Shown here: positions 1 through 62,768 of the stretch, one piece after another
Layout: the number at the start of each line of letters is the position of its first letter
Position numbering within the stretch: position 1 is the stretch's first letter
DNA from: Patescibacteria group bacterium
GTDB taxonomy: Bacteria; Patescibacteriota; Patescibacteriia; Patescibacteriales; UBA12465
Direction: 5' to 3'
Assembly (NCBI GenBank): GCA_041651195.1
Contig: JBAZJR010000006.1
Location: 1 to 62,768, forward strand
Length of the DNA: 62,768 bases
The notes under the pieces: generated by a model
Database searches by the model: none
Told to the model about the DNA's origin: nothing
The model's input: only the letters and a program-made list of their open reading frames with translations
Translations under genes and position numbers: made by a program

Positions 1-77
1 CCAAATATATTATTACAACCACAAACGAATTCACACCGCTCTCGCCATGCCTCCAGTTCAATTTTATACCTTAGCCG

Positions 78-692
78 TTAAAGGTCGAGCTTGAAGAAAA
101 AGTGTCCGAAGAAATGGGTACCTGCCATCGGATAAAGGTCTCCTCCGGCGGCACATAAGTCAAAATCTTTTTTAAATTCTTCAAGAGATAAATATTCTGC
201 TTCATTAGGCAATAGTGTGACCACGAAAGCCCTAGAATCCTGATCACTACCTTGATATTTAAAACTATATATAGTTTCTATTGAATCCCTAAATTTAGTT
301 GTCAAGCTATCAAAATAAGCAATGTCATGTTCTACTCCGCATTCATCAGACATTACCTTTAGTTGTTCGGAGCTATAACTAAAAGGTCGGGACTCTTTTG
401 CAACCTCAATCTCGCCAGCAGAATAACTTAATGGCTCTTTATCATCACCGCAGTCACAAAGAACTTTTTCGCCACACAAGGTAGACACGCTTCCACATGG
501 GACTTGTATATTCTCATATTCTTTACATCCGAATAAACCTTCACAAGTTTTCAAATTGAACTCACAATATCCTTTTTCTGGATATGCCTTAAAATCATTA
601 TCACAGGTCGCAGGAATTAAAAAAAATAAAGCAAAAATAATAAACAATAAAAGAAATATTATTAAAATGCTTAACTTCCAATTCATTTTCAT
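78..692 (-). CDS. hypothetical Cys-rich exported or membrane-anchored protein
   Basis: 204-aa ORF. N-terminal hydrophobic helix (LSILIIFLLLFIIFALFFLIP), then a Cys-dense segment (CEFNLKTCEGLFGC..CGSVSTLCGEKVLCDCG). Lies in a visibly AT-rich block. No family recognised. Confidence 0.5.
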   Translation of the reverse strand: MKMNWKLSILIIFLLLFIIFALFFLIPATCDNDFKAYPEKGYCEFNLKTCEGLFGCKEYENIQVPCGSVSTLCGEKVLCDCGDDKEPLSYSAGEIEVAKESRPFSYSSEQLKVMSDECGVEHDIAYFDSLTTKFRDSIETIYSFKYQGSDQDSRAFVVTLLPNEAEYLSLEEFKKDFDLCAAGGDLYPMAGTHFFGHFFFKLDL

Positions 693-716
693 ATCTTTTT
701 TTATTTATTTATTTAC

Positions 717-1865
717 CTATCTAGAGTCTTGTTCTATACTATCAATAATTTGGATGGTTTCTCTAAGCTTTTTTTCGGTAGCACATTTTTTTTCCAAAAT
801 ATTATTTAGAGCTGTGTCAGGAATCTCCACAAAACGTTTTCCGACTAAATTTTCTGTGAAATACATTTTTATTAGACTGCCTTTTACTAAAGGTTCCATA
901 GATTGTTGAACTTTTTCCACCTCCGAGCAGTCTTTCTCTGCTTCAATGGCAAGCTTATTATAAAAATCAGAATAATAGCTTATAGTTAGATTTTTCTTAA
1001 AATAAAAGTTATTCTTTATTAAAATCTTTGATATTACTCCAAATGGATTATTTCTACCTTGTTCTAACTTGTCCAAGGCTTGCTTCAAAATAAGATATTC
1101 TGTTATAAAAGGAGCTGAATTCCCTTTCGCTTGATAGTTTTCTAATTTCAATTTGTATTCTGACAACATCAAAGAATCTTTGGGAATTATTGAGATAACT
1201 TTTTGCAAAACATCTAACCCGCTGTCCTTGATACCAATGCCAACTAAATGAGTAATTAATAAACCTTGTGAATTTTCTATGGCAGTTCCAACAATAATTG
1301 ACTTAAAGGCCTCGTCAAGCGCTTCTTTATTCTGACCATTTTTAGCCAACCAGACAGCTTTAACACCACTTAAACGACTTACTTCTCGCCAAGTATTCAT
1401 CGCCGTCACTGGCATATCGCTGGATATTTTTGACTGGCGGTCTGCTTCGGGCAACTGGAACACTCCTTTAGCAGCAGAATCAGTAAAATATTGTAAAACG
1501 TCTTCATTATCAGCTAGAAGTTGTGTAACAACTTCCTGATTCCACTCGTCACTGTTTAAGTAATCAGAAACTAACTGTTTTCCTTTAGGAATATTTTTTA
1601 GACTAATCAACTCCTGATGTTTTTCTGTATCGTATAGTTTATTCAAATCATAGAAAGCATTTTCTTCTTCAGGGAGATTGATTGTTTGTAGTTGTAAATT
1701 TGAGTCATCTACGGGCGGAATATCTTTTCCTTTGATGATACTCAAAAATGACGGGATTATTATAATAACTATAATAAAAGCCCCCACTGCTACTAGAAAT
1801 TTTAAACCTCCGCTAATAATTTGTGAAACAATTGTTTTATTATTTTTTTGCATAATTATAATCAT
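717..1865 (-). CDS. hypothetical N-terminally anchored protein
   Basis: 382-aa ORF with ATG at 1865 (alternative ATG at 1853). One TM helix (FLVAVGAFIIVIIIIPSFLSII), then a soluble helical region. 24-nt gap to the next gene. AT-rich. No family recognised. Confidence 0.5.
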   Translation of the reverse strand: MIIIMQKNNKTIVSQIISGGLKFLVAVGAFIIVIIIIPSFLSIIKGKDIPPVDDSNLQLQTINLPEEENAFYDLNKLYDTEKHQELISLKNIPKGKQLVSDYLNSDEWNQEVVTQLLADNEDVLQYFTDSAAKGVFQLPEADRQSKISSDMPVTAMNTWREVSRLSGVKAVWLAKNGQNKEALDEAFKSIIVGTAIENSQGLLITHLVGIGIKDSGLDVLQKVISIIPKDSLMLSEYKLKLENYQAKGNSAPFITEYLILKQALDKLEQGRNNPFGVISKILIKNNFYFKKNLTISYYSDFYNKLAIEAEKDCSEVEKVQQSMEPLVKGSLIKMYFTENLVGKRFVEIPDTALNNILEKKCATEKKLRETIQIIDSIEQDSR

Positions 1866-1974
1866 TGATTATATAACTAAAGTATATCAAAAATAGCATA
1901 CTTATAACAGAACTCGGATTCGAACTAATAATCACCTTTATTTACGGCTCTTTTTACAAATTTGACTCTAACAA

Positions 1975-2010
1975 AAAAACATGACCTAAATCATGTTTTC
2001 TTGTTTTTTG
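1975..2010. terminator. bidirectional hairpin terminator
   Basis: Stem AAACATGA (1977-1984) / TCATGTTT (1991-1998), with an A-run before and a T-run after. Confidence 0.5.
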
Positions 2011-2058
2011 GCTAGTTTTACGACAAATATGTCGGTCTACAGCACAAAAAATGTGTTG

Positions 2059-2075
2059 GCTCGGGGACAGGGATT
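2059..2075 (-). repeat. 17-nt exact copy of the 3' end of tRNA-Gln (att-like direct repeat)
   Basis: gctcggggacagggatt occurs at 2059-2075 and at 2274-2290. The second copy covers the T-stem 3' half, acceptor 3' strand, discriminator and one flanking base of the tRNA. Confidence 0.8.
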
Positions 2076-2240
2076 ATTCGCGCTCGCTCCGCCCCAAAAG
2101 TGGGCGGAGCTCACTTGTCCTGGGTTGGCGCCCGACCTGCCACCGGCAGGTCGTTCGACGCTCGTCCGCTCGTTTCGGCTTCCGCCTCAACTCGCGTCTC
2201 GCTTCCAACCTGTTCGAATCCCAACTCCTAAGATGAAATA
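2076..2240. other. GC-rich structured non-coding segment between two terminators
   Basis: Hairpins GCTCCGCCC-N7-GGGCGGAGC (2086-2110) and CGACCTGCC-ACC-GGCAGGTCG (2133-2153). Reiterated CGCTCG motifs. Much higher G+C by eye than its flanks. The ORFs here are Arg/Pro/Ser-rich and overlap in two frames. Confidence 0.4.
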
Positions 2241-2270
2241 AAAATAGAGGCTATTAGCCTCTATTTTTAT
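2241..2270. terminator. bidirectional hairpin terminator downstream of tRNA-Gln
   Basis: Stem ATAGAGGC (2244-2251) / GCCTCTAT (2258-2265), flanked by an A-run and a T-run. Confidence 0.7.
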
Positions 2271-2274
2271 TTAG

Positions 2275-2345
2275 CTCGGGGACAGGGATTCGAACCCCGA
2301 TAAACAGGACCAGAACCTGTTGTCCTACCGTTAGACGATCCCCGA
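2275..2345 (-). tRNA. tRNA-Gln (anticodon CTG)
   Basis: Minus-strand read: TCGGGGA acceptor, anticodon arm ACAGG-TTCTGGT-CCTGT (CTG at positions 34-36), T arm CGGGG-TTCGAAT-CCCTG, acceptor 3' strand TCCCCGA plus discriminator G. No encoded CCA. Confidence 0.85.
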
Positions 2346-2352
2346 ATGATTA

Positions 2353-3099
2353 TTAAGCCTGGATTTTAGAAAACAGATAACTGCTGATAACCAATAAAAG
2401 TATAATAATTGTTCCTAAAATTGTAAAGTCAGCGGCTAGGCTGAATTGATGTAATCCTACCAAAGTGCCGCGTAAGGCGTCAACCCCGTAGGCCAGCGGA
2501 TTAGCCATCATAGGCGCCTGAATGGCGCGTGGCAGGCTATCCAAAGGGAAAAAAGCCCCGGAGAGGAATAATAGCGGCATGATCAGCAAATTAATGATTA
2601 GCTGGAAACCCTGGACATCTTTCATTAGCGAAGCGACCGCCGTGCCGAATAAAGTAAAGAGAAAGGCGATCAGGAACATAACGACGACCGCGGCCGAAAG
2701 CATCCACCAATCAATAATATGGAAGCCGATGAGAAATGATAAGACCAAAACCACTAAGCCTTGTATCACAGCCACGGTGGCGCCGCCGAGAGAGCGGCCG
2801 ATCATAATCTTCAGGCGCGAAACCGGCGCGACCAGCATTTCCTTCAGGAATCCGAATTGTCGATCCCAGATAATTTCCAATCCGGAAAAGACAGCCGAGA
2901 ATAAGATGCTCATAGCGATGACGCCGGGCACCAGGAATTCTAGATAATTCCCTTCTCCCGCTTTCTGATAGATCGGTCCGAAACCGAAGCCGAAAGCCAC
3001 CATGAATAATAAAGGCTGGCCCAAAGAACCGATTATCCGGGCTTTGGAACGGTAATAACGTTTGATTTGGCGCAACCACAAGATATAAATTATTTCCAT
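2353..3099 (-). CDS. ABC-2 type transporter permease
   Basis: 248 aa, multi-TM. N-terminus is typical of ABC-2 permeases (LRQIKRYYRSKARIIGSLGQPLLFM). Sits 11 nt downstream of the ABC ATPase gene. Confidence 0.8.
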   Translation of the reverse strand: MEIIYILWLRQIKRYYRSKARIIGSLGQPLLFMVAFGFGFGPIYQKAGEGNYLEFLVPGVIAMSILFSAVFSGLEIIWDRQFGFLKEMLVAPVSRLKIMIGRSLGGATVAVIQGLVVLVLSFLIGFHIIDWWMLSAAVVVMFLIAFLFTLFGTAVASLMKDVQGFQLIINLLIMPLLFLSGAFFPLDSLPRAIQAPMMANPLAYGVDALRGTLVGLHQFSLAADFTILGTIIILLLVISSYLFSKIQA

Positions 3100-3110
3100 A
3101 TTGCGGATTA

Positions 3111-3893
3111 TTAGCGGCGGGCGAACCGGCGCATCAGATTTTGATTAGGATCCACGGTTTCGTCGCGGATAACATTGCCGGTCAGCTTGATAAAGGCTTG
3201 TTCCAGGTTATCCTCGCCAGCTTGGGCTTTGAGTTCGGTCGGCGTCCCGACGGCGATAATCCGGCCGTGATCGATAATGACGACGCGATCCGCGCTCTTT
3301 TCCGCTTCTTCGATATAATGGGTCGTAAAAAAGACGCTCATTTTTTCCTCGCGGTTCATCTGCCTTATATATTCCCAGATATGATTGCGCGTTTGCGGAT
3401 CCAAGCCTTGTGTCGGCTCATCTAAGAACAATATCTTCGGATGATGCAATAAGCCCTTAGCGATCTCCAGTCGGCGCTTCATGCCGCCGGAAAAATTTTT
3501 GACGAAATCTTTCCGCCTATCCCAGAGTTCCACGAATTCCAAAAGCTGCCTGATCCGCTCCTGCCGCGTTTCGCGCGGCACGCCGTATAGAACAGCATGC
3601 ATCAGCATATTTTCATAGGCCGTCAATTCATCGTCGACGCTCGCGTCCTGGAAAACGATGCCGAAGGAATGGCGGGCTTCGTCCTGATGGGTCAAGGGGT
3701 TGAAGCCATTGAGTTCGATCGTACCGCCCGTCGGTTCTAGGACGGTAGTCAGCATCTTGATCGTCGTCGTCTTACCGGCGCCGTTCGGCCCTAAAAAAGC
3801 CAGGATTTCTCCGGCTTGGACCTCGAAAGAGATATTATCAACGGCGATAAAATCGCCAAATTTCTTTGTTAAGCCTTTAACAGTGATAATCAT
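3111..3893 (-). CDS. ABC transporter ATP-binding protein (DrrA/CcmA-like exporter ATPase)
   Basis: Walker A GPNGAGKTT, signature FSGGMKRRL, Walker B ILFLDEP, H-loop TTHY. The ORF-track start at 3953 overlaps lysS. The ATG at 3893 (MIITVKGL) is preferred. Confidence 0.9.
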   Translation of the reverse strand: MIITVKGLTKKFGDFIAVDNISFEVQAGEILAFLGPNGAGKTTTIKMLTTVLEPTGGTIELNGFNPLTHQDEARHSFGIVFQDASVDDELTAYENMLMHAVLYGVPRETRQERIRQLLEFVELWDRRKDFVKNFSGGMKRRLEIAKGLLHHPKILFLDEPTQGLDPQTRNHIWEYIRQMNREEKMSVFFTTHYIEEAEKSADRVVIIDHGRIIAVGTPTELKAQAGEDNLEQAFIKLTGNVIRDETVDPNQNLMRRFARR

Positions 3894-3916
3894 ATAGGAT
3901 CTACGCGGCGAGATCG

Positions 3917-5398
3917 TTATTTCTTCGGCCGCATCAAGGGGAAAATCTGACATTCCCGGCCAGATTTATCCATCAAGAAGCTGAACAGGCGCTCGCTGAA
4001 ACCGAAGCCGCAAGTCGGCGGCATGCCATATTCCAAAGCTTCGACGAAATCATAATCATGTTCCTGGGCCTCTTCGTCGCCGGCCTCCCTGAGTTTTTGC
4101 TGTTCCTGGAAGCGCTTTTCCTGGTCCAAAGGGTCGTTCAATTCGCTATAGCCGTTCCCCATTTCCGAGCCGGCCAAAATAACCTGGAATCTCTGGGCTA
4201 ATTCTGGGTTGTTTCCATCACGCTTAGCGAGCGGCGAAACCGTAATCGGCGTGCCGATCAGGAACCCGGGACCGGCGATCTGCTTCCGGCAATATTTCCA
4301 AAGGTTATCGATCGCCCGCGTGATATTGAAGCCTTTCTTATCATAATCGACTTTCAGCTCTTCTAATTTCTTGATGATCTCCGCCTCACTCGCCATCAAG
4401 ACATCGACGCCGGTCATTTTCTTGACCGTCTCGCGATAATCATATCTTTCCCATTTCTGGCCTAGATCGATATTGAAATCCTTGATCTTGAACTTCAGGG
4501 TACCGAAAGCCTCCTGAGCGATATATTTGTATAATTCTTCGACGAGCGTCATGCCCATCTCATAATCAGCATACCCCCAATAAAACTCCATTTGGGAATA
4601 GTCCTGCAAATGCTCGGCGTCCATGCCTTCATTCCGGAATTGGCGGCCGATTTCAAAAGTCTTATCCAAACCGGCGACCATCAATTTTTTCTGCCATAAT
4701 TCGCCCATCGAAATGCGGAGATAAACATCCAGATCTAAAGCGTTATGATGCGTCTTGAAGGGCTTAGCATCCGCGCCGCCAGCCATCGTTTCCAGGATCG
4801 GCGTCTCGACTTCGATAAAGCCTCTCTGGAGCAAAAAATTGCGCGTCGCCTGCCAGAATTTTGCCCTTTTTAAGATCATTTCCTTCACTTCCGGATTCAA
4901 GAGGATGTCCAAATAACGCCGCCGAAAAAGTTCGTCCTCATCTTTGAGGCCGTACCAGGAATCAGGGATCGGCCGGATCGCTTTGGTCAGCAGTTTCCAG
5001 TCCTTGACCATCACGCTCTTCTCGCCTTTATGGGTCAAGAAACAGACGCCGCTCACCTGCAGAAAGTCGGCGACATCTATAAATTTTAGAAAATTTTTAT
5101 AAGCCTCCGGACCGAGATCCTTCTTAGAAAAAGCTAATTGGATATTACCAGAAGCATCTTCCAGATTAGCAAAAGCTAAATTGCCGTGTTCCCGCTTGGA
5201 ACGGAGACGGCCGACGGTATAAAAAGACTTCTGGCTCTCCAGTAAGCCGTCAAAATCTGCCAATACGGCGCTGATTTCATAGTCGCGCTCCGCTTTCGCC
5301 GGATAAGGATCAATGCCGCGCTTAACCAAGTCCGCTAATTTGTTAAGCCGGTCTTGACGTTCGCTGGCTGAAGATTTCTCCAAGATCTGGTCGGACAT
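3917..5398 (-). CDS. lysS: lysine--tRNA ligase, class II
   Basis: 493 aa. N-terminal OB-fold region, then a class II core (EVETPILE, GGADAKPF, FRNEGMD, C-terminal GMPPTCGFGFSERL). Confidence 0.9.
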   Translation of the reverse strand: MSDQILEKSSASERQDRLNKLADLVKRGIDPYPAKAERDYEISAVLADFDGLLESQKSFYTVGRLRSKREHGNLAFANLEDASGNIQLAFSKKDLGPEAYKNFLKFIDVADFLQVSGVCFLTHKGEKSVMVKDWKLLTKAIRPIPDSWYGLKDEDELFRRRYLDILLNPEVKEMILKRAKFWQATRNFLLQRGFIEVETPILETMAGGADAKPFKTHHNALDLDVYLRISMGELWQKKLMVAGLDKTFEIGRQFRNEGMDAEHLQDYSQMEFYWGYADYEMGMTLVEELYKYIAQEAFGTLKFKIKDFNIDLGQKWERYDYRETVKKMTGVDVLMASEAEIIKKLEELKVDYDKKGFNITRAIDNLWKYCRKQIAGPGFLIGTPITVSPLAKRDGNNPELAQRFQVILAGSEMGNGYSELNDPLDQEKRFQEQQKLREAGDEEAQEHDYDFVEALEYGMPPTCGFGFSERLFSFLMDKSGRECQIFPLMRPKK

Positions 5399-5409
5399 AT
5401 GATTGCTTG

Positions 5410-5868
5410 TTATTCTATCTTGATAATCTTATATTTAACTGCCCCTTTCGGCGTTTCTACTTCGACCTGATCGCCCTTATGCTTATTTAGGAAAGCGACC
5501 CCGAGCGGCGATTCATTGGAAATCTTGCCGTTTGCCGGATCGGCTTCATTGAAACTGACGATCGTATACTGCTTTTCTCCATTCGGGGATTTGACCGTCA
5601 CGCGGGAGCCCATCGTTACCTTTTCATTAGAATGGCTGGTTTCCACTACGGTCACATTCTTCAAAGTATTCGTTAATTCTAAAACACGCCCCTCATTTAA
5701 AGCTTGGGCGTCTTTCGCTTCGCTATATTCGGCGTTCTCGCTCAAATCGCCTAATTCTTTAGCGCGCTCGATCCGATCGGCAATTTCCCGGCGCCTGGTT
5801 GTCGCTAAAAAATTCAGCTCATCTTTCAATTTATCATAGCCCTCTTGGGAAATGATTTGTTCATTCAT
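5410..5868 (-). CDS. greA: transcription elongation factor GreA
   Basis: 152 aa. N-terminal coiled coil with an acidic tip (GDLSENAEYSEAK) and a C-terminal GreA/GreB domain (SPLGVAFLNKHKGD). Confidence 0.9.
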   Translation of the reverse strand: MNEQIISQEGYDKLKDELNFLATTRRREIADRIERAKELGDLSENAEYSEAKDAQALNEGRVLELTNTLKNVTVVETSHSNEKVTMGSRVTVKSPNGEKQYTIVSFNEADPANGKISNESPLGVAFLNKHKGDQVEVETPKGAVKYKIIKIE

Positions 5869-5894
5869 ATTTTTTGCGTGATAATAATGTAGGT

Positions 5895-7391
5895 TTAATA
5901 TACTCTATTTGGCCAGATTAGACAAGAGCTGACCAGGAGAAAACCGAGCCCGAGCGGATGGTTGAGATAGGGCGTAAAAAAATGGGTAGCGATCAAAAAG
6001 ACCAATCCGACGGCCAGAGTCATAAATAGAGTTCTATCATCTTGCCCCGCCCGCCTTAAGCCGTCTGCTAGCAGCTTATACAAAAGCAGGAGATAAGCGG
6101 CTAGTCCCAGAAGCCCTAATTTCAACCAGAGATCCAGATAGCCCCATTCAAAGGCATAGGTCGTGTATTCACCGCTCGGATTCTTCTCTAAAATGCGCGG
6201 ATCACGGGAAAAATAAGTGACGGTTGCGCCGTAGCCCTGCCCTAAGAACGGCTCTTGCCTGATTTCGGCGAGTAGTATCGGGAGCAATGACCAACGGGAA
6301 GCTAAGGCTGGCTCATTGCCATTACTGACCCGATCCAAAAAATTAGCACCCAGGTTCCCGGCCGAGGAACGGACATAAGGGAAAGCGACAACTAGATAGA
6401 TCATAGCGAAGCCCAAGGCGCCGGCCAGGAGACACCAGAGACCGCTCACAAGCATTTTCTTAAAAGAGGCGACGCGCCAGACTAAGAGCAAGCTGAAAAC
6501 AAGAGCGACAGCTAAAGCCACCCAGAAGCTGCGGGAGAAACTGATAAAAATCGCGCTCAGGAAAAAACCGGCTGACAGTAAGGCGAGTAGGTTCACTCGC
6601 CAGCGGAAGCTAGGCCACCGCAGATGAGCTTGGTTAAACCAAAAAACAGCGAAAAAAGCGATGGCGGAATAAACTTGCCCCTGGATGAAGACACGCGGCC
6701 AACCGGTCTTCGTCGGGGTCATCTCGCCGACCAAGGTCTGGCGGAGCCAGGTATAGATATTCGGGGCGAAAGCAGTCGTATGAGTAAAGATAAAAAGCAA
6801 GAATAATGTCTTTAAGCTCAGCCAGGCCGCGGCCGCCAAAAAAATATTTACCAAACGGTTTATCTTCCGCCGATCTGCGTCGCCATAAACCACGATGAGC
6901 GGCCAGAGGAATAATAAGTATAGCCAAGCGTTGAAGTCGGCGAAGATCAAGCTCGGATCATGGCCGCGCCAATAGCCGTTGAGGCAGGCGATAACTATAA
7001 AAACGCCTAAAATGCCGAAAAATTTTCGTCCGGGAAAATTTTTTAGGCTGAGCCAATACGGCGCCTGCTTTTTCTGCTTGATAAGCTGGATCAGCAGCCG
7101 GATAAAGAAGACTCCTATCACGGCCGCCCATAAAGCCATCCGGATCGGGATCTGGATGGAGCAGATATCTAGCCGGAAAAGATGGCCCATCGATCCGATG
7201 AATAATTCCGCGAGGACGAGTAGGACGCCGTATTCCAAAGAATAAACCGCGAGCAAGATGATGGCGGTAATCAGGCTGACGGAAACAACTTGATTTAACG
7301 TGGGGGAGACGAAAGTGCTGAAAGACAAGATCTCAATAATTAGGAAAATCAGCCAAGACGCGTAAATTTGTTTTTTTTCAAGCTTAAACAT
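5895..7391 (-). CDS. O-antigen ligase-like (Wzy_C family) polytopic membrane protein
   Basis: 498 aa with more than 10 hydrophobic helices and a Wzy_C-style loop region. Heads a glycan-assembly gene string. Confidence 0.6.
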   Translation of the reverse strand: MFKLEKKQIYASWLIFLIIEILSFSTFVSPTLNQVVSVSLITAIILLAVYSLEYGVLLVLAELFIGSMGHLFRLDICSIQIPIRMALWAAVIGVFFIRLLIQLIKQKKQAPYWLSLKNFPGRKFFGILGVFIVIACLNGYWRGHDPSLIFADFNAWLYLLFLWPLIVVYGDADRRKINRLVNIFLAAAAWLSLKTLFLLFIFTHTTAFAPNIYTWLRQTLVGEMTPTKTGWPRVFIQGQVYSAIAFFAVFWFNQAHLRWPSFRWRVNLLALLSAGFFLSAIFISFSRSFWVALAVALVFSLLLVWRVASFKKMLVSGLWCLLAGALGFAMIYLVVAFPYVRSSAGNLGANFLDRVSNGNEPALASRWSLLPILLAEIRQEPFLGQGYGATVTYFSRDPRILEKNPSGEYTTYAFEWGYLDLWLKLGLLGLAAYLLLLYKLLADGLRRAGQDDRTLFMTLAVGLVFLIATHFFTPYLNHPLGLGFLLVSSCLIWPNRVY

Positions 7392-7402
7392 AATTTTATT
7401 CT

Positions 7403-7879
7403 CTATTCCTTCTCTATGACTACCTGGTCGCCAACTTGGAATCCGCGCTCGCTGGCGTAACCGGCTTTGAGCTCCAAGACCTGATCGGCCGGACCATCGC
7501 TAGAATAACGGATAAGCGGCGCGCGGCCTTCCGGCGGCAAGTTAGCCGCGATCTTAGTGATCCGCCCTTGATTGATAAAGATGATATCCAAAGGAAAAAG
7601 CATATCCCGCATGACAAATATCCGTTCCCCGCTCTCCGAAAAATCAAACAACATGCCGTGGCCTGCCTTTAACTCGCTCCGTCCGCTCAAACCCTGATAT
7701 AGGGCTTGCGGCGTGGCGGCGATCTCTACTATTATCCGCTGGCCGCTAATTTCTATGGTTTTCTCTGGTAAAGGAGCGGTTCGGCTAGGTGGGCCGATCA
7801 AAGCCAGATAAGTGGCCGCAACCATCAGGCCAGCTGAGATAAAAATGCCGATTATTGATAATTTCCTAATCAAGGCCAT
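7403..7879 (-). CDS. DUF192 domain protein with N-terminal anchor
   Basis: 158 aa. DUF192-style core (GLSGRSELKAGHGMLFDF ... FVMRDMLFPLDIIFI ... VLELKAG). Overlaps the upstream GT2 gene by 14 nt. Confidence 0.75.
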   Translation of the reverse strand: MALIRKLSIIGIFISAGLMVAATYLALIGPPSRTAPLPEKTIEISGQRIIVEIAATPQALYQGLSGRSELKAGHGMLFDFSESGERIFVMRDMLFPLDIIFINQGRITKIAANLPPEGRAPLIRYSSDGPADQVLELKAGYASERGFQVGDQVVIEKE

Positions 7880-8567
7880 GTTTTGATTTGATTATCTTGA
7901 CTGCTTCCTTATATTTCTTGACGCTGGGCAAAAACGGTAAGAGCTTATAAGCGAAGGCGGGCAGCCAAGAACTATAGACTCCGCCCGGCGCGACAGTAAA
8001 TAGGACTTGGCCAACCCAATAGCCAGACTTCCCTTGTTCTAACATCGTCAACCAAAGATCCCAATCTTGCAATTTCTTGATTCCGGTATCCCAGCCGCTG
8101 GCCGGAAAATCCGACCGGCGGATCAAGGCCATCGTATGGATATAAGGCATCTGCTTGAGCTTCGCCGGATCGAAAGGGCCGACTTTGAATAATTTACGCC
8201 CCCAATAGAAAGATGGATAGGCATAACTAACTTGCGGATTATGGAGCAAGGCTTCCAGCATCGTTGCCAGCGCTTCCGGTCGCAAAACCGCGTCCGCGTC
8301 ACAAAAGAATAAATATTCGCCGCGCGCCTGCCTATAACCATTATTACGCGCCGCGGGCGCGCCTTGATTAGCCTGGTTGATAAACAGATACTGGCGGCTG
8401 GCCGATAGCTTCTGGTAATAATCCGTAAAAATCTTTTCGACGTCATCGTTCGAGCCGTCATTGACAATGATCACTTCAAAGTCCGAGTAAGTCTGCGCCT
8501 CGAGACTGGCCAGGGTCTTGATGAGCTTAGAGGCCTGGTTATAAATCGGGATGATTATAGAAATCAT
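7866..8567 (-). CDS. glycosyltransferase family 2
   Basis: 233 aa. N-terminal ISIIIPIYNQ..., then EVIIVNDGSNDD and a DxD-type FFCDADA motif. Confidence 0.85.
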   Translation of the reverse strand: MISIIIPIYNQASKLIKTLASLEAQTYSDFEVIIVNDGSNDDVEKIFTDYYQKLSASRQYLFINQANQGAPAARNNGYRQARGEYLFFCDADAVLRPEALATMLEALLHNPQVSYAYPSFYWGRKLFKVGPFDPAKLKQMPYIHTMALIRRSDFPASGWDTGIKKLQDWDLWLTMLEQGKSGYWVGQVLFTVAPGGVYSSWLPAFAYKLLPFLPSVKKYKEAVKIIKSKHGLD

Positions 8568-8587
8568 AAATTTAGGGATCGGCGATT

Positions 8588-9679
8588 TTAAGGGCCGGTG
8601 GTTATTAGATCGACTAATTTAGCGCTTTGTTTTTCCCAATTGAATTCCCGGATCGCCCTGATGCGTCCTTGCTCCCCTAATCGGCGCCTCAACTCCGGGC
8701 CAGCGGCTAAGCTCGTTATCGCTGCTCCGATCTCGACCGGATCTTCCGGATCCACCACTAAGCCGTTATAAGCGTCGATGACGGCATCGCTAACGCCGCC
8801 GGCGCGTCCCGCGATCACTGGCTTGCCGCTCAGATTAGCCTCAAGATAAACGATCCCGAAGCCCTCGAAATCGCCGTGGATATCGCGGGCGGGCATAATA
8901 AAGATATCGCATTTCTTAAGCCAGATCCATTTTTCTGTTTCCGTCAGCTCGCCCAGGAAGATAATCTTATTCGCCAGCCTAGCTGGCACTAAGCGGCGCA
9001 AATATTCTTCCTGCGGTCCGCGGCCGGCAAGGAAATAAACCAGGTTATCAGCTAGCGCGGGCGGCAGCTGATCTAAGGCTTTAATAGTCTGGTCAAAGCC
9101 CTTGCGCCGGATCAGGCGGCCGAGGCTGAATAAGACAGTCTTGCCCGACAGATCATAGCTCATTTCTAATTCCAGCAATTCATTAGGACTGACTATCGGC
9201 GCACCTCCTGGTACGCCCGGGTTGACGACGGCTATTTTGTTCTTTGCCGCAGGATATAATTCTTCAGTTTGGCGGGCGACATAACTGTTGGCGCAGATAA
9301 TCTTGTCGGCTCGCCCGAGGATTAGGCCGGCCAGCCATTTTTTCCTACCTGACTTCAAGGCGGAACTTAAATCTAAGCCGTGCAGGAAAACTCCGTATTT
9401 GAAAGACTGGAACCAAGACAGGAGCCAGGCAACGGTGCCAAGCGGCAAGATCTGCCCGACCAGGACGTAATCAATCTGATTTTTCTTAATCTTACGCCGC
9501 AAAAGGCTGATTGCCGGACGCCAGGCAAAAAAATCACGGCCGCGCAAAAGTTCGCCTCGGTTATTATTCAGGATCACAAGCCTTTCAGCTAGCGGCCAGT
9601 GGCTAGCTAAATTACCATAATAATTAGCGATGCCGCCTTTGAAAGGTGGAAATTCAAGGGTAAAAAGCAAGGTTTTCAT
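8588..9679 (-). CDS. glycosyltransferase family 4 (GT-B, GT1/GT4 type)
   Basis: 363 aa. C-terminal GRLIRRKGFD ... EGFGIVYLEANLSGKPVIAGRAGGVSDAV (E-x7-E region). ATGA overlap with the flippase gene. Confidence 0.85.
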   Translation of the reverse strand: MKTLLFTLEFPPFKGGIANYYGNLASHWPLAERLVILNNNRGELLRGRDFFAWRPAISLLRRKIKKNQIDYVLVGQILPLGTVAWLLSWFQSFKYGVFLHGLDLSSALKSGRKKWLAGLILGRADKIICANSYVARQTEELYPAAKNKIAVVNPGVPGGAPIVSPNELLELEMSYDLSGKTVLFSLGRLIRRKGFDQTIKALDQLPPALADNLVYFLAGRGPQEEYLRRLVPARLANKIIFLGELTETEKWIWLKKCDIFIMPARDIHGDFEGFGIVYLEANLSGKPVIAGRAGGVSDAVIDAYNGLVVDPEDPVEIGAAITSLAAGPELRRRLGEQGRIRAIREFNWEKQSAKLVDLITTGP

Positions 9680-11133
9680 AATTCGTCCGGCGCCTTATCG
9701 GTCCGTTTAAATGACTCGTAAATGCTGATAATATCTGCCCGCCGCAAGCCGCCTAATAAGAGCAGCGCTAAAAAATATAAAAAACCGCCGATGATCGTCA
9801 ATAAAAAAATATTCACGTAAGCTTTCCCGACTAAGATGATTATACCCATAATCAAGGAGGATAAGAAGACCTTGCCGAACATCAGAAGATTCTTGTCGGA
9901 GCGGTAAACGATTATTTTCCGGACAGCTATTAATCCGAGCAAGGACATTAGGCCGCTTGTCGCCAGGACGGTCAAGCTGGCGCCGACGGCCTGGAAACGC
10001 GGAATGAGCAATAGGTTCAAGGCGATGCTACAAAGAGTGACAATCGCGATATTCCGGGTATTCTTGCGCTGGGCATCGCAAGCGTTCAAAAGCGAACCGA
10101 TGGGAAAGTTGATAAAAACGAAAAGCAGGGCCACGATAGAGATGCGGAGCGGCCAGATCGCGCCGTCATAGCCGCTCTTGAAGAGCAGGACGATCTTATC
10201 AGACAAGACGATCGCTCCGACGATGATCGGCACGGAGATGATGATCAGATAATTCAAGGCCCGCTCGAAAGAGATTGCTAATTGCTCGCGGTTGGTGTGC
10301 CAGTAAGTGCTCATCGCCGGATACAAGGAGGCCGTAAAGGCCATCGGTAAGAACTGCAGGGCAAAAATTATCTTAAAAGCGACCTGATAGAGCCCGACCT
10401 GGGTATCGCCCGCTAAAACGGATAATAAGACGGAGTCTAAATAAGTATACAAATTCTGAAAAATAGCGTAAACACCGAAAGGCCAGCTGATCATCAGTAT
10501 TTCCTTCATAAACGGCCTATCCATTAAGGCGCGAACCCTGATCTTTAGACGATATCTGACAATGCTCAGGGAGAAGAAAAAATTATAGCTGCTAGCCAGC
10601 GCCAAGGCGCCCATCGCCGGCAATAAACCGCCGCCCAAGAGCAAGGCGCTATAACCGACCATAAGAACAATCAATTGATAGATAACTGAAGAGATGCTTT
10701 CATATTTCAAAGTATGGAAACCGCGGGCGACCGCGAAAAAAGTGCTGGTAAAAGAATCCAAAACCATAGATATAGCGGAGATATAGACGAGAGAGCGCGT
10801 CAGGGGATCATAGGGCAAAATATTAACTATGATCAAAACGACAGCGAGAGCAAAAAAAGCCAAAGGAATCTTTAGGCCTAAGACATTTCCCAGCCAGCGC
10901 GTCGCCTGCGCCTTATCCTTGGCGACCTCTCTGGTCAAGGCATTAGTCAGGCCGATATCAATAAAGATGGAAAAAATAGAGGTAAAAGATATGGCCAGAT
11001 AATACTTGCCGAGGTTGGCCGGGCCGACATAGCGGGCCAAAAGCGTAAAATAGGAAAAGGAGATGATCTTTTGTAGAATTAGGGCAAAAGTCAGATACGA
11101 GGTATTTTTGGCGATATTTCCGATTTTTGTCAT
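9676..11133 (-). CDS. polysaccharide/oligosaccharide flippase (Wzx, MOP superfamily)
   Basis: 485 aa with about 12-14 TM helices. N-terminal NTSYLTFALILQKIISFSYFTLLARYVGP is typical of Polysacc_synt proteins. Confidence 0.8.
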   Translation of the reverse strand: MTKIGNIAKNTSYLTFALILQKIISFSYFTLLARYVGPANLGKYYLAISFTSIFSIFIDIGLTNALTREVAKDKAQATRWLGNVLGLKIPLAFFALAVVLIIVNILPYDPLTRSLVYISAISMVLDSFTSTFFAVARGFHTLKYESISSVIYQLIVLMVGYSALLLGGGLLPAMGALALASSYNFFFSLSIVRYRLKIRVRALMDRPFMKEILMISWPFGVYAIFQNLYTYLDSVLLSVLAGDTQVGLYQVAFKIIFALQFLPMAFTASLYPAMSTYWHTNREQLAISFERALNYLIIISVPIIVGAIVLSDKIVLLFKSGYDGAIWPLRISIVALLFVFINFPIGSLLNACDAQRKNTRNIAIVTLCSIALNLLLIPRFQAVGASLTVLATSGLMSLLGLIAVRKIIVYRSDKNLLMFGKVFLSSLIMGIIILVGKAYVNIFLLTIIGGFLYFLALLLLGGLRRADIISIYESFKRTDKAPDEL

Positions 11134-11250
11134 ATAATAGCCGCTGCTCTTGATTAAATTTAAAACTTATGATAACATCATATTACCATAAAATTATTAT
11201 AAATAATAATCTAAATTTTATTTATAAGCGATAAAATTTTTTTTATAAGT

Positions 11251-11586
11251 ATGAAATCCGACATCCATCCTAAATATTATTCTAACTGTAAAGTGACCTG
11301 CGTTTGCGGGAATACTTTCCTGACCGGCTCGACCGAACCGGAAATCAAGGTTGAACTATGTTCCGCCTGCCATCCTTTTTATACTGGTAAGCAGAAATTA
11401 GTCGATACCGCGCGCCGTGTTGAGAAATTTACCGCTAAAGCTAGCGCGAAAGAAGGTATCGCTAAACTCAAGAAGGGCAAGAAAGTCAAACGGGCGGCCC
11501 GCGCTGAAGTCAGATCGCGGAAAGAGGTGGTCGTCAAGACTAAGGATTTGAAAAAGATCGCCCAGGTCAAATTGAACAAAAAATAG
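11251..11586 (+). CDS. rpmE: 50S ribosomal protein L31 (Zn-ribbon type A) with a long basic C-terminal tail
   Basis: [28 protein letters not shown] core in the first ~70 aa, then a ~40-aa Lys/Arg/Ala-rich extension. Confidence 0.9.
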
Positions 11587-11625
11587 CTTCGATCAAAAAG
11601 CAATCGGTTTTTATTTGGCATTTTA

Positions 11626-11634
11626 TGCTAAAAT
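11626..11634 (+). promoter_or_regulatory. candidate extended -10 (TGCTAAAAT) for prfA-prmC
   Basis: TGnTAAAAT element about 80 nt upstream of the prfA ATG. No clear -35. Confidence 0.35.
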
Positions 11635-11715
11635 AGAGAATAGGCCGGTTGTTTTTTATTGTTGGATATTCGTCCGGCATAAAATGCCTACGTCATTTAA
11701 ATAAAATCTCATAAT

Positions 11716-12762
11716 ATGTACGAAGAAATCAAAGATCGCTTCGCCGCCCTAGAAAAAAAACTGATGGATCCCGCCCTGATGAGCGATCAGGTAGAACTTA
11801 AGAAAACCTCGCAGGAACACGCTGGCTTAAAAAAAGCTATGGCGCTGATTTTAGAATTGGAAAAAATCGCTGATAATATCCGGCAGAATAAAGAGATTAT
11901 CGCCGGGGAAACCGGCGAGCTGCAGGAAATGGCGCAAAGCGAACTGGCGGCCCTGCTGCCGCAAGCCGAGAGATTGCAGGAAGAACTGGAAGAAGAGCTC
12001 CATCCGGCCAGCCCGAACGATAAGAAGAACGCTATCTTGGAGATCCGCGCCGGCACCGGCGGCGATGAAGCGGCCTTATTCGCCGGCGACCTCTTCCGGA
12101 TGTACTCGCGTTTTTGCGAACGGCGCGGCTGGAAATTAGCTTTGATCGATTCCAGCGTCATCGGCATCGGCGGCTATAAAGAAATCATCTTTGAGGTTAA
12201 AGGCGAAGGCGCTTATGGCTTATTAAAATTTGAGGCCGGTACGCATCGCGTCCAAAGAGTGCCCGAAACTGAGAAACAGGGCCGCGTCCATACCTCGACC
12301 GCGACCGTCGTCGTCCTACCTGAAGCCGAAGAGATCGATATCGAGATAAAGGCCAACGATGTCCGGATCGATACTTTCTGCTCCAGCGGTCCAGGCGGCC
12401 AGAGCGTCAACACGACCTATTCCGCGGTCCGCCTCGTCCATATCCCGACCGGGATCATGGTCAGCTCGCAAACCGAACGTTCCCAGCATCAGAATAAAGA
12501 ACGCGCTTTCCAAGTCCTGCGTTCCCGTTTGCTAGCTAGGCAAGAAGAAGAGCGGCGCCTAGCCAGCTCTAACGCCCACGCGACGCAAGTCGGCGCCGGC
12601 GACCGGGCGGATAAGATCCGCACCTATAATTTTCCGCAAGACCGCGTTACCGACCACCGCATCAATATTTCCTGGCACAGTATTACCCGGATAATGGATG
12701 GCGAGATCGATGAAATGATCGGTGAATTAAAAAAAACGGCTAAGGCAGAAATGAATAAATAA
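11716..12762 (+). CDS. prfA: peptide chain release factor 1
   Basis: 348 aa. RVQRVPETEKQGRVHTS (PxT-type RF1 recognition loop, here PET) and a GGQ motif (SSGPGGQSVNTT). Confidence 0.9.
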   Translation: MYEEIKDRFAALEKKLMDPALMSDQVELKKTSQEHAGLKKAMALILELEKIADNIRQNKEIIAGETGELQEMAQSELAALLPQAERLQEELEEELHPASPNDKKNAILEIRAGTGGDEAALFAGDLFRMYSRFCERRGWKLALIDSSVIGIGGYKEIIFEVKGEGAYGLLKFEAGTHRVQRVPETEKQGRVHTSTATVVVLPEAEEIDIEIKANDVRIDTFCSSGPGGQSVNTTYSAVRLVHIPTGIMVSSQTERSQHQNKERAFQVLRSRLLARQEEERRLASSNAHATQVGAGDRADKIRTYNFPQDRVTDHRINISWHSITRIMDGEIDEMIGELKKTAKAEMNK

Positions 12763-12763
12763 A

Positions 12764-13672
12764 ATGCCCATAGTTACTGGAAACAAACATTCAGCCAAGA
12801 TTTTCACTGATATTTTACGCGCCTCTCCGCTGCCCAGATTAGAAACAGAGATTCTCATCTCTTTTTTATTGGGTAAATCACGCGAGTACCTGATGGCTCA
12901 TCCGGAAACTAAAATACCTTTTAATTTATATAGAAAATTTGAGGCTCTAGAAACCAAGCGCCTGAAAAACTGGCCCATCGCTTATCTGACCGGACATAAA
13001 GAGTTTTACGGCCTTGATTTTAAAGTGAGTCCGGCGGTCTTGACGCCGCGGCCGGAAACAGAAATGATAGTCGAGGAGATTGTCAGCTTGATTGGGCCTG
13101 ATCAATATAGATACGACAAAGAGCCTTGCATAATAGACATCGGCACCGGTTCCGGCGCGATCATCATCGCGCTGGCCAGCGAGATCAGACGTCTCTTCCC
13201 TGCCCGTTTCCATAAAATTAAATTCGCCGCCGTAGATATTTCCGCGGCTGCTTTGAAAATCGCCGCCCAAAACGCCCGCCAACATAAATTAGCGGGAAAA
13301 ATAAAATTTTATCGCGGCAACCTCTTAAGGCCGCTTAAGCTTCGGGCCCTGGAAGAGCGGCCGCTGATCATTGTCGCCAACCTGCCCTATCTGACTCCGG
13401 TCCAGATAAAAAGGTCTCCGAGCATCAGCTACGAGCCTAAACTGGCCCTAGACGGCGGCATAGATGGATTGAAATACTATCGACGCTTATTAAGACAATT
13501 AGATCAGGCCCCTTTTACTGATTCGTTTCTGAATCTATTTTGTGAAATAGACCCGAGCCAGGCGACTCGGCTAAAATTTATGGTCAGCGCGCATTGGACT
13601 GATGCCCGATACCTAATCAAGAAAGACCTGGCTGGACAGCGCCGCTTAGCTCGGATCGTCAAGGGCTATTAA
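12764..13672 (+). CDS. prmC: release-factor glutamine N5-methyltransferase PrmC/HemK
   Basis: 302 aa, starting 1 nt after prfA. SAM motif IIDIGTGSGAI. Catalytic motif IV reads VANLPYL (NLPY rather than the usual NPPY). Confidence 0.8.
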   Translation: MPIVTGNKHSAKIFTDILRASPLPRLETEILISFLLGKSREYLMAHPETKIPFNLYRKFEALETKRLKNWPIAYLTGHKEFYGLDFKVSPAVLTPRPETEMIVEEIVSLIGPDQYRYDKEPCIIDIGTGSGAIIIALASEIRRLFPARFHKIKFAAVDISAAALKIAAQNARQHKLAGKIKFYRGNLLRPLKLRALEERPLIIVANLPYLTPVQIKRSPSISYEPKLALDGGIDGLKYYRRLLRQLDQAPFTDSFLNLFCEIDPSQATRLKFMVSAHWTDARYLIKKDLAGQRRLARIVKGY

Positions 13673-13760
13673 GTATAAATTGGTTCCGGATCATGGATTT
13701 GCACCACGATGCGCGGCTTCAAAGGCCGCTGTCTTACTAACTTAGACCAATCCGGAATAC

Positions 13761-13789
13761 AAAAAGTCAGCCGCGCGGCTGACTTTTTA
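13761..13789. terminator. bidirectional terminator between convergent prmC and rplY
   Basis: Stem AGTCAGCCG (13765-13773) / CGGCTGACT (13776-13784), flanked by AAAA and TTTT. Confidence 0.75.
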
Positions 13790-13798
13790 AATAGGCTT

Positions 13799-14449
13799 TT
13801 ATTGTTTCTTTTCGGCCTCTTTCTTGGCTCCTTCGGCCGGGGCGTTCGCTCCCGCAGCCGGGGCTCCGGCGGCGGCTTCCGCCGCTGGCTCAGCGGCCAC
13901 CGGCTCTTCTTCTACTTTCGGTTCTTTAACTGCGGCGACCACTTCGTTGGTATGCAGGAGAAGGGTCATTCCTTTCGGCAGGATCAGGTCGTTAACATGG
14001 ATGGAATCGTCGAAAGTTTTCAGAACCGAGATATCGACATCGATATGATCGACTAAATCGGTCGGCAAACATTCAACCTCTACGGAACTCATATCCTTGA
14101 TCAAAGCGCCGCCCAATTCCTTGACGGCCTTAGCTTCGCCGATAAAATGCAGAGGGATTTCCGTCGTGATCTTCTCTTTCATATTCACCTGGTAGAAGTC
14201 GACATGGGTATAGAAATTCTTCAGGACATCGCGCTGGGTCTCTTTAACAAGAACCTTGACCGTTTCTTTATCTACTTCTAAATCGATCAGGTTAGATTCT
14301 CCCGCCTGTCCGAAAACTTTATCAAAATCGACTTTCTTGATCTGCAGATTCTTGTTGGCCACCCCTTTGCCGTATAAGACGCCTGGCAAATAATCCGGAC
14401 CGACTTTCTTCTTATCTTCCCGAAGCTGGGCGCTGAGTTTGATCGTCAT
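13799..14449 (-). CDS. rplY: 50S ribosomal protein L25 (long Ctc form)
   Basis: 216 aa. N-terminal LSAQLRED..LPGVLYGKG and two beta domains. C-terminal Ala/Pro/Glu/Lys low-complexity tail. Confidence 0.85.
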   Translation of the reverse strand: MTIKLSAQLREDKKKVGPDYLPGVLYGKGVANKNLQIKKVDFDKVFGQAGESNLIDLEVDKETVKVLVKETQRDVLKNFYTHVDFYQVNMKEKITTEIPLHFIGEAKAVKELGGALIKDMSSVEVECLPTDLVDHIDVDISVLKTFDDSIHVNDLILPKGMTLLLHTNEVVAAVKEPKVEEEPVAAEPAAEAAAGAPAAGANAPAEGAKKEAEKKQ

Positions 14450-14453
14450 AAGA

Positions 14454-15560
14454 TTAATAACTAATTTTTGATTTAATAATGATATTTTCCACTATGCCCA
14501 CCAGGATCAAAAGCGAGACTAGCGAGCTCCCTCCGTAACTGACGAAAGGCAGGGGCAGGCCGACAACCGGCATAATCCCTAAGTTCATACCAATATTAAT
14601 AAACATTTGGATAAAAATCAAGCCTCCGGCGCCTAAGAGGAAATAAATACCGAAATCATTATTGATTTTACTTAAAATTGAGAAACAGCGGAAAAAAAAT
14701 ATAAAATAAAAAGCTAATATCAGCGCAACCCCTAAAAACCCTAGCTCTTCGGCAATAACGGCAAAAATGAAGTCAGTCTGCGCTTCCGGCAAGAACTTCA
14801 GCTGGGATTGCGAGCCAAAACCAACGCCTTTGCCGGTCAGACCGCCGGAGCCGACGGCGATGATTGCCTGCGAGATATTATAACCGGACTCCAAAGCGTT
14901 CTCTCCGGGATTGAAGAAATTAAGGATTCTTTCCTTCTGGTAATCTTTAAACAGGAAAAACCAAGAAACAGCCAGGATCAGGATCGCGGCCAAGCCGACG
15001 ACTAAGAAATATTTTTTAGGGAAACCGGCGGCTAGGATCATAACCAGCCAGATGGCGCCAAGGATCATCGTAGAGCCGAAATCCGGCTGCATAATTACTA
15101 AGAAGACTAGAAAAGCCGCGCTGGCGGCGGAAATTAAAAAATGGCGGGCCGTCTTAACCCGGGTCGCCAAATTAGAAAAATATTTCGCTAAAAATAAGAT
15201 CAGGACGATCTTGACGAATTCTACCGGCTGCAGGCCAAGGCCGAAAAGCGAAAACCAGCCTTTCGTGCCGCGAATAGTCTGACCGAAGACCAGGACGGCT
15301 ACTAAAATAATGGCCGCTAAGACATAAAAATAACGGCTCAGACTCCGCAAGAAACGGTAATCGATAAAAGCAAAGGCAAATAACAGAAAGAATCCGGTGC
15401 CGGCGAAGACCAATTGTTTCTTAAAATTGAGGAGATTGCCGCTGCCCTGCCCTAGAGCTACGCTATAAATCTCTACCAGCCCGAAAGTTACCAGCAGGAA
15501 GACGGAAGCGAAAATAATCCAATCGAAATTCTTAAGATAGAGCTTGAAACGGCTAAGCAT
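14454..15560 (-). CDS. FtsW/RodA/SpoVE (SEDS) family peptidoglycan polymerase
   Basis: 368 aa, polytopic. PDFGSTMIL and GKGVGFGSQSQLKFLPEAQTDFIFAVIAEELGFLG motifs. Confidence 0.85.
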   Translation of the reverse strand: MLSRFKLYLKNFDWIIFASVFLLVTFGLVEIYSVALGQGSGNLLNFKKQLVFAGTGFFLLFAFAFIDYRFLRSLSRYFYVLAAIILVAVLVFGQTIRGTKGWFSLFGLGLQPVEFVKIVLILFLAKYFSNLATRVKTARHFLISAASAAFLVFLVIMQPDFGSTMILGAIWLVMILAAGFPKKYFLVVGLAAILILAVSWFFLFKDYQKERILNFFNPGENALESGYNISQAIIAVGSGGLTGKGVGFGSQSQLKFLPEAQTDFIFAVIAEELGFLGVALILAFYFIFFFRCFSILSKINNDFGIYFLLGAGGLIFIQMFINIGMNLGIMPVVGLPLPFVSYGGSSLVSLLILVGIVENIIIKSKISY

Positions 15561-15563
15561 AGT

Positions 15564-16463
15564 TTATTCGGAAGAAGCGCCCTGATATTTCAGATAAGCC
15601 GCTTCATCGATAATATTCAGATCCGGCACGATCTCTGTCCGATTGACCCCGCCTAGATTATCCGGCCAGACCATCTTAATCTGGCGCTCGGCTCCCGCCA
15701 GGAAATCCTGCAAGATATAGCGGTTTACGCCCACCAGCTCCGCGCCGCTGTATAGCAAGATGTTCAAAGGCACTTCATAATAACTATAAGCGGTCTGGTT
15801 CTGGATAGAAAAAGACAGACTATTTAAGTTGATCTTATCCGACAAGCTATTCATCGCGCCAGCGGAAAAACTCAGCTCTGAAACCGAAAAATCCAGACGG
15901 CTGGCCAGATAGGCGTTCCAATCCGGGATCTGATGGGCGTTTATCCGACGCCAAAAAATATCAGTGATAGCGAAGGCAGCCTCGCTCTGGCTGCCGGATA
16001 AGCGCTGGCCGAGAGCAAAAATATATTTTTCTGAAGCCGGCAGGATAAACCCTTCGCCGCAAGCCAGGTCCTCGCCGGCTAAGGTGAAACAATATTTGAA
16101 AGTCGCCATGAACTTATCGTTCTGGTTCCTTAATTTAACGGCTAAATCAACCTGCTCATCATGAGAAAATATCTCAAGCGGCGCGATTTCCAAATCAACG
16201 GTCAATTGGCGGGGAGAAGTCGGCACAGCAACGGTAATCTCGGCATTAGGGTCGCCCGCCAAAAAATAATTGATCAGGCCATAGGAAGAATAGATAAAGA
16301 AAAAAGCGCACAACACGATCAGACCGACTGTCAGAACCTTTAATAATTTCTGACGATTCTCCGAGAGCCACAAGCCGAAATTCAGCTCGCGCAGGCTGAT
16401 GCCGGTCGGATCATCGTAATTCTTGAGATCGATATCCTTATTTAGATTTTCCTCTTTTGACAT
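15564..16463 (-). CDS. hypothetical single-pass membrane protein
   Basis: 299 aa. One TM helix (LKVLTVGLIVLCAFFFIYSSYGLINYFL), then an extracytoplasmic domain. 3-nt gap to the SEDS gene. No family recognised. Confidence 0.5.
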   Translation of the reverse strand: MSKEENLNKDIDLKNYDDPTGISLRELNFGLWLSENRQKLLKVLTVGLIVLCAFFFIYSSYGLINYFLAGDPNAEITVAVPTSPRQLTVDLEIAPLEIFSHDEQVDLAVKLRNQNDKFMATFKYCFTLAGEDLACGEGFILPASEKYIFALGQRLSGSQSEAAFAITDIFWRRINAHQIPDWNAYLASRLDFSVSELSFSAGAMNSLSDKINLNSLSFSIQNQTAYSYYEVPLNILLYSGAELVGVNRYILQDFLAGAERQIKMVWPDNLGGVNRTEIVPDLNIIDEAAYLKYQGASSE

Positions 16464-16468
16464 ATTTA

Positions 16469-16477
16469 TGATATAAT
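16469..16477 (+). promoter_or_regulatory. candidate extended -10 (TGATATAAT) for the aldolase gene
   Basis: TGnTATAAT element about 48 nt upstream of the ATG at 16525. Confidence 0.35.
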
Positions 16478-16524
16478 CTTCTTGTCCTTATCATACCATA
16501 ATATTATAAATTTATAAATAATTT

Positions 16525-17475
16525 ATGCTGAAAATCAATATTCCGGCCAGCGTTCCGCGCCGCTTCCAAGACGAATATCGTAAGAATTATGCTTCCCTGA
16601 CTAACCAGAGCGGCCGCCTGCTCCTCATCGCCGGAGACCAGAAGGTAGAGCATCTTAACGCCGACTTTTTCGGCCCCGGTATCAGCCCCGAAGATAATGA
16701 ACCGGAACACCTTTTCAGGATTGCCGCGGCTTCCCAAGGAGGCGTCTTGGCGACCCACCTGGGCCTGATCTCCCGTTATGGCCACCATTACCGGCAGATT
16801 CCTTATATCGTTAAGTTAAACGGCAAGACTAACCTAGGGCCGAACGAAGATAAAGATTCTAGCCGCGCCTGGTGGACGGTGGCGGATATAGTTAAATGCA
16901 AGAAAGATAGTGGCCTAAAAATCGTCGGCATCGGCTATACTTTATATCTAGGCGGAAAATACGAGGCACGGATGCTAGCTGAAGCTGCTCAAGCGGTCTA
17001 TCAAGCGCACCAAGCCGGATTGACCTCGGTCATCTGGGTTTATCCCCGCGGCAAGAACATCAAAGAAGAAGATGTCCACATTATCGCTGGCGGCGCTGGC
17101 GTTGTCGCGGCCTTGGACGCGGATTTCGTTAAAGTAAAGTATCCCTACGGCCTCAAGGACCGATCAGCCGCCGCGCGGCGTTTCCGTGAAGTCACGGCAG
17201 CCGCCGGTCGGACCAAGATCGTCTGCGTCGGCGGTGAAAAACGGCCGGTCAAAGATTTATTGGAATATCTAGAAGTCCAGATCAAAGTCGCTGGCACGAG
17301 CGGCTTGGCGATGGGGCGGAATCTGCACCAGAGATCCTTAGAAGAAGCGACGCGGCTCAGCGCGGCTCTGGGGGCGATCATATTCCATAATAAGAGCGCG
17401 AAAGAAGCAGGCGCGATATACGCGGCCAAGAAAAAACCGGTCACCAAAAATAGCCGCTTTCTCGGATTATTTTAA
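16525..17475 (+). CDS. class I aldolase, DhnA/FbaB (DeoC/LacD superfamily) type, probable fructose-bisphosphate aldolase
   Basis: 316 aa. LLLIAGDQKVEHL near the N-terminus and DADFVKVKYP (Schiff-base Lys context). Family-level call only. Confidence 0.65.
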   Translation: MLKINIPASVPRRFQDEYRKNYASLTNQSGRLLLIAGDQKVEHLNADFFGPGISPEDNEPEHLFRIAAASQGGVLATHLGLISRYGHHYRQIPYIVKLNGKTNLGPNEDKDSSRAWWTVADIVKCKKDSGLKIVGIGYTLYLGGKYEARMLAEAAQAVYQAHQAGLTSVIWVYPRGKNIKEEDVHIIAGGAGVVAALDADFVKVKYPYGLKDRSAAARRFREVTAAAGRTKIVCVGGEKRPVKDLLEYLEVQIKVAGTSGLAMGRNLHQRSLEEATRLSAALGAIIFHNKSAKEAGAIYAAKKKPVTKNSRFLGLF

Positions 17476-17489
17476 AATTTTCTCCAAAG

Positions 17490-17518
17490 ATTGACAAAAT
17501 AATTCTCATTTACTAAAG
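17490..17518 (+). promoter_or_regulatory. candidate sigma-70 promoter (TTGACA-17-TAAAGT)
   Basis: ttgacaaaataattctcatttactaaagt lies immediately after the aldolase stop. It precedes a small ORF or RNA that ends at the terminator at 17782-17819. Confidence 0.45.
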
Positions 17519-17545
17519 TAATAATGCACTTCCAAGAGGTGACTT

Positions 17546-17716
17546 ATGGTTCTTCTAATTTTTGGAAGTCTCCCCCTGCGCATATTGCCAGGCAACCGGT
17601 TGGGAATCCTCTATTTCTTGTTCCCACCTTCGATCCCATTCAATAAGGCTGCGGCCTTGAATAATGTTGAAAGAACATTGAATACCGGCGATCAAGGAAA
17701 GGGAGACTGTCTTTAG
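17546..17716 (+). CDS. possible 56-aa small hydrophobic protein (below the ORF-track cutoff)
   Basis: ATG preceded by AGAGGTGA with ~4-5 nt spacing. Product MVLLIFGSLPLRILPGNRLGILYFLFPPSIPF.... It has its own promoter and terminator. It could instead be a non-coding RNA. Confidence 0.3.
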   Translation: MVLLIFGSLPLRILPGNRLGILYFLFPPSIPFNKAAALNNVERTLNTGDQGKGDCL

Positions 17717-17781
17717 GCAGAGCTCGAGAGGCTAAGCTCTGCCGTAAAAACCACTATTTACCTAAACCCCTCTCTCATCTT

Positions 17782-17819
17782 AAAAAGCTCCGGTTTATTT
17801 TATCCGGAGCTTGTTTTTT
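17782..17819. terminator. bidirectional terminator
   Basis: Stem AAGCTCCGG (17785-17793) / CCGGAGCTT (17804-17812), with an A-run before and GTTTTTTATTTT after. Serves the plus-strand small unit and the minus-strand helicase gene. Confidence 0.75.
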
Positions 17820-20139
17820 ATTTTCTTCTTAATTCAAGATAGCGCCCTTCCTTCTTGATGTATTTCAAAATATCTGAAAAGGCGGCGCTAACATCCGGAT
17901 CATAACAACCCAGAAAAGTCGCTGAGTTGCCGACTATTGTTAGTTTATCCTGCGCTCGAGAAATAGCGACATTCAGGCGCCGGAGGTCGCTATTGAAACC
18001 TACGTCATTATAAGGATTAGACCGCACTAAGCTGAGGACGATGCCATAGCGCTGCGAACCCTGGAAAGCATCGACGGTATCGACCAGTTCTTCGAGCAAG
18101 CGGTCGATATCTTCCTTAGCGACCATGATCGCGCTGTTAAATAATAAAGCTTGACGCAATCTCTTCTTAATCTCTCTGATCTGAGCCTGATAGGGCGTGA
18201 TGATGGCGCAGTCCTGGATCTTCCCGCCTTCGGCTAAGCATTGCTTGACGCGGCCGATGAATTGGTCCACCGCAATCCGCGCTTCCGCGACATTATAGAA
18301 AGAGGTGCCTCTTTTCCTTTCTTGATTATCTGGCCAAGATTTAGTATCAATGAATTTTATGCTGCCCTCATCGAAAGGATTGAAGCGTCCGGAAATCAAT
18401 TCAGCTCCGTAAAAACCCCGGCTGACCAGATCAGCGATCTTTCTTAAAGACCGGCGATTGATCGCCAGCAAATGGCTCGGGACAAGCTGCTTTTTGACTA
18501 AAGCTGTGAAAAAACCGGTCGCGAAGGAATCCAGATCTTCCTCAGGAAAGTTCTGCCTAATTTCATGTTTGGCTTCCTCCGGCAAAGAAATATTCCCTAA
18601 TTGCCGATGATCGCCGATCATCACTAGTTTTTCCTCAACCGCCGAGAAAAGAGGTAGCATTTCATAGAGATATCCCTTAGTCGCTTCATCGATGAATCCG
18701 AAATCGATCGTGATGCTATTCAACAGGATCTTCATCGTGCGATCGACTATCGATGAATTGAGGGTGACAAATAGAACGACGCCTTGCCCATTATTCCGCT
18801 TAATCATGATATCCTGATATTCTAGGCTGGATAATTGTTTTTCAACCGCTTCGGCTTCAGGCGCTTCGCCGGCTTCCGTTTTTTCCGGCAGACACTCTTC
18901 ATACCGGCTGGAACGGTGAAAGCGTTTATTGCCATAAGAAATATTCGCGGGATTATTCGTTAAACGGAATAACAGGCCAACGCTTTCCGGCGGCAATAAA
19001 GTGGCTACTTGCTCCAAGATGTTGTCCAAGCCCTGATTGCTATGGCTCGTGACTACGACCGTCTTATTCTGTTTCAGTAATTGCTCGATGGCCAGAGCGG
19101 TGAGGAATGTTTTGCCGGTGCCCGGCGGCCCTTCGACCGCTGTTACATAATCTGGACCGAATATCTTAGCTAGGGCTTTGACTTGGGACTGATCGCGTAA
19201 AATTTTTTGTTCCGTATGGCTGAGCGTCAAGCAATGATAGTTATTCCCCCGATCAGGCATACGCTCCCCCATCAACTCCGAAAGCGGAGCGGGGTATGTA
19301 GCCGACCGGGCCCTTGATATCTTAAGACAAGACCGGCGATATTCATTAATAATAGAGCTATCTGATTTAAGGTTGAACCAGCGGATGCTATTGATTACCG
19401 CGGCTGATTTCCGACTCAAAAAAGCGACGACTATTCCCTCTTCAGAAACTTTTTTTACGCTCGCCTCCAAATTTTTGCCATCCGCCAAGGAAAAGACCAA
19501 TTGGCTATCTTCCGTAAAAATGTTCCTTCCTTTATGCGTCATCTGGCCAGAAGACAAGGAGATGCTCAAAGTCTTGATCTTCTTGTTAGCGCCATACCAG
19601 AAACGCTGTTCAAAACAGATCGAAGTAACATCGGCCAGCCAATTGAGCAGCCAGTCTAAATAGGCGAGCGAACAGTCCAAAGCCGTGGTGAAGTTATCCG
19701 CTCGGCGATTCAGATGAGCATAGGAAATATAGTCCGCCTCAAATCTGATCAATTCATATTTTCCTTCCGCGAGCCGTTTAATATGCTTATCCGGATCAGG
19801 CAGAATACTCGCGACCAAGCGCGCAAACTCAGGCCAGCTACCATAATTATAATAATCATGATCCAGGTCAGAGCGGATATTGATCAGATAAGGCTCAAAA
19901 TCCTTCTTGCCGCCGCCATAGACCAAGAGGACTTTACTTTGCGGCCAAGATTCCTTAGCTTGCAGCCCCTCAATCTGCCCTCGATTCACTAATAAGACAG
20001 TTTCTGGAGAAATAATTTCAGCCGGAAGATTTCTTTTCAGGCTATCGGACAATTGGAAAGATATTTTCCGTTTTTCTAATTCTTTGACGTAAACATTGCC
20101 TGGATTATCACAAATTACTAAGATTTTTTTCCCATTCAT
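17818..20139 (-). CDS. Superfamily 1B helicase, Upf1/DNA2-like (AAA_11/AAA_12 type), with an unassigned ~330-aa N-terminal region
   Basis: 773 aa. Motif I GPPGTGKTF, Ia VVTSHSNQGLDN, II FIDEATKG, III VMIGDHRQL, V/VI ITPYQAQ, VDAFQGSQ, RRLNVAISRA. Confidence 0.85.
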   Translation of the reverse strand: MNGKKILVICDNPGNVYVKELEKRKISFQLSDSLKRNLPAEIISPETVLLVNRGQIEGLQAKESWPQSKVLLVYGGGKKDFEPYLINIRSDLDHDYYNYGSWPEFARLVASILPDPDKHIKRLAEGKYELIRFEADYISYAHLNRRADNFTTALDCSLAYLDWLLNWLADVTSICFEQRFWYGANKKIKTLSISLSSGQMTHKGRNIFTEDSQLVFSLADGKNLEASVKKVSEEGIVVAFLSRKSAAVINSIRWFNLKSDSSIINEYRRSCLKISRARSATYPAPLSELMGERMPDRGNNYHCLTLSHTEQKILRDQSQVKALAKIFGPDYVTAVEGPPGTGKTFLTALAIEQLLKQNKTVVVTSHSNQGLDNILEQVATLLPPESVGLLFRLTNNPANISYGNKRFHRSSRYEECLPEKTEAGEAPEAEAVEKQLSSLEYQDIMIKRNNGQGVVLFVTLNSSIVDRTMKILLNSITIDFGFIDEATKGYLYEMLPLFSAVEEKLVMIGDHRQLGNISLPEEAKHEIRQNFPEEDLDSFATGFFTALVKKQLVPSHLLAINRRSLRKIADLVSRGFYGAELISGRFNPFDEGSIKFIDTKSWPDNQERKRGTSFYNVAEARIAVDQFIGRVKQCLAEGGKIQDCAIITPYQAQIREIKKRLRQALLFNSAIMVAKEDIDRLLEELVDTVDAFQGSQRYGIVLSLVRSNPYNDVGFNSDLRRLNVAISRAQDKLTIVGNSATFLGCYDPDVSAAFSDILKYIKKEGRYLELRRK

Positions 20140-20181
20140 TTAATTGCCTCGCTTAAGTTGTTAATGTAAAATTTTCCTATC

Positions 20182-20210
20182 ACTTTACAATTTTTATCGT
20201 TGGATGTCAA
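20182..20210 (-). promoter_or_regulatory. candidate sigma-70 promoter of the helicase gene (TTGACA-17-TAAAGT)
   Basis: Minus strand reads TTGACAtccaacgataaaaattgTAAAGT, about 45 nt upstream of the ATG at 20139. Confidence 0.5.
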
Positions 20211-20215
20211 CCGTG

Positions 20216-20253
20216 AAATAATAAAAACTACCCCCGATATTAAGAGGGTAGTT
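20216..20253 (-). terminator. terminator of the 20273-21781 gene
   Basis: Stem AACTACCC / GGGTAGTT (20226-20233 and 20246-20253), followed on the minus strand by TTTTATTATTT. Confidence 0.65.
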
Positions 20254-20272
20254 TCATGCGATTATCTAATAA

Positions 20273-21781
20273 TTAATCTTTCCTGATCAGGATCTTGATG
20301 CGATCGACCAAGCTCGGCGCTTTCTTGATGAAAGAAGGGGAGAAATTTAAAGAATAATCCTTGATTTCCGGTTGCGCCTTCAGATAAGTCGCGATCTGTT
20401 CCGCGGTCAAGTTCACTAGTTGTTGCGGATTGATAACTTCCGCATCGCTCTTAAGGATCATCACTCCATTAAATATCGCTTTGACGGTCGCTGTCTTGGT
20501 AGCTGGATCATAATTTTCCAGGCTGTAGATTATCTCTTCTGGATTAAATTCAGTCAATTCCTTGTCATCAGGGATGATCAGATTAAGCTTAGCCGCCGCT
20601 AGGCGGGAAGCTTGCTCTTTATTGAAAGAAACCGCAATCACTTTGCCTTTAGCCTGCGCGGTAAACTGTTCCTGCTGGCTGCCTTTTTTGGCACTCAGGC
20701 TAACAATCGGCGCTTCGTCGGCCAGATACAGCCAGCTGTCATCCGCCGAAAGGCCGACGCTAGCCTGTTCTTTGGCAGTTTTTAGCAAAGTATCCGTGAT
20801 GTCCGCAGTTGCCCGCTCTAAATCGCTCACATTGACGTATTTCTGCACCTTCTGGGTATAAACGAATTTAGCGTCGCTCTTCGCGTAGATCTTGTCCTGC
20901 AGGCCCAGCCATAATCCGGGGATAGTGAAAGTCGTCGGCCCGATCGCCAAGTTCGCCGCGGGCTTGTCGGCATAGATGCTGACGGTCACTTCCCCGCCCG
21001 CCGGCACGTTTACGGCATTCTTCAAACGGAATAGTTTATTATCGGGACTAAGCAGCCGAGTCGTCGCAACTAAGGCCTGGCTCTTATTATAATTATTGAT
21101 TATCCTGACTTCGCCGATGATCTCTTCGCCTAGATAGGTCTCGCCGGTCGCCTGATAGGCCTTTTCCACGCTAGTCTCGATTTCTTTGACCAGGCCGCTG
21201 ACGGTTTCGCGCGGATCGTTTTCGTCAATCAAGCCGGCGGTACTGGAAGCAATATCCGTGGCACTGGCCTGATCAACGACTTTCAATAATAAATTATCAT
21301 TTATGGATTCGCCTTTTAGACTGATCGCCACCGTCAGCTTAGAAAAAGAAAAATAGGCGACGATGGCTGCCAGGATCAAGACTAAGGCGACAAACTTTAT
21401 GACCAAGCGCCGATACAGCCCCAAGCTGCGCCCGGCTTTCCGCCCCTTGCCTCTTTTTGGATCCGGCTCCGCCTGGCCTTCCTCTTCCTTCATCTCGGAA
21501 GCCAGCCCGGAGAAAAATTCTTTTTGCCGATCGATAGCTTCCGGAAGGTCTGATCTTTCAGATTTATTTTCTTTCCAGTCGCCCGCTTTACCGCCAGCCT
21601 TATCAGGTTCATCGTCGAAAGAAGATAAGAACAAGCTATCGTCTACCGGCTCATCCTCAATAACGTCGACCAAGATAGATTTAGTTTTCTTTTTAGGATG
21701 GATAGTGCGCAAAGCCGGTTTTTTAGGAGACCTAGTCCTTTTTGAAACTGCGGCCGGCGCGGCTGATTTAGTTCTTGGCAT
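20273..21781 (-). CDS. hypothetical membrane-anchored protein with a basic disordered N-terminus
   Basis: The ORF-track start at 21820 is TTG. The ATG at 21781 (MPRTKSAAP) is preferred. Lys/Pro/Glu-rich ~130 aa, one TM helix (FVALVLILAAIVAYFSF), then a ~350-aa outer domain. No family recognised. Confidence 0.55.
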   Translation of the reverse strand: MPRTKSAAPAAVSKRTRSPKKPALRTIHPKKKTKSILVDVIEDEPVDDSLFLSSFDDEPDKAGGKAGDWKENKSERSDLPEAIDRQKEFFSGLASEMKEEEGQAEPDPKRGKGRKAGRSLGLYRRLVIKFVALVLILAAIVAYFSFSKLTVAISLKGESINDNLLLKVVDQASATDIASSTAGLIDENDPRETVSGLVKEIETSVEKAYQATGETYLGEEIIGEVRIINNYNKSQALVATTRLLSPDNKLFRLKNAVNVPAGGEVTVSIYADKPAANLAIGPTTFTIPGLWLGLQDKIYAKSDAKFVYTQKVQKYVNVSDLERATADITDTLLKTAKEQASVGLSADDSWLYLADEAPIVSLSAKKGSQQEQFTAQAKGKVIAVSFNKEQASRLAAAKLNLIIPDDKELTEFNPEEIIYSLENYDPATKTATVKAIFNGVMILKSDAEVINPQQLVNLTAEQIATYLKAQPEIKDYSLNFSPSFIKKAPSLVDRIKILIRKD

Positions 21782-21879
21782 AAAAAGATAAACAAAAAAA
21801 GATAAACAAAAATGAAGCAAATCTATAATAGCTTCATTATAACAGAATTTAAAAAAGCAGACAATTTTTTTGCTAGCTA

Positions 21880-24800
21880 TCAGCCCGCGATCTTGATGGT
21901 CGCAGAAAATTTATCCGTTAAGCGCTGGCGGAGATCAGGATTATTGTCGACTTTGAACGCGGTCTTGATGATCTGTGCCGATCCTGACGCGTCAATTCGG
22001 AAATAGACCTCGTCCTCGCCCGGATAGTCCGCGAAGATAGCGCGCAGTTCCGCCAAATCGTCCGACGGCGCGGCCTGCAAAAAGATCAAGCGCAAAGGAT
22101 TCGCGGCCGGGCGCGCGAGTGCGGCTACCGCTGCCGGAGACGGGGACGGCGCTGGAGCCGATTTAGCGTTATAGTTATAGCCGTTGCCGTTAGCCTGTCC
22201 GTAACCATTCCGGAAACCGTTCCTCGCCGGTCCGCTTTCCAAGATTAATTTTTTAAAAGCATCGACGGATTGCTGCGGCGCCGCGATATCTAAAGCGGCC
22301 GCGCGATTGATCAAAATCTTGATATCGGAATCTTTCTCGGAAATCTTCCCATCAATAATAATCGCCTGCCCTTCGCGCCACAGGGCGACAGTATCCTTGA
22401 GCAAACGCGGGAAAACCAAGACTTCGACTGCCATGCTCGCGTCCTCGATCTTCACGAAAAGCATCGATTCGCCGCTCCGCGTGATTATCTTCTTGATAGT
22501 CGAAATAATGCCGGCCGTAATGATTCGGTCGTCTCCCTTGTGCCCGCGGAGCTCCGCGAGCGGCAAGGCATAATTAAGCAGATATGGCCGGAAAGCATTA
22601 TACGGATGCTCGCTAACGTATAGGCCTAAGAGTTCTTTTTCCCAATTCAATTTTTCATTCTGTTCCGCCGGCGCCGACGGCGAAAGCGCCGGCCGGTCGC
22701 TGCCCGCGGAAGGCAGATCGGCGAAAAGGCTGCTCTGCTTGTTCTCTTTATTCTTAGCTAACTCTTTATTAAAGCTCAAGAGCCTCTCCATATTGGCTAA
22801 TAGCTGGCCGCGCTCGCCGAAACTATCCAGGGCGCCGCTCCTGATCAGGCTCTCCAGCGATTTCTTATTGAGATCTTTATCAGTAATCCGGGCTAAGAGG
22901 TCAAAGATATCCTGATAGGGGCCGTTTTCTTTGCGCTCCCTGATGATCTCTTCCACGATATGTTCACCGACGTTCTTGATCGCCTTTAACCCGAAGCGGA
23001 TAGTTTTGAGCTTCTCGTCCGCGGCAACAACCTGATTCGTCTTGGTGCCGGCAGTAACGACCGTAAAGGTCGCGAAAGACTCGTTGACGTCCGGCGCCAT
23101 GATCTGGAGTCCCATGTTGCGGCATTCTTCGATCTCGATCGCGACCCGATCCGTATCGCCCTGGTCGGAGGTCAGGAGGGCGGCCATGAATTCGACCGGC
23201 CAATGCGCCTTCAGATAGGCGGTCTGGTAACCGATCATCGCGTAACAGGCCGCGTGGCTGCGGTTGAAGCCGTAACCGGCGAAAGGTTCGATAAAAGAAA
23301 AAACCTTCTCGCCTAATTCTTTATAAACGCCGTTCTTGACGCAGCCTTCGATGAATTTTTCCTTCTGTTCGGCTAAGAGCGAGGCGATCTTCTTGCCCAT
23401 CGCTTTGCGCAAGACATCGGCCTGGCCCATAGTAAAGCCGGCTAGGTCGCGGGCGATCTGCATGACCTGTTCCTGGTAGATCGCGACGCCGTAGGTCTTT
23501 TCCAGGATCGGCGCCAGCTTCGGGTGCAGATAGGCGACTTTCTTCTTTTGATGCTTGCCAGCGATATAGTCCGGTATCCATTCCATCGGACCCGGCCGAT
23601 AGAGGGCGACCATCGCGATGATATCTTCAAAAATCGTCGGCTTGAGTTCACGCAGATAGCGTTTCATGCCGGAAGATTCAAACTGGAAGACACCGGTGGT
23701 TTCGCCTTCCTGGAAAAGCTTATACGTCTCGCTGTCATCGAGCGGAATATCGTCGATATCTATTTCTAGGCCGCGGGTATTCTTGATTATCTTCAGGGCG
23801 GATTCGATGATCGTCAGATTCTTCAAGCCCAGGAAATCCATCTTTAAGAGGCCCAAATCTTCGATCGGATGCAAAGAATATTGCGAGATGATGCTTCGAT
23901 CGGAAGAAGAAGCGTATTGGATCGGCACATATTCCGTTAAGGGATTCTTGGTAATCAAGACGCCGCAGGCATGGGTCGAGGCATGCCGGGCAACGCCTTC
24001 TAAGCGTTTCGCATAATCTAGGATGCGCCGCGCCGCCGGTTCCTGGCTATACATCTCGCGGAGTTCCGGCACGGTCTTGAGCGCTTCGTCGAGCTTCATG
24101 AACATCGGAATGCTCTTGGAAATTTTATCGCAATAATCATAGGGTTCGTCTAAGACCCGGCCGACATCGCGGACCGCTGCCCGTGCCGCCATCGTCCCGA
24201 AAGTGATGATCTGGGCGACGTGGTCCGAGCCATATTTGTTTTCCACGTAATTCAAAACCTCACCGCGCCGGATATCGGCAAAATCCATATCGATATCAGG
24301 CATGGAAATACGTTCCGGATTCAGGAAACGCTCGAAAAGCAAATCGTATTTCAAGGGATCCAAATTAGTGATGCCGGTCAGATAGCAGACTAATGATCCG
24401 GCCGCTGAGCCACGTCCCGGACCGACTACGATCTTATGGTCCTTAGCCCAATTGATAAAATCAGCCACGATCAAAAAATAGGAAGGCCAACCCATCTTGG
24501 CGATAACGGATAATTCGTAATCTAAGCGCTCGTCGATCGCCTGGCGCTCGGCCGGGCTAGCCGCCGGGAATCTTTTTGGTATCCCTTTCTCGCACCACTC
24601 GCGCAGATAAGAACTGCCGTCATAACCCGCCGGCACTTCGAAATGCGGCAATTGGATATTGCCGAGCTCGATATCGACATCGCACATCTCGGCGATCTTG
24701 ACCGTATTGGCGATCGCTTCCGGCGTCTCGCGGAAGGCAGCGATCATCTCAGCGTTAGAACGCATAGAGTAATCGCCGTAACCGAGCATCTTCATCCGGT

Positions 24801-25500
24801 CGGTATCGGTAATTTTTTTCTTGTTCTGCAGACAGAGCAGGATGTCCTGGGCTTCGGCATCCTCTTTCTTAAAATAATGATTATCGTTAGTGGCCACAAG
24901 CGGAATGCCCAGTTCGCGCGAAAAACTGATCAGCTGCCGGTTGACCTTGGGCTGCTCATCTAATTCCGGGTGATCCTGGATTTCCAGATAATAATTCCCC
25001 GTTCCGAAAAGCTCGTTATATTCTAAAATCCTTTTTTTCGCCTCCGCCAGCTTATCGGCGACAATGAGCCGGGGGATCTCTCCGGCTAAACAGGCGGAAC
25101 AAGCGATCAGGCCTTCATGATGTTCCTGTAATATTTCCCAATCGATGCGCGGCTTATAATAAAAGCCTTCGATATGGGCATGCGACACCAGCTTGATCAG
25201 ATTCTGGTAGCCGGTATTATTCTTAGCCAATAATAAGAGATGGTAGCCGCGGCCGTCATCCCTGGTATTCTTATCAAAACGCGAACCCGGCGCCAGATAA
25301 GTTTCGACGCCTAAGATCGGCTTGATTCCGGCTTTCTTCGCTTTCTGGTAAAATTCAATGATGCCATACATCGTACCGTGATCCGTCAAGGCGACAGCCG
25401 GAGAGCCCTGTTCTTTGGCATAGTTAACCATTTCATCCAGCTTGGTCAGGCCGTCGAGCAAAGAATAATGGCTATGGTTATGGAGGTGGACAAAAGACAT
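21880..25500 (-). CDS. dnaE: DNA polymerase III alpha subunit
   Basis: 1206 aa. PHP domain start MSFVHLHNHSHYSLLDG, polymerase core (PDIDMDF), HhH and OB-fold regions. Confidence 0.95.
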   Translation of the reverse strand: MSFVHLHNHSHYSLLDGLTKLDEMVNYAKEQGSPAVALTDHGTMYGIIEFYQKAKKAGIKPILGVETYLAPGSRFDKNTRDDGRGYHLLLLAKNNTGYQNLIKLVSHAHIEGFYYKPRIDWEILQEHHEGLIACSACLAGEIPRLIVADKLAEAKKRILEYNELFGTGNYYLEIQDHPELDEQPKVNRQLISFSRELGIPLVATNDNHYFKKEDAEAQDILLCLQNKKKITDTDRMKMLGYGDYSMRSNAEMIAAFRETPEAIANTVKIAEMCDVDIELGNIQLPHFEVPAGYDGSSYLREWCEKGIPKRFPAASPAERQAIDERLDYELSVIAKMGWPSYFLIVADFINWAKDHKIVVGPGRGSAAGSLVCYLTGITNLDPLKYDLLFERFLNPERISMPDIDMDFADIRRGEVLNYVENKYGSDHVAQIITFGTMAARAAVRDVGRVLDEPYDYCDKISKSIPMFMKLDEALKTVPELREMYSQEPAARRILDYAKRLEGVARHASTHACGVLITKNPLTEYVPIQYASSSDRSIISQYSLHPIEDLGLLKMDFLGLKNLTIIESALKIIKNTRGLEIDIDDIPLDDSETYKLFQEGETTGVFQFESSGMKRYLRELKPTIFEDIIAMVALYRPGPMEWIPDYIAGKHQKKKVAYLHPKLAPILEKTYGVAIYQEQVMQIARDLAGFTMGQADVLRKAMGKKIASLLAEQKEKFIEGCVKNGVYKELGEKVFSFIEPFAGYGFNRSHAACYAMIGYQTAYLKAHWPVEFMAALLTSDQGDTDRVAIEIEECRNMGLQIMAPDVNESFATFTVVTAGTKTNQVVAADEKLKTIRFGLKAIKNVGEHIVEEIIRERKENGPYQDIFDLLARITDKDLNKKSLESLIRSGALDSFGERGQLLANMERLLSFNKELAKNKENKQSSLFADLPSAGSDRPALSPSAPAEQNEKLNWEKELLGLYVSEHPYNAFRPYLLNYALPLAELRGHKGDDRIITAGIISTIKKIITRSGESMLFVKIEDASMAVEVLVFPRLLKDTVALWREGQAIIIDGKISEKDSDIKILINRAAALDIAAPQQSVDAFKKLILESGPARNGFRNGYGQANGNGYNYNAKSAPAPSPSPAAVAALARPAANPLRLIFLQAAPSDDLAELRAIFADYPGEDEVYFRIDASGSAQIIKTAFKVDNNPDLRQRLTDKFSATIKIAG

Positions 25501-25613
25501 GTATTGTGTGATAAAAACTAAATAAAAAATTCCGGTTGTCTTTAATATTTTAGTATAAGGAAATCAGATTAGCAAATAAGCGGCCTTATTTGAAAAATAA
25601 ACAAAAATAGATA

Positions 25614-25642
25614 TTGACTGATCAGCTAAAATAAGATAATAT
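25614..25642 (+). promoter_or_regulatory. candidate sigma-70 promoter (TTGACT-17-TAATAT)
   Basis: ttgactgatcagctaaaataagataatat lies about 40 nt upstream of the ATG at 25681. Confidence 0.5.
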
Positions 25643-25680
25643 TATAATAAATACGCATTTTTATTAATAATACTCCATCT

Positions 25681-26094
25681 ATGCGGGAAAGGATCTTATA
25701 TCATGACGCCGAGAAAGGCCAAGAAAATAAATCGAGCATATTATGGAAAAAATATGGCTTTAGAGGCCAGCCGCCGAAAGCCGGGTCAGTTGTGGAAAAA
25801 CGGCTTATCGATACTTGCCAAGAATATTTAGATGCCATTAAAATACGCGCAAAAACGGGAATACAATTAGATTCCAGAATAACTGGGCAAAACATAAATC
25901 TAGATCCGATGAAAAGATCGGACGATCACCAGCGCCAACTGCATAATCAGATATCTCTGATGATAATCGGGGCTAACCGCTCCGGCCTGCCTCCTCAAAT
26001 GGCCGAAAAAATAAGCGATTTTGCCTGTGAACTCATCTATGGAATGAAGTTAGCTGCTTATGAGAAAATACTATTTTATGAACAACCAGAATAA
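25681..26094 (+). CDS. hypothetical protein
   Basis: 137-aa ORF in an AT-rich insert between dnaE and parB, with its own promoter. No family recognised. Confidence 0.45.
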   Translation: MRERILYHDAEKGQENKSSILWKKYGFRGQPPKAGSVVEKRLIDTCQEYLDAIKIRAKTGIQLDSRITGQNINLDPMKRSDDHQRQLHNQISLMIIGANRSGLPPQMAEKISDFACELIYGMKLAAYEKILFYEQPE

Positions 26095-26140
26095 ACTTCC
26101 GAAATAGATTAAAATAAAAAATAAAAAAGGATAAATAAAA

Positions 26141-26170
26141 AATAGCACACCTGATAATGGTCGTGCTATT
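26141..26170. terminator. hairpin between convergent small genes
   Basis: Stem AATAGCAC (26141-26148) / GTGCTATT (26163-26170) with T-rich flanks. Confidence 0.45.
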
Positions 26171-26397
26171 TATTTTGGCAATTCTCTTAAAGACGAAGAC
26201 ACAAAAATCAGGTTTTGATATTGTACCTTATAATAAAATGTCCCATCTTTATTATGTTTGGCTTTTTTGATACCGGCCCCGGCTTTAACCAGGATTTCTA
26301 ATTCTTCAATAGAAATAGAGTAATTTTTACGTCTCCCGGACCAAGAGTCGACCATTCTTAAGAGAATTTCCTGTGCTTGAATAGTAAATTCGTTCAT
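26170..26397 (-). CDS. hypothetical small protein
   Basis: 75 aa. Strong SD (AAAAGGAGATTAA-ATG) and an upstream TATAAT. No family recognised. Confidence 0.55.
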   Translation of the reverse strand: MNEFTIQAQEILLRMVDSWSGRRKNYSISIEELEILVKAGAGIKKAKHNKDGTFYYKVQYQNLIFVSSSLRELPK

Positions 26398-26506
26398 TTA
26401 ATCTCCTTTTCTAAGCTGAGTGGTATTATAATACATTTTAATAATTATGTCAATATGTATAAAATAAAAAGGTTAAATTTAAAATCTTATATTTTTTATA
26501 CTAATA

Positions 26507-27388
26507 TTAACGTTTTATCTTCTTCATAATTTCATTGAGTTCTTCTTCACTATAAAAATCGATAATCAGCTGGCCGCCCTTCCCTTTCCGCCTGATCTCC
26601 ACCTTAGTGCTGAAATATTCTCCGAGCTCTTCTTCTTTGCCGCGATCAAAATAATCCTTCTGCTTGGCCGACTTGGTGCCACCCAGCCTTTTTATCTCCT
26701 TATCGGTCTCAGCTACGGTCAGATTCTGGCGCAAGATTTTCTTGAGCATATTCAGTTGCTTGGCCTCGTTCTCTAGGCCCAAGAGATACTTAGCGTGCGC
26801 CTCGGTAATCTTCCCGACGGCAAGCGCTTCCTGGATAGCGGCCGGCAGAGCGAGCAAGCGCAGAGCATTAGCGACGCTGGAACGAGCCTTGCCTAACTTC
26901 TTAGCCGCTTCTTCCTGCGTGATATTGAATTCATCGATCAGGCGGCGATAAGCGCGGGCACTTTCTAGCGGGTTCAGATTCTCCCGTTGCAGGTTTTCGA
27001 TCAAAGCTAATTCTAATTTCTTTTGTTCCTGTTCAGACCGGACGATGACCGGCACTTCCTTCAAGCCGACGAGTTTCGCGCTGCGCAAACGCCGTTCGCC
27101 GGCGATGAGTTCGAAGCGCTCGCCCTTCTTAGTGACGAGCAGAGGGGAAATGATCCCGTGCTGCTTGATAGATTCCGCCAGGTCGTTCAAGGCCGTTTCA
27201 TTAAAATGCGTCCGTGGCTGCTGCGGATTGATATCGATCCGCTCTGGGCTGACTTTCAAGACCCGGTCGCCGTCTTGCATGATCACGACCTCATCTTCCG
27301 ACGTTTGGGTCGCAAAAGGATTCTGACCGTAGGTCATTGTTTTTTTCGGAATCAAGGAACCGAGTCCCCGACCTAAACCTTGAGGCAT
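26507..27388 (-). CDS. parB: chromosome partitioning protein ParB/Spo0J
   Basis: 293 aa. ParB box GERRLRSAKLVGLKEVPVIV and an HTH region (QEEAAKKLGKARSSVANALRLL). Confidence 0.9.
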   Translation of the reverse strand: MPQGLGRGLGSLIPKKTMTYGQNPFATQTSEDEVVIMQDGDRVLKVSPERIDINPQQPRTHFNETALNDLAESIKQHGIISPLLVTKKGERFELIAGERRLRSAKLVGLKEVPVIVRSEQEQKKLELALIENLQRENLNPLESARAYRRLIDEFNITQEEAAKKLGKARSSVANALRLLALPAAIQEALAVGKITEAHAKYLLGLENEAKQLNMLKKILRQNLTVAETDKEIKRLGGTKSAKQKDYFDRGKEEELGEYFSTKVEIRRKGKGGQLIIDFYSEEELNEIMKKIKR

Positions 27389-27424
27389 ATGATAATAAAT
27401 TAATATTCAAAACTGATTAAGAGC

Positions 27425-28189
27425 TTATTTCTCCAGACTGAGGATCTCTCTGGCCAGCCCTTCATAGGCCCGACCGCCTTTGGATTTCGGATCATAATGG
27501 AAAATCGAGCGTCCATAGCTCGGCGCTTCAGCGAGGCGGACGCTGCGCGGGATAACCGAACGGAAAATGCGATTAGGAAAATATTGATATAATTCGGCCA
27601 TTACTGATTCGGAAAGCTTATTCCGCCGATCAAACATCGTAATGACCGCGCCCATGATCCCTAGGCTCGGCTTTAGATTATTCTGGACCAAGCTGATCGT
27701 CTCCAGGAGCTGGCTTAATCCCTCTAAAGCGTAGTATTCGCTCTGGATCGGAATCAGGACCTGGTCCGCGGCGACGAGGCTATTGATCGTCAATAACCCT
27801 AGGGAGGGCGGTCCGTCAATGATAATATAATCAAAATCCGCTCTCACCTCTTCTAGGATATGGGACAAGCGGAATTCCCGATTATCCAAAGCGACCATCT
27901 CCACGCCGGCCCCGGCTAGCGAAATCGTGGCTGGAGCAACTTTTAGACCGGACTGGACAGTCCTTTTTATCACTTCGATCAAGGGCTTAGAGCCTAATAA
28001 GGCCTCATAGACGCCGGCTTCCAGATTGCGATGGTCAAGACCCAGGCCAGAGGTCGCATTTGCCTGCGGATCAACGTCTACTAAAAGCACCTGCTGGCCA
28101 AGGTCGGCCAGGTAGGCGCTGAGATTGACAGCCGTCGTGGTTTTACCGACGCCACCCTTCTGATTGACGATAGCGATCACTTTGCCCAT
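27425..28189 (-). CDS. parA: chromosome partitioning ATPase ParA/Soj
   Basis: 254 aa. Deviant Walker A NQKGGVGKTTT. Directly upstream of parB. Confidence 0.9.
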   Translation of the reverse strand: MGKVIAIVNQKGGVGKTTTAVNLSAYLADLGQQVLLVDVDPQANATSGLGLDHRNLEAGVYEALLGSKPLIEVIKRTVQSGLKVAPATISLAGAGVEMVALDNREFRLSHILEEVRADFDYIIIDGPPSLGLLTINSLVAADQVLIPIQSEYYALEGLSQLLETISLVQNNLKPSLGIMGAVITMFDRRNKLSESVMAELYQYFPNRIFRSVIPRSVRLAEAPSYGRSIFHYDPKSKGGRAYEGLAREILSLEK

Positions 28190-28309
28190 AATAGTCGTTT
28201 ATAAAAATATTATAAGGCAAAAAAACACTTTTGACAATTAAATAATTATTTATTATACTAAAATCCGTAATCAAGGCTTATCACTTAAGCCTTGTTAACT
28301 ATCTTGAGA

Positions 28310-28393
<84 letters not shown>

Positions 28394-28404
28394 CTAGAAA
28401 AAAA

Positions 28405-28431
28405 ACGAGCAGCCTCATCTGCTCGTTTTTT
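28405..28431 (+). terminator. terminator after tRNA-Leu
   Basis: Stem ACGAGCAG / CTGCTCGT followed by TTTTT. Confidence 0.75.
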
Positions 28432-28477
28432 CATACCCTTATATCTGGATGAGCCAAATGGCTCCAATCTTATATTT

Positions 28478-28945
28478 TTACTGCTGTCCGACCGTAGCCG
28501 AGGCCGTGACTGCGCCTTGGCCCAACCGGCCATGCCCGCGACCCTGGCCTAAATAAGCGCCCATCATTAAACCATCGCCCGGTCTGGATAAGCCTAGATT
28601 CTTCATTATACTATCCGCTTGAACGCGTAATTTATAAGCTTCGGCATATTGGCTGAAATTAGACGCGCTGATCTTTTCCAGAATCGGAGAATCAGCATGG
28701 ATAGCTTTCACGGCCGCGGCCCAGGCTGTATAATCGCCATTTTTAAGAGCCGTATCAATCGCCGCCCGCTTAGCCTCCATCTCTGTCTTTTGCGCTTCGG
28801 TCAGATTACATTCGCGGGGCGCATTATTCTTTCCTCGGCCGAAAGTCGCGCCCGTGCTAGAATCAGCGGCTAGGACCGTGGTCGCGCCAGCGGCCAGCGC
28901 TAAAAACGATAAAATGCCTAAACCCAGTAAATATTTTTTCTTCAT
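28478..28945 (-). CDS. hypothetical secreted protein
   Basis: 155 aa. Signal peptide MKKKYLLGLGILSFLALAAGATTVLA, a helical core and a Gly-rich tail. No family recognised. Confidence 0.55.
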   Translation of the reverse strand: MKKKYLLGLGILSFLALAAGATTVLAADSSTGATFGRGKNNAPRECNLTEAQKTEMEAKRAAIDTALKNGDYTAWAAAVKAIHADSPILEKISASNFSQYAEAYKLRVQADSIMKNLGLSRPGDGLMMGAYLGQGRGHGRLGQGAVTASATVGQQ

Positions 28946-29101
28946 AAATTTATCTCCTTTATCAAGCGCCGGATCAGCCGGCTTATCGATAAAGTCCGTT
29001 AATTAATTAGTTAATTTTATTAAACACGAGAGATCTCTACTGCCCTGTGCAATCTATTACGCCAGCAAGCGCTTTAATCTTCAACTGCCCCTTTCCGCAA
29101 C

Positions 29102-29124
29102 CAAAAACGACCCGGCTGGGTCGT
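29102..29124 (-). terminator. terminator of the 29154-29507 gene
   Basis: Stem ACGACCC / GGGTCGT, followed on the minus strand by TTTTTGG. Confidence 0.6.
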
Positions 29125-29153
29125 TAATATTTTTATTAATATTAGCCTAATTA

Positions 29154-29507
29154 TCAAGCTTTCTTGAATCTCACCGTAAAGACCGGTTCATACTCCACCT
29201 GATTCTCATCGATAATCTTCACTGCTTCGCCGCTCGTCAGCTGGGCCATCGCCAGATCGCTCAATAATTGATTATCGCCGGCGATATTGAGCTTCAAACC
29301 CTCCAGCTTATTGAATTCTGCCTGAAAATCCGCTTGTACGCCGGACTCCAGCTTTTTCTTCTTGATTTTCAAGTCATTCAATTCCTCTGAAATCTTCTGA
29401 TACTCGCCGTTGACTGATAAGGCGTCGCGATACATCGCTTTGAGTTCGCGCTGTTCTTTTTTCCGATCTTGGATCCGTTTAAAAACGTCAGGAAGCTGTT
29501 GGGACAT
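29154..29507 (-). CDS. hypothetical coiled-coil protein
   Basis: 117 aa. Heptad-like charged helix (KKEQRELKAMYRD..LNDLKIKKKKLES). Has its own TGCTATAAT element and terminator. Confidence 0.5.
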   Translation of the reverse strand: MSQQLPDVFKRIQDRKKEQRELKAMYRDALSVNGEYQKISEELNDLKIKKKKLESGVQADFQAEFNKLEGLKLNIAGDNQLLSDLAMAQLTSGEAVKIIDENQVEYEPVFTVRFKKA

Positions 29508-29545
29508 AATGGTTTTCGTAAATTATTTTTTTAAACACGAAAATC

Positions 29546-29554
29546 ATTATAGCA
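29546..29554 (-). promoter_or_regulatory. extended -10 element TGCTATAAT
   Basis: Plus strand reads attatagca. 38 nt upstream of the ATG at 29507. Confidence 0.5.
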
Positions 29555-29590
29555 CATAAAAATAAAAACGCCTCATTTTATGATACCGTC

Positions 29591-30667
29591 TTATTTTATA
29601 ATACCGCCGCCCAAGACTCGATTCCGTTCGTAGAAGACAACGCTCTGGCCCGGCGTAATAGCGCGCTGGGGCTTAATGAATCTGACCAGATAATCACGCC
29701 TATTCTTAGGCGTCACGATGCAGGGCGCGGCCGGATGGCCATAACGGATAACCGCGCCGCACTTAAAGGCGCGCTGGGGCGCTCGGCCAGATAGCCAATT
29801 AACCTTTTGGGCGATGAGCTCATCCCGATATAGGATCGCTTGATTCCATTCCTTGACGACATATAGAATATTCTTCTGGTAATCGAAGCGCGCTACGTAA
29901 TAAGGGCCGGTGCCGCCGACCAGTCCCCGCCGCTGGCCGATGGTATAAAGCGGCAAACCTTGGTGGACGCCTATCTTCTCACTATTCTCTAAAAGCCTGA
30001 TATCGCCTGGTGCCAAGGTCAGATATTTCTTCAAAAAATCATTATGAGCGCCGGAGAGGAAGCAGATGTCCTGGCTCTCAGGCTTGCTGGCGACTCGCAA
30101 TCCGAATTTGGCTGCCAAGCGGCGGACCTGCGGCTTAGTATAGCGGCCGAGCGGAAAAAGCAGATGCTTAAGCTCGTCGGGCCGGAAAGTATATAAAAAA
30201 TAAGACTGATCCTTTCTCTTGTCCTTCGCCTTAAGAAGCTGATAAGCGCGGCCGACCTTTCTAATCGTCAAATAATGCCCGGTCGCGACATAATCAAAGC
30301 CTAGGGCGCGAGCCTGCTGCAACAAGCGGCCGATCTTGACCTGCCGATTACAGACCACGCAGGGATTAGGCGTCCGGCCGCTAGCGTATTCGCTCAAAAA
30401 ATTGTCTACGACCGCTGCCTTGAATGGCTCTGAAAAATTAAAAGTATAAAAAGGGATGCCGATCTTCGCCGCGACCGACCGAGCATCCGCCAAGGACTCT
30501 AAAGAGCAGCAACGGTTTTCCGCGGCCGCACCCGCTCCTTCGTCTTTCCAAAAATGCAAGAAGACGCCGGATACATCATAGCCTTGATCCTGCAAGAGCT
30601 TGGCGGCGACTGACGAGTCGACTCCGCCGGAGATAGCCACTAAGACCTTTTTATTTTTTGCTCTCAT
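29591..30667 (-). CDS. mnmA: tRNA 2-thiouridine(34) synthase MnmA
   Basis: PP-loop VLVAISGGVDSSVAA and catalytic Cys contexts (NPCVVCN, DICFL). The ORF-track start at 30679 is TTG. The ATG at 30667 is preferred. Confidence 0.9.
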   Translation of the reverse strand: MRAKNKKVLVAISGGVDSSVAAKLLQDQGYDVSGVFLHFWKDEGAGAAAENRCCSLESLADARSVAAKIGIPFYTFNFSEPFKAAVVDNFLSEYASGRTPNPCVVCNRQVKIGRLLQQARALGFDYVATGHYLTIRKVGRAYQLLKAKDKRKDQSYFLYTFRPDELKHLLFPLGRYTKPQVRRLAAKFGLRVASKPESQDICFLSGAHNDFLKKYLTLAPGDIRLLENSEKIGVHQGLPLYTIGQRRGLVGGTGPYYVARFDYQKNILYVVKEWNQAILYRDELIAQKVNWLSGRAPQRAFKCGAVIRYGHPAAPCIVTPKNRRDYLVRFIKPQRAITPGQSVVFYERNRVLGGGIIK

Positions 30668-31853
30668 AATATTCGTCAAATACTTTCAGATATTCGGCCG
30701 CCGCCTTTTCCCAGGAAAAGAAACGGGCGCGTTCATATCCGGCGGCGATTAAACGGCTCCTGACGCGGCTATCATCCAGGGCAAACTCTAGGGCGCGAGC
30801 GATCTCTTCCGGCTTGAAAGGATTGATCATCAACGCCGCGCCGCCGACTACTTCCGGCAAACTGGAAACATTAGAACAAACGACGGGTAATCCGTAGGCC
30901 ATCGCCTCTAAAGGCGGAAATCCGAAGCCCTCATAGTATGACGGGTAAACAAAGACTGAAGAGATGCTGTATAATATTTCTTTTTCTTTCTTGCTGATAT
31001 AGCCTAAGAATTTAATATCATCCTGATAAGGGGAACGTCGCCAAGCGGCATAGATATCTTTATTCTTCCAGCCGTCGGCGCCGGCTAAAAGCAGGCGCAG
31101 ATCCGATTGGTCGCCACGCGCAGCCTCTTTATCGCGCAAAAGATTAAAAGCTTCGATCAGGCCGCGGATATTCTTGCGCGGCTCGATATTGCCAAGATAC
31201 AAGATGAAACGCCCGGCCGCGGGCTTCAGCGCCGCGCTACCCATCAAACTATGCTTGACCAAGAATTCACGCGCCTCTTCCGCACCGACTTCTCTCTTAA
31301 TGACATTATTGCCGGAATAGATCACCCTGACCTTATCCGGCCGCACGCCCGCCAGTTCAACGATGTCATTCTTAGTATTTTCAGAGACGGCAATAACCTT
31401 ATCGGCCGCCCGCAGGGTTTCCCTGACTGATAAAGTCCGATGCCAGAGATTCTTGCGCCCGCTAAAAAATTCCGGATAACGCAGAAAGGAAAGATCGTGG
31501 ACCGTAACGATGCGCCGCGGGCCGCCTGGCCGGGCGCTCAAGCGGGTAAAATTGAAATGAGGCGACCAAAAGACATCTGTCCCGCCTAAAACACGGTCTA
31601 TCTTCGGCCAGGCTAAAGTTTTCTGCAAAAGATAATTAAAAACCTTGTTCGGCCAATGGGTACCGATGACCTTCGCCCGCGCGCTATTCCAGGCGCGGAA
31701 ACGCTGGTCAAAGTCATGGTAGGAATTATAAAACAGGCGGTAATCGTTAATCGCGTCCAAGCGCAAGATCGCCGCTAATAAATTAGCGGTGTATTCCGAT
31801 ACGCCGCTATAGTATTCATCCATCAAGACCCGGATATCGACGCCAATTTTCAT
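30651..31853 (-). CDS. glycosyltransferase family 4
   Basis: 400 aa. GNIEPRKN..., then YEGFGFPPLEAMAYGLPVVCSNVSSLPEVVG (E-x7-E). ATGA overlap with the upstream GT gene. Confidence 0.85.
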   Translation of the reverse strand: MKIGVDIRVLMDEYYSGVSEYTANLLAAILRLDAINDYRLFYNSYHDFDQRFRAWNSARAKVIGTHWPNKVFNYLLQKTLAWPKIDRVLGGTDVFWSPHFNFTRLSARPGGPRRIVTVHDLSFLRYPEFFSGRKNLWHRTLSVRETLRAADKVIAVSENTKNDIVELAGVRPDKVRVIYSGNNVIKREVGAEEAREFLVKHSLMGSAALKPAAGRFILYLGNIEPRKNIRGLIEAFNLLRDKEAARGDQSDLRLLLAGADGWKNKDIYAAWRRSPYQDDIKFLGYISKKEKEILYSISSVFVYPSYYEGFGFPPLEAMAYGLPVVCSNVSSLPEVVGGAALMINPFKPEEIARALEFALDDSRVRSRLIAAGYERARFFSWEKAAAEYLKVFDEYYESKK

Positions 31854-32962
31854 ACTTTATTATTATCTATAAAATCTCGCAACCGCTGCTTAAAATTGTC
31901 GACCGAATATTGTTCCGCGTGCCGGCGGATAGCGACCGGATCAAAATCAGCGGGACGGAAAGATTGGATCGCGGCCCGTAGCGATTCAGACGTCTGCTCC
32001 GTGAAGAAAATCCCGGTCTGGCCGGCGATGACAGTCTCGGTCGCGCCGCCTTTCTGATAAGCGATAACCGGCCGGCCGCTGGCCATCGATTCGATGACCG
32101 TAATGCCGAAATCCTCTTCCTGCGGATTAATGAAAGCCTGCGCCCCGCTGAATAAGCGAGCCTTCTCTTCCTCGCTCACCCGGCCCAGGAATTCAATGTT
32201 GGCGCTGCCAACGGCTAAATTACGGAGACGCGGCAAATCGACGCCGTCTCCAAAAATCTTCAAACGATAATCCGCGCCTAATTTCTGAAAAGCGTCAATC
32301 ACGATATCGATCCGCTTATAGGGCGCCAAGCGGCACCCCGCCAAGAAATAAGGGGCGCCGGGCGCTGGCTGGCTCAAATCACTGATAAAAAATTTGTCGG
32401 TCTCCACCGGCGGATAGATGACCGCGGCTTCGCGGCGATAATATTTCCTGATCCGGCCAGCCACCGTCCGGGAATTAGCGATAAAATAATCGACCCGCTG
32501 CGCCGCGCTGTAATCCCAGAGGCGCAGACGGCCTAAGACCAAGGAAATAACCTTCTTCAACCATTTATTATAAGGGAGCTCATTCAGATATTCATGCGCG
32601 TCACTCCAAAGATAGCGGGTCGGCGTATGGCAATAGCAGATATGGGTCGTCCCGGGCGCAGTGATCACTCCCTTGCTGAAAGCGCTGGCATCGGAGATTA
32701 CCAGGTCATAGGGGCGCAAATCAAAAAACTCCACGGCCAGAGGCATAAAATACAGATACCATTTATAATGGCGGATCCCGCCCGGCAGCTTCTGGATGAT
32801 CGAAGTTTCGATATGGCGGTCGGCAAAGTTCTTAGCCACATTCTCCGGCTCGTAAAGAAGAGTATAGATTGGCGCGTCCGGGAACATCTCGGCTAAGACT
32901 TTCAGAACCTTTTCCGCCCCGCCGTCTTGCGCCAGATGATCATGGATGAGAGCGACTTTCAT
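31850..32962 (-). CDS. glycosyltransferase family 4
   Basis: The ATG at 32962 (MKVALIHDHLAQDGGAEKV) is preferred over the track start at 33049, which overlaps the upstream gene. C-terminal EDFGITVIESMASGRPVIAYQKGGATE. Confidence 0.85.
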   Translation of the reverse strand: MKVALIHDHLAQDGGAEKVLKVLAEMFPDAPIYTLLYEPENVAKNFADRHIETSIIQKLPGGIRHYKWYLYFMPLAVEFFDLRPYDLVISDASAFSKGVITAPGTTHICYCHTPTRYLWSDAHEYLNELPYNKWLKKVISLVLGRLRLWDYSAAQRVDYFIANSRTVAGRIRKYYRREAAVIYPPVETDKFFISDLSQPAPGAPYFLAGCRLAPYKRIDIVIDAFQKLGADYRLKIFGDGVDLPRLRNLAVGSANIEFLGRVSEEEKARLFSGAQAFINPQEEDFGITVIESMASGRPVIAYQKGGATETVIAGQTGIFFTEQTSESLRAAIQSFRPADFDPVAIRRHAEQYSVDNFKQRLRDFIDNNKV

Positions 32963-32966
32963 GTGA

Positions 32967-34382
32967 TTATTCCGCCTCCCGATGCCGCAAGACGGCGAGA
33001 GGGGTCTTAAATAAGATAGAAATATCCAAAAGCAATGACCAGTTTTCAATATAATAAATGTCTAATTTAGCTTCTTCTTCAAAGAGGAGGTCGCTGCGGC
33101 CGGAGACCTGGGCTAAGCCAGTGATGCCCGGCTTCACCGTCAGAGTCTTCTTATGGTAATTTTCATATTTAGCCACTTCTTCGGGCAGGTGCGGACGCGG
33201 TCCGACCAAGCTCATCCGGCCGATAAAAACTAAGAACAATTCCGGTAGTTCATCGATCGACCAGCGGCGGATAATCTTGCCGACGCGGGTGACGCGCGGA
33301 TCATCCTTGATCTTGACCATCGGGCCGTCGGTGCGCAGATTGCGATCCGCCAGCTCGTTATAGCGCATGCTGTCGGTATTCGGGGTCATAGACCGGAATT
33401 TGAAATATTTGAAAGGCGCCCCGCCCTGGCCGATCCGGGTTACATAAGCACCATCGTCGCGGCGAGAAAAAAAGATCGGGCCGCGCGAATCCAGGAGGAT
33501 GGCGAGAACCGTCAGCAGGATCAAAGGCGAAAGGATAATAATCAAGAAACCGGAGACCACGATATCAAAAATCCGTTTCAAGATCCGGCCCCAGCCTTCC
33601 AGAGTCGTCCGCTTGACTTCCACGACCGGAATACCGATGATTTCCGTCACCTCCGTACGCAAGACCTTTACTTCCAAAAGGTCGGCAACATATTTAAAGG
33701 TAAGGTGGTTTTCATTAGCAAAATCATATAAGCGCAGGGTTTCAGCCTTACTGAGATTCGGGTCGCTCTGGATAATCTCATCGATCGCCCGGTCCTGGAT
33801 GAATTCCGCGAGCTCTTGTGCGGTCTCTAAGGAAAAATCCCGAACCCGCTTGACCACGGCAAAGCCGCCCTTGCTATTCTTGGAAAATTCGGCCATCAGA
33901 TTTTCCGTGGTCTTAGAGTTGCCGACCAAGATGACCTTATGGACACCGACGCCGTAGCGGAACAAGAAGCGCTGCAGCCCACGGATCAAGAGACGGGCTA
34001 AACTGAGATAGATTACCGCGAACAGCCAGCCGGCCAGGACAATAAAACGGGAATCGAATAATTCCCGCTGGAAAAAGACTAGGACCGCTACGAGAGCCAG
34101 GCCGGTCGAACAAGCAAAAAAAATCTTCTGCAGTTCCTGTGCTAGCTGGCGCGTACTGCGGATCTGATAGAGACCGGCGAGCATCAGGATCAGGCTCCAT
34201 AAGACAGCGATAATAAGCACCGACCGGAAATAGGCCGGAAACTCTAAATTAAAAATCACCGGTCGGAGAGTTACCGACCAGTGGGAAAATCTTAAATAGT
34301 AAGCCGAGATCCCGGCCAGCACCACTAAGATAAAATCAACCGGCACGAACAGGGCGGAAAAAAACGACTCAATCTTTTGCAT
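32967..34382 (-). CDS. polyprenyl-phosphate sugar phosphotransferase (WbaP/WcaJ-like initiating enzyme)
   Basis: 471 aa. N-terminal TM block, then the bacterial sugar transferase domain (RIFDIVVSGFLII.., MSLVGPRPHLPEEV, PGITGLAQVSGRSDL). Confidence 0.85.
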   Translation of the reverse strand: MQKIESFFSALFVPVDFILVVLAGISAYYLRFSHWSVTLRPVIFNLEFPAYFRSVLIIAVLWSLILMLAGLYQIRSTRQLAQELQKIFFACSTGLALVAVLVFFQRELFDSRFIVLAGWLFAVIYLSLARLLIRGLQRFLFRYGVGVHKVILVGNSKTTENLMAEFSKNSKGGFAVVKRVRDFSLETAQELAEFIQDRAIDEIIQSDPNLSKAETLRLYDFANENHLTFKYVADLLEVKVLRTEVTEIIGIPVVEVKRTTLEGWGRILKRIFDIVVSGFLIIILSPLILLTVLAILLDSRGPIFFSRRDDGAYVTRIGQGGAPFKYFKFRSMTPNTDSMRYNELADRNLRTDGPMVKIKDDPRVTRVGKIIRRWSIDELPELFLVFIGRMSLVGPRPHLPEEVAKYENYHKKTLTVKPGITGLAQVSGRSDLLFEEEAKLDIYYIENWSLLLDISILFKTPLAVLRHREAE

Positions 34383-34405
34383 AATCTAAATTTTTAAAAA
34401 CCGAA

Positions 34406-34779
34406 TTATCGGGGGCAGCCGTAAGCCGGATTCTGTTCTAGCGATCATTTATCTAGGCCGGTTATTGCTAACCGGCTCGAGCGAGCCACTTGTCATTTAT
34501 CCGAAGCACGGATAAAGTTTGCTCTTGCTTCCGATAGGGTTTACCGGGGTCTCTCCGTCGCCGGAGGCCCAGACCGGTAGCCTCCAAGAAGGCATCCTGT
34601 CTCTTTTCACCTTTGATTCTGTTAAATATTCCAGAATTAGTATTGTCTCTGTGGCACTTTCCCTAAACCATCCGTTTTAAGGGGACGGCTCGGTGGGTAT
34701 TACCCACTATCGTTTTTTATGAAGTCCGGACTTTCCTCCCTGCCTGACGGCAGAGCGATCGCCCGCTTACCCCTGATAA
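34406..34779 (-). ncRNA. rnpB: RNase P RNA (bacterial type A-like)
   Basis: Minus strand carries GGAGGAAAGTCCGGACT (P4 5' strand), AAAGGTGAAAAG, and ACAGAATCCGGCTTA (P4 3' strand). The termini pair (TTATCAGGGG / CCCCCGATAA). Ends are approximate. Confidence 0.85.
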
Positions 34780-34842
34780 CGATTCTATACTACAATAAAA
34801 GATTAAAAAAAGCAAATTTTTTAAAATATTTTATTTAATATT

Positions 34843-34875
34843 AAACAAAAAGCTACCGTACTTCAATACGGTAGC
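34843..34875 (-). terminator. terminator of the giant surface protein operon
   Basis: Stem GCTACCGTA (34852-34860) / TACGGTAGC (34867-34875), followed on the minus strand by TTTTTGTTT. Confidence 0.75.
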
Positions 34876-34931
34876 CTTGCCGCCCATCAAATAACTAATC
34901 GGCCTGGATTACTTAGTCTCAAGGTGGTGGA

Positions 34932-37900
34932 TTACTTAGTAGTCAGATAGATCTGCCGCACCTGCGCCGCACTCAAAGCGCCCTCATAAATCCCCAGGTC
35001 GTCCATTTCCGAACCATCGCTATCACTCGTTATTACCAAGCGGCTGATCCGATCTTCAGGGCGGAACCAGATTTCCGAAGAACTGGCTTTTTCTTCTCCA
35101 TCGACATAAAAACGCAATTTATAGCGATAGGAATCATAAACCAGAGCCAGGTGATGCCAAGCGTCGTCATAAGGGATATGTTTATTAATCCCTTCAGATA
35201 AGACGCCATAACGGCTATTGAACCAATACCCCAGGCGGAAATAATTAGTGATCAAGACGAAGAGATTCTTATTCTCATCTGTTTCACCGCCCAGATGGAT
35301 ATTCGCTCTGCCTTCTATCGGATAAGCGCTATTGCGCCACCAGAAGGATAAGGAAAGATCGCGAGAGTCTAATGGCGCGCCTAAATCAGCGGTAAACGAG
35401 CGGTTATAGATCGTCTTCAAGGCATAGTTATCGTGCCGCCGGCCAGCCCAAGCTTCCGGGTCAACATGTAGCGCGACCAGGCCGACGCTATCAAGCGCTA
35501 AGGAGCCGGTATCTTCTTCAAAGTCCCAAAAATGAGCTAAACGAGCCGGCGTTTGGGCCGGACGCGCCACCAGCGGAGCAAAAGGCGCATCGGCCAGATA
35601 GTTGCTCAAGATCTCGCCGGGCGCGAGCGGGCGCGCCCAGAAAGCTAATTCATCGAGCACCGCCCTGTCATACTCATCACCGGCCTGCCAGGCGGTTATG
35701 AGCGGCAGGCGCGCGAAGAAATTTTCTCTGATAATTTCCTGGCCATCGATATATACGGCCCAATAATCTGCCGCCTGATTTACTACTAATACCGCCTGAT
35801 GCCAGCCCGCGTCAAATTTAGTATCCAGATAATAGCGCCACTCGGAGTTAGGCAGGCCTTCGACCGTCACCAAGCCGGACTCTATAATTAATTTGACGGT
35901 CGATCCGTCTTCCCCGGACAGATCAAAATTCAGGCGAGGAAAATCGAATATACCTTTCTTATAATAGAAGCTCAAAGAAAGGCCGTCCAGGTCAATCGGC
36001 GGATTCAGGGGGCTAGACAAGATAGCGTCCGGAGCGTTGATGGCGCGGGCGCAATCCCATTTGCCGACCGTCCATTCCCCGTCCCCGTAGCATTCGTCAA
36101 AATGCCAAAGCTCGGCGAGATCTGCGGAAATTGTCGGCGTTGGCGCGATAAATAAGTCCAAATCAGGATCATCGCCGGCCGAATCAGGATCAAGGACGAT
36201 AGACGGATCATCGGCTAAAAGCAGATTAAAATCCAAGCGGTTATCGCCAGCCGAAGCGATCCGGTTCAAAAAATAATTATCACTGATCTCCGGCGCCGGA
36301 CCGCTGCCTCGGAAATAGGTCGCGTCCGACCCGAAGCCGACAGCATCGATGATGTTCTCATCCGTACTAGAGCTGACTGGCCCGTTCCCTACATATACGG
36401 TATACCCGGAACCTGTCCAGACGAATTCATCGCGCGTTGCCAACGCGTCGGCCCGACCCTGATAATAAGAATTGGCCTCATCGCGGACGATCAGATAACT
36501 ATCATGCGCCTTGATAACCGTGCCGCCCGGATAAACGCCGTCTTCCGGATCGCCGATTCGCATCACCAGGCTCGGCTCTTCGGCTGTCTTGGTCTTTTCC
36601 AGTCGATAGCCGGCGGCCGCCAGATCAAAATCGTAGTCGGTCGGATTAAATAATTCAATCCAATCGTTATCGCCGGTCGCATAGATCTTATTAATCAAGG
36701 CAAAAGACTCGGCTAGCTCCGGAGTAGAGGTCGCGATTTCCGGAGTCGAAGTCGGCGTCTCTTCAGCTCCTGGCGTGGAAGTCGCGATCTCCGGCGTCTC
36801 CGGAGTAGAGGTGGGCGTATCCGAAGTTTCCTCGGAGGAGGTCGCGACCGCCTCGGTAGAACTAGCCAAAAGGGCGGCGCGCGCGGCCACGGCCGCCGGA
36901 TCAGGAGCCGGCGCGAGAGTGAAATCAGTCCGGTTGTCTTCACCATTATCGATCCGGCTCAAGAAATAATAATCCGTAATTTCCGGCGCCGGACCATTGC
37001 CTTGGAAGTAAGTCGCGTCCGGTCCGAAGCCGACAGCATCGATGATGTTCGGATCCGCGCTAGAACTAATCGCGCCATCGCCCGTATATATAGTATAAGC
37101 GGAACCAGACCAATTAAATTCATCGCGCGTGGCCAGAGCATCGGCTTGGACGCGATAAAAGTCAGCGGCGGTCGAGCGGACGATCAGATAACTATCATGC
37201 GCCTTGATGACCGTGCCGCCGGGATATGAACCATCCGCCACATTGCCGAGCCTGATCATTAAGCTTGGGTCATCAGCCGTCTTAGTTTTTTCCAAGCGAT
37301 AGCCGGCGGCCGCCATATCAAAATCGTAATCGGTCGGATTAAATAATTCGATCCAATCGTTATCGCCGGTTCCGGAAATCTTATTGATCAGAGCGATCTT
37401 CGGCTGTTCATCTCCTGATAACGAGGCGCCGGAGCTGGCTGGATTGCTGACCGTAGTATAGATCACCGGCTGATAATAAGCGGGCGCGACTGGAGTCTGG
37501 CTCGATGAATTAGCGGAATTAGTAGAGGCGGTCTGGACGGAAACCGGGGACACGGCGGCTGAAACCTTATCAGCCACGGCTGCCTTATCAGGCGCCGTTT
37601 TCTTGACCGTTGTTTTCTCAGCCGTCATTCCAGATTGCTTAGCCGCTTCTTCACTCGCTGATCCTATATTTCCTTGCCCTTTAACCGCCTTATTAACCGT
37701 TACTCGCGGCAGCGCGTCAGCCGCGACCTTTTTAGCCGTCGCGGCGCTACCTGTTGTTTTCTTAGCCGTCGCGCCAGCTGCCTTCTGTAAACCTTGGTCA
37801 TCTAGGACTAATTCCGTGCCCGGATCCGAGCCGAAAAATTTCTGGAGCAAGCCCTGCGCTAAAGTCTGGGCTTGGCTGGCGACCTGGACCAAGCTTTCCT

Positions 37901-38813
37901 TGGCCAGGCGCGCAATATTTTTCAGACTCGATACCGGGTTATTGATCAAACTCCAGCGCAAGGCTAGAGCTTTCACGTCGAGCGCGCCGCGGACATCCTG
38001 ATTCGCGAAAGAAGAAGCTATTTCCAAATCCGCGGCCACCGGTTCAAGGGTCCCTTGCAAAAACTGCGTATAGGGCAAAAAGATATAGCGGTCGCCAGCG
38101 TATTCTAAGCCTAAGTCATAGCCGATCAGCTCCGGCGCCGGGATCAAGAGGTCGCGGCGGCGGGCGATCTTCGAAAATTCCCGATTTCTGGAAAAGCAGT
38201 CGCCTTCCGAATTAACGACACTCTGATTATCATAACCATCCGGAGTAATATCTACCGCATAATGGTCCGGGTCATATTCTAGCGCCCCCAGATTATTAGG
38301 ATTAGCTATGTCCGCGCTTTCATAAATCTTTTCTAAGAGGCCGACGCAGGTCCAATCGCCGCTAGCCGGACCTTTCTGGCGCTTAAAATCAAAATCATAA
38401 GCCTGATCGCGGCCGACCAAGCTCTTGGCGATCGCGACTGCTTTGGCTCGCTGTAGCGGACTGGCATCGCGGGGCAGACGGGCGCCCAAGAAAGTCTCCT
38501 GCTCCGCCAGATTGACAAAATATTTAGCCGGCGTCTTGACTATGCCGCCGGCGCCAGCCTCTACGACATAATCGACGCCATCTTCCCGGCCGATATAGAT
38601 CGCGGCATGGCCGGCATAAACATGCCGGACTATCCCCTGCTCCGCTTCCAATAAAGGATCGCCGCTATAGCCGAACATCTTGCCATTCTCCGAGCTGCGG
38701 TATAAGAGGGTTCCCGGCGGCATGGCCCGGCACATAGCCGGCAGCCACAGGGAAAAAAATATCGTTGAGCCCAGAAAAGCAAAGCTGGACAAAAATGATT
38801 TCGTTGGTTGCAT
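34932..38813 (-). CDS. giant secreted protein: permuted papain-like (YiiX/NlpC-P60 superfamily) domain, two lamin-tail domains, two LamG/ConA-like domains
   Basis: 1293 aa. Signal-like N-terminus. The His motif GHAAIYIG precedes the Cys motif DWTCVGLLEKIY. Ala/Lys/Thr linker. Two LTD units (GDNDWIELFNPTDYDFD). Two ConA-like units ending LDELAFWARPL and MDDLGIYEGAL. Confidence 0.7.
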   Translation of the reverse strand: MQPTKSFLSSFAFLGSTIFFSLWLPAMCRAMPPGTLLYRSSENGKMFGYSGDPLLEAEQGIVRHVYAGHAAIYIGREDGVDYVVEAGAGGIVKTPAKYFVNLAEQETFLGARLPRDASPLQRAKAVAIAKSLVGRDQAYDFDFKRQKGPASGDWTCVGLLEKIYESADIANPNNLGALEYDPDHYAVDITPDGYDNQSVVNSEGDCFSRNREFSKIARRRDLLIPAPELIGYDLGLEYAGDRYIFLPYTQFLQGTLEPVAADLEIASSFANQDVRGALDVKALALRWSLINNPVSSLKNIARLAKESLVQVASQAQTLAQGLLQKFFGSDPGTELVLDDQGLQKAAGATAKKTTGSAATAKKVAADALPRVTVNKAVKGQGNIGSASEEAAKQSGMTAEKTTVKKTAPDKAAVADKVSAAVSPVSVQTASTNSANSSSQTPVAPAYYQPVIYTTVSNPASSGASLSGDEQPKIALINKISGTGDNDWIELFNPTDYDFDMAAAGYRLEKTKTADDPSLMIRLGNVADGSYPGGTVIKAHDSYLIVRSTAADFYRVQADALATRDEFNWSGSAYTIYTGDGAISSSADPNIIDAVGFGPDATYFQGNGPAPEITDYYFLSRIDNGEDNRTDFTLAPAPDPAAVAARAALLASSTEAVATSSEETSDTPTSTPETPEIATSTPGAEETPTSTPEIATSTPELAESFALINKIYATGDNDWIELFNPTDYDFDLAAAGYRLEKTKTAEEPSLVMRIGDPEDGVYPGGTVIKAHDSYLIVRDEANSYYQGRADALATRDEFVWTGSGYTVYVGNGPVSSSTDENIIDAVGFGSDATYFRGSGPAPEISDNYFLNRIASAGDNRLDFNLLLADDPSIVLDPDSAGDDPDLDLFIAPTPTISADLAELWHFDECYGDGEWTVGKWDCARAINAPDAILSSPLNPPIDLDGLSLSFYYKKGIFDFPRLNFDLSGEDGSTVKLIIESGLVTVEGLPNSEWRYYLDTKFDAGWHQAVLVVNQAADYWAVYIDGQEIIRENFFARLPLITAWQAGDEYDRAVLDELAFWARPLAPGEILSNYLADAPFAPLVARPAQTPARLAHFWDFEEDTGSLALDSVGLVALHVDPEAWAGRRHDNYALKTIYNRSFTADLGAPLDSRDLSLSFWWRNSAYPIEGRANIHLGGETDENKNLFVLITNYFRLGYWFNSRYGVLSEGINKHIPYDDAWHHLALVYDSYRYKLRFYVDGEEKASSSEIWFRPEDRISRLVITSDSDGSEMDDLGIYEGALSAAQVRQIYLTTK
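36205..37400 (-). repeat. in-frame internal duplication (two LTD-encoding units offset by 693 bp) separated by a TSTPE-repeat linker
   Basis: agccggcggccgcca.atcaaaatcgta.tcggtcggattaaataattc.atccaatcgttatcgccggt occurs at 36608-36677 and at 37301-37370. The protein units are about 70-75% identical by eye. Confidence 0.8.
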
Positions 38814-38824
38814 ATAATTAACAA

Positions 38825-39706
38825 TTAATCGTTATAATATTCCGACCATTCCGCCTCGCTGATCTCTGGAAGAGGCAGGCGGACGCCGGTTTTCCGATTC
38901 AAGATATCGGCGGAAAAAGCGCGGCTGATCTTATCCGGATTAACCTGATCACGGTAGATTTCCCGGAGCGCCGCTACGGTTTCCTCCGGGTGGAAGGGAT
39001 AATATTCGCTTAAGAGCATAACCAGCGCGGCGCGCAACCGGCTGTCGGTCGCGGGACTAAGGACGATCTTCTTAATAATCGTCAATTGTCCGATACTGAA
39101 ATCTGCTGCTTTATCCGCATAGTTGCTTAAGGAGCGCACGGCTGCTAATTTCGGCTTTAGGCTATGATTACCGGCCAGAAGGCCGAAATAATAATCGAGC
39201 GGCGCGGTTGAATCTTCGCCCGCTAAAGCGGCCGGGCTGAAAGAGACGATGATTTCGGCCTGGATCGCCGGGCTGGACGCCGGATCCGAGAGAAAATCCC
39301 GGACATAATCCGGCGGATTATCCGTGCCGTAAGCGGAGCGCATCAGCCTGATTAATTCGGTCTTGAATTCCGGCGCGACAACGGAATCTAAAAAATAAGC
39401 TTTCAAGCGGCTCGGAAGGCGCGCTTCGGAACCGCTGGCCAAAGCTTGAGCGACTTCCCGCTCAGCCTCTTGCCGCCGCTTTTGGCACGCCTCATGGCAG
39501 AGCGCCTCTGTCCGCCAGGATTCCGCTAATTCGGCCAGGCGGTATTCGGCCGGGCTGACCGCGCAGAAAGCGATGACGTAATAAATCGGTATCGACAAGA
39601 TTACTAGGATGACAAAAAGGGCGGCAAGCGCTAGTATCCGCTTCCGAAGAGGATAATGCCGGTATTTATTTTGCCAGACGGCGAAAAGATTTTTCCAATT
39701 AGGCAT
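38825..39706 (-). CDS. hypothetical N-terminally anchored helical-repeat protein
   Basis: 293 aa. One TM helix (ILALAALFVILVILSIPIYYVIAF). 11-nt gap to the giant protein gene, so probably co-transcribed. No family recognised. Confidence 0.5.
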   Translation of the reverse strand: MPNWKNLFAVWQNKYRHYPLRKRILALAALFVILVILSIPIYYVIAFCAVSPAEYRLAELAESWRTEALCHEACQKRRQEAEREVAQALASGSEARLPSRLKAYFLDSVVAPEFKTELIRLMRSAYGTDNPPDYVRDFLSDPASSPAIQAEIIVSFSPAALAGEDSTAPLDYYFGLLAGNHSLKPKLAAVRSLSNYADKAADFSIGQLTIIKKIVLSPATDSRLRAALVMLLSEYYPFHPEETVAALREIYRDQVNPDKISRAFSADILNRKTGVRLPLPEISEAEWSEYYND

Positions 39707-39736
39707 AGATATAGAAATTAATTTATAAGCTTCTCC

Positions 39737-39745
39737 ACTATAGCA
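39737..39745 (-). promoter_or_regulatory. extended -10 element TGCTATAGT
   Basis: Plus strand reads actatagca. 30 nt upstream of the ATG at 39706 and just after the terminator at 39838-39868. Confidence 0.45.
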
Positions 39746-39837
39746 AGCTACCCATGATGAGATCTTAAGTTATCTTTAAAATCTTCTCCGGCCAAAAAAT
39801 CCTTTCCGGCCTTGGCTAGGCGCGTTTTCCAAGACCA

Positions 39838-39868
39838 CAAAAAAATCAGACCGTCCGGTCTGATTTTT
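39838..39868. terminator. bidirectional-looking terminator after the Wzy_C-TPR gene
   Basis: Stem ATCAGACCG (39845-39853) / CGGTCTGAT (39856-39864), flanked by an A-run and TTTT. Confidence 0.75.
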
Positions 39869-39898
39869 AATCGAATAGATTTTATCTTTTTCTGATCG

Positions 39899-42133
39899 CT
39901 AAGGCCTAGCTTCTGCCGGCGTGGCAGAGGCCGCGCCCGGCAGACTATCTAGAAACTCCGCCCAACTATCCTGTAATTTATGATCGAGGTCTAAGGCCCG
40001 CCCTAGAGCGTTTTGCGACTTGGCATTCTCGCCGGACAAGAGATAAAGCTTGGCCAGATTGAACCAAATCTGGGCGTTAGCCGCGTCCAGTTCGGCCAGA
40101 CGGTCGGCTAGCTTCAGGGCGCGCGGATAATCTTGCTCAGCCGTAAAATGGCTCAGCGCGTTCAGGAGCAAAGGGCCGGAATTAATATCGTTAACCCCGT
40201 TTAAGTCTACACATTTAGTCAACGGCTCGCCCAGGCGCTGATCATCTTTCAAAAATATATAGAACTGCGCTAAGCGACAATAACCCTCGGAATAATCGGG
40301 ATTCAGGCTGATGGCATATTCTATCGTCTGGATCGCCTCCTCTTTTTCGCCCCGCACCAGCTGCATCTGTGCCTTGACCAGATAGACCGGCACGCGGCCT
40401 GGGCTAGCTTCTAGGGAACGGTTGATAGCCGCGATCGCCAAGCCGGAATAATGGTTGAATTGATCCAGATCCTGATAATTGAAACGGGCGGCCGTATCAT
40501 AGACTTGCGCCAATTGCATCTGCATCAAACTGTCTTCAGGATTGCCAGCCACATTCTTTTCGGCTAAAGAAATAACGTAATCTAAAACCGTCTGCGCCTG
40601 CGTCACGGTGAAAGAGTCCAGGAGATCAGGATTGATCGTCACCAGATTGATCAGCGTCACCGCGCCGTCATGATCCAACGGAGTGCCGATCAGCGCCTGG
40701 TGGTAAGCTTCGACGCCAGCCGCATATCGGCCGTCGATTATTTTCCCATAACCGTCGATAACGCCCTGGAACATCCGCCAAGGCTTGATATTATATTGAT
40801 GGGCGAAAAGATAGGCTGCGAACAGCAGGATAATCAGAGCAGTCCATTCCCATTCCCGGCCGATCGCCAGAAAAGGTTTTCGCCCCGCCGTCTCCACCGC
40901 TTCCGCTGCCTGGCCATCTGATGGCAGCCAATGGATCAGTCCTAGCAGGATCATCAAGCCGACATAAGTGACGAAGGAGTCGAAAACGGCCAGGTTCTGG
41001 ATAAAATAAGCGGCTAAGAGCGCGCTGAGCACGAGAACCTCGCCGCGCCGCCGCCCGCTTTTGAATTCTCGCACCAAGCAATAGAGCGCGGCCGCAAAGA
41101 TGCTTAGATAGGTTAGAAGGCCGACCAAGCCGGTCGTCGAGGCGATATCAATCAGGTTATTGTGCGCCCGGTCAAAATAAGTTTCAGTGCGGGCGTAATT
41201 GAAAAATTTAGGATCGAAATGACGATCGAAAGTGATCGCGTAATTGCCGAAACCCGTACCAAAAAGCGGATGATTCTTGAAATCCGCGGCGGCGCCGCGC
41301 CAGGAGATCAGCCGGGTCTGAAAAGTCGGTTTTTGGAAAGTCAGATTCTTCAAGAAGCTCTTCTGGAACCAAGCGGCTTGATGCTGTGAGAAAACAAATA
41401 TGACACTAAAGACAGCTATTAAGAGGGCCAACCAGGCCGAACGCCGGACAGTCAGGCTCTTATGGAATAAGCCGAACAGGAAAAAAAGAAGCAAAAGCGA
41501 GGCAAAAAGTCCGATAATCGCGCCGGAAGTACGGCAGGTCCAGAATTCCCAGAGCATGATTAGCCCCGGCAAAACATAAAGCCAGCGCCAGGCACTATCC
41601 GCACTGCGCCGAAATAAGATCAGGAGGAAAAAAAGATTAAAGATAAGGTAGCCGCTCACATAGGCGGTGTTCCCGATCGTGCTGAAAGTCGTTCCGGATA
41701 AGCCGATATAGCTGACGACAGTCGCTACTCCCGCCGAAGAAAATAATAGGACGCGCCACTCGCTCCAAGAGCGGAAAGCTGTAATCAAAATCAAATAAAA
41801 GATCAAGAAGTGCAAAAGATGGAAAACGCCGAGCATGCGTTCAGCATCACCCCAAAAACTGAGGCCCAGATCGACGCTCACCGCGCAAGAAGCCAAGACG
41901 GCTAAGAAATAAGCCGATAAGCCCCAGGTGATATAGCTAATCTTCGGCCGATATTCCGGATAACGCATGATAAAGACCAGCCAGATCGCCAAAAGTAATT
42001 CCATCAGGATATTGAAAGTGAGCTGCTTGGAAGTGATGAAAGGAAATAAGAGGTCTTTGAAGACTAAGAAGACGATCAGGAGCGAGGCGAGCAGGCCGCC
42101 TTGCAGGATACGTAAATAAATTTTTGCAGGCAT
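39899..42133 (-). CDS. O-antigen ligase-like (Wzy_C) membrane domain fused to C-terminal TPR repeats
   Basis: 744 aa. About 12 TM helices in the first ~420 aa, then TPR-like repeats (AQMQLVRGEKEEAIQTIEYAISLNPDYSEGY.., AKLYLLSGENAKSQNALGRALDLD). Confidence 0.7.
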   Translation of the reverse strand: MPAKIYLRILQGGLLASLLIVFLVFKDLLFPFITSKQLTFNILMELLLAIWLVFIMRYPEYRPKISYITWGLSAYFLAVLASCAVSVDLGLSFWGDAERMLGVFHLLHFLIFYLILITAFRSWSEWRVLLFSSAGVATVVSYIGLSGTTFSTIGNTAYVSGYLIFNLFFLLILFRRSADSAWRWLYVLPGLIMLWEFWTCRTSGAIIGLFASLLLLFFLFGLFHKSLTVRRSAWLALLIAVFSVIFVFSQHQAAWFQKSFLKNLTFQKPTFQTRLISWRGAAADFKNHPLFGTGFGNYAITFDRHFDPKFFNYARTETYFDRAHNNLIDIASTTGLVGLLTYLSIFAAALYCLVREFKSGRRRGEVLVLSALLAAYFIQNLAVFDSFVTYVGLMILLGLIHWLPSDGQAAEAVETAGRKPFLAIGREWEWTALIILLFAAYLFAHQYNIKPWRMFQGVIDGYGKIIDGRYAAGVEAYHQALIGTPLDHDGAVTLINLVTINPDLLDSFTVTQAQTVLDYVISLAEKNVAGNPEDSLMQMQLAQVYDTAARFNYQDLDQFNHYSGLAIAAINRSLEASPGRVPVYLVKAQMQLVRGEKEEAIQTIEYAISLNPDYSEGYCRLAQFYIFLKDDQRLGEPLTKCVDLNGVNDINSGPLLLNALSHFTAEQDYPRALKLADRLAELDAANAQIWFNLAKLYLLSGENAKSQNALGRALDLDHKLQDSWAEFLDSLPGAASATPAEARP

Positions 42134-42146
42134 AGGGTTCCGCCCT

Positions 42147-42162
42147 GGCGCCAGCTGGCGCC
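42147..42162. promoter_or_regulatory. perfect 16-bp palindrome GGCGCCAGCTGGCGCC in the 5' leader of the Wzy_C-TPR gene
   Basis: Read directly from the sequence. Lies 14-29 nt upstream of the ATG at 42133. Confidence 0.4.
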
Positions 42163-42188
42163 AAAAAGCTTAATTCATAATTATCCTT

Positions 42189-42197
42189 ATTATAACA
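42189..42197 (-). promoter_or_regulatory. extended -10 element TGTTATAAT
   Basis: Plus strand reads attataaca. 55 nt upstream of the ATG at 42133. Confidence 0.45.
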
Positions 42198-42198
42198 C

Positions 42199-42223
42199 AG
42201 CCGTCGACGGGCTGTCGACGGCT
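42199..42223. promoter_or_regulatory. 10-bp-arm palindrome AGCCGTCGAC-GGGCT-GTCGACGGCT (terminator and/or operator)
   Basis: Perfect inverted repeat between the stop of the repeat-protein gene (42252) and the -10 at 42189-42197. Confidence 0.4.
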
Positions 42224-42251
42224 ATTGATCGCCTGATCCTGTCTCCGTTAA

Positions 42252-42800
42252 TCATTTTGAGATCTTAAATTCCAGTTTTTTGACGCGTATCGCATGGTCA
42301 GCGGTAAAAAGATTAAGCTCATTGATATCCCGCTCATGTCTTTCCAAGGCTTTTTCTACCCGATCTAAACGACAATCTAAATGTTCAAATGAAGTGTCTA
42401 ATTTATAATCGAGCTGGTTAAATTTTAGATCTAGCTTGTCGTCCAAATTTTTGATTTGTTTTTCTAAGCTCTTAAAGTCGTCTTTGGTCGCGAAGTTTTT
42501 GAGATCGTCTTTGGTCGCGAAATTTTTGAGATCGTCTTTGGTCGCGAAATTTTTGAGATCGTCTTTGGTCGCGAAGTTTTTGAGATCGTCTTTGGTCGCA
42601 AAATTCTTTAATCGTTCGTCAATGTAATCTTTGGTCGCAAAATTCTTTAATCGTTCGTCAATGTAATCTTTGGTCGCAAAGTTCTTTAATCGTTCGTCAA
42701 TGTAATCTTTGGTCGCAAAGTTCTTTAATCGTTCGTCAATGTAATCTTTGGTCAATAATTTATTAAACTGCTCGTCGGTCAATAGCGTGTATTTTTCCGT
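42252..42800 (-). CDS. coiled-coil protein with tandem KDYIDERLKNFAT and KDDLKNFAT repeats
   Basis: The ATG at 42800 (MTEKYTLLTDEQF) is preferred over the TTG at 42914. Four 13-aa repeats, four 9-aa repeats, then a heptad-like tail. Confidence 0.6.
   Translation of the reverse strand, partial: TEKYTLLTDEQFNKLLTKDYIDERLKNFATKDYIDERLKNFATKDYIDERLKNFATKDYIDERLKNFATKDDLKNFATKDDLKNFATKDDLKNFATKDDLKNFATKDDFKSLEKQIKNLDDKLDLKFNQLDYKLDTSFEHLDCRLDRVEKALERHERDINELNLFTADHAIRVKKLEFKISK
42480..42746 (-). repeat. in-frame tandem repeats: 4 x 27 bp (42480-42587), then 4 x 39 bp (42591-42746)
   Basis: Units gtctttggtcgcgaaRtttttgagatc and tttggtcgcaaaRttctttaatcgttcgtcaatgtaatc. Copies differ only at one A/G position. 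Confidence 0.9.
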
Positions 42801-42928
42801 CATAATTTTTGGCCGGCCCCGATAAAACGCCTGTCCACGGACGTTTTTTTCGGAGCGCGCGGCAATTAAATTAATAATTGCCTCCGTGTCTTGGCTGATA
42901 CAAAGTTTAATCAAGAGAGGTCCGGATT

Positions 42929-42937
42929 ATTATAGCA
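42929..42937 (-). promoter_or_regulatory. extended -10 element TGCTATAAT
   Basis: Plus strand reads attatagca. Upstream of the repeat-protein gene. Confidence 0.45.
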
Positions 42938-42973
42938 TATCCGAGCTGCCTTGGGTAGCCACTAAAAATAAAG

Positions 42974-42999
42974 AAAAATCGCCGGTCAAAGCGATTTTT
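42974..42999. terminator. terminator after the ferritin gene
   Basis: AAAAATCGC-N8-GCGATTTTT. Confidence 0.6.
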
Positions 43000-43019
43000 C
43001 TGATTAGGCGGTCCAGTCC

Positions 43020-43541
43020 CTAGGCTTTAGCCGCGTATGGTCCGCCCGGGACATAGGCGCGAGCGGCCAGTTCCTGATCCAGCATATAGAGAGCCGGGCC
43101 ATCGGCGCCGAGCCTTTTAATCTTATCGATATTCTCGTTGGCATTCGCCTCTTCCTCTACCTGCTCGTCGATATACCACTTGACGAATGATTCTAGGGCA
43201 TAATCCTTCTCGGACCGCGCCAGCTCATAGATCGCGTTGATCTTCGCGGTGATATGCTGCTCATGCTTCAAGCCGGCGGTAAAAATAGCGAGCGCGTCTT
43301 TCAGGTCCTTGACTTCCGGCTTAGCGATCGCTTCTAAAACCGGCTCCTCTTGGCGCTCTACCAGGAACTTAAAGAAGCCCTGCGCGTGATCGACTTCCTC
43401 TTTAGCCTGGATCTGCATCCAATTAGCCATGCCCTTCAAGTTCAGGCTCTCCAAACGGGCCGCTAAAGCCAGATAGAGATAGGCCGAGTAAAGCTCTTCC
43501 TGGATCTGCTTATTAACGATTTCCTTTGTTTTTTCAGTCAT
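43020..43541 (-). CDS. ferritin (non-haem, FtnA-like)
   Basis: 173 aa. Ferroxidase-centre contexts (QIQEELYSAYLYL, QAKEEVDHAQGFF, GLKHEQHIT). Confidence 0.85.
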   Translation of the reverse strand: MTEKTKEIVNKQIQEELYSAYLYLALAARLESLNLKGMANWMQIQAKEEVDHAQGFFKFLVERQEEPVLEAIAKPEVKDLKDALAIFTAGLKHEQHITAKINAIYELARSEKDYALESFVKWYIDEQVEEEANANENIDKIKRLGADGPALYMLDQELAARAYVPGGPYAAKA

Positions 43542-43551
43542 ATGATTGATG

Positions 43552-43565
43552 CTTAATGAATTAAG
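43552..43565. promoter_or_regulatory. palindrome CTTAAT-GA-ATTAAG in the ferritin leader (candidate metal-regulator operator)
   Basis: Lies between the TGCTATAAT element (43575-43583) and the ATG at 43541. Confidence 0.3.
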
Positions 43566-43574
43566 GTAAATTAA

Positions 43575-43583
43575 ATTATAGCA
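43575..43583 (-). promoter_or_regulatory. extended -10 element TGCTATAAT
   Basis: Plus strand reads attatagca. 33 nt upstream of the ferritin ATG. Confidence 0.5.
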
Positions 43584-43669
43584 TCAGTTTAGAAACTTGG
43601 GAAGTCTGTCCTGGGCTGGCCGGACGCCGAGCCATGTTCACTCTGGTCACCCTCCCCCCGCCCTAACAG

Positions 43670-43695
43670 AAAAGAGCCCCCGAAGGGGCTCTTTT
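43670..43695. terminator. strong bidirectional terminator after the S-layer-like gene
   Basis: AAAAGAGCCCC-CGAA-GGGGCTCTTTT. Confidence 0.85.
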
Positions 43696-43740
43696 GCTGT
43701 TCCAATTTATGTTTAGGAAATTGGGAAAACTGTGATCAAC

Positions 43741-46700
43741 TTAGTAGTTGAAGGAATAGCCGTTAATCGGCAGATTCTTCACTACATAACCATTGCCGTA
43801 AGTACCGACAGTGGTGTCGTTCCATTGCCAATCAGTACCTGAACCTAACGCATCAGCTGAAGTTAAGTTCAAAGCTAAATTGTTAGAGTTCAGGGCGCCC
43901 AAGTTGGCAACGCTGACCTTGACGACATAGGTCTTGCTGTTGCCAGCAGAGATCAAGGAGTCATTGGTCAAAGCGATCGCATACTTGGTGTTGGAAGAGG
44001 CTAAGGAAACCGGAGCGCTGATCAAGTTGGTGGCCATGTCATTGATGTCATAGACACCGTCAACCGCGATATTGCTAGCGCCGTTGAACAGCGGGGTTAC
44101 CGTGAAGGTCTTCAGATTGATCGGGCCGTTAGAAGCGGCAACCGTAAATCTTAACATCTCCTGCGTTCCAACGCTCAAGATGCGGCTGGTCGGAGTGTAG
44201 TCAGCCAGGGAAACAGTCGGCTTGGCAGCGACAACTAACATGGTGTTAGCCGCGACGGTTAAGCCGGACTTTTCCGCCGGAGTGTTCACGCCGATCTGGT
44301 ACTTGACGTAAGTCGCCGTTAACTTGGACTGAGTCCGGGTCACAGTGGCGTTAGTGCCGACCGTGTTGTAGTTAGCGGTAACAGTGACGTTAGTGCCGAC
44401 CGTGGAGACCGGAACATCAATCGCTAAGGTCCCATCGAAGAACGCGACGTAATCCGAACCGTCATAGACGACCGGGGCAGTCACGGAACCGATGGTCAAA
44501 GAATTGATGGAAGTTCCTTCGTCAACATCGGCATCGGTGGAGACTTTGAACTTCAAGCTGCTGATCTTAGCCGCGCCATTGGTGGCCACGAACTTGTAGA
44601 CCGCCGCAGTCGCGCTGGTGCCGCCGACGACTAAAGCCGCCGGAGCATCAGAGCTGACCAAGGTCGGATCAGACAAAGTACCGGTTTGGAAGGTCAAGAC
44701 CTGGCCGGCGACGTTAGCATCAGCCGTTAAGTTGGTGCTGACGGTGCGCGCGGAAACCTTCAAGTCGCTAACAGTCAAAGTCGCGTTGTTAGAAACCTGA
44801 GCGACATCGGCGTAAACGTCGATAGTCTTGGTCTGGCCGGAAGTCAAAGTAAAGTTAACCGGGAAATTGTTGATACCAGCAATCGGGTTGCCGATCACGT
44901 TAGTCGGATCCTCAGAAGTATAGAGGTTAGAGACATCAGTGATGACAATCGCCGGGCTGCCGCCGGAAACCGCTAAAGTAACCGCTAAATTGGTCGCTCT
45001 AACCGCTTCGGAAGAACCAGCCTGGAAGGTGAAGGAACCGATCTTCTGCTTCTGGACATTCGGGGCGATAGTTTGAGCAATCGCGAACGAATTATTCCGA
45101 GATACGCTGGATAAGCCGGTCGAAACAATCGTTAAGGCCTTAGTCGCGTAAGTAGTAGCGTTAGTCGGGCTGGTGGCAAAAGAAGTCACGCCCTGATAAG
45201 CGCCCGCTGCCGCCGCCATATTAGTGGTAATCGTGGTAGAAGTGGTAGAACCGGAGTTCATAACCAAATCGCCCTTGATTTCCACGGTCGCGGTCGTACC
45301 AGCCGGAATGGTGAATAAATTAGTGGTACCATAAGCCTTGGTCGCGGTATAGCCGGTCACAGTCGTACCGGAAACCACGGCGTTCTGAGAACTGCCGACC
45401 TGGGAACCGTTGACGTAGACAGACAGGTTATTGACGCCATCGCCAGAAGCGGTATCGCCGTTAAAGAGGATGGTGGCATTCAAAGTGGTAACCTTCATGT
45501 CTTCGCCATAAGCCTTCATGGTGTATTTCGCCAAAGTGACGTTAGAAGCGCCTTTGACGACCTGGGTGCTGGAGAAAGTCGGATCAGCCGCGATCACCAA
45601 GCTGCCGTTATTGATATTGGCAGAAGTGGTGGTTTGCGGTAAGCCAGTCGCCGCGACATTGACGTTGTAGTTGGTGTCAACTACGACGATGTCGGAAGCG
45701 GTCTGGATCGAGAAGCTGAAATTGGTGTTGGAACCCTTGACGACATCACCTCTTAATTCCAAGGTCCGGGTACCGGTGTTCAAACGGTAAGGAGCCGCGG
45801 ATAAGTCAAAGTTAACGCGATTGTCGCTGTTAACAGAAGAGGTGGAGCCGACCTGGACGCCATCCGCATACAGCTTCAGGCTCTGGATGCCGTCAGCCGG
45901 CACGGAGCCGATCTGGCGGAAACTGACATATTTCAAGTCAACTGCCTTGTTGCTGATCGTTAACGGCGCGGACCAAACAGTGGCGTTCATAGTCCCGGCG
46001 TTAACATTGCCAGAACTGGTCACGGAACCGGCCACAACCGTGGCTAAATCAGTGGCGGTAACGACCGACATGGTGTTGCCGTTGAGCGGGAAAGAACCCG
46101 TGACGGAAGCGCCAGTCGAAACGATATCAGAAGCGGCATTGACCGCGAAACCGATATTACCGGTAGCGCCGCCCGCGATGTCAGCTTTGACGCTGATCGC
46201 CTTGGTCTGGCCAGCCGCTACGGTGAATAAGCCAGTGGTATTGGAGAAAGTGACCATGCCGTTCGATAAGGAACCAGCATCAGTCAATTTGGTGTTCCCT
46301 TCATAAAGATAGATGGAAGATACCGTGCTATCAGAAGAAACGCCGATTCTCTTCAATTTCAAGGTCTTGACCGTAACCGCACCGTCATTAGCGGCGGTGA
46401 AGTTGAAGGTCGCCATATCCGCGATGGATTGGCCGCCGGTCGCCGTCGCTACGACGTTGGTCGCCGCCGCCGTGCTGGAGCTCAATGAAACCATCAAACC
46501 GGAGCCGGTAACGACAACGCCCGTGCCGCCGTTCTGGGCGACGTTAACTAAAGCAGTTTCCGCAGAGGAAAGAGAATTGCCGCCAGCCGTCAAAGTATTG
46601 GTGACGGTTAGGACATTGGCCATCTCTAATCTGTTGGCCGCTAAAGCAGATTCGCTCGCGACGCTGCGATAGTTGGTACCATCGTAGTAGTAAACGGTCG

Positions 46701-47214
46701 AACCGCTGGCGTTCTTGACTAAGGAACCAGCCGGGATAGCGCCGTTAGCTAAAACCGCGCCGACAGTGTAGTTGGTGAAGAAAGCATCAGGGACGTCAAC
46801 TACTCTCTTGTTCCAGTTGGTGCCGTATAAGGAAGCGGCTTGCGCTTCGCTTTGGATCTTTCTGAGAACGCCATTAGGTTCAACGGCATAAACAGAAGGA
46901 TCGGTGGTGATCTTCACTAATTTCGTACCCGGTCTCATGGTCACATTGCCACCCAAAGGATAGCTCTGTAATTCAGCGGACGGGATGGTTACCACGCCGC
47001 TGAAATCAGGGTACCAGGAGAAATAAGTAGCGGAATTAGGAAAGACATATCTCTTGCCATCGGAGCCAAGGTAATAAACGGAAGAATTGCCGGACATCTT
47101 GATCAGGTCGCCAGCCGAAGCCGCAGCCGAAGCCGGGGAAACGACGACGCCGCTCATGGCAATCACCGATAATACCATTACGCCGATCACTAAGAGTTTG
47201 CGTAATTTTTTCAT
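43741..47214 (-). CDS. large surface (S-layer-like) protein
   Basis: 1157 aa. Signal peptide ending SPASAAAS. N-terminal repeated motif (SVYYLGSDGKRYVFPN / TVYYYDGTNYRSV). The rest is Thr/Ser/Ala/Val/Asn/Gly-rich and beta-strand-like, with almost no Cys, His or Trp. Confidence 0.65.
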   Translation of the reverse strand: MKKLRKLLVIGVMVLSVIAMSGVVVSPASAAASAGDLIKMSGNSSVYYLGSDGKRYVFPNSATYFSWYPDFSGVVTIPSAELQSYPLGGNVTMRPGTKLVKITTDPSVYAVEPNGVLRKIQSEAQAASLYGTNWNKRVVDVPDAFFTNYTVGAVLANGAIPAGSLVKNASGSTVYYYDGTNYRSVASESALAANRLEMANVLTVTNTLTAGGNSLSSAETALVNVAQNGGTGVVVTGSGLMVSLSSSTAAATNVVATATGGQSIADMATFNFTAANDGAVTVKTLKLKRIGVSSDSTVSSIYLYEGNTKLTDAGSLSNGMVTFSNTTGLFTVAAGQTKAISVKADIAGGATGNIGFAVNAASDIVSTGASVTGSFPLNGNTMSVVTATDLATVVAGSVTSSGNVNAGTMNATVWSAPLTISNKAVDLKYVSFRQIGSVPADGIQSLKLYADGVQVGSTSSVNSDNRVNFDLSAAPYRLNTGTRTLELRGDVVKGSNTNFSFSIQTASDIVVVDTNYNVNVAATGLPQTTTSANINNGSLVIAADPTFSSTQVVKGASNVTLAKYTMKAYGEDMKVTTLNATILFNGDTASGDGVNNLSVYVNGSQVGSSQNAVVSGTTVTGYTATKAYGTTNLFTIPAGTTATVEIKGDLVMNSGSTTSTTITTNMAAAAGAYQGVTSFATSPTNATTYATKALTIVSTGLSSVSRNNSFAIAQTIAPNVQKQKIGSFTFQAGSSEAVRATNLAVTLAVSGGSPAIVITDVSNLYTSEDPTNVIGNPIAGINNFPVNFTLTSGQTKTIDVYADVAQVSNNATLTVSDLKVSARTVSTNLTADANVAGQVLTFQTGTLSDPTLVSSDAPAALVVGGTSATAAVYKFVATNGAAKISSLKFKVSTDADVDEGTSINSLTIGSVTAPVVYDGSDYVAFFDGTLAIDVPVSTVGTNVTVTANYNTVGTNATVTRTQSKLTATYVKYQIGVNTPAEKSGLTVAANTMLVVAAKPTVSLADYTPTSRILSVGTQEMLRFTVAASNGPINLKTFTVTPLFNGASNIAVDGVYDINDMATNLISAPVSLASSNTKYAIALTNDSLISAGNSKTYVVKVSVANLGALNSNNLALNLTSADALGSGTDWQWNDTTVGTYGNGYVVKNLPINGYSFNY

Positions 47215-47689
47215 AAGTAATGATTAAGATCATCTTCATTGTCCGGACATTGGAGTCAGAACGAATCAAGATGATCGATGTTTCAGTCCGCTGCGCGCCG
47301 CGGCCGATTTTAGCTTACACTGTAAATCAGTCGGAATCCCGCTCCACCAGCTCGCTTGAGCTTAAGGCGAAGGCCGGCTGATCTTAGTCATAAGTTCTGC
47401 CAGCCGAGCGCGTGTTGCCCGCCAGCTGGAGAAAAGCTTAACCGATTTACTGTGGAAATAATCCGAACCGTTAAGCGCTTGAGACTGAAAATTTTATTTA
47501 GTAAGGGACAAACCATCTCGTTTGACCGAGACTCGACCCTTGACGGGGTTTGCCAATCCGCAAACGCGAATTTGTTAATTTATCTCGCTCGGCCGGCCAG
47601 AGTAGAGGACGGATCTTCCAGCTTGGTTCACCTGACAGGAGATAAACTAACAAATTAGCGCTTTGGCGCTCAACTAATCACAAAAAAAA
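47215..47689 (-). other. 475-nt non-coding leader or intergenic region with GC-rich stems
   Basis: No convincing ORF. Imperfect inverted repeat CCAGCCGAGCGCG (about 47400-47412) / CTCGCTCGGCCGG (about 47585-47597). Hairpin CGGCTG-N20-CAGCCG (about 47374-47406). Confidence 0.4.
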
Positions 47690-48532
47690 TTATTTGATTA
47701 TTTCATCGACTTCCTTTAGCTTATCGGCGGCTTTCGTATAATCTTTCTGATCAAAAAGTTTCGTCGCTTCTTCTAAGACCTTATCCGCCTCGGAGGATCC
47801 GGTTTCCGTCTCGGCCGTCGCCGCGGCACCCGTCTCGATTCCGGCGGTCGAACTCGCTTCCGGAGTCGTACTAGCCGCGACCGTGCCCGTGCCCGGTTCT
47901 GCTGGCGTCACAGCCGTCTCTGTTTTTTCAAAAAGCTCGATTCCCTGCCCGTCTTTAGAATTTTCCGCGATGACCACGTCATCAAGAGCAGCCGGAACCG
48001 GAACCGGCGCTTTCTTAACGGTAGACGGCAGGCGGCTGATCCGATCCTTAGCCATGTTCACTTCCGCCTTAAAGCTATCATTTAATTTCGCCACCTGTTC
48101 TCTATTCGCTTCGGTATTGAATTCCGGATCAGCTAAGACGGCGCTGATATCCTGGGCATGGCTGGTCGCGAACTGCACCGCCAGCTTATCGCGCGTTTCT
48201 GTATTGAAAGTCGTATTCAGTTTTACTTGTTCAGAGATTATCCGGGCGATATAAAGAGAATCGTTCGGCTTCGCGCCAGCCAGGAGCTGCTGGCTGAACA
48301 TCGCGCCGGAAAGCAACATCAACACGAAAGCGCCCAAAGCATAAGCTGGCCGGGAAATTGCTTTCATAGCGCTCGTAAAATCAATCAAGACGATTTTCCA
48401 AACCGCTAATTTTTCCGCGCCGGAATTAGAAACCTGGGATAATAAAAGCTCCCGATTGCTCTTCAGCCAATTTTGATCGGGGCTAATGTTTTTCAGGCTA
48501 TTTAATCTAGCGATCAGTTCTTTATCAGTCAT
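47690..48532 (-). CDS. single-pass membrane protein encoded after the sigma factor (possible anti-sigma-like partner)
   Basis: The ATG at 48532 (MTDKELIARLNSLKNISPDQNWLKSNRELLLSQ) is preferred over the TTG at 48559. One TM helix (AYALGAFVLMLLSGAMF), then a helical, acidic, Thr-rich outer part. The functional call is by position only. Confidence 0.45.
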   Translation of the reverse strand: MTDKELIARLNSLKNISPDQNWLKSNRELLLSQVSNSGAEKLAVWKIVLIDFTSAMKAISRPAYALGAFVLMLLSGAMFSQQLLAGAKPNDSLYIARIISEQVKLNTTFNTETRDKLAVQFATSHAQDISAVLADPEFNTEANREQVAKLNDSFKAEVNMAKDRISRLPSTVKKAPVPVPAALDDVVIAENSKDGQGIELFEKTETAVTPAEPGTGTVAASTTPEASSTAGIETGAAATAETETGSSEADKVLEEATKLFDQKDYTKAADKLKEVDEIIK

Positions 48533-48564
48533 ACACCATAGTATACGTAAAACTCGCAAAAACG

Positions 48565-49146
48565 TTACAGATTACTCTCTTTTTCAACTAACTCTCTTAA
48601 GGCATTTAAAGCCCGATGCAGGAGAACGCGGACATTACCCTTAGTTTTTCCGCTAATATCAGATATTTCTTCTAAAGAAAGGTCATTGATAAACTTCATG
48701 ATGATCACTTCCCGATATTCTTCTTTGAGAAGCGGGAGTAAGCGTCTTATCAAGGCTAAATTCGCTTCTTGGTCCAAGCGTTCTGGCGTATCTATGCTAT
48801 CATCAGCCACATCTATCGGCCGGTTTTCATCATCCAAAGAGACGCTCACCTTATTACCGGTTTCCCGATAATAATCTACGATCGAAGTGCGGGCGATTTT
48901 ATATAATAGAGCTCTTAAGGTCTTGGCGTCTTCGAGAGTCTTGTTCTGGATATAGTTCCAAGTCTTCAGGAATATCATCGAAGTCAAGTCATTAGCCTCC
49001 TCGGAGTTGCCAATCTTAAAATAGACGAAACGATGGATTTCCGCCACATTTTGATCATAAATCTCGATAAAAGCCTCTTTATCGCGATTTTTAAGGCGAC
49101 TCATGATCTGCTTATCCTTAAATTTTTCTAACGGATTCAGGGCCAT
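48565..49146 (-). CDS. RNA polymerase sigma factor, sigma-70 family, ECF-like (regions 2 and 4 only)
   Basis: 193 aa. Region 2 (FIEIYDQNVAEIHRFVYFKI..EANDLTSMIFLKTW) and region 4 HTH (LSLEEISDISGKTKGNVRVLLHRAL). Confidence 0.8.
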   Translation of the reverse strand: MALNPLEKFKDKQIMSRLKNRDKEAFIEIYDQNVAEIHRFVYFKIGNSEEANDLTSMIFLKTWNYIQNKTLEDAKTLRALLYKIARTSIVDYYRETGNKVSVSLDDENRPIDVADDSIDTPERLDQEANLALIRRLLPLLKEEYREVIIMKFINDLSLEEISDISGKTKGNVRVLLHRALNALRELVEKESNL

Positions 49147-49384
49147 TTTTTTAACAAAAAATAACGGGGATGTTCAACCCGCCGTGCGCGATGCCTATTA
49201 TTTATACCTTTTCATCCTATCACAAGAAGGACGGAAAGGCAAGAAAAAATACGGCTTATTTTACACTATAAAATGTATATATGTATATACGCTCAAAGGA
49301 TTTTTTTAATCATTCTTCTATATTATTTTAAGTTATCGATCTTCTCTTGACTTTTTAAGAGTAAAAGGACTAATATAATATAAC

Positions 49385-49410
49385 TTAAGTCTAAACATAT
49401 ATGGACTTAA
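49385..49410. promoter_or_regulatory. operator-like palindrome copy 1 (TTAAGTC-N12-GACTTAA)
   Basis: Read directly from the sequence. Related to copies 2 and 3. Confidence 0.5.
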
Positions 49411-49474
49411 AGCTTATTATCAATCATTTTTAGATCCTTAAATCAAGCTTGACTGATTTCCAAATTTTATAAAA

Positions 49475-49503
49475 TTGACATTATTATGCACAATAAGCAT
49501 ATT
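49475..49503 (+). promoter_or_regulatory. candidate promoter TTGACA-17-CATATT for the HTH gene
   Basis: ttgacattattatgcacaataagcatatt. The -10 overlaps palindrome copy 2. Confidence 0.45.
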
Positions 49504-49529
49504 TAAGTCTAATATAATATAGACTTAAA
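49502..49529. promoter_or_regulatory. operator-like palindrome copy 2 (TTTAAGTCTA-N8-TAGACTTAAA)
   Basis: Perfect 10-bp arms. Confidence 0.55.
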
Positions 49530-49560
49530 ATATTTTTTAATTTTTTATTAGCCTATTTCT

Positions 49561-49594
49561 ATATTTAAGTCTAAGCTATATTAGACTTAAATAT
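49561..49594. promoter_or_regulatory. operator-like palindrome copy 3 (ATATTTAAGTCTAA-N6-TTAGACTTAAATAT)
   Basis: Perfect 14-bp arms. Ends 15 nt before the ATG at 49610. Confidence 0.55.
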
Positions 49595-49609
49595 ATAAAA
49601 ATTATAAAA

Positions 49610-49876
49610 ATGGCGGACAAAATAAAGCTCCCAATTAAAGATGTCGGCTATCCTATCTGGGTATCTGTTTCCGAGGCAGCTGATCTCGGCGGCGTCCAAG
49701 GGAAAACTATCCGACGAGCGATCAAAAGCGACCCTAATTTACGCTATAAAATCGTCAAAAACCGCTACCATATAGAATTCGGATCGTTGCTCGCCTTCCT
49801 CCATAAGAACACCAAGTTGAGAAACAAACTTAATGACCTAGGCTTGGGCCAGTATGTCAGCGCCTGGAAAGAATAA
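49610..49876 (+). CDS. small helix-turn-helix DNA-binding protein (excisionase/MerR-like HTH)
   Basis: 88 aa. WVSVSEAADLGGVQGKTIRRAIKS reads as an HTH. AT-rich surroundings. Confidence 0.5.
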   Translation: MADKIKLPIKDVGYPIWVSVSEAADLGGVQGKTIRRAIKSDPNLRYKIVKNRYHIEFGSLLAFLHKNTKLRNKLNDLGLGQYVSAWKE

Positions 49877-49896
49877 AAAGGATAAACGATAAAATA

Positions 49897-49933
49897 AAAA
49901 AACCACTCCGGATTCCGTCGGAGTGATTTTTTA
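49897..49933. terminator. bidirectional terminator between the HTH gene and hup
   Basis: A-run, stem CACTCCG / CGGAGTG (about 49904-49926), then TTTTTT. Confidence 0.7.
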
Positions 49934-49993
49934 TAGGAAAACTAAATTTTCTTTCTCAACCTTGCTTTCTTTCGAGAATCTAAACTTAGGAAA

Positions 49994-50275
49994 CTAGAGG
50001 ACCGCGTCCTTGACTGCCTTGGCTAAGCGGAATTTAACTACGGTTTTCGCCGGGATCTTGATGGTTTCGCCGGTCGCTGGATTGCGGCCTTCTCTAGCCT
50101 TGCGATGAGCTTTAACTAATTTGCCGAAACCTGGGACAACGCATTCGCCGCTTTTCTTCGCTTCTTTGTAGACGAAAGCCGCTAAATTATCCATAAAACT
50201 GGCGGTTTCCTTCTTGCTTAAACCGGTCGCTTCCGCTAAAGAGGCGATCATCTGTGACTTTGTCATTTTTGACAT
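49994..50275 (-). CDS. hup: DNA-binding protein HU
   Basis: MTKSQMIASLAEATGLSKKE..GFGKLVKAHRKAREGRNPATGETIKIPAKTVVKFRLAKAVKDAV. The track start at 50311 is TTG. An ATG at 50275 or 50266 is preferred. Confidence 0.9.
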   Translation of the reverse strand: MSKMTKSQMIASLAEATGLSKKETASFMDNLAAFVYKEAKKSGECVVPGFGKLVKAHRKAREGRNPATGETIKIPAKTVVKFRLAKAVKDAVL

Positions 50276-50411
50276 AATTTTATTATGGGATCTTAGAAAT
50301 AAATAGCTCAAAGCTATTTAATAGGAAGATCCGTTTAAATAATTACTAACCTTTAAATATAGACTGATTCATTTTTAAATAACAAACAAGAAACTCAATG
50401 TCTATGGGGAT

Positions 50412-50440
50412 ATTATAGCATACCTAATAAAATATGCCAA
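50412..50440 (-). promoter_or_regulatory. TTGGCA-17-TATAAT promoter with TGn extension (TGCTATAAT)
   Basis: Minus strand reads TTGGCAtattttattaggtaTGCTATAAT, just after the SET gene stop. A second candidate (TTGAGC-18-CATAAT) sits 6 nt before the ATG at 50275. Confidence 0.45.
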
Positions 50441-50452
50441 TAAATAAAGGGC

Positions 50453-51211
50453 TTATTTGAATCCAAGGAGCTCGCGGCCGCTAAGGCCCCAGATAACCAG
50501 ACCTAAACGTCGGAAACGGATAGGCCTGCCTGCCTCGCGCAGCGTCCGGCGCAAAACCGCTAAGGTCGGCAAAGTTTCTGCCTCGGATAGCAAAGGTTTA
50601 GCTGATAAATTAGCGAATAAATCATAAGCCGCGTCATCCTTGATCCGCCTCGGATAAGTGCCTAAAGCGGTCAAGACCGCGCCAGGCTTAAGCAATTTAA
50701 AGGCCGCTTGCCGCCGCGCTTCTCGGCGACATAAGCGGCCATAGCGTTTAAGCTTGGCGACACTTACATACATCGTGCCGCGGCAAACCGGGCTGCCGCA
50801 GGAGCATTGGTGCAAAAAATCTTTCTGCTTACGAGCCTCGGCTTGATCGGCATCAAAGCTATAATCGATCGTCAATTCTTCGCCCGGGAAAATATGCCGC
50901 AAGGCGAAATAAAGAGTATGGCCGAGATAATAGTAGCTATCGCAATTCGGCGAACAAGAGTGATTGATCAGGTGCACGCCCGGCGCCTTGATATCCAGTG
51001 GGAAAATCGATAAGCCGTTATCAGCATAATCCATCGCATAGCAAGCATGTCCGTACTTATTCTCTAGCCGGACCGCGGCTTTATCAGGGACTAAGCGGCC
51101 CAAGTAATCGCCGATGACCGTGCCGGCCGCTATGCCGCGCCGCGCGAAAACGCCGCGCCCTTTCCGGCCCGCAGATTTGATCTGATAAAAATCGGGAGTC
51201 AATAGGAACAT
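50453..51211 (-). CDS. SET-domain protein (putative protein-lysine methyltransferase) with a ~100-aa basic C-terminal extension
   Basis: 252 aa. GRGVFARRGIAAGTVIGDYLG, HLINHSCSPNC, GEELTIDYSF, post-SET CSCGSPVCRG. Confidence 0.8.
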   Translation of the reverse strand: MFLLTPDFYQIKSAGRKGRGVFARRGIAAGTVIGDYLGRLVPDKAAVRLENKYGHACYAMDYADNGLSIFPLDIKAPGVHLINHSCSPNCDSYYYLGHTLYFALRHIFPGEELTIDYSFDADQAEARKQKDFLHQCSCGSPVCRGTMYVSVAKLKRYGRLCRREARRQAAFKLLKPGAVLTALGTYPRRIKDDAAYDLFANLSAKPLLSEAETLPTLAVLRRTLREAGRPIRFRRLGLVIWGLSGRELLGFK

Positions 51212-51215
51212 AACT

Positions 51216-51764
51216 TTAATCTTTTAATTTCTGGCTACCCCTTTTCCCCCGCCTCATCTCAGGCCACAGCCTACCCCGATTGCGCCGCCGAAATTCCGGA
51301 TCAAGCCAATCCCGTCCGGTCACCACCCCGCGGCAATCCACCGCGCCGCAGGCGCATTTCATCTTGAACTCGGCATCCGTGAACATGAAGCCGTAATCGA
51401 TGAAGAGCTCTTCCCCTTTCTTGATCGCCCGCGCCGCCACGAAATTGCCTTGCTGGTCGTAAGCGATATTAGGCGCGCAGCTATGATTAAAATACCAGGA
51501 AATACCCATATTATTCAGGTCGGCCGGCACGATATACTCGTCGTCTTCCAAGACGCAGAAATGTTTTATCTTTTCGCGCGTCGTCTTGTCCAGCTTCCGG
51601 AAATCCCGCCGGCCCAAGATAACGACTTCCTCCGGCGCGTCAACATCAGCGACAACTTCTCCGCGCCTGATATTCCGGACGGCGAAAGTCGCGACCTCGC
51701 CAGGTAAAGCCCGGGAGGGACGGAGTTCGAACATCAGCCGCGGAATCTTTTTGACTTTCTTCAT
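51216..51764 (-). CDS. SET-domain protein (putative protein-lysine methyltransferase)
   Basis: 182 aa. YFNHSCAPNIAY, GEELFIDYGF, post-SET CACGAVDCRG. ATGA overlap with the upstream GNAT gene and a 4-nt gap to the next SET gene. Confidence 0.8.
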   Translation of the reverse strand: MKKVKKIPRLMFELRPSRALPGEVATFAVRNIRRGEVVADVDAPEEVVILGRRDFRKLDKTTREKIKHFCVLEDDEYIVPADLNNMGISWYFNHSCAPNIAYDQQGNFVAARAIKKGEELFIDYGFMFTDAEFKMKCACGAVDCRGVVTGRDWLDPEFRRRNRGRLWPEMRRGKRGSQKLKD

Positions 51765-52654
51765 AATTTAATAAATTTATATTGCGGTTCCTTGTCCAGA
51801 TGCCAGGCCTCCTTCCAATTACAACCACCTAAAGAAAAATTAAAGGTCTTCAGTCCCAGGCTGATCGCCAGTTCCAGATTAGCTTTAGTCAAATATTTAA
51901 AAGCATCGCTCACCCGGCTGATATCCGAGCCGACAATCAAGTAATAGTAGATATTATTATAAACGATCGATAAAGAAGCGGCCAGCTTTTCGCCGTCTAT
52001 TTCGACTGTAATGAGGTGCCAAGCCAAGGATAATCTGACCAGGTCACGGAAAGGCTGGCGCTCCGCTTCCGTCCGCAGATAAGATTCCGCGCCGAAGCGC
52101 CGGACGTTGAGATCCATCAATAATTCCAGGTCCTTAAAATCATTATGGATGACCTTGACCGCGTGCTCGCGTTCCAAGACCGTAAAGATCCGCTTGAAAT
52201 TAGAACGCTTGTGGGCGCTGGGGAAAGCCACGGTCAGATAGTCGCCGAAACTATGAAAACGGCTGATATCTAAAAAATAAATATAGTCTTCCAAGGGCAA
52301 GGAACGAGTAAAATCATCCTGGCCGGAGATATCGAAGATCTTAGTGACGGCTGGCGCCAAACGGAAGAGCTCAGGCACCAGATGCTCATAGCCAGCTTTG
52401 ACGAAAGGCCGGTTCTCTTCCATAAAGTTCTCCGCAAAAAATTCATAGGCGGCGAGAAGCTCGTTATATTGCAGAGGTAATAACCCGACTGCCTGGCCAT
52501 CCTCATAGATGGCATAAAAATGGAGCGGCTGGACGTCATGGCAATAAAAACAATAACGAAAATCCCAGAGATCGTAGAGCGACCGCTGGGGCGACAATTT
52601 ATTCCATAGGCGTTTGGCCTCCGCCAAATCGTGAAAAATCTTGATTTCGGTCAT
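51761..52654 (-). CDS. GNAT-fold acyl/peptidyl-transferase, CelD/BcsL or FemAB-like
   Basis: 297 aa. The overall pattern (LWNKL..SLYDLWDFRYCFY ... LITVEIDGEKLAASLSIVYNNIYYYLIVGSD ... FNFSLGG) resembles two-lobed Acetyltransf_6-type proteins. Called from memory of the family. Confidence 0.55.
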   Translation of the reverse strand: MTEIKIFHDLAEAKRLWNKLSPQRSLYDLWDFRYCFYCHDVQPLHFYAIYEDGQAVGLLPLQYNELLAAYEFFAENFMEENRPFVKAGYEHLVPELFRLAPAVTKIFDISGQDDFTRSLPLEDYIYFLDISRFHSFGDYLTVAFPSAHKRSNFKRIFTVLEREHAVKVIHNDFKDLELLMDLNVRRFGAESYLRTEAERQPFRDLVRLSLAWHLITVEIDGEKLAASLSIVYNNIYYYLIVGSDISRVSDAFKYLTKANLELAISLGLKTFNFSLGGCNWKEAWHLDKEPQYKFIKL

Positions 52655-52685
52655 AATTTACCGCCAGATCATGTATATCACGGAA

Positions 52686-55154
52686 TCACATGATATTCGG
52701 CTGGAGATGATAATAGGGCGGATTATCCTTATAGCGTTTGATCGCCAGACGGATGATCTCCTCCAGAAAATCGCCATAATCCAGGCCGATAACTTCCGCC
52801 GAAGCGGAAAATGTCCCCTCGGCGTCCAGCGACGGATTAGGATTGAGCTCCAGGACGTAAGGGTTATTATTCTTGTCCACCCGGATCTCGATCCGGCCGT
52901 AATCATGGCAATCCAGGATATTATAAGTATCTAGAGCGATCTCGCCCAGGAGAGCTTCTAATTTCTTATTGATATTCTTTGGCGGACGCTGGACGATGAT
53001 CTTCTTATATTCCCCGCCATCCGTGTATTTTGATTCGAAAGGATAAATATGCCAGAGATTCGGCGGCAGCTCGTCGAAGATGGAACGCGCGAGCGGCAAT
53101 ATCCGGAGATCATCCTCCTCGCTCCCGATGATCGGCACATCGTATTCGTCGCCGTCGATATACTCTTCGATCAGGGCCGGCCGGCCGATTTCTTTCAAGA
53201 CCTTCTCTAATTGCCGATAGAGCTCCGCCTTATTCCGGACGACCGAATCGTTGGTGATGCCGATTGAATTGTCGGTATTGGCCGGTTTGACGATAAGCGG
53301 ATATTTCAAATCGTCGCGGATATCATCATCCAGAGAATAGACGTAGTCCCATTCCGGCGTCGGGATCTTATGATAGCTCAAGAGCTTCTTGACGCGGATC
53401 TTGTCGATGCACAAGCCGAGAGTAAAGGGGTTGGAGCCGGTATAAGGGATCTGCAAGGTATCGAGGATGGAAGCCACGTGCGGCTCCAAGAGGCTGGAAT
53501 TATTGATCCGTTCGCAGACATTGAAGACAAGATCCACGTCGCTATTCTTCAGGTCATTGAAAGCCTGCGGCAGGTCGTTGAAATCGAAAAAGCTGATCTT
53601 ATAGCCCCGTTCCCTAAGATTTTTCTCGATATCCTTGCCGATGACCGTCAGATCATTCTCCACGGCGGTTTCCTGGTCGGCCGCGTTCTCTTCGTAGAGA
53701 TTGCAGGCGATGCCGATATGCAGATTGCGCTGATTAGAGATGGCCATGCGCCTGATCTTCTCGATCTTAGAGCGACGCTTCAAGATGTCGACATTGATGG
53801 CGGAAACGGAAAATGGCGAACGGCGCGTCGTCTTGCCGAGAGAAGAAGCGGGATGGAACCGCGCTACGTCATAGCTGATATATTTTTTGGCTTCGTGGAG
53901 ATTATCTTGCGCGTCCAGGGGATTAGAGCCGGAAACCAAGATCCAGCCCAGATATTCATAGCCGTCCGGCGGCAGCAAGACCGAATCGCCGATCCTCTTC
54001 TCGAACTGGAATTCCTTGACGAAAGGCCGGCGCTTCAGATCGTCGCCGATCTCCAAGTTGACGATGATCCCGGAATGATCGGAAGAAAAAGTATCGGCGA
54101 TCAGATATTCATAGGGGCCAGTCGGAAATTCGAATTTCGGGATATAGACGCCGAGCGCGATCTTCAGGAGGTTCTCGATCAGGTCGATATGCCAAGCCGC
54201 CTTGACGCTCGGATAGACCTCATCGCCGCCGAGGCGTAGATTTATTTCCAAGGGGACAGGGCCGCGCGGCGTGGATTTCGCTTCAAAATGGATGCAGCCG
54301 TTCAGGATCCCTAATTTTTCCAAAGTCTCGTCGGCCATCGCCAAAAGCTCGGTTTGATTCTTAGCGGGCAGGCTAGAGGGAGTCATGCGCGTCGTCTCGA
54401 TAAAAAACGGCTCCTTAGTCTTACCATTATCGGAAATGCCGCAAAACTTGATCTTCCCGTTCTGGATCAGGATGTCCATATCGACTTCATCACCATCGAT
54501 ATATTCCTCGACAAAGACTTCGAGGCCGTCATTCAGGGCAGACTCGATCTTCGGAGAGATGTCTTTCTTGATGTAATTATAGCTCTCGCGCAACTCTTCT
54601 TCGTTGTCGACCTTGACGACGAAAGCGCTAGCCGCGCCATAGGCGGGCTTGACGACCAAGGGAAAATTGAAAGATTTAACGGTCTCATCCAGATCCCTGG
54701 CGCTTTTCAACTCCCTGAATTTAACGGCCGGCAAATTATTGGCCGCGCAAAATTCCCGCAAAGCGTATTTATTGCGGACACGATTAGCTACTTTATAAGA
54801 CGTGCTGATCAATCGATATTTATCGGCGATCTTCGCGGTCAAGAGGACGTCGTCTTCCAAGAAAGTAATGACGCCGTCCAGCTTGACGGCCGGATTGAGC
54901 TTGAAAAATTCATCTAAGGCGGCTAAGGCGGCCGGAAAATTCAGGGTATCAGCCGTCACGCAATGATCGACATAGGGCTGGAAACTATTAGCTTCTTTGC
55001 TTAAGATGACAATCTTTAACCCCAGATTCTTGACTTTCCGGATAAAGGCTTTTTTCGAATGGAGCGGATCATTTGCTCCCGCCGTATTGACGATCAGGAT
55101 TGTCTTGTTAGCGAGCGGGCTACGGTGCGAGTCTGCATGGCCATTGCCGTTCAT
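52686..55154 (-). CDS. fusion of two ATP-grasp ligase modules (L-amino-acid-ligase-like N-half, D-Ala-D-Ala-ligase-like C-half)
   Basis: 822 aa. N-half: FPLVVKPAYGAASAFVVKV, FVEEYIDGDEVDMDIL, LEINLRLGGD. C-half: LHIGIACNLYEE, PYTGSNPFTLGLCIDKIRVKKLL, YPLIVKPANTDNSIGI, IEEYIDGDEYDVPIIG, VLELNPNPSL. Confidence 0.7.
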   Translation of the reverse strand: MNGNGHADSHRSPLANKTILIVNTAGANDPLHSKKAFIRKVKNLGLKIVILSKEANSFQPYVDHCVTADTLNFPAALAALDEFFKLNPAVKLDGVITFLEDDVLLTAKIADKYRLISTSYKVANRVRNKYALREFCAANNLPAVKFRELKSARDLDETVKSFNFPLVVKPAYGAASAFVVKVDNEEELRESYNYIKKDISPKIESALNDGLEVFVEEYIDGDEVDMDILIQNGKIKFCGISDNGKTKEPFFIETTRMTPSSLPAKNQTELLAMADETLEKLGILNGCIHFEAKSTPRGPVPLEINLRLGGDEVYPSVKAAWHIDLIENLLKIALGVYIPKFEFPTGPYEYLIADTFSSDHSGIIVNLEIGDDLKRRPFVKEFQFEKRIGDSVLLPPDGYEYLGWILVSGSNPLDAQDNLHEAKKYISYDVARFHPASSLGKTTRRSPFSVSAINVDILKRRSKIEKIRRMAISNQRNLHIGIACNLYEENAADQETAVENDLTVIGKDIEKNLRERGYKISFFDFNDLPQAFNDLKNSDVDLVFNVCERINNSSLLEPHVASILDTLQIPYTGSNPFTLGLCIDKIRVKKLLSYHKIPTPEWDYVYSLDDDIRDDLKYPLIVKPANTDNSIGITNDSVVRNKAELYRQLEKVLKEIGRPALIEEYIDGDEYDVPIIGSEEDDLRILPLARSIFDELPPNLWHIYPFESKYTDGGEYKKIIVQRPPKNINKKLEALLGEIALDTYNILDCHDYGRIEIRVDKNNNPYVLELNPNPSLDAEGTFSASAEVIGLDYGDFLEEIIRLAIKRYKDNPPYYHLQPNIM

Positions 55155-55179
55155 AATTATTTAATGTTATAAGTCGCGA

Positions 55180-55977
55180 TTATTTGATATTATAAGTCAC
55201 GCCGATTTCAATAACTACTTCCCGATCGCCGGACGGCGTGCTCGGCGAGACCGCGGCCGCGGCGCCGAGTCCTCCCTTGCCATAATCCGCGGCGCCGTAG
55301 ACCGGTAGCGGCGAAACCAAATTTTCATACCAACCGGTGATCTCCTTGAGCTCGACGCCGGCAGTATCTGCTAAAGCGACGCTCTTCCATTTAGCGTCTT
55401 CGATCGCCCGGATGCGCGCCTGCTGCTTCAAGTCGTTCATATTAGCGGCGTCGAAACTCAGATTATTGATCTGATTGGCGCCGGCCCGAGAGGCGGCAGC
55501 GATCACTTTGCTTAATTGGTCCGGCGCCTGATCATAGCCCGTTACTTTAATTACGAGCTGCTGATTGGCGTTATAGCCGGAAACCGTAGAAATATTATCT
55601 TTGTAATCGTACTGCGGATACAATGAATAATTCTGAGTCTGGATATTTTCCGGAGCGATGCCGGCGGCCTTAACCTCTTTGATGATACTAGCGACCTTGG
55701 CGTTCAACTGGTCCAAAGCTTCTTCCGGCTTAGCGACCTTGTCGATCTGGACGCCGAGAGTGACGATCGCGATATCCGGCGCGTAAACGATCCGGCCCTG
55801 GCCGGTCACTGTCACCATCCTCATCTGCGGATTGACGATCCGGTCGCGCAAGATAGCGACCGTGATGATGCCAGCCAAAAGGATCAAACCGACGATGATG
55901 ATCGCGGTCCGACCATGGCCTTTACCGCAACAAGATTTCAGCTCGTCGCAGCAATTATTCTTTTTTTCTTCTGACAT
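55180..55977 (-). CDS. SIMPL (DUF541) domain protein with N-terminal membrane anchor
   Basis: 265 aa. Cys-rich cytoplasmic tip (NNCCDELKSCCGKGHG), one TM helix, then the SIMPL core (VTVTGQGRIVYAPDIAIVTLGVQ ... REVVIEIGVTYNIK). 25-nt gap to the ATP-grasp gene. Confidence 0.75.
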   Translation of the reverse strand: MSEEKKNNCCDELKSCCGKGHGRTAIIIVGLILLAGIITVAILRDRIVNPQMRMVTVTGQGRIVYAPDIAIVTLGVQIDKVAKPEEALDQLNAKVASIIKEVKAAGIAPENIQTQNYSLYPQYDYKDNISTVSGYNANQQLVIKVTGYDQAPDQLSKVIAAASRAGANQINNLSFDAANMNDLKQQARIRAIEDAKWKSVALADTAGVELKEITGWYENLVSPLPVYGAADYGKGGLGAAAAVSPSTPSGDREVVIEIGVTYNIK

Positions 55978-56006
55978 AAAAATATAATTATTTATTAATT
56001 GTTTAC

Positions 56007-56015
56007 ATTATAGCA
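56007..56015 (-). promoter_or_regulatory. extended -10 element TGCTATAAT
   Basis: Plus strand reads attatagca. 29 nt upstream of the SIMPL ATG. It is the only promoter-like element seen for the 55977->50453 gene string. Confidence 0.5.
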
Positions 56016-56059
56016 CCTTATTAAAAAACTACAATAAAATCCACTGAAAAACGCCTAGA

Positions 56060-56788
56060 TCAACGCGCCAGATAGCGCTCTCTCGTCCGTGGCTCAAGGC
56101 GCTCGATAGCATAGCGCAAAGCGGTCCGCGGCATCGCGCGATAATGTCGGTCCAGGAATCTTTTCAATTCGGCTTCGCTCACCCGCTTGCCCGTTTCTCT
56201 CAGCATCCAGCCGACCGCTTTATGGATCAGATCCTCTTTATCTTTCAGCAGTTTTTTGGCGATCCAGAAAGTTTCAGCACTCCGGCCGGCTTTGATAAAG
56301 GCGTAGGTCGCGACCATCGCCATGCGCCGCTCCCAAAGATTCCGAGAAGCCGCCAGGCGATCCAGTCGCCCGGTTTCCCCGGTCAGGCACAAAAAATCGC
56401 CCAAGATCTTATAGACCGAAAGGTCGACCAGATCCCAATTATTGATCCGGTTCGTATTCCTCAGATAGAAGTCGACGATCGATTTCTTGTCTTCTCGCTC
56501 TTTAGCCCCCTCGTACTGGAAAACCATGATCAATAAAGCGACCAGGCGGAATTCGTGGAATTTGCTGTTTAAGAGGCTTTGCAGGGCTGGACGGTCCAAA
56601 TCAGCATACTGTTTGGCAATTTGGCGCTGGAGCGGCACCGTGAGGCCTAAAAACACGTCTCCGGCGCCATATTGGCCGGGGGCCGTCTTGAAAAAACGCT
56701 GCAAGATAGAGCTGCGCGAGCGGCTGGCCTTACTCTTTAATTCGGTGCTAATCAGATCGATCGGGCTGATCTTTTTCTTGGAAGGCAT
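56060..56788 (-). CDS. DNA alkylation repair protein (AlkD/AlkC-like HEAT-repeat glycosylase family)
   Basis: 242 aa. RFFKTAPGQYGAGDVFLGL, INNWDLVD, NLWERRMAMV, HKAVGWMLRE. Confidence 0.8.
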   Translation of the reverse strand: MPSKKKISPIDLISTELKSKASRSRSSILQRFFKTAPGQYGAGDVFLGLTVPLQRQIAKQYADLDRPALQSLLNSKFHEFRLVALLIMVFQYEGAKEREDKKSIVDFYLRNTNRINNWDLVDLSVYKILGDFLCLTGETGRLDRLAASRNLWERRMAMVATYAFIKAGRSAETFWIAKKLLKDKEDLIHKAVGWMLRETGKRVSEAELKRFLDRHYRAMPRTALRYAIERLEPRTRERYLAR

Positions 56789-56796
56789 AAACGGAT

Positions 56797-57267
56797 CTAA
56801 TAATGATAAATCTTCTTATTGATTATCGTCGTGGCCCGATAGATCTGCTCCGCTAAAACGACACGGGCGAGCTCGTGCGGAAAAGTCAGGGGCGACAAGG
56901 AAATCTGCGGATATTGGGCGTAGAGGCGATCACTGAAACCTAAAGCGCCGCCGACTATCAAGATCAGGGGCTGCTTCTTGTTTAAGAAGGCGGCAAATTC
57001 CGGCGAACTAAAATTTTGTCCCCGTTCAGCCAGAAGGTAAACCGCGGCCGGACTCTGTTTCCGCTCCATCTTCAATAAAAAATTTTCAATGGTTTCCGCT
57101 TCAAAATTTTTTGCCTGTACCTGATTATTCCCAGCGAAAGGCACGCTCGGCAGCTCCACAACTTTCAAGCGGGCGTAAGGACGCAAGCGTTTCAGGTAAT
57201 CGGAAAAAAGCGCCTGATATTGGCGATCTTTAAGCTGGCCGATGGCCAGGATAGTGATATCTAACAT
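56797..57267 (-). CDS. rlmH: 23S rRNA (pseudouridine1915-N3)-methyltransferase RlmH
   Basis: 156 aa. SPOUT fold signature LILIVGGALGFS ... SLSPLTFPHELARVVLAEQIYRA. Confidence 0.9.
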   Translation of the reverse strand: MLDITILAIGQLKDRQYQALFSDYLKRLRPYARLKVVELPSVPFAGNNQVQAKNFEAETIENFLLKMERKQSPAAVYLLAERGQNFSSPEFAAFLNKKQPLILIVGGALGFSDRLYAQYPQISLSPLTFPHELARVVLAEQIYRATTIINKKIYHY

Positions 57268-57273
57268 TTTTAT

Positions 57274-57282
57274 ATTATAGCA
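57274..57282 (-). promoter_or_regulatory. extended -10 element TGCTATAAT only 6 nt upstream of the rlmH ATG (leaderless-type geometry)
   Basis: Plus strand reads attatagca at 57274-57282. The ATG occupies 57265-57267. Confidence 0.45.
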
Positions 57283-57446
57283 TATTTCCGCAATAATGAC
57301 GGTATTTTATTGCCCGCAAGAACTACCTGATTCGCACCTGATACGCCAATTGACAGAAACTGAAAATTTATGATATTCTTCCCTATTACGCTTAGTCCTT
57401 TGCAAATTTAATAAAATAAATAATCAACTGCTAAACTGGAGGAAAA

Positions 57447-58319
57447 ATGAAAAGGAAGGCCTTCCTGCTCATCGCTATTTTCTGCTTAGCCTTCTTAGGC
57501 CTAAATAAGGCCCAAGAAACAGCAAGCGATACCAGCTGGATCCTGAACGAAAGATCCGGCTTACTAGAAAAAATAATAACTACCGTCACTAAGACGGAAC
57601 AAGCAGCCGATCAGATAGGCTTCAAGGGGGTGGACCCCGATTACTTCTCGCGGGAGAAATTAGACAGCTTGATCAAGAACGGACGCGTCAACGGCTATCC
57701 AAAATTCACTAGCGGATTCTATCCAACCAGCCTCTGCCCGATACTAAAGCGGGAAGTCAATCGCAATAAAGTCTATGAGATAAAAGACGGCTTTATCCAA
57801 GAAGTAAAAAGACCGCTCTTAATCTCCGAGCCGAAGATGAATATCCTAGACTCTATCGCTTTTTTGGCCGGACCGGTTATATGCTTAGTCTGGCTGGCGA
57901 TCGCCCTGTCTAAAAGAAAGCACGGCTGCCGCAAGATGATGATCTTTCTCGGTGAAACGACATTAGCCTTGCTACTCGTTGCGCTGATATCATATCTAAC
58001 CTGCTCAATATTAGGCTTAATAGTAGGAACAATAGGTGTCGGCTTCCTGGGGACTTTTTTTGGACCGCCGCCGGAAAGCAAAAATGACGCCTATCCTATC
58101 TTAGGCGGAATAATCGGCGCCCTAACCGCGCTATTTGTCTCGCAAGCCGCGGGCACTTTCGGCGAAACCGGCCAAACGCTGGACGATCCGGCGTTTACGA
58201 TTGTCTGGGAATATATCTTCTACTACGGCCTGGCTGGATTGCTGGCTTTTATGTTAGAAGAGTTGCTCCGGAAAATCAATAAAAAAAATGTTCTAAAAAT
58301 ATCGGAGGTAGCTGAATGA
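57447..58319 (+). CDS. hypothetical membrane protein
   Basis: 290 aa. GGAGG SD 5 nt upstream. Signal peptide, ~130-aa soluble part, then about 4 TM helices. No family recognised. Confidence 0.55.
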   Translation: MKRKAFLLIAIFCLAFLGLNKAQETASDTSWILNERSGLLEKIITTVTKTEQAADQIGFKGVDPDYFSREKLDSLIKNGRVNGYPKFTSGFYPTSLCPILKREVNRNKVYEIKDGFIQEVKRPLLISEPKMNILDSIAFLAGPVICLVWLAIALSKRKHGCRKMMIFLGETTLALLLVALISYLTCSILGLIVGTIGVGFLGTFFGPPPESKNDAYPILGGIIGALTALFVSQAAGTFGETGQTLDDPAFTIVWEYIFYYGLAGLLAFMLEELLRKINKKNVLKISEVAE

Positions 58320-59074
58320 AAAAGATAATTTTATTCTGCCTGGCGCTCGCCATACCGCTGGCGGCGCAGCTGGAAAAGGAAAATCTTGGAAAGAAAGATA
58401 CCGTAATCGTCATCGGAGAATTAGTCGGCGTAGATTTTCCCGTCTTCTTTAACTGGGAAATTACCGATAATATCAAATACCATCACGCGGACGGGCAATC
58501 AATAGCGAGCCGGGAAAAGATCGCCTACCGCGCCGGCGGCGAATACCACAATAGTATTTTCGCCTATAGCCTGATTGCCTTAGCTATATACTGGATCTTG
58601 CGCCGTCTTGATAATAAGAGAAAAACTCACGCCGTAATTATCCTGCTTATCAACTCCCTGGTCACGATCTCCGTTTCCATGCTTATGGTTTACGGCCTCA
58701 ATTGGCTGTTCGCCCCTAAGACCTACGATATCGTCGCCGTCGGATTTTCCAGTGTCTTCGTCGGCATCTTCGCGGCGATCGGCATTATCATCGCGATTGC
58801 CCTGTCCGATGATGACAGTATCGATTTGACGGGGTGTTTATTAATTTTCCTGCTCAGCCTGACGCTCAACATCGGCGCGGGCAAAACCGTTGGTATGGGC
58901 TACGGTCTGTTCAGCCAGCAAGCTGAAGCGCTCTGGGCTTTCCTCGGACTATACCTGGGGGCCGGATCATTAGCTTTGGCGGTGAGGATGATAATAATAT
59001 CATTTCGCAAATTTAATGAGCCCATCGTCATCGAAATGGGTAATGATCCCGATATTACTAAAATTGTCGGGTAA
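58316..59074 (+). CDS. hypothetical membrane protein
   Basis: 252 aa. ATGA overlap with the preceding gene. Signal peptide, short soluble part, then about 5 TM helices. No family recognised. Confidence 0.55.
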   Translation: MKKIILFCLALAIPLAAQLEKENLGKKDTVIVIGELVGVDFPVFFNWEITDNIKYHHADGQSIASREKIAYRAGGEYHNSIFAYSLIALAIYWILRRLDNKRKTHAVIILLINSLVTISVSMLMVYGLNWLFAPKTYDIVAVGFSSVFVGIFAAIGIIIAIALSDDDSIDLTGCLLIFLLSLTLNIGAGKTVGMGYGLFSQQAEALWAFLGLYLGAGSLALAVRMIIISFRKFNEPIVIEMGNDPDITKIVG

Positions 59075-59107
59075 GAAATTGCCAGATGATAAAAAAATCT
59101 AAAACCC

Positions 59108-59136
59108 AAAAGCGCTTGCTAAACAAGCGCTTTTTT
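59108..59136. terminator. bidirectional terminator
   Basis: AAAAGCGCTTG-CTAAA-CAAGCGCTTTTTT. Confidence 0.8.
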
Positions 59137-59160
59137 AATAAATACAATTTAATAATCAGC

Positions 59161-60072
59161 CTACCAGGATCCGCTGCTCCCGCCGCCACCCGACCCGCCG
59201 CCGCCGAAGCCGCCGAAGCCGCCGCCGGAGGAGCCGCCGCCGAAGCCGCCAGGACCGCCGCCGAAAAACCAAAAATTATGGCCGCGCCGCGCGCTTAATG
59301 CTTTCGGCTTAGGCAGGACGCGAGAAACCAAAAAATCAAAGAATAGCCCGAAGCCGCTTAAAACTAGGGGTAGGGCAATAAGCAGGACTAAGGTCCTAAA
59401 AAAGATCAGGGCGATCAGGAGCCCAAGCACAAGGCCGATCACGCCGCCCTCCCACCAATGCCGGCTCTTAGCCAGATGGCGCCAGAGAGCGGCGATCAGG
59501 TTAAGCAGGATGAAGCCCAGAAAAAATACCAGTTCGAAATTCAGTTTACCAAAATTTAAATCAGCATCGGAAGCGGCTTCAGGCTGATATTCGCCCTGGG
59601 TCGCGGCCATCATCTGGTCAGTCGCCTCATCTATCCCCCGATAATAATCGCCGGCCTGGAAAGCCGGACGCAAAGTCTTGGTCACGATCTGGTAAGCGGT
59701 CGCATCCGGCATCGCGCCTTCCAGACCATAGCCGACTTCGATCCGCATCTTCCGGTCGTCTAAAGCGACTAGGAGCAAGAGACCGTTATCTTTCTTGGCT
59801 TTGCCGATCTGCCAATCAAGGAAAAGCTTTTCCGCGAAATTTTCGATGGTATCGCCATCCAGGCTCTTGATCGCGACCACGGCGATCTCATTGCTAGAAG
59901 CGGCGCTAAACTCTGTCAATTTATTTTCCAAGGCGCTTTCCTGCGCCGCGCTCAGAATCCCGGCGTAATCATTAACAAAGCCGCTCGGCTGACCCGGGAG
60001 ATTATAAGCCCGGGCCGCCGGAGCGGCTAATAATAGGAGACAAATAAAAATAAAAAAGTAATGGCGCCGCAT
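59161..60072 (-). CDS. TPM-domain (YgcG-like) protein with TM segments and a Gly-rich tail
   Basis: 303 aa. Signal peptide and TPM core (VNDYAGILS...EIAVVAIKSLDG...GLLLLVALDDRKMRIEVGYGLEG). C-terminal GGGxGGFGGG run. Confidence 0.8.
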   Translation of the reverse strand: MRRHYFFIFICLLLLAAPAARAYNLPGQPSGFVNDYAGILSAAQESALENKLTEFSAASSNEIAVVAIKSLDGDTIENFAEKLFLDWQIGKAKKDNGLLLLVALDDRKMRIEVGYGLEGAMPDATAYQIVTKTLRPAFQAGDYYRGIDEATDQMMAATQGEYQPEAASDADLNFGKLNFELVFFLGFILLNLIAALWRHLAKSRHWWEGGVIGLVLGLLIALIFFRTLVLLIALPLVLSGFGLFFDFLVSRVLPKPKALSARRGHNFWFFGGGPGGFGGGSSGGGFGGFGGGGSGGGGSSGSW

Positions 60073-60088
60073 GTCCGGATGGGTATTA

Positions 60089-60664
60089 TTAGTTGATCTG
60101 CAAGTCGACAGTCGGGGCGCTAGCCGCAGCTTCTGTCACCTCGAAATAAGTCTTCTCCGAGAAGCCATACATGCCAGCTAAAAGATTCAACGGCAAACGC
60201 TTGATCATGATATTGAAATTCCTGACCTCTTCGTTGAAACGGCCGCGTTCGACGCTCACCCGATTTTCCGTGCCTTCAAGCTGAGCCATCAAGGTTTGGA
60301 CGGTATCTATCGACTTAAGCTGAGGATAGGCTTCCATGATGACCAATAAACGGCCTAAAGCGCTCTCGACCTGAGAGGCGGCGGCCGCCTTGTCATTAAC
60401 GTTCTGCGCGCCGCTATAATTCGCGCGCGCTTGGGCTAAATCGCCGAAAACTTGCTGTTCCTGTTCCATCGCTCCCTTGACCGAAGCGACCAGATTAGGG
60501 ATAAGGTCAAAGCGCCGTTGATACTGCTGTTCTACTTGCGCCCATTGGCCATCGACGACCTCATTCGCCGTCACGAGCCGGTTATAAGAAGTCCAAAACC
60601 AAGCGCCGACTATCACCGCGATGACGATGATGGCGCCGATGATTATCCAAAGTGTTTTTTTCAT
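60089..60664 (-). CDS. LemA family protein
   Basis: 191 aa. N-terminal TM helix, then YNRLV..W.QVE.QYQRR.DLIPNLV and ENR....R..FN. motifs. Confidence 0.85.
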   Translation of the reverse strand: MKKTLWIIIGAIIVIAVIVGAWFWTSYNRLVTANEVVDGQWAQVEQQYQRRFDLIPNLVASVKGAMEQEQQVFGDLAQARANYSGAQNVNDKAAAASQVESALGRLLVIMEAYPQLKSIDTVQTLMAQLEGTENRVSVERGRFNEEVRNFNIMIKRLPLNLLAGMYGFSEKTYFEVTEAAASAPTVDLQIN

Positions 60665-60719
60665 ATTTTTATAAAATTATTATAAGGACATCATAACATA
60701 AAAACCGCCATCCTCCAAG

Positions 60720-62504
60720 CTAACGTTTGGCGCGGACGCGCTCGTTTTCCGTCAGATACTGCTTGCGCAAACGGATGCTCTGCGGCGTGATTTCTAGATA
60801 CTCGTCGTCATTCATGATGCTCAAGGCCGTCTCTAAGCTTAATTCTAAGGGCGGCGTCAGGATGATCGCCTCATCCGTGCCGGAAGCGCGGACATTGGTA
60901 AGTTGCTTCCCTTTGATCGGATTGACCGTCATATCGCTCCCCTTGGCGACGTTGCCGATAACCATGCCCTCATAAACTTCGACATTGGGCTTGATATACA
61001 AGACGCCGCGATCCTGGAGATTCCATAATGAAAAAGCTAAGGCTTTGCCCGTGATCATAGAAACCATCGAGCCTAATTTATTCCGTTCGATCTCTCCGGC
61101 GAAGGGCTTGAAGCCGGCGAAATGCGTACAGAGTATCCCTTCGCCGCGCGTATCCACGACGAATTCATTGCGATAGCCTAAGAGACCGCGCGTCGGAATC
61201 TCGAAGATCAGGCGCGACTGTCCGTTATGCGTCCGCAGATCTTGCAAGAGACCGCGCCGCTTGGAAATCTTTTCCATCACAACGCCAGTCATCGCTTCCG
61301 GGATATCTATGGTCACTTCTTCAAAAGGTTCTAATTTCTGGCCGTTTTCTTCCTTGATGATCACCTGCGGCTGAGAGACCTGGAGCTCATAGCCTTCCCG
61401 GCGCAAATTTTCCAATAAGATGGCGATATGCAGCTCACCGCGGCCAAAAACCTTATAGGAAGCGGCGTCGGAAAAATCGATCTTCAGGCCGACATTGACT
61501 TCCAGCTCTTTCTGCAAGCGCTCGCCGATCTGCCGGTTCGTCACGAACTTTCCTTCCCGGCCCGCAAAGGGCGAATTATTAACCAGGAAATTCAAAGAGA
61601 TCGTCGGCTCATCGATCTTGATCGCCGGCAGCGGCGCCTGTTCCGGCGCTTCCGCGATAGTCTCGCCGATATAGATATCCGCCAAGCCCGCGACCATTAC
61701 GATATCGCCGGCCGCGGCCTCCGCGATCTCTTCCCGCTTCACGCCTTTAAAAGTAAAGAGCTTAGTCGTCTTCCGTTGCCGCGTTTCGCCGTCCAGATTT
61801 TCGATATAAACGGTGCTGGAGGCTTTGATCTTCCCTTCGTAGACACGGCAGATCGCCAAGCGTCCTAAAAAATTATCGTAAGCGAGATTAAAGGGTTGGG
61901 CTGATAGCTGCTTACTTTCAGCCTCCGGGCTGGAGGCGGCCGGCACGTGTTCTAAGATCAGGTCTAAGAGCGGATCCAGATTAACCGACTCATCGGTTAA
62001 ATTTTTCTTAGCGATGCCCTGTTTAGAAGCGGCGTAGATCACGGGGAAATCAAGCTGTTCGTCGTTCGCGCCCAGGTCCAAAAATAATTCATAGACCATC
62101 TCGCTTACCGCTTCCGGCCGCGCGGCCGGCTTATCGATCTTATTGATCACGACGATCGGCTTCAGTCCGAGCTCCAAAGATTTCTTAAGCACGAACTTGG
62201 TCTGTGGCATGGGTCCCTCCTGCGCATCGACGAGCAATAAGACGCAATCGATCGAACGCAGAATCCGTTCCACTTCGGAACTGAAGTCGGCGTGGCCGGG
62301 CGTGTCCACGATATTGATCTTAGTATCGCGATAAAAGACCGAAGTATTCTTGGAATAGATCGTGATCCCCCGCTCTTTTTCCAGGTCGTTGGAGTCCATG
62401 CTCACCGTCTCATCGGTCATGCCGGTCTGGCGCATCAAGGCGTCGGTCAGAGTCGTTTTGCCGTGATCGACATGGGCGATAATAGCGATATTCCTGATTT
62501 CCAT
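60720..62504 (-). CDS. typA: translational GTPase TypA/BipA
   Basis: 594 aa. IRNIAIIAHVDHGKTTL, DTPGHADF, NKID. EF-G-like domains without domain IV. Confidence 0.9.
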   Translation of the reverse strand: MEIRNIAIIAHVDHGKTTLTDALMRQTGMTDETVSMDSNDLEKERGITIYSKNTSVFYRDTKINIVDTPGHADFSSEVERILRSIDCVLLLVDAQEGPMPQTKFVLKKSLELGLKPIVVINKIDKPAARPEAVSEMVYELFLDLGANDEQLDFPVIYAASKQGIAKKNLTDESVNLDPLLDLILEHVPAASSPEAESKQLSAQPFNLAYDNFLGRLAICRVYEGKIKASSTVYIENLDGETRQRKTTKLFTFKGVKREEIAEAAAGDIVMVAGLADIYIGETIAEAPEQAPLPAIKIDEPTISLNFLVNNSPFAGREGKFVTNRQIGERLQKELEVNVGLKIDFSDAASYKVFGRGELHIAILLENLRREGYELQVSQPQVIIKEENGQKLEPFEEVTIDIPEAMTGVVMEKISKRRGLLQDLRTHNGQSRLIFEIPTRGLLGYRNEFVVDTRGEGILCTHFAGFKPFAGEIERNKLGSMVSMITGKALAFSLWNLQDRGVLYIKPNVEVYEGMVIGNVAKGSDMTVNPIKGKQLTNVRASGTDEAIILTPPLELSLETALSIMNDDEYLEITPQSIRLRKQYLTENERVRAKR

Positions 62505-62649
62505 AGATTAAATAAGTTTAAAAATTTATATTTTCGGATGCGGGCGGAAATAAAAAAATTACGCATTTTGACGTAATTTTTGATTAAGTCTTTCTTATCA
62601 TAACTGTTTTTTTAATAATAGTCAATACAAAGACTAAAATTAAATAAAC

Positions 62650-62675
62650 TACCACCGGCAAAATAGCCGGTGGTA
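62650..62675 (-). terminator. hairpin after a partial gene at the window edge
   Basis: TACCACCGGC-N6-GCCGGTGGTA, followed on the minus strand by a T-rich run. Confidence 0.5.
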
Positions 62676-62676
62676 T

Positions 62677-62768
62677 TTATTCTGCCCACTCTGTGGGCGT
62701 CATAGCGGAAGTTGGGGAACATTCACCTGATGATGCTCCTGATGCTGGACATAGTTTCTGATTGTCAT
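62677..62768 (-). CDS. 3' end of a minus-strand ORF running off the window (frame ambiguous)
   Basis: Two minus-strand frames are open to the window edge, with stops at 62677-62679 and 62700-62702. The first stop abuts the hairpin. Confidence 0.25.
   Translation of the reverse strand, partial: DNQKLCPASGASSGECSPTSAMTPTEWAE

Follow-up and report, generated by a model that had tools for sequence, protein, structure and literature searches.

Two SET-domain genes in an ATP-grasp ligase operon of Patescibacteria: candidate tailoring methyltransferases next to an HU gene

SET domains are best known as histone lysine methyltransferases; what they do in free-living or symbiotic bacteria is largely unexplored. 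In the window studied here, the whole 62.8-kb stretch of DNA analysed from an ultra-small Patescibacteria bacterium, two SET genes, SET1 and SET2, stand in tandem beside hup, the gene for the nucleoid protein HU, which raises the question of what such a pair of enzymes would methylate. The neighbouring gene suggests HU, and a first reading of the DNA from its letters alone (the sequence-only reading) had named it as a plausible substrate. Gene contexts in related genomes point to an ATP-grasp amide ligase, accompanied by Fem-like transferases, as the conserved SET partner in Patescibacteria, and not to a nucleoid protein. This removes a tempting HU-methylation story as unsupported, and substrates are now better sought among what a widespread but uncharacterised ligase pathway of reduced genomes makes than among chromatin-like proteins. 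The analysis also defines two old SET lineages and a new domain associated with SET.

Layout of the locus and properties of the SET proteins

Two tandem SET genes of 182 and 252 aa, 4 nt apart and followed by hup after 140–180 nt, had been described in the sequence-only reading, and the open reading frames bear this out: the two genes are joined as TAA-AGTT-ATG, and hup begins 177 nt beyond SET2 if read from an ATG or 141 nt if read from a TTG (Table 1). Upstream, the stop codon of a GNAT gene overlaps the ATG of SET1 by 4 nt (ATGA), and 31 nt separate the GNAT gene from a preceding double ATP-grasp gene. Neither a promoter nor a terminator was predicted anywhere inside the stretch from the ATP-grasp gene to SET2. 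The arrangement suggests an operon of ATP-grasp ligase, GNAT, SET1 and SET2, in that order, which would be co-transcribed and would end in the two translationally coupled SET genes. All sequencing runs that contain this DNA are metagenomic DNA runs. The GNAT overlap and the double ATP-grasp gene did not figure in the sequence-only reading. The adjoining SIMPL/DUF541 gene may be co-transcribed with the ATP-grasp gene; it occurs in the syntenic clade only, being missing from L007, L019, L021, L026 and L092, and was rejected as a module member owing to that restriction.

Table 1. Positions of the SET genes, their neighbours and associated signals in the window
Feature	Position	Strand	Remarks
SIMPL/DUF541 gene	55180..55977	-	PF04402, 135 bits; 25 nt upstream of the ATP-grasp gene
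Fused double ATP-grasp ligase	52686..55154	-	822 aa; conserved core of the module
GNAT, Acetyltransf_6 (CelD/Fem-like)	51761..52654	-	297 aa; PF13480
SET1, short-SET family	51216..51764	-	182 aa (ORF list); post-SET CxCx4C cluster; basic 32-aa tail
SET2	50453..51211	-	252 aa (ORF list)
SET2 SET and post-SET region, residues 1-146	50774..51211	-	PF00856, 65.8 bits
SET2 C-terminal domain, residues 147-252	50456..50773	-	conserved, basic, family-specific
hup promoter (predicted)	50412..50440	-	TTGGCA-17-TGCTATAAT, directly after the SET2 stop
hup (HU)	49994..50275	-	93 aa; PF00216, 94.7 bits; separate transcription unit
Terminator 3' of hup (predicted)	49897..49932		

Both SET genes appear real and look catalytically intact. 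SET1 scores 48.4 bits against PF00856 and, like SET2, exceeds the Pfam SET gathering threshold of 22.4 bits. Across 28 homologues of SET2, residues G18, G20, N83, C86, N89, C90, Y117, C136, C138 and C143 are invariant, the Zn-cluster cysteines (C86, C136, C138 and C143) among them; E111 and E112 are likewise invariant, and H84 and S85 are conserved in at least 90%. The alignment of the SET1 family has N93, N99, E118, E119 and Y124 as invariant positions, with H94 and S95 conserved in at least 90% of its members. The post-SET cluster of SET1, formed by NHSC and CACGAVDC, is missing in the short-SET relatives of L008, L021, L092, L028 and L033, with which SET1 is placed in the tree. The sequence-only reading had raised the prospect of folds lacking a SAM pocket or the catalytic Tyr; both proteins keep the SAM and catalytic motifs.

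The closest known enzymes are eukaryotic histone lysine methyltransferases of the MLL/SET1 and NSD/SETD2 types (SET plus post-SET domains), which gave the best profile matches for both genes and the best fold match for SET2. In searches of the PDB, the SET2 profile matched KMT2A at an E-value of 1e-26, and the SET1 family profile matched the SET chains of KMT2C (MLL3) and KMT2A (MLL1) at 1.5e-18. An AF2 model of SET2 (pLDDT 92.8, pTM 0.90) returned the SET domains of MLL1, MLL3, NSD1 and SETD2 as top Foldseek matches, those of MLL1 and MLL3 with an E-value of 8.6e-11 and target TM-scores of 0.69–0.72 over about 148 columns. Shared with MLL-type enzymes are the GxG motif (the second Gly of which is replaced by Ala in the SET1 of the window, GEVATFA), the NHxCxPN and ELxxDY motifs and the CxCx4C post-SET cluster. 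SET1 and SET2 differ from those enzymes in that they are stand-alone bacterial proteins of 182 and 252 aa that have neither chromatin-reader domains nor partners of the WRAD type; in addition, the basic C-terminal domain of SET2 is novel, and both genes lie in a ligase operon. From the intact motifs of both proteins, and for SET2 also from the fold, we infer SAM-dependent methyltransferases that carry out methyl transfer. A further point of comparison is BurB of Burkholderia thailandensis, a SET-domain S-methyltransferase of free Met (PDB 9l4t; PMC12542666). Like SET1, BurB is a stand-alone bacterial SET protein of about 180 aa; it is itself encoded in a biosynthetic cluster and has a small-molecule substrate. 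In profile searches, both window proteins come closer to MLL-type lysine methyltransferases than to BurB: the SET1 family profile reached BurB at an E-value of 5.7e-12 over 92 positions, as against 1.5e-18 for MLL-type chains, and BurB was not among the matches listed for the SET2 profile against the PDB.

The Arg/Lys-rich C-terminal extension of about 100 aa that the sequence-only reading had noted in SET2 is indeed basic (23 of its 106 residues are K or R, pI 11.3), and it is so in 22 of 24 homologues, with a median net charge of +10.5. However, it is a conserved and confidently modelled domain instead of a loose tail: Y186, P187, R221 and G228 are invariant, and the domain modelled alone has a pLDDT of 88.8. 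It had no match in Pfam or, by sequence profile, in the PDB, and Foldseek against the PDB returned zero matches at E≤10. Among 1.84 billion proteins, no more than 111 representative clusters contain it, and in nearly all full-length matches it occupies residues ~138–245 of proteins of ~245 aa. It is a new, undescribed SET-associated domain with no known fold match. This domain is probably a substrate-recognition module, and its basic character would also suit nucleic-acid or nucleoid binding.

SET1 and SET2 share 34% identity over 137 aa (E 2e-14). In the tree, a long branch (support 99/96) separates them, and each clusters with relatives from other phylum-level lineages; a recent tandem duplication is ruled out by this branch and by the cross-lineage grouping of each gene. 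As judged from these comparisons, SET1 and SET2 represent two SET families that are ancient, deeply divided and repeatedly found as pairs. Such recurrence fits the earlier suggestion that the paralogues have different roles, and the two proteins probably act at different sites or produce different methylation states. The companion suggestion of a heteromer fares worse: an obligate SET1–SET2 heteromer is unlikely, because many relatives keep SET2 without SET1 (L003/L011, L010, L012, L015 and L018).

Recurrent linkage of SET genes to ATP-grasp ligases

The 822-aa ligase joins an N-terminal half of the L-amino-acid-ligase type to a C-terminal half of the D-Ala-D-Ala-ligase (Ddl) type. Pfam assigns ATP-grasp_4 (103 bits), LAL_C2 and Dala_Dala_lig_C (125 bits), and the score against the NCBIfam Ddl model, 192 bits, is under the cut-off of 243. 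By sequence, the closest PDB entries are, for residues 39-409, the L-amino acid ligase BL00235 (3vot, E 9e-29) and, for residues 506-809, Ddl (3r23, E 1.4e-25). Both halves are like small-molecule amino-acid ligases (BL00235, BacD/YwfE, Ddl) and not like the protein-modifying RimK/TTL enzymes. Unlike known LAL/Ddl ligases, the protein fuses the two types in one polypeptide, and SET genes follow it. Sequence identity of the ligase is 78–90% within the clade and 49–65% in distant Patescibacteria. The GNAT matches Acetyltransf_6, as in Fem-type transferases (PF13480, 43.3 bits; cut-off 22), had no match in a PDB sequence search, and is probably an aminoacyl-tRNA-dependent transferase. It is missing in L005/L014, and in L093 it is present without any SET.

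Across Patescibacteria, a double ATP-grasp gene adjoins SET2 in independent arrangements, about six in number, that differ in both gene order and orientation. The arrangement is GNAT-ATPg-SET2 in L019 (Magasanikbacteria) and ATPg-GNAT-(c6)-SET2 in L007, L022 and L024; ATPg and SET2 are divergent in L026, and SET2 is flanked by Ddl-like genes in L031. The short SET enters the operon itself in L092 (Komeilibacteria), as ATPg-c6-shortSET-decarboxylase, and in L021 (Gribaldobacteria), as ATPg-shortSET-c6-epimerase; in the latter, SET2 is convergent, lying ~2 kb past the operon end and ~4.4 kb from the ligase gene. In the window, the SET genes share the orientation of the ATP-grasp and GNAT genes and are tightly spaced with them, and L007, L019, L021, L022, L024, L026, L031 and L092 show the linkage again in rearranged form in distant lineages; these are the features by which we recognise a peptide-building operon. 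About 6–7 of ~12 independent SET2 contexts are linked to ATP-grasp genes, where chance would place a single-copy gene within ±10 kb in ~2% of cases if the genome is assumed to measure ~1 Mb. Furthermore, the short-SET family stands beside a PurD-like ATP-grasp gene at eight metagenome loci, two of which also carry an LPG_synthase_C-type aminoacyl-transferase gene, and some operon variants include an enolase-superfamily (MR_MLE_C) epimerase-like gene. Pfam and PDB sequence searches gave no match for the neighbour families c6 (~456 aa) and c53 (~465 aa). Pairwise comparison revealed a weak likeness of c53 to the PurD-like ATP-grasp (E 1e-4), and the ligase linkage of L008 is therefore counted tentatively.

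No ATP-grasp gene lies within 10 kb in roughly half of the SET2 contexts (L009, L020, L023, L025, L027 and L032), and Microgenomates carry SET pairs without the ATP-grasp. The ligase family comprises at least 891 clusters versus 227 and 58 for the SETs, and L093 has the ligase without SETs. Since the ligase is much commoner than the SETs and occurs without them, the SETs are dispensable and may have another target. No description of a SET/ATP-grasp operon in Patescibacteria/CPR was found in the literature searched. L007 is flanked by genes for spermine synthase and AdoMet decarboxylase, and the L092 operon includes an Orn/DAP/Arg decarboxylase gene; a link of the SETs to polyamines was not adopted, as it would involve these two contexts only.

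Proposed role and the case for a protein substrate

We propose that the SETs are optional tailoring N-methyltransferases in an undescribed ATP-grasp ligase/GNAT pathway to which HU is not tied, a reading to which we give roughly even odds (a probability of about 0.5). The ligase, together with the GNAT where present, would most likely make either a short peptide or amide-linked compound or a peptide attached as decoration to some larger acceptor, and the SETs would then N-methylate a lysine-type amine on this product as an optional tailoring step. In favour of this role stand, besides the operon layout, the invariant motifs, the MLL-like SET2 model and the recurrent SET/ATP-grasp linkage, the small-molecule type of both ligase halves and the precedent for non-protein or peptide SET substrates in BurB and GigC. 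GigC of Epichloe festucae is a SET enzyme that mono- and dimethylates Lys of the cyclic epichloecyclin RiPPs (PMC10540207); it resembles the present case in being encoded in a peptide biosynthetic cluster with a short-peptide Lys as target. It differs in being fungal and in acting on a ribosomal peptide, whereas the peptide presumed here would come from ATP-grasp and Fem-like enzymes.

More tentatively, the long SETs, with their basic recognition domain, and the short SETs could be interchangeable tailoring N-methyltransferases of ribosome-independent peptides in Patescibacteria. ATP-grasp ligases and GNATs dependent on aminoacyl-tRNA would assemble these peptides, or would decorate the envelope or other acceptors with peptides. 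If true, this would extend bacterial SET chemistry from proteins and the single small-molecule case of BurB to lysine-type amines on the products of non-ribosomal ligases.

Another abundant basic protein, whether ribosomal, a translation factor or a small nucleic-acid-binding protein, could be the target instead, with the ligase link incidental or reflecting joint modification, for example amino-acid addition and methylation. To our knowledge, every well-studied SET enzyme that has a post-SET Zn cluster acts on proteins. A target of this kind would fit the conserved basic C-terminal domain of SET2 and the many SET2 loci without ATP-grasp. In Microgenomates and L020, long-family SETs lie 0–4 kb from a gene for a basic RGG/Lys-rich zf_Tbcl_2 protein, which is immediately downstream of the SET in L036 and L043 and also stands beside the ligase operon of L092. 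However, the 62.8-kb window contains no zf_Tbcl_2 gene, a candidate gene for a protein substrate is not conserved beside the SETs across the ligase-linked contexts, and the ligase halves are of the small-molecule type. We consider a basic protein target unlikely, and tailoring of a ligase product remains the reading that we prefer.

The hup neighbour and the least probable explanations

The adjacency of hup recalls two characterised systems, in which Chlamydia pneumoniae cpnSET methylates Hc1 and Methanosarcina mazei Go1-SET methylates MC1-alpha (PMC3980110), as the sequence-only reading had correctly noted. By analogy, the SETs would be HU lysine methyltransferases, with the basic tail of SET2 holding the enzyme on the nucleoid. 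SET1 and SET2 resemble cpnSET and Go1-SET in being small prokaryotic SETs with, in this window, a nucleoid-protein gene next door; SET2 also adjoins hup in 12 related loci, its C-terminal domain is basic, and no terminator was predicted in the SET2–hup interval. Nevertheless, all 12 loci belong to a single clade in which more than 16 kb are collinear, from rlmH through a surface-protein gene, with HU 82–97% identical, and they consequently count as one observation. HU is absent within 8–10 kb at all 14 of the other loci with full-length SET2, and likewise from Microgenomates, non-Patescibacteria and every other SET locus examined. A survey of SET/hup co-occurrence in relatives, which the sequence-only reading had suggested, thus places HU within 10 kb of SET2 in one syntenic clade only, and a conserved genomic link to HU, by which a nucleoid-protein SET would be recognised, was not found. 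Moreover, hup has a long leader and a strong predicted promoter of its own. This promoter has 11 of 12 consensus matches and an extended -10 TG (TTGGCA-17-TGnTATAAT), and it is invariant in nine relatives while the spacer around it varies. The translational coupling of the SETs is to the ligase and GNAT genes instead. Adjacency therefore does not carry the case for HU as the substrate: its methylation by the SETs is very unlikely, and hup is, as far as promoter and gene contexts indicate, a separately transcribed bystander that is not functionally tied to them.

Regulation of the pathway, with the SETs methylating the ligase, the GNAT or themselves, would suit the tight operon coupling with these genes and the recurrent ATP-grasp adjacency, but the ligase is 78–90% conserved with or without SETs, which are often missing, and we regard this explanation as highly improbable. 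Scarcely credible is export of the SETs as effectors into the host of a presumably episymbiotic bacterium, as in Legionella and Chlamydia: known bacterial SETs include secreted effectors (PMC3980110) and SET2 has a weak match to the NCBIfam LegAS4 model (E 5.8e-4, far below the cut-off), but neither SET N-terminus has a hydrophobic signal sequence when the translations are read directly, and the operon couples the SETs to cytoplasmic ligase genes and contains no secretion genes.

As for the HU reading frame itself, it would span 49994-50311 if read from the TTG start; the ATG at 50275 is more likely to be the start, because relatives align from the same ATG.

The SET genes and their predicted operon

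On the minus strand, the genes for a SIMPL/DUF541 protein, a fused double ATP-grasp protein (the ligase), a Fem/CelD-like GNAT, SET1, SET2 and HU follow one another with gaps of 25, 31, -4, 4 and 177 nt, the negative value being an ATGA overlap of the GNAT gene with SET1. An ORF check reproduced what the sequence-only reading gave for the coordinates and gene sizes, for the 4 nt between the SET genes and for the 140-180 nt that precede hup. From rlmH down to the ligase gene (window 55180-57267, minus), the gaps are 8, 82 and 25 nt and a consensus scan predicted no minus-strand promoter or terminator; the transcription unit whose last gene is SET2 may therefore extend upstream to rlmH. The literature searched does not describe this operon. 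The source names of close homologues point to a Falkowbacteria-like member of the Patescibacteria.

Features of the window and of related loci (L numbers; fetched from genomes and metagenomes around homologues)
Feature	Position or locus	Strand	Remarks
SIMPL/DUF541 protein	55180-55977	minus	
Ligase, two-module ATP-grasp protein	52686-55154	minus	822 aa
GNAT, Acetyltransf_6	51761-52654	minus	297 aa
SET1	51216-51764	minus	182 aa; Pfam SET 48.4 bits (threshold 22.4)
SET2	50453-51211	minus	252 aa; Pfam SET 65.8 bits (threshold 22.4)
HU (hup)	49994-50311	minus	TTG start; more likely 93 aa, ATG at 50275
hup promoter, predicted	starts 12 nt past SET2 stop	minus	TTGGCA-17-TGCTATAAT (TTGGCA-17-TGnTATAAT); near-consensus, 11/12 matches, consensus scan
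GNAT-ligase-SET2	L019		Magasanikbacteria
Ligase-GNAT-(c6)-SET2	L007, L022, L024		
Ligase, short SET, c6, enolase-superfamily epimerase-like gene; convergent SET2	L021		Gribaldobacteria
Ligase divergent from SET2	L026		Parcubacteria
Ligase, c6, short SET, Orn/DAP/Arg decarboxylase	L092		Komeilibacteria
Single Ddl-like genes flanking SET2 on both sides	L031		Roizmanbacteria
Short SET and PurD/GARS-like ATP-grasp	L095:8001-10667; L099, L097, L100, L101, L102, L108, L111		
c6 family	L026:6007-7377; L021:11702-13075	minus	
c6 family	L007:6582-7988; L092:4941-6311	plus	
Two tandem ~465-aa paralogues, 56% identical	L008:5184-7997	plus	directly upstream of SET2; short SET convergent
Spermine/spermidine synthase and AdoMet decarboxylase	L007:1576-3126 and 8868-9284		flanking module
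Orn/DAP/Arg decarboxylase	L092:6742-8079		inside ligase operon
zf_Tbcl_2 protein	L036:487-942; L043:10554-10856		directly downstream of SET gene
zf_Tbcl_2 protein	L020:11960-12454; L028:3409-3870; L033, L037, L038, L041		near long-family SET
zf_Tbcl_2 gene, 52 aa	L092:2002-2160		divergent to ligase/short-SET operon

SET1 and SET2 share 34% identity (E 2e-14). Aligning 28 SET2 homologues (36-67% identity) shows the GxG (G18, G20), NHSCxPNC (N83, H84, S85, C86, N89, C90) and EELxxDY (E111, E112, Y117) motifs and the post-SET cysteines C136, C138 and C143 to be invariant or nearly so. SET1 itself carries the CxCx4C cluster and shares with its family and that family's short relatives the invariant N93, N99, E118, E119 and Y124 and the nearly invariant H94 and S95. 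The first ~148 residues of the SET2 AlphaFold2 model (pLDDT 92.8, pTM 0.90) superpose on the SET domains of MLL1, MLL3, NSD1 and SETD2 (Foldseek, E down to 8.6e-11), and KMT2-type SET domains are the first match of both family sequence profiles (E 1e-26 and 1.5e-18). The conserved motifs, the MLL-like SET2 fold and these profile matches therefore argue against a missing SAM pocket or catalytic tyrosine, the defect that the sequence-only reading had named as fatal to its proposal.

The Arg/Lys-rich extension noticed earlier in SET2 is indeed basic (residues 147-252; 23 K+R among 106, pI 11.3), and this "tail" is a domain: it is conserved family-wide, with Y186, P187, R221 and G228 invariant, and its model is confident whether built as part of the whole protein or in isolation (pLDDT 88.8 in isolation). 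Neither Pfam, nor a PDB sequence search, nor Foldseek against the PDB (E<=10) returned a match for it, and among 1.84 billion representative proteins a profile search recovered it in only 111 clusters. Nearly all full-length matches are ~245-aa proteins that carry it at positions ~138-245, fused to a SET2-type SET. Of 24 homologues, 22 have a basic domain (median net charge +10.5, pI 9.9), with a mildly acidic SET core (median pI 5.9); this composition suggests an acidic binding partner for the domain.

In a maximum-likelihood tree, 56 SET domains fall on either side of a long branch (support 99/96). SET1 groups with the short SETs from L008, L021 and L092 and with whichever gene comes first in the Microgenomates tandem pairs; SET2 groups with the second gene of these pairs. 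Short and long SETs are paired in tandem (window clade; L028, L033), convergently (L008) or a few kb apart (L021). Local duplication was therefore rejected as the origin of the pair, which is ancient and recurrent. This fits distinct roles for SET1 and SET2, including the differing specificities suggested previously; the heteromer suggested alongside is unlikely in an obligate form, since SET2 often occurs without SET1 (L003/L011, L010, L012, L015, L018).

Association with ATP-grasp ligases

A double ATP-grasp gene 49-65% identical to that of the window lies beside SET2 in several rearranged contexts from distant lineages; in L021, SET2 is ~2 kb beyond the end of the ligase operon and ~4.4 kb from the ligase gene. 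Such linkage occurs in ~6-7 of ~12 independent SET2 contexts, against ~2% expected by chance when a gene is present once in a genome assumed to be ~1 Mb and distances up to +/-10 kb are counted. In a metagenome scan seeded with short SETs, these adjoin a divergent PurD/GARS-like ATP-grasp (PF01071, 55 bits; ~440 aa) in 8 loci with varying order, an LPG_synthase_C/DUF2156-type aminoacyl-transferase gene lying between the two in L095 and L099. Thus, the theme of ATP-grasp ligase, aa-tRNA-type GNAT transferase and SET recurs with non-orthologous ligases. The module is flexible: the GNAT is missing in L005/L014, and L093 has ligase and GNAT and no SET. The ligase family spans 891+ clusters, versus 227 for SET2 and 58 for SET1.

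The N-terminal half of the ligase matches the L-amino-acid ligase BL00235 (E 9e-29) and BacD, and the C-terminal half matches Ddl (E 1.4e-25), yet under the NCBIfam Ddl cut-off. Both halves resemble small-molecule ligases, unlike the protein-modifying RimK or TTL enzymes. We propose, with a probability of about one half, that SET1 and SET2 tailor the ligase product. The ligase, with the GNAT where present, would build a short peptide or amide product or decoration; SET2 would recognise it through the basic C-terminal domain; and the two SET enzymes would N-methylate a lysine-type amine, differing in site or degree. Precedents exist for SET enzymes acting on non-protein substrates: the bacterial BurB S-methylates free methionine (PDB 9l4t; PMC12542666), and the fungal GigC acts on a cyclic RiPP, dimethylating one of its lysines (PMC10540207). 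Counting against this tailoring role, half of the SET2 contexts and also the Microgenomates SET pairs have no nearby ligase. A protein target bound to nucleic acid would be just as compatible with the basic SET2 domain, and methylation of a basic protein other than HU is an alternative that we consider unlikely.

HU adjacency and the hup promoter

The suggestion of HU as substrate had drawn on its adjacency and on chlamydial and Methanosarcina SET proteins that methylate nucleoid or chromatin proteins; this precedent is correct, as cpnSET methylates Hc1 and Go1-SET methylates MC1-alpha (PMC3980110). The correct HU sequence was searched by tblastn against 93 genomic and metagenomic loci, which surround related SETs and homologues of SET2 or of the ligase. 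HU lies within 8-10 kb in only 12 of them (L001, L003, L005, L006, L010-L015, L017, L018; HU 82-97% identical). All 12 are collinear with the window over >16 kb, in the order rlmH, DNA-alkylation repair, SIMPL, ligase, GNAT/SET, HU, sigma factor, DUF5667 and large surface protein, and hence count as one evolutionary observation. By tblastn, HU was absent from all 14 other full-length-SET2 loci (L007-L009, L019-L027, L031, L032), from Microgenomates SET loci and from ~50 SET loci of other phyla. The sequence-only reading had named a lack of SET-hup enrichment in related genomes as the first refutation of its HU proposal; with no such enrichment outside one syntenic clade, that proposal is not supported. 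HU is a bystander to the SET genes, and its methylation by them is highly improbable.

Aligned over 9 relatives, the 180-240 nt spacer is variable apart from the predicted hup promoter, which is invariant. In the spacer of the window (50276-50452, minus), this promoter lies ~135 nt upstream of the ATG, which implies that the hup transcript would carry a long 5' leader; a second conserved spacer block, CCCCATGCTAAAATT, directly abuts the ATG, and the consensus scan predicted a strong terminator downstream of hup.

Other neighbouring genes

The c6 protein (~456 aa) follows the double ATP-grasp in four lineages, and an MR_MLE_C enolase-superfamily gene comes next in L021 and L026. The c6 protein itself gave no match in Pfam or by PDB sequence search; it contains PFSFGKES, a motif that looks PP-loop-like by eye, and a C-terminal CxxCxKC. 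The ~465-aa paralogues of L008 gave no Pfam match and show a weak likeness to PurD-like ATP-grasp (pairwise E 1e-4). Polyamine- or diamine-related genes lie beside the module in two contexts (L007, L092), too few for a link. No zf_Tbcl_2 gene lies in the window. In Microgenomates and L020, a basic protein of ~155 aa is encoded 0-4 kb from the long-family (SET2-side) genes; it combines a PF23477 zf_Tbcl_2 treble-clef zinc finger with an RGG-rich N-terminus and a Lys-rich tail, and is a possible substrate of the SET proteins.

Follow-up and report, generated by a model that had tools for sequence, protein, structure and literature searches.

SET-domain methyltransferases are hallmark enzymes of eukaryotic chromatin, and the few bacterial members examined so far are, for the most part, effectors aimed at a host or enzymes that modify nucleoid proteins. 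We know of no characterized SET-domain enzyme that acts on a non-protein substrate. All characterized prokaryotic SET enzymes methylate proteins, including nucleoid proteins of their own cells, and the known examples act on small basic DNA-binding proteins: cpnSET methylates Hc1 and Go1-SET methylates MC1-alpha (PMC3980110). Two ATP-grasp ligases can work in series, as in the fuscazine pathway, where FuzC and FuzH build a tripeptide (PMC13149037), and the C-terminal residue of a peptide can be epimerized by MurL, an ATP-dependent epimerase (PMC5808125). Here, we analyzed a locus of a Falkowbacteria-like Patescibacteria group bacterium in which a double ATP-grasp ligase, a Fem-type GNAT and two SET-domain proteins are encoded side by side; the window is the whole 62,768-nt stretch of DNA containing it. 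The first-pass annotation of this DNA knew of no described system with such a composition, and our search of the literature likewise found no combination of a ligase, a GNAT and two SET methyltransferases.

Five minus-strand ORFs fill positions 50453-55977, with successive junctions of 25 nt, 31 nt, a 4-nt overlap and 4 nt. In order of transcription they encode a SIMPL/DUF541 protein (SIMPL), the double ATP-grasp ligase (ATPG), the GNAT, SET1 and SET2, and both ORF reading and Pfam searches agreed with the coordinates, junctions, domains and motifs given for them in the first-pass annotation. The promoter-like element previously placed upstream of SIMPL at 56007-56015 was also found; it spans 56007-56038 on the minus strand and consists of an extended -10 (TGCTATAAT, 56015-56007) and a conserved TTTTATTGTAGTTTTTT stretch before the -10. 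Among 27 relatives, TGNTATAAT and the same upstream TTATTGT(A/G)GTTTTT motif occur 5' of SIMPL in 23, and none carries the TGNTATAAT element in the gap between SIMPL and ATPG. As claimed before, the block 50453-55977 is free of terminator-like sites on the minus strand in a terminator scan. Such sites appear in the scan only past the downstream HU gene, at 49932-49897 and 49851-49834, and the first of these is an intrinsic-terminator-like hairpin with a 14-pair stem (5 G-C pairs) followed by a T-run. The further claim was that the next promoter appears only after the last gene, and the best promoter-like site of the region (11/12 matches, TG present) is indeed located between SET2 and HU, at 50440-50412. 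Three weaker matches (9/12) fall inside the block, but the total number of matches is at chance level (14 found, 9.1 ± 3.7 expected). Because the promoter is conserved across relatives and internal terminator-like sites are absent, the block, with its shared strand and short junctions, is supported as a predicted single transcription unit. Conservation of the arrangement was seen in five species genomes and on one metagenome contig, all of which carry the same six-gene order from SIMPL through ATPG, GNAT, SET1 and SET2 to HU.

The two outermost of these six genes adjoin the others only in close relatives. SIMPL (55180-55977, minus strand, 265 aa) matches PF04402 over profile positions 1-205 of 205 (E 4.6e-39) and has a Cys-rich N-terminal tail and a single N-terminal transmembrane helix (residues 25-43; mean Kyte-Doolittle hydropathy of 3.11 in a 19-residue window); it is membrane-anchored and probably faces outward. 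It was found immediately 5' of ATPG in 29 loci, all belonging to the 77-89% clade, and outside this clade it occurs near ATPG at a single locus, about 3 kb away. SIMPL is predicted to ride the same transcript and is at most a candidate participant in the chemistry. The HU gene (49994-50440, minus strand; Pfam Bac_DNA_binding, E 4.2e-27), whose start is likely the ATG at 50275 (93 aa), has its own extended -10 promoter (TTGGCA-17-TATAAT, 50440-50412), with TGNTATAAT present 5' of HU in 18 of 19 relatives. Since no terminator separates SET2 from HU, the latter could also receive read-through transcripts from the operon.

ATPG (52686-55154, minus strand, 822 aa) consists of two fused ATP-grasp amide ligases according to Pfam and NCBIfam. 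The N-terminal module (residues about 40-430) matches ATP-grasp_4 (103 bits, cut-off 27) and LAL_C2 (41.8 bits, cut-off 29.4), and the C-terminal module (residues about 506-805) matches Dala_Dala_lig_C (125 bits, cut-off 24); ATP-grasp_4 and Dala_Dala_lig_C each give two matched stretches on the protein. In line with the proposal of two complete modules, both exceed curated cut-offs and keep their catalytic residues. Across 80 species, conservation is 97% or higher for K169, E216/E217 and E303-N305-R307 of the first module, as it is for K623, E663/E664 and E769-N771 of the second. Also kept across these species are R754 and K709-Y710 of the C-terminal module, the latter equivalent to K215/Y216 of Ddl, and the module retains the equivalent of Ddl E15 as well. 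The top PDB sequence match of the N-terminal module is the L-amino acid ligase BL00235 (3vot, E 9e-29), with BacD and the L-amino acid ligase 4wd3 among its other matches, and the module is of the L-amino-acid-ligase type. The C-terminal module is closest to Ddl both in the PDB (3r23, E 1.4e-25) and among named families (PRK01372, E 9e-57), yet it scores below both NCBIfam Ddl cut-offs (PRK01372, 192 bits against 243; TIGR01205, 156 bits against 246). It also lacks the Ddl motifs HG..GEDG and E.N..PGMT..S (with S281/L282), which we take to be as defined in E. coli DdlB: an invariant FNVCERINNSSLLEPH (core CERINNSSLLEPH) stands in place of the former, and an invariant ELNPNPSLD (core PNPSLD) in place of PGMT..S. 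The nearest characterized relatives of the two modules (BL00235, BacD and Ddl) use free amino acids, which would favor small-peptide chemistry.

Patescibacteria have tiny genomes and very few biosynthetic enzymes. ATPG is nevertheless kept by at least 505 GTDB species genomes, all of them Patescibacteria, at about 60% identity (58-67%) across class-level lineages; this wide conservation despite such small genomes implies that its product or target likely matters for these episymbionts.

The GNAT (51761-52654, minus strand, 297 aa), whose gene overlaps the start of SET1 with its final four bases, is a tandem-GNAT protein identified by Pfam Acetyltransf_6 (PF13480, E 5.3e-11) and by its AlphaFold2 model (pLDDT 95.9). 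Foldseek matched the model best to the aminoacyl-tRNA-dependent peptide synthases Sba18/Sbb17 (E 1.5e-10, TM 0.67), FemX and MprF (E 1.5e-10 to 1e-7 and TM 0.57-0.69 overall). Sequence identity to these Fem-type folds is only 10-14% and Pfam FemAB (PF02388) gave no match; some relatives also match PF04339. No protein N-terminal aminoacyl transferase appeared among the top 50 Foldseek matches. The modeled fold leads us to predict that the GNAT transfers aminoacyl groups in an aminoacyl-tRNA-dependent manner. At 38 of 85 loci its gene directly follows ATPG at a distance of 2-12 nt, and in three further loci distant relatives (35-38% identity) adjoin LAL-like and RimK-like ATP-grasps, with an MFS transporter gene beside the GNAT.

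Both SET proteins carry the motifs that had been noted, namely NHSCAPN, ELFIDY and CACGAVDCRG in SET1 (51216-51764, minus strand, 182 aa; Pfam SET E 1.4e-12, 48.4 bits) and NHSCSPN, ELTIDY and CSCGSPVCRG in SET2 (50453-51211, minus strand, 252 aa; E 5.4e-18, 65.8 bits), against a Pfam cut-off of 22.4. SET1 combines its post-SET Cys cluster with a basic C-terminal tail and a net charge of +9; SET2, with a net charge of +16, is an MLL-like SET plus post-SET protein whose top PDB sequence match is the MLL1 SET domain (E 1.1e-14, 29% identity). The AlphaFold2 model of SET2 (pLDDT 93.6) matches MLL1 and MLL3 in Foldseek over about 148 columns only, and the C-terminal extension of about 100 aa, which is conserved and carries conserved motifs in the family alignment, has no detectable relatives of known structure. 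Residues G18, N83, C86, Y117, C136, C138 and C143 are invariant in 42 SET2 relatives. An Ile occupies the Phe/Tyr-switch position of both proteins and suggests that they methylate past the mono state.

The five genes had been proposed to form one module, which the comparison with relatives did not bear out as a fixed unit. ATPG is the conserved core and constant element of the system, and behind it the GNAT and SET genes form what, judged from gene content, is an exchangeable and optional tailoring cassette. In close relatives, ATPG is followed by GNAT, SET1 and SET2, by GNAT and SET2, by GNAT alone, by two GNATs or by SETs alone. The close clade has 16 loci with SET genes, and roughly every second close relative carries them. 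Of the distant lineages sampled, about half show no conserved partner of ATPG at all. The association of ATP-grasp, Fem-type GNAT and SET genes itself recurs in varied orders at eight loci of distant lineages. Komeilibacteria locus L001 has the order ATPG, MurL-like, SET and DAP-decarboxylase-like, with 4-nt and 19-nt overlaps, and L088 carries ATPG (49% identity), a GNAT, a MurL-like gene and SET2. In a metagenome scan, 13 full-length SET2 relatives had 5 kb or more of surrounding sequence, and in 9 of these an ATP-grasp and/or a Fem-like GNAT lay no more than a few genes away; the arrangements numbered at least six. None of nine short SET forms had such a neighbor. The remaining four full-length relatives (L094, L097, L109 and L127) had no ligase or Fem-like GNAT nearby, and the same holds for the SET2 relatives of L086, L087 and L089. 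Recurrence in distant lineages and the contrast between full-length and short forms support a functional link between ATP-grasp, Fem-type GNAT and SET genes. The idea that the genes act together is therefore sustained for these three enzyme types and not for SIMPL, which is linked in one clade only.

Further indications of what the enzymes might act on come from the neighbors of ATPG in distant lineages, which include MurL-like, L-Ala-D/L-Glu-epimerase-like and DAP-decarboxylase-like genes and a third ATP-grasp. The MurL-like gene overlaps ATPG or sits within a few bases of it, and all nine members match NF041275 (best E 3.6e-8; cut-off 700 bits); the epimerase-like (E 3.7e-49) and lysA-like (E 1.1e-42) partners are also below their curated cut-offs. 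DAP decarboxylase (lysA) makes lysine. Together these neighbors hint at a short, peptidoglycan-type, lysine-bearing peptide as common substrate, and the MFS transporter gene beside the distant GNAT relatives likewise fits chemistry on small peptides of the cell-wall type. Family names are weak guides to a substrate here because the Ddl-like, MurL-like, epimerase-like and lysA-like matches are all far below cut-offs. The window has no MurL-like gene, and the epimerase-like and decarboxylase-like partners are absent from the window and the whole clade.

Starting from the observed gene structure, domains, folds, catalytic residues, promoter and recurrent neighborhoods, we infer the following catalytic steps and substrate. 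Each ATPG module would activate a carboxylate by forming an acyl phosphate, and two successive amide bonds would yield either a short peptide or an extension by two residues. With aminoacyl-tRNA as donor, the Fem-type GNAT could then attach a further aminoacyl residue to a free amine of this substrate, on which SET1 and SET2 would methylate lysine epsilon-amino groups. The shared substrate would most likely be not a protein but a short non-ribosomal, lysine-bearing, peptidoglycan-like peptide or a cell-wall precursor. Taken as a whole, an ATPG core with GNAT/SET tailoring of such a molecule is an explanation to which we give an even chance of being right. Its boldest component, that the SETs methylate a lysine of a non-ribosomal, D-amino-acid-containing peptidoglycan-type peptide or cell-wall precursor built by ATPG and extended by the Fem-type enzyme, we consider doubtful; if true, it would give SET domains their first non-protein substrate, and the locus would represent an ancient and widespread ATP-grasp-based peptide pathway in the candidate phyla radiation.

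The alternative that survives best is a protein-directed system, in which ATPG extends the C-terminus or acidic side chains of a conserved cellular protein in the manner of RimK/TTL, the GNAT aminoacylates an amine and the SETs methylate lysines of the same protein. Its target might be a basic nucleic-acid-binding protein (HU, for one), a protein of the ribosome or a Zn-finger protein of the RGG/Lys-rich kind. It agrees with the protein substrates of all known prokaryotic SET enzymes, nucleoid proteins included (PMC3980110), with the strongly basic nature of SET1 and SET2, and with eukaryotic TTLL12, which unites a SET-like with a TTL (ATP-grasp) domain (PMC3520985). The high identity of ATPG across class-level lineages would fit a conserved macromolecular partner. 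RimK/ATPgrasp_ST, RimB-like and MATCAP carboxypeptidase genes neighbor distant GNAT relatives and fit C-terminal protein tagging equally well, with RimK-like and MATCAP genes seen only there. Proteins with HExxH motifs accompany ATPG in three loci, and six loci encode small RGG/Lys-rich zf_Tbcl_2 proteins no more than about 1.5 kb away from a SET2-family gene. Against these points, the ATPG modules are nearest to free-amino-acid enzymes and not to RimK/TTL (the RimK profile reaches 29 bits, with no single stretch passing alone), the proteins that the GNAT resembles most in fold have small molecules, UDP-MurNAc-peptide or lipid as acceptors, and a protein substrate does not readily accommodate the dipeptide-epimerase-like and DAP-decarboxylase-like partners. 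As the next gene downstream, with no intervening terminator, HU would suit as a target, but it has its own conserved promoter, adjoins the operon only within the 77-89% clade and also comes after cassettes that lack SETs. HU is identical whether or not a genome encodes SETs, although this comparison was uninformative as to a SET substrate. We regard protein-directed modification as possible, though on the unlikely side.

A lesser candidate is the absence of any chemical coupling: the SETs would act alone, for example on nucleoid proteins, and would have settled in an insertion hot spot between ATPG and HU, with the ligase and GNAT serving a separate function. The mosaic nature of the cassette would be expected under such a scheme, as would SET2 relatives that stand alone or in unrelated contexts (L086, L089, L094 and L127) and pairs of SET1-like and SET2 genes without ATPG within reach (L087, L109 and L134). 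Chance placement, however, would not be expected to give the difference between full-length and short SET forms, nor adjacency in at least six gene orders in lineages whose ATPGs are only 49-65% identical, where some ATP-grasp/GNAT/SET junctions overlap and may therefore be translationally coupled. Independent action of the SETs is thus improbable in our assessment. Very improbable indeed is a set of ordinary cell-wall enzymes, with the C-terminal ATPG module as a D-Ala-D-Ala ligase, the GNAT as a FemX-type cross-bridge transferase and the SETs unrelated: Ddl and FemX are the best named matches and an FtsW/RodA gene (14454-15560) indicates that the organism makes peptidoglycan, but neither ATPG nor the GNAT reaches the Ddl or FemAB curated cut-offs in profile searches, so that no known cell-wall pathway claims them, the Ddl motifs are replaced, the Ddl-like module invariably comes joined to one of the L-amino-acid-ligase type, ATPG has no mur or ddl gene beside it in any of 85 loci, and the scheme would offer no account of the recurrent linkage to SETs.

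Returning to the preferred reading of ATPG-centered peptide chemistry and its protein-directed counterpart, the repeated wiring of SETs into amide-ligase/aminoacyl-transferase operons would point either to non-protein use of SET domains or to a bacterial toolkit of ligation, aminoacylation and methylation on proteins, parallel to the tubulin and histone codes.

Compared with described systems, the N-terminal module of ATPG shares the ATP-grasp_4 plus LAL_C2 architecture of the L-amino acid ligases BL00235 and BacD/YwfE. Whereas FuzC and FuzH are two ligases, both are fused here in a single 822-aa chain, and ATPG is restricted to Patescibacteria and highly conserved, unlike a sporadic secondary-metabolite enzyme. 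The C-terminal module aligns with Ddl over the whole fold and keeps the ATP-grasp catalytic residues, but the loops that shape the D-Ala site have given way to other invariant motifs. The GNAT shares its tandem fold with FemX, Sba18/Sbb17 and the MprF synthase domain and, like Fem factors, varies in paralog number between close relatives, although its identity to them is low and Pfam places it in Acetyltransf_6 rather than FemAB. SET1 and SET2 keep the complete SET motifs and post-SET Zn cluster of cpnSET, Go1-SET and MLL, but are distinguished by their pairing, their position in an amide-ligase operon and the conserved C-terminal domain of SET2. The RimK/RimB and TTL/TTLL-MATCAP systems pair ATP-grasp ligases with dedicated peptidases, whereas the ligase here is of the LAL/Ddl type and its operon has no peptidase gene. 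Where ATPG stands beside a MurL-like gene in distant lineages, the arrangement fits the MurD2-MurL route of ligating an L-residue and then epimerizing the C-terminal residue, but the similarity to MurL is remote and the partner ligase is an ATP-grasp enzyme, not a Mur ligase. Overall, the system is a variant of ATP-grasp/Fem peptide-ligation systems that also carries SET methyltransferases.

Five minus-strand ORFs running from 55977 to 50453 encode, in order, a SIMPL protein, an 822-aa double ATP-grasp ligase (ATPG), a 297-aa GNAT protein and two SET-domain proteins (SET1, 182 aa; SET2, 252 aa). An ORF check agreed exactly with the coordinates and junctions (25 nt, 31 nt, a 4-nt overlap and 4 nt) of the first-pass annotation, and Pfam upheld all of its domain assignments, namely SIMPL (E 4.6e-39), two ATP-grasp modules, Acetyltransf_6 (E 5.3e-11) and two SET domains (SET1, E 1.4e-12; SET2, E 5.4e-18). 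The SET motifs it quoted were all found in the translations of both SET proteins. Its transcription signals were likewise reproduced: the upstream element TGCTATAAT is present on the minus strand at 56015-56007, a minus-strand scan of the block returned no terminator-like site, and the region's strongest promoter-like site follows the last gene, at 50440-50412 between SET2 and the gene for HU (49994-50440 with its promoter, minus strand). The first minus-strand terminator-like site lies beyond the HU gene (49932-49897), and as the window has no terminator between SET2 and HU, read-through between these genes is possible. Among relatives, TGNTATAAT with a preceding TTATTGT(A/G)GTTTTT was found upstream of SIMPL in 23 of 27, while TGNTATAAT occurred in the SIMPL-ATPG gap in none of 27 and upstream of HU in 18 of 19, a placement that points to a conserved SIMPL-ATPG-cassette unit and to an HU gene with its own promoter. 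Overall, the assignment of 55977-50453 as a real operon is well supported. A transmembrane segment was found only in SIMPL, the other four proteins being soluble, and since SIMPL is membrane-anchored and linked to the ligase in one clade only, it was treated as a co-transcribed neighbour. A RiPP-like reading was rejected, as no precursor peptide gene could fit into the junctions and the ligases differ in type from those of graspetides.

ATPG is an acidic protein (net charge -25) that joins an LAL-type (L-amino-acid ligase) ATP-grasp with LAL_C2 (residues ~40-430; closest solved structure BL00235, E 9e-29) to a Ddl-like module (D-alanine--D-alanine ligase; residues ~500-810; closest solved structure Bacillus anthracis Ddl, E 1.4e-25). 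Alignment across 80 species showed that both modules keep their catalytic residues, with stronger conservation in the C-terminal module. A cluster search (E <= 1e-10) returned 724 protein clusters matching ATPG, the best 120 of which were all 805-836 aa except for two contig-truncated fragments, and wherever source names were given they were Patescibacteria. The protein occurs in at least 505 species genomes (GTDB), with star-like identities of 58-67% between class-level lineages (Gracilibacteria, Peregrinibacteria, Paceibacterota, Roizmanbacteria, Jacksonbacteria and Komeilibacteria were compared). A mobile-element origin was rejected, as the only phage-collection matches to ATPG were ordinary Ddl genes at 20-29% identity; SET2 had no match in the same collection.

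The structure model of the GNAT protein has a tandem-GNAT fold (pLDDT 95.9). A PDB sequence search gave no match and only the fold search was informative, ranking the aminoacyl-tRNA-dependent peptide synthases Sba18 and Sbb17 first, ahead of FemX and, after it, MprF's aminoacyl-phosphatidylglycerol synthase domain. The GNAT family comprises only 100 clusters, with proteins of ~300 aa throughout, and its source names are nearly all Patescibacteria, the exceptions being one Saccharimonadales and one named just "bacterium". Both SET proteins are strongly basic. SET2 (net charge +16) consists of an MLL-like SET and post-SET, 29% identical to MLL1 over ~148 residues, and a conserved C-terminal extension of ~100 residues with no known match; its family (~245-255 aa including this extension) carries Patescibacteria names exclusively. 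SET1 (+9) likewise combines SET and post-SET but is shorter and has a basic tail. Both have Ile two residues before the catalytic Tyr, at the position that in MLL1 is the Phe/Tyr switch, and this residue suggests that both may be capable of methylation beyond the mono state.

ORFs were called in 85 ATPG loci and searched with the window's proteins, and all neighbours were clustered. The close clade (Falkowbacteria-like, 77-89% ATPG identity) conserves the order RlmH-AlkD-(small ORF)-SIMPL-ATPG-[cassette]-HU, within which the cassette is a mosaic that draws on two GNAT versions. The window shares GNAT-A + SET1 + SET2 with 5 loci; GNAT-B + SET2 was found in 8 loci, GNAT-B + GNAT-A in 2, a single GNAT alone in ~16, and SET1 + SET2, SET1 alone and SET2 alone in one each. 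Among lineages at 57-65% identity, about half of the ligase genes had no conserved same-strand partner, and a GNAT followed the ligase in 6 loci. The remaining operon partners comprised a 450-480-aa protein, a third ATP-grasp, an ODC/DapDC-fold pyridoxal-phosphate enzyme, an enolase-superfamily protein and HExxH proteins. NCBIfam makes the 450-480-aa protein MurL-like, with matches for all 9 of 9 members (best E 3.6e-8), and is the sole basis of this likeness, a PDB profile search having given no match; the closest named NCBIfam relatives of the pyridoxal-phosphate and enolase-superfamily partners are lysA diaminopimelate decarboxylase (E 1.1e-42) and L-Ala-D/L-Glu epimerase (E 3.7e-49); all three likenesses fall far under curated cut-offs. 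The Komeilibacteria locus L001 runs ATPG, MurL-like, SET, DapDC-like, and its junctions overlap. No MurL-like, third ATP-grasp, decarboxylase-like or epimerase-like gene was found in the window. That the double ligase forms the conserved core, with GNAT and SETs as exchangeable accessories, is well supported.

A distant GNAT branch, with one to three paralogs per locus (L090:7119-16981, L171:3509-9695, L172:4365-11660), always adjoins 7TM_transglut, ATPgrasp_ST/RimK with RimB-like, and LAL-like ATP-grasp genes, together with one to three MATCAP-type carboxypeptidase genes and a nearby MFS transporter. This gene set is a second conserved Patescibacteria ligase/peptidase system, so that in two unrelated architectures the GNAT family has LAL-type ATP-grasp ligases as partners.

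The most economical mechanism would have ligase, GNAT and SETs act on one amine- or lysine-bearing substrate, on which the ligase would form two ATP-dependent amide bonds, the GNAT would perform one tRNA-dependent aminoacylation and the SETs would N-methylate lysine. Among candidate substrates, a short peptidoglycan-like non-ribosomal peptide or cell-wall precursor is rated likeliest, because for every ligase, epimerase and decarboxylase of the extended gene set the nearest characterised relatives use free amino acids, dipeptides or UDP-MurNAc-peptides, because a lysine-forming DAP decarboxylase is the likeness of one partner, and because the GNAT is accompanied by MFS transporters. Its chief competitor is a toolkit for protein-directed modification, which is favoured by known SET biology (PMC3980110), by the MATCAP, RimK and RimB neighbours, by the very high conservation of the ligase and by the small basic nucleic-acid-binding proteins encoded beside SET2-family genes, HU in this clade and zf_Tbcl_2 (PF23477) at six other loci. 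The latter are RGG-/Lys-rich treble-clef Zn-finger proteins encoded within ~1.5 kb downstream of SET2-family genes (L097:6353-6835, L103:2408-2719, L107:2211-2732, L130:129-926, L135:9742-10263, L138:1508-1960) and are candidate protein substrates of the SET enzymes; PF23477 proteins were also found 2-3 kb from the double ligase at two loci (L083:7076-7567, L085:14302-14952). HU is near-invariant in 16 loci with SET genes and in 8 without, so this comparison is powerless with regard to HU as a target.

Chance co-location of the SET genes with the ligase is unlikely. In a metagenome scan seeded with the distal branch of the SET2 family, 13 full-length SET2 genes had at least 5 kb of context, and 9 of them had an ATP-grasp and/or Fem-like GNAT within a few genes; the short SET forms (141-209 aa) had such a neighbour in 0 of 9. 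Three of the nine full-length loci are window-type (L132, L133, L136). In the others, SET2 was accompanied by SET1-like and GNAT genes (L114), by a class-I methyltransferase and then a GNAT matching Acetyltransf_6 and LPG_synthase_C (L115), by an overlapping GARS-like ATP-grasp with a Fem-like GNAT nearby (L118), by convergent ATPG, SET1-like, MurL-like and epimerase-like genes (L122), by a seryl-tRNA synthetase gene, both convergent with a 342-aa Ddl-like gene (L125), or by ATPG and a methyltransferase (L139). No ligase or Fem-like GNAT was found near the other four (L094, L097, L109, L127) or near SET2 at L086, L087 and L089. At L088 the order is spermidine-synthase-like, ATPG (49% identical), GNAT, MurL-like and SET2. 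The SET1-like + SET2 pair recurs in L087, L109, L114, L122 and L134, and at L087:4184-6997 and L109:8808-10232, where the double ligase is out of reach, it adjoins ~470-aa paralogs (462 and 472 aa) without Pfam match, PDB match or ATPG similarity. A functional association of ATP-grasp ligases, Fem-type GNATs and full-length SET2 (with SET1-like partners) across Patescibacteria is well supported. An ordinary Ddl/FemX role is also unlikely, as the Ddl-like module falls under every curated Ddl cut-off (192 vs 243 bits) and has different invariant motifs, FNVCERINNSSLLEPH and ELNPNPSLD, in place of the Ddl substrate loops.

Some ATPG/SET2 loci are flanked by polyamine genes (L088:642-2126, L088:7868-8284, L125:6143-6808), which are spermidine/spermine-synthase-like or, in L088 only, also encode AdoMet decarboxylase; this hints at a diamine or polyamine among the ligase's possible substrates. 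The GARS-like gene of L118 (5533-7953) is split by an intein (LAGLIDADG_3, Hint and Intein_splicing matches) and overlaps the SET2 start by 16 nt. On a Buchananbacteria contig, a stand-alone SET2 relative with a DUF6076 gene after it has nine tandem T4SS_pilin paralogs nearby (L086:462-4445).

The window is otherwise an ordinary Patescibacteria chromosome (DnaE, ParAB, RF1/PrmC, FtsW/RodA, BipA, ECF sigma factor) with large surface proteins and glycosyltransferases. In 16 loci in all, from the window's clade and Komeilibacteria, the ligase is preceded on its own strand by a BipA/TypA GTPase gene (window 60720-62504; L001:163-1944), which could reflect residual synteny or a ribosome link. Just downstream of HU, on the opposite strand, an 88-aa ORF (49610-49876, plus strand) without Pfam match is kept in 23 relatives. 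Downstream of HU, ~20 relatives share synteny with the window (47690-49146, minus strand) in an ECF-type sigma factor (193 aa), a DUF5667-containing putative anti-sigma protein (289 aa) and a 1157-aa protein. G+C is low in 1-2000 (0.33) and in 48001-50000 (0.39), compared to ~0.5 elsewhere, the latter stretch spanning the HU gene, the small ORF and the sigma-factor intergenic regions.

No description of the system was found in the searchable literature, which yielded nothing joining Patescibacteria and SET domains and nothing relevant on Candidate Phyla Radiation and ATP-grasp; the amidoligase-neighbourhood survey of Iyer et al. 2009, outside that scope, may mention a related neighbourhood. 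The operon is made up of members of known superfamilies, and peptide-ligation systems that pair ATP-grasp with Fem-type enzymes are of a known kind. New are an LAL-Ddl fusion ligase that is phylum-wide and highly conserved, the modular tailoring cassette that goes with it and the repeated recruitment of SET-domain methyltransferases into it. [quoted passage not shown]
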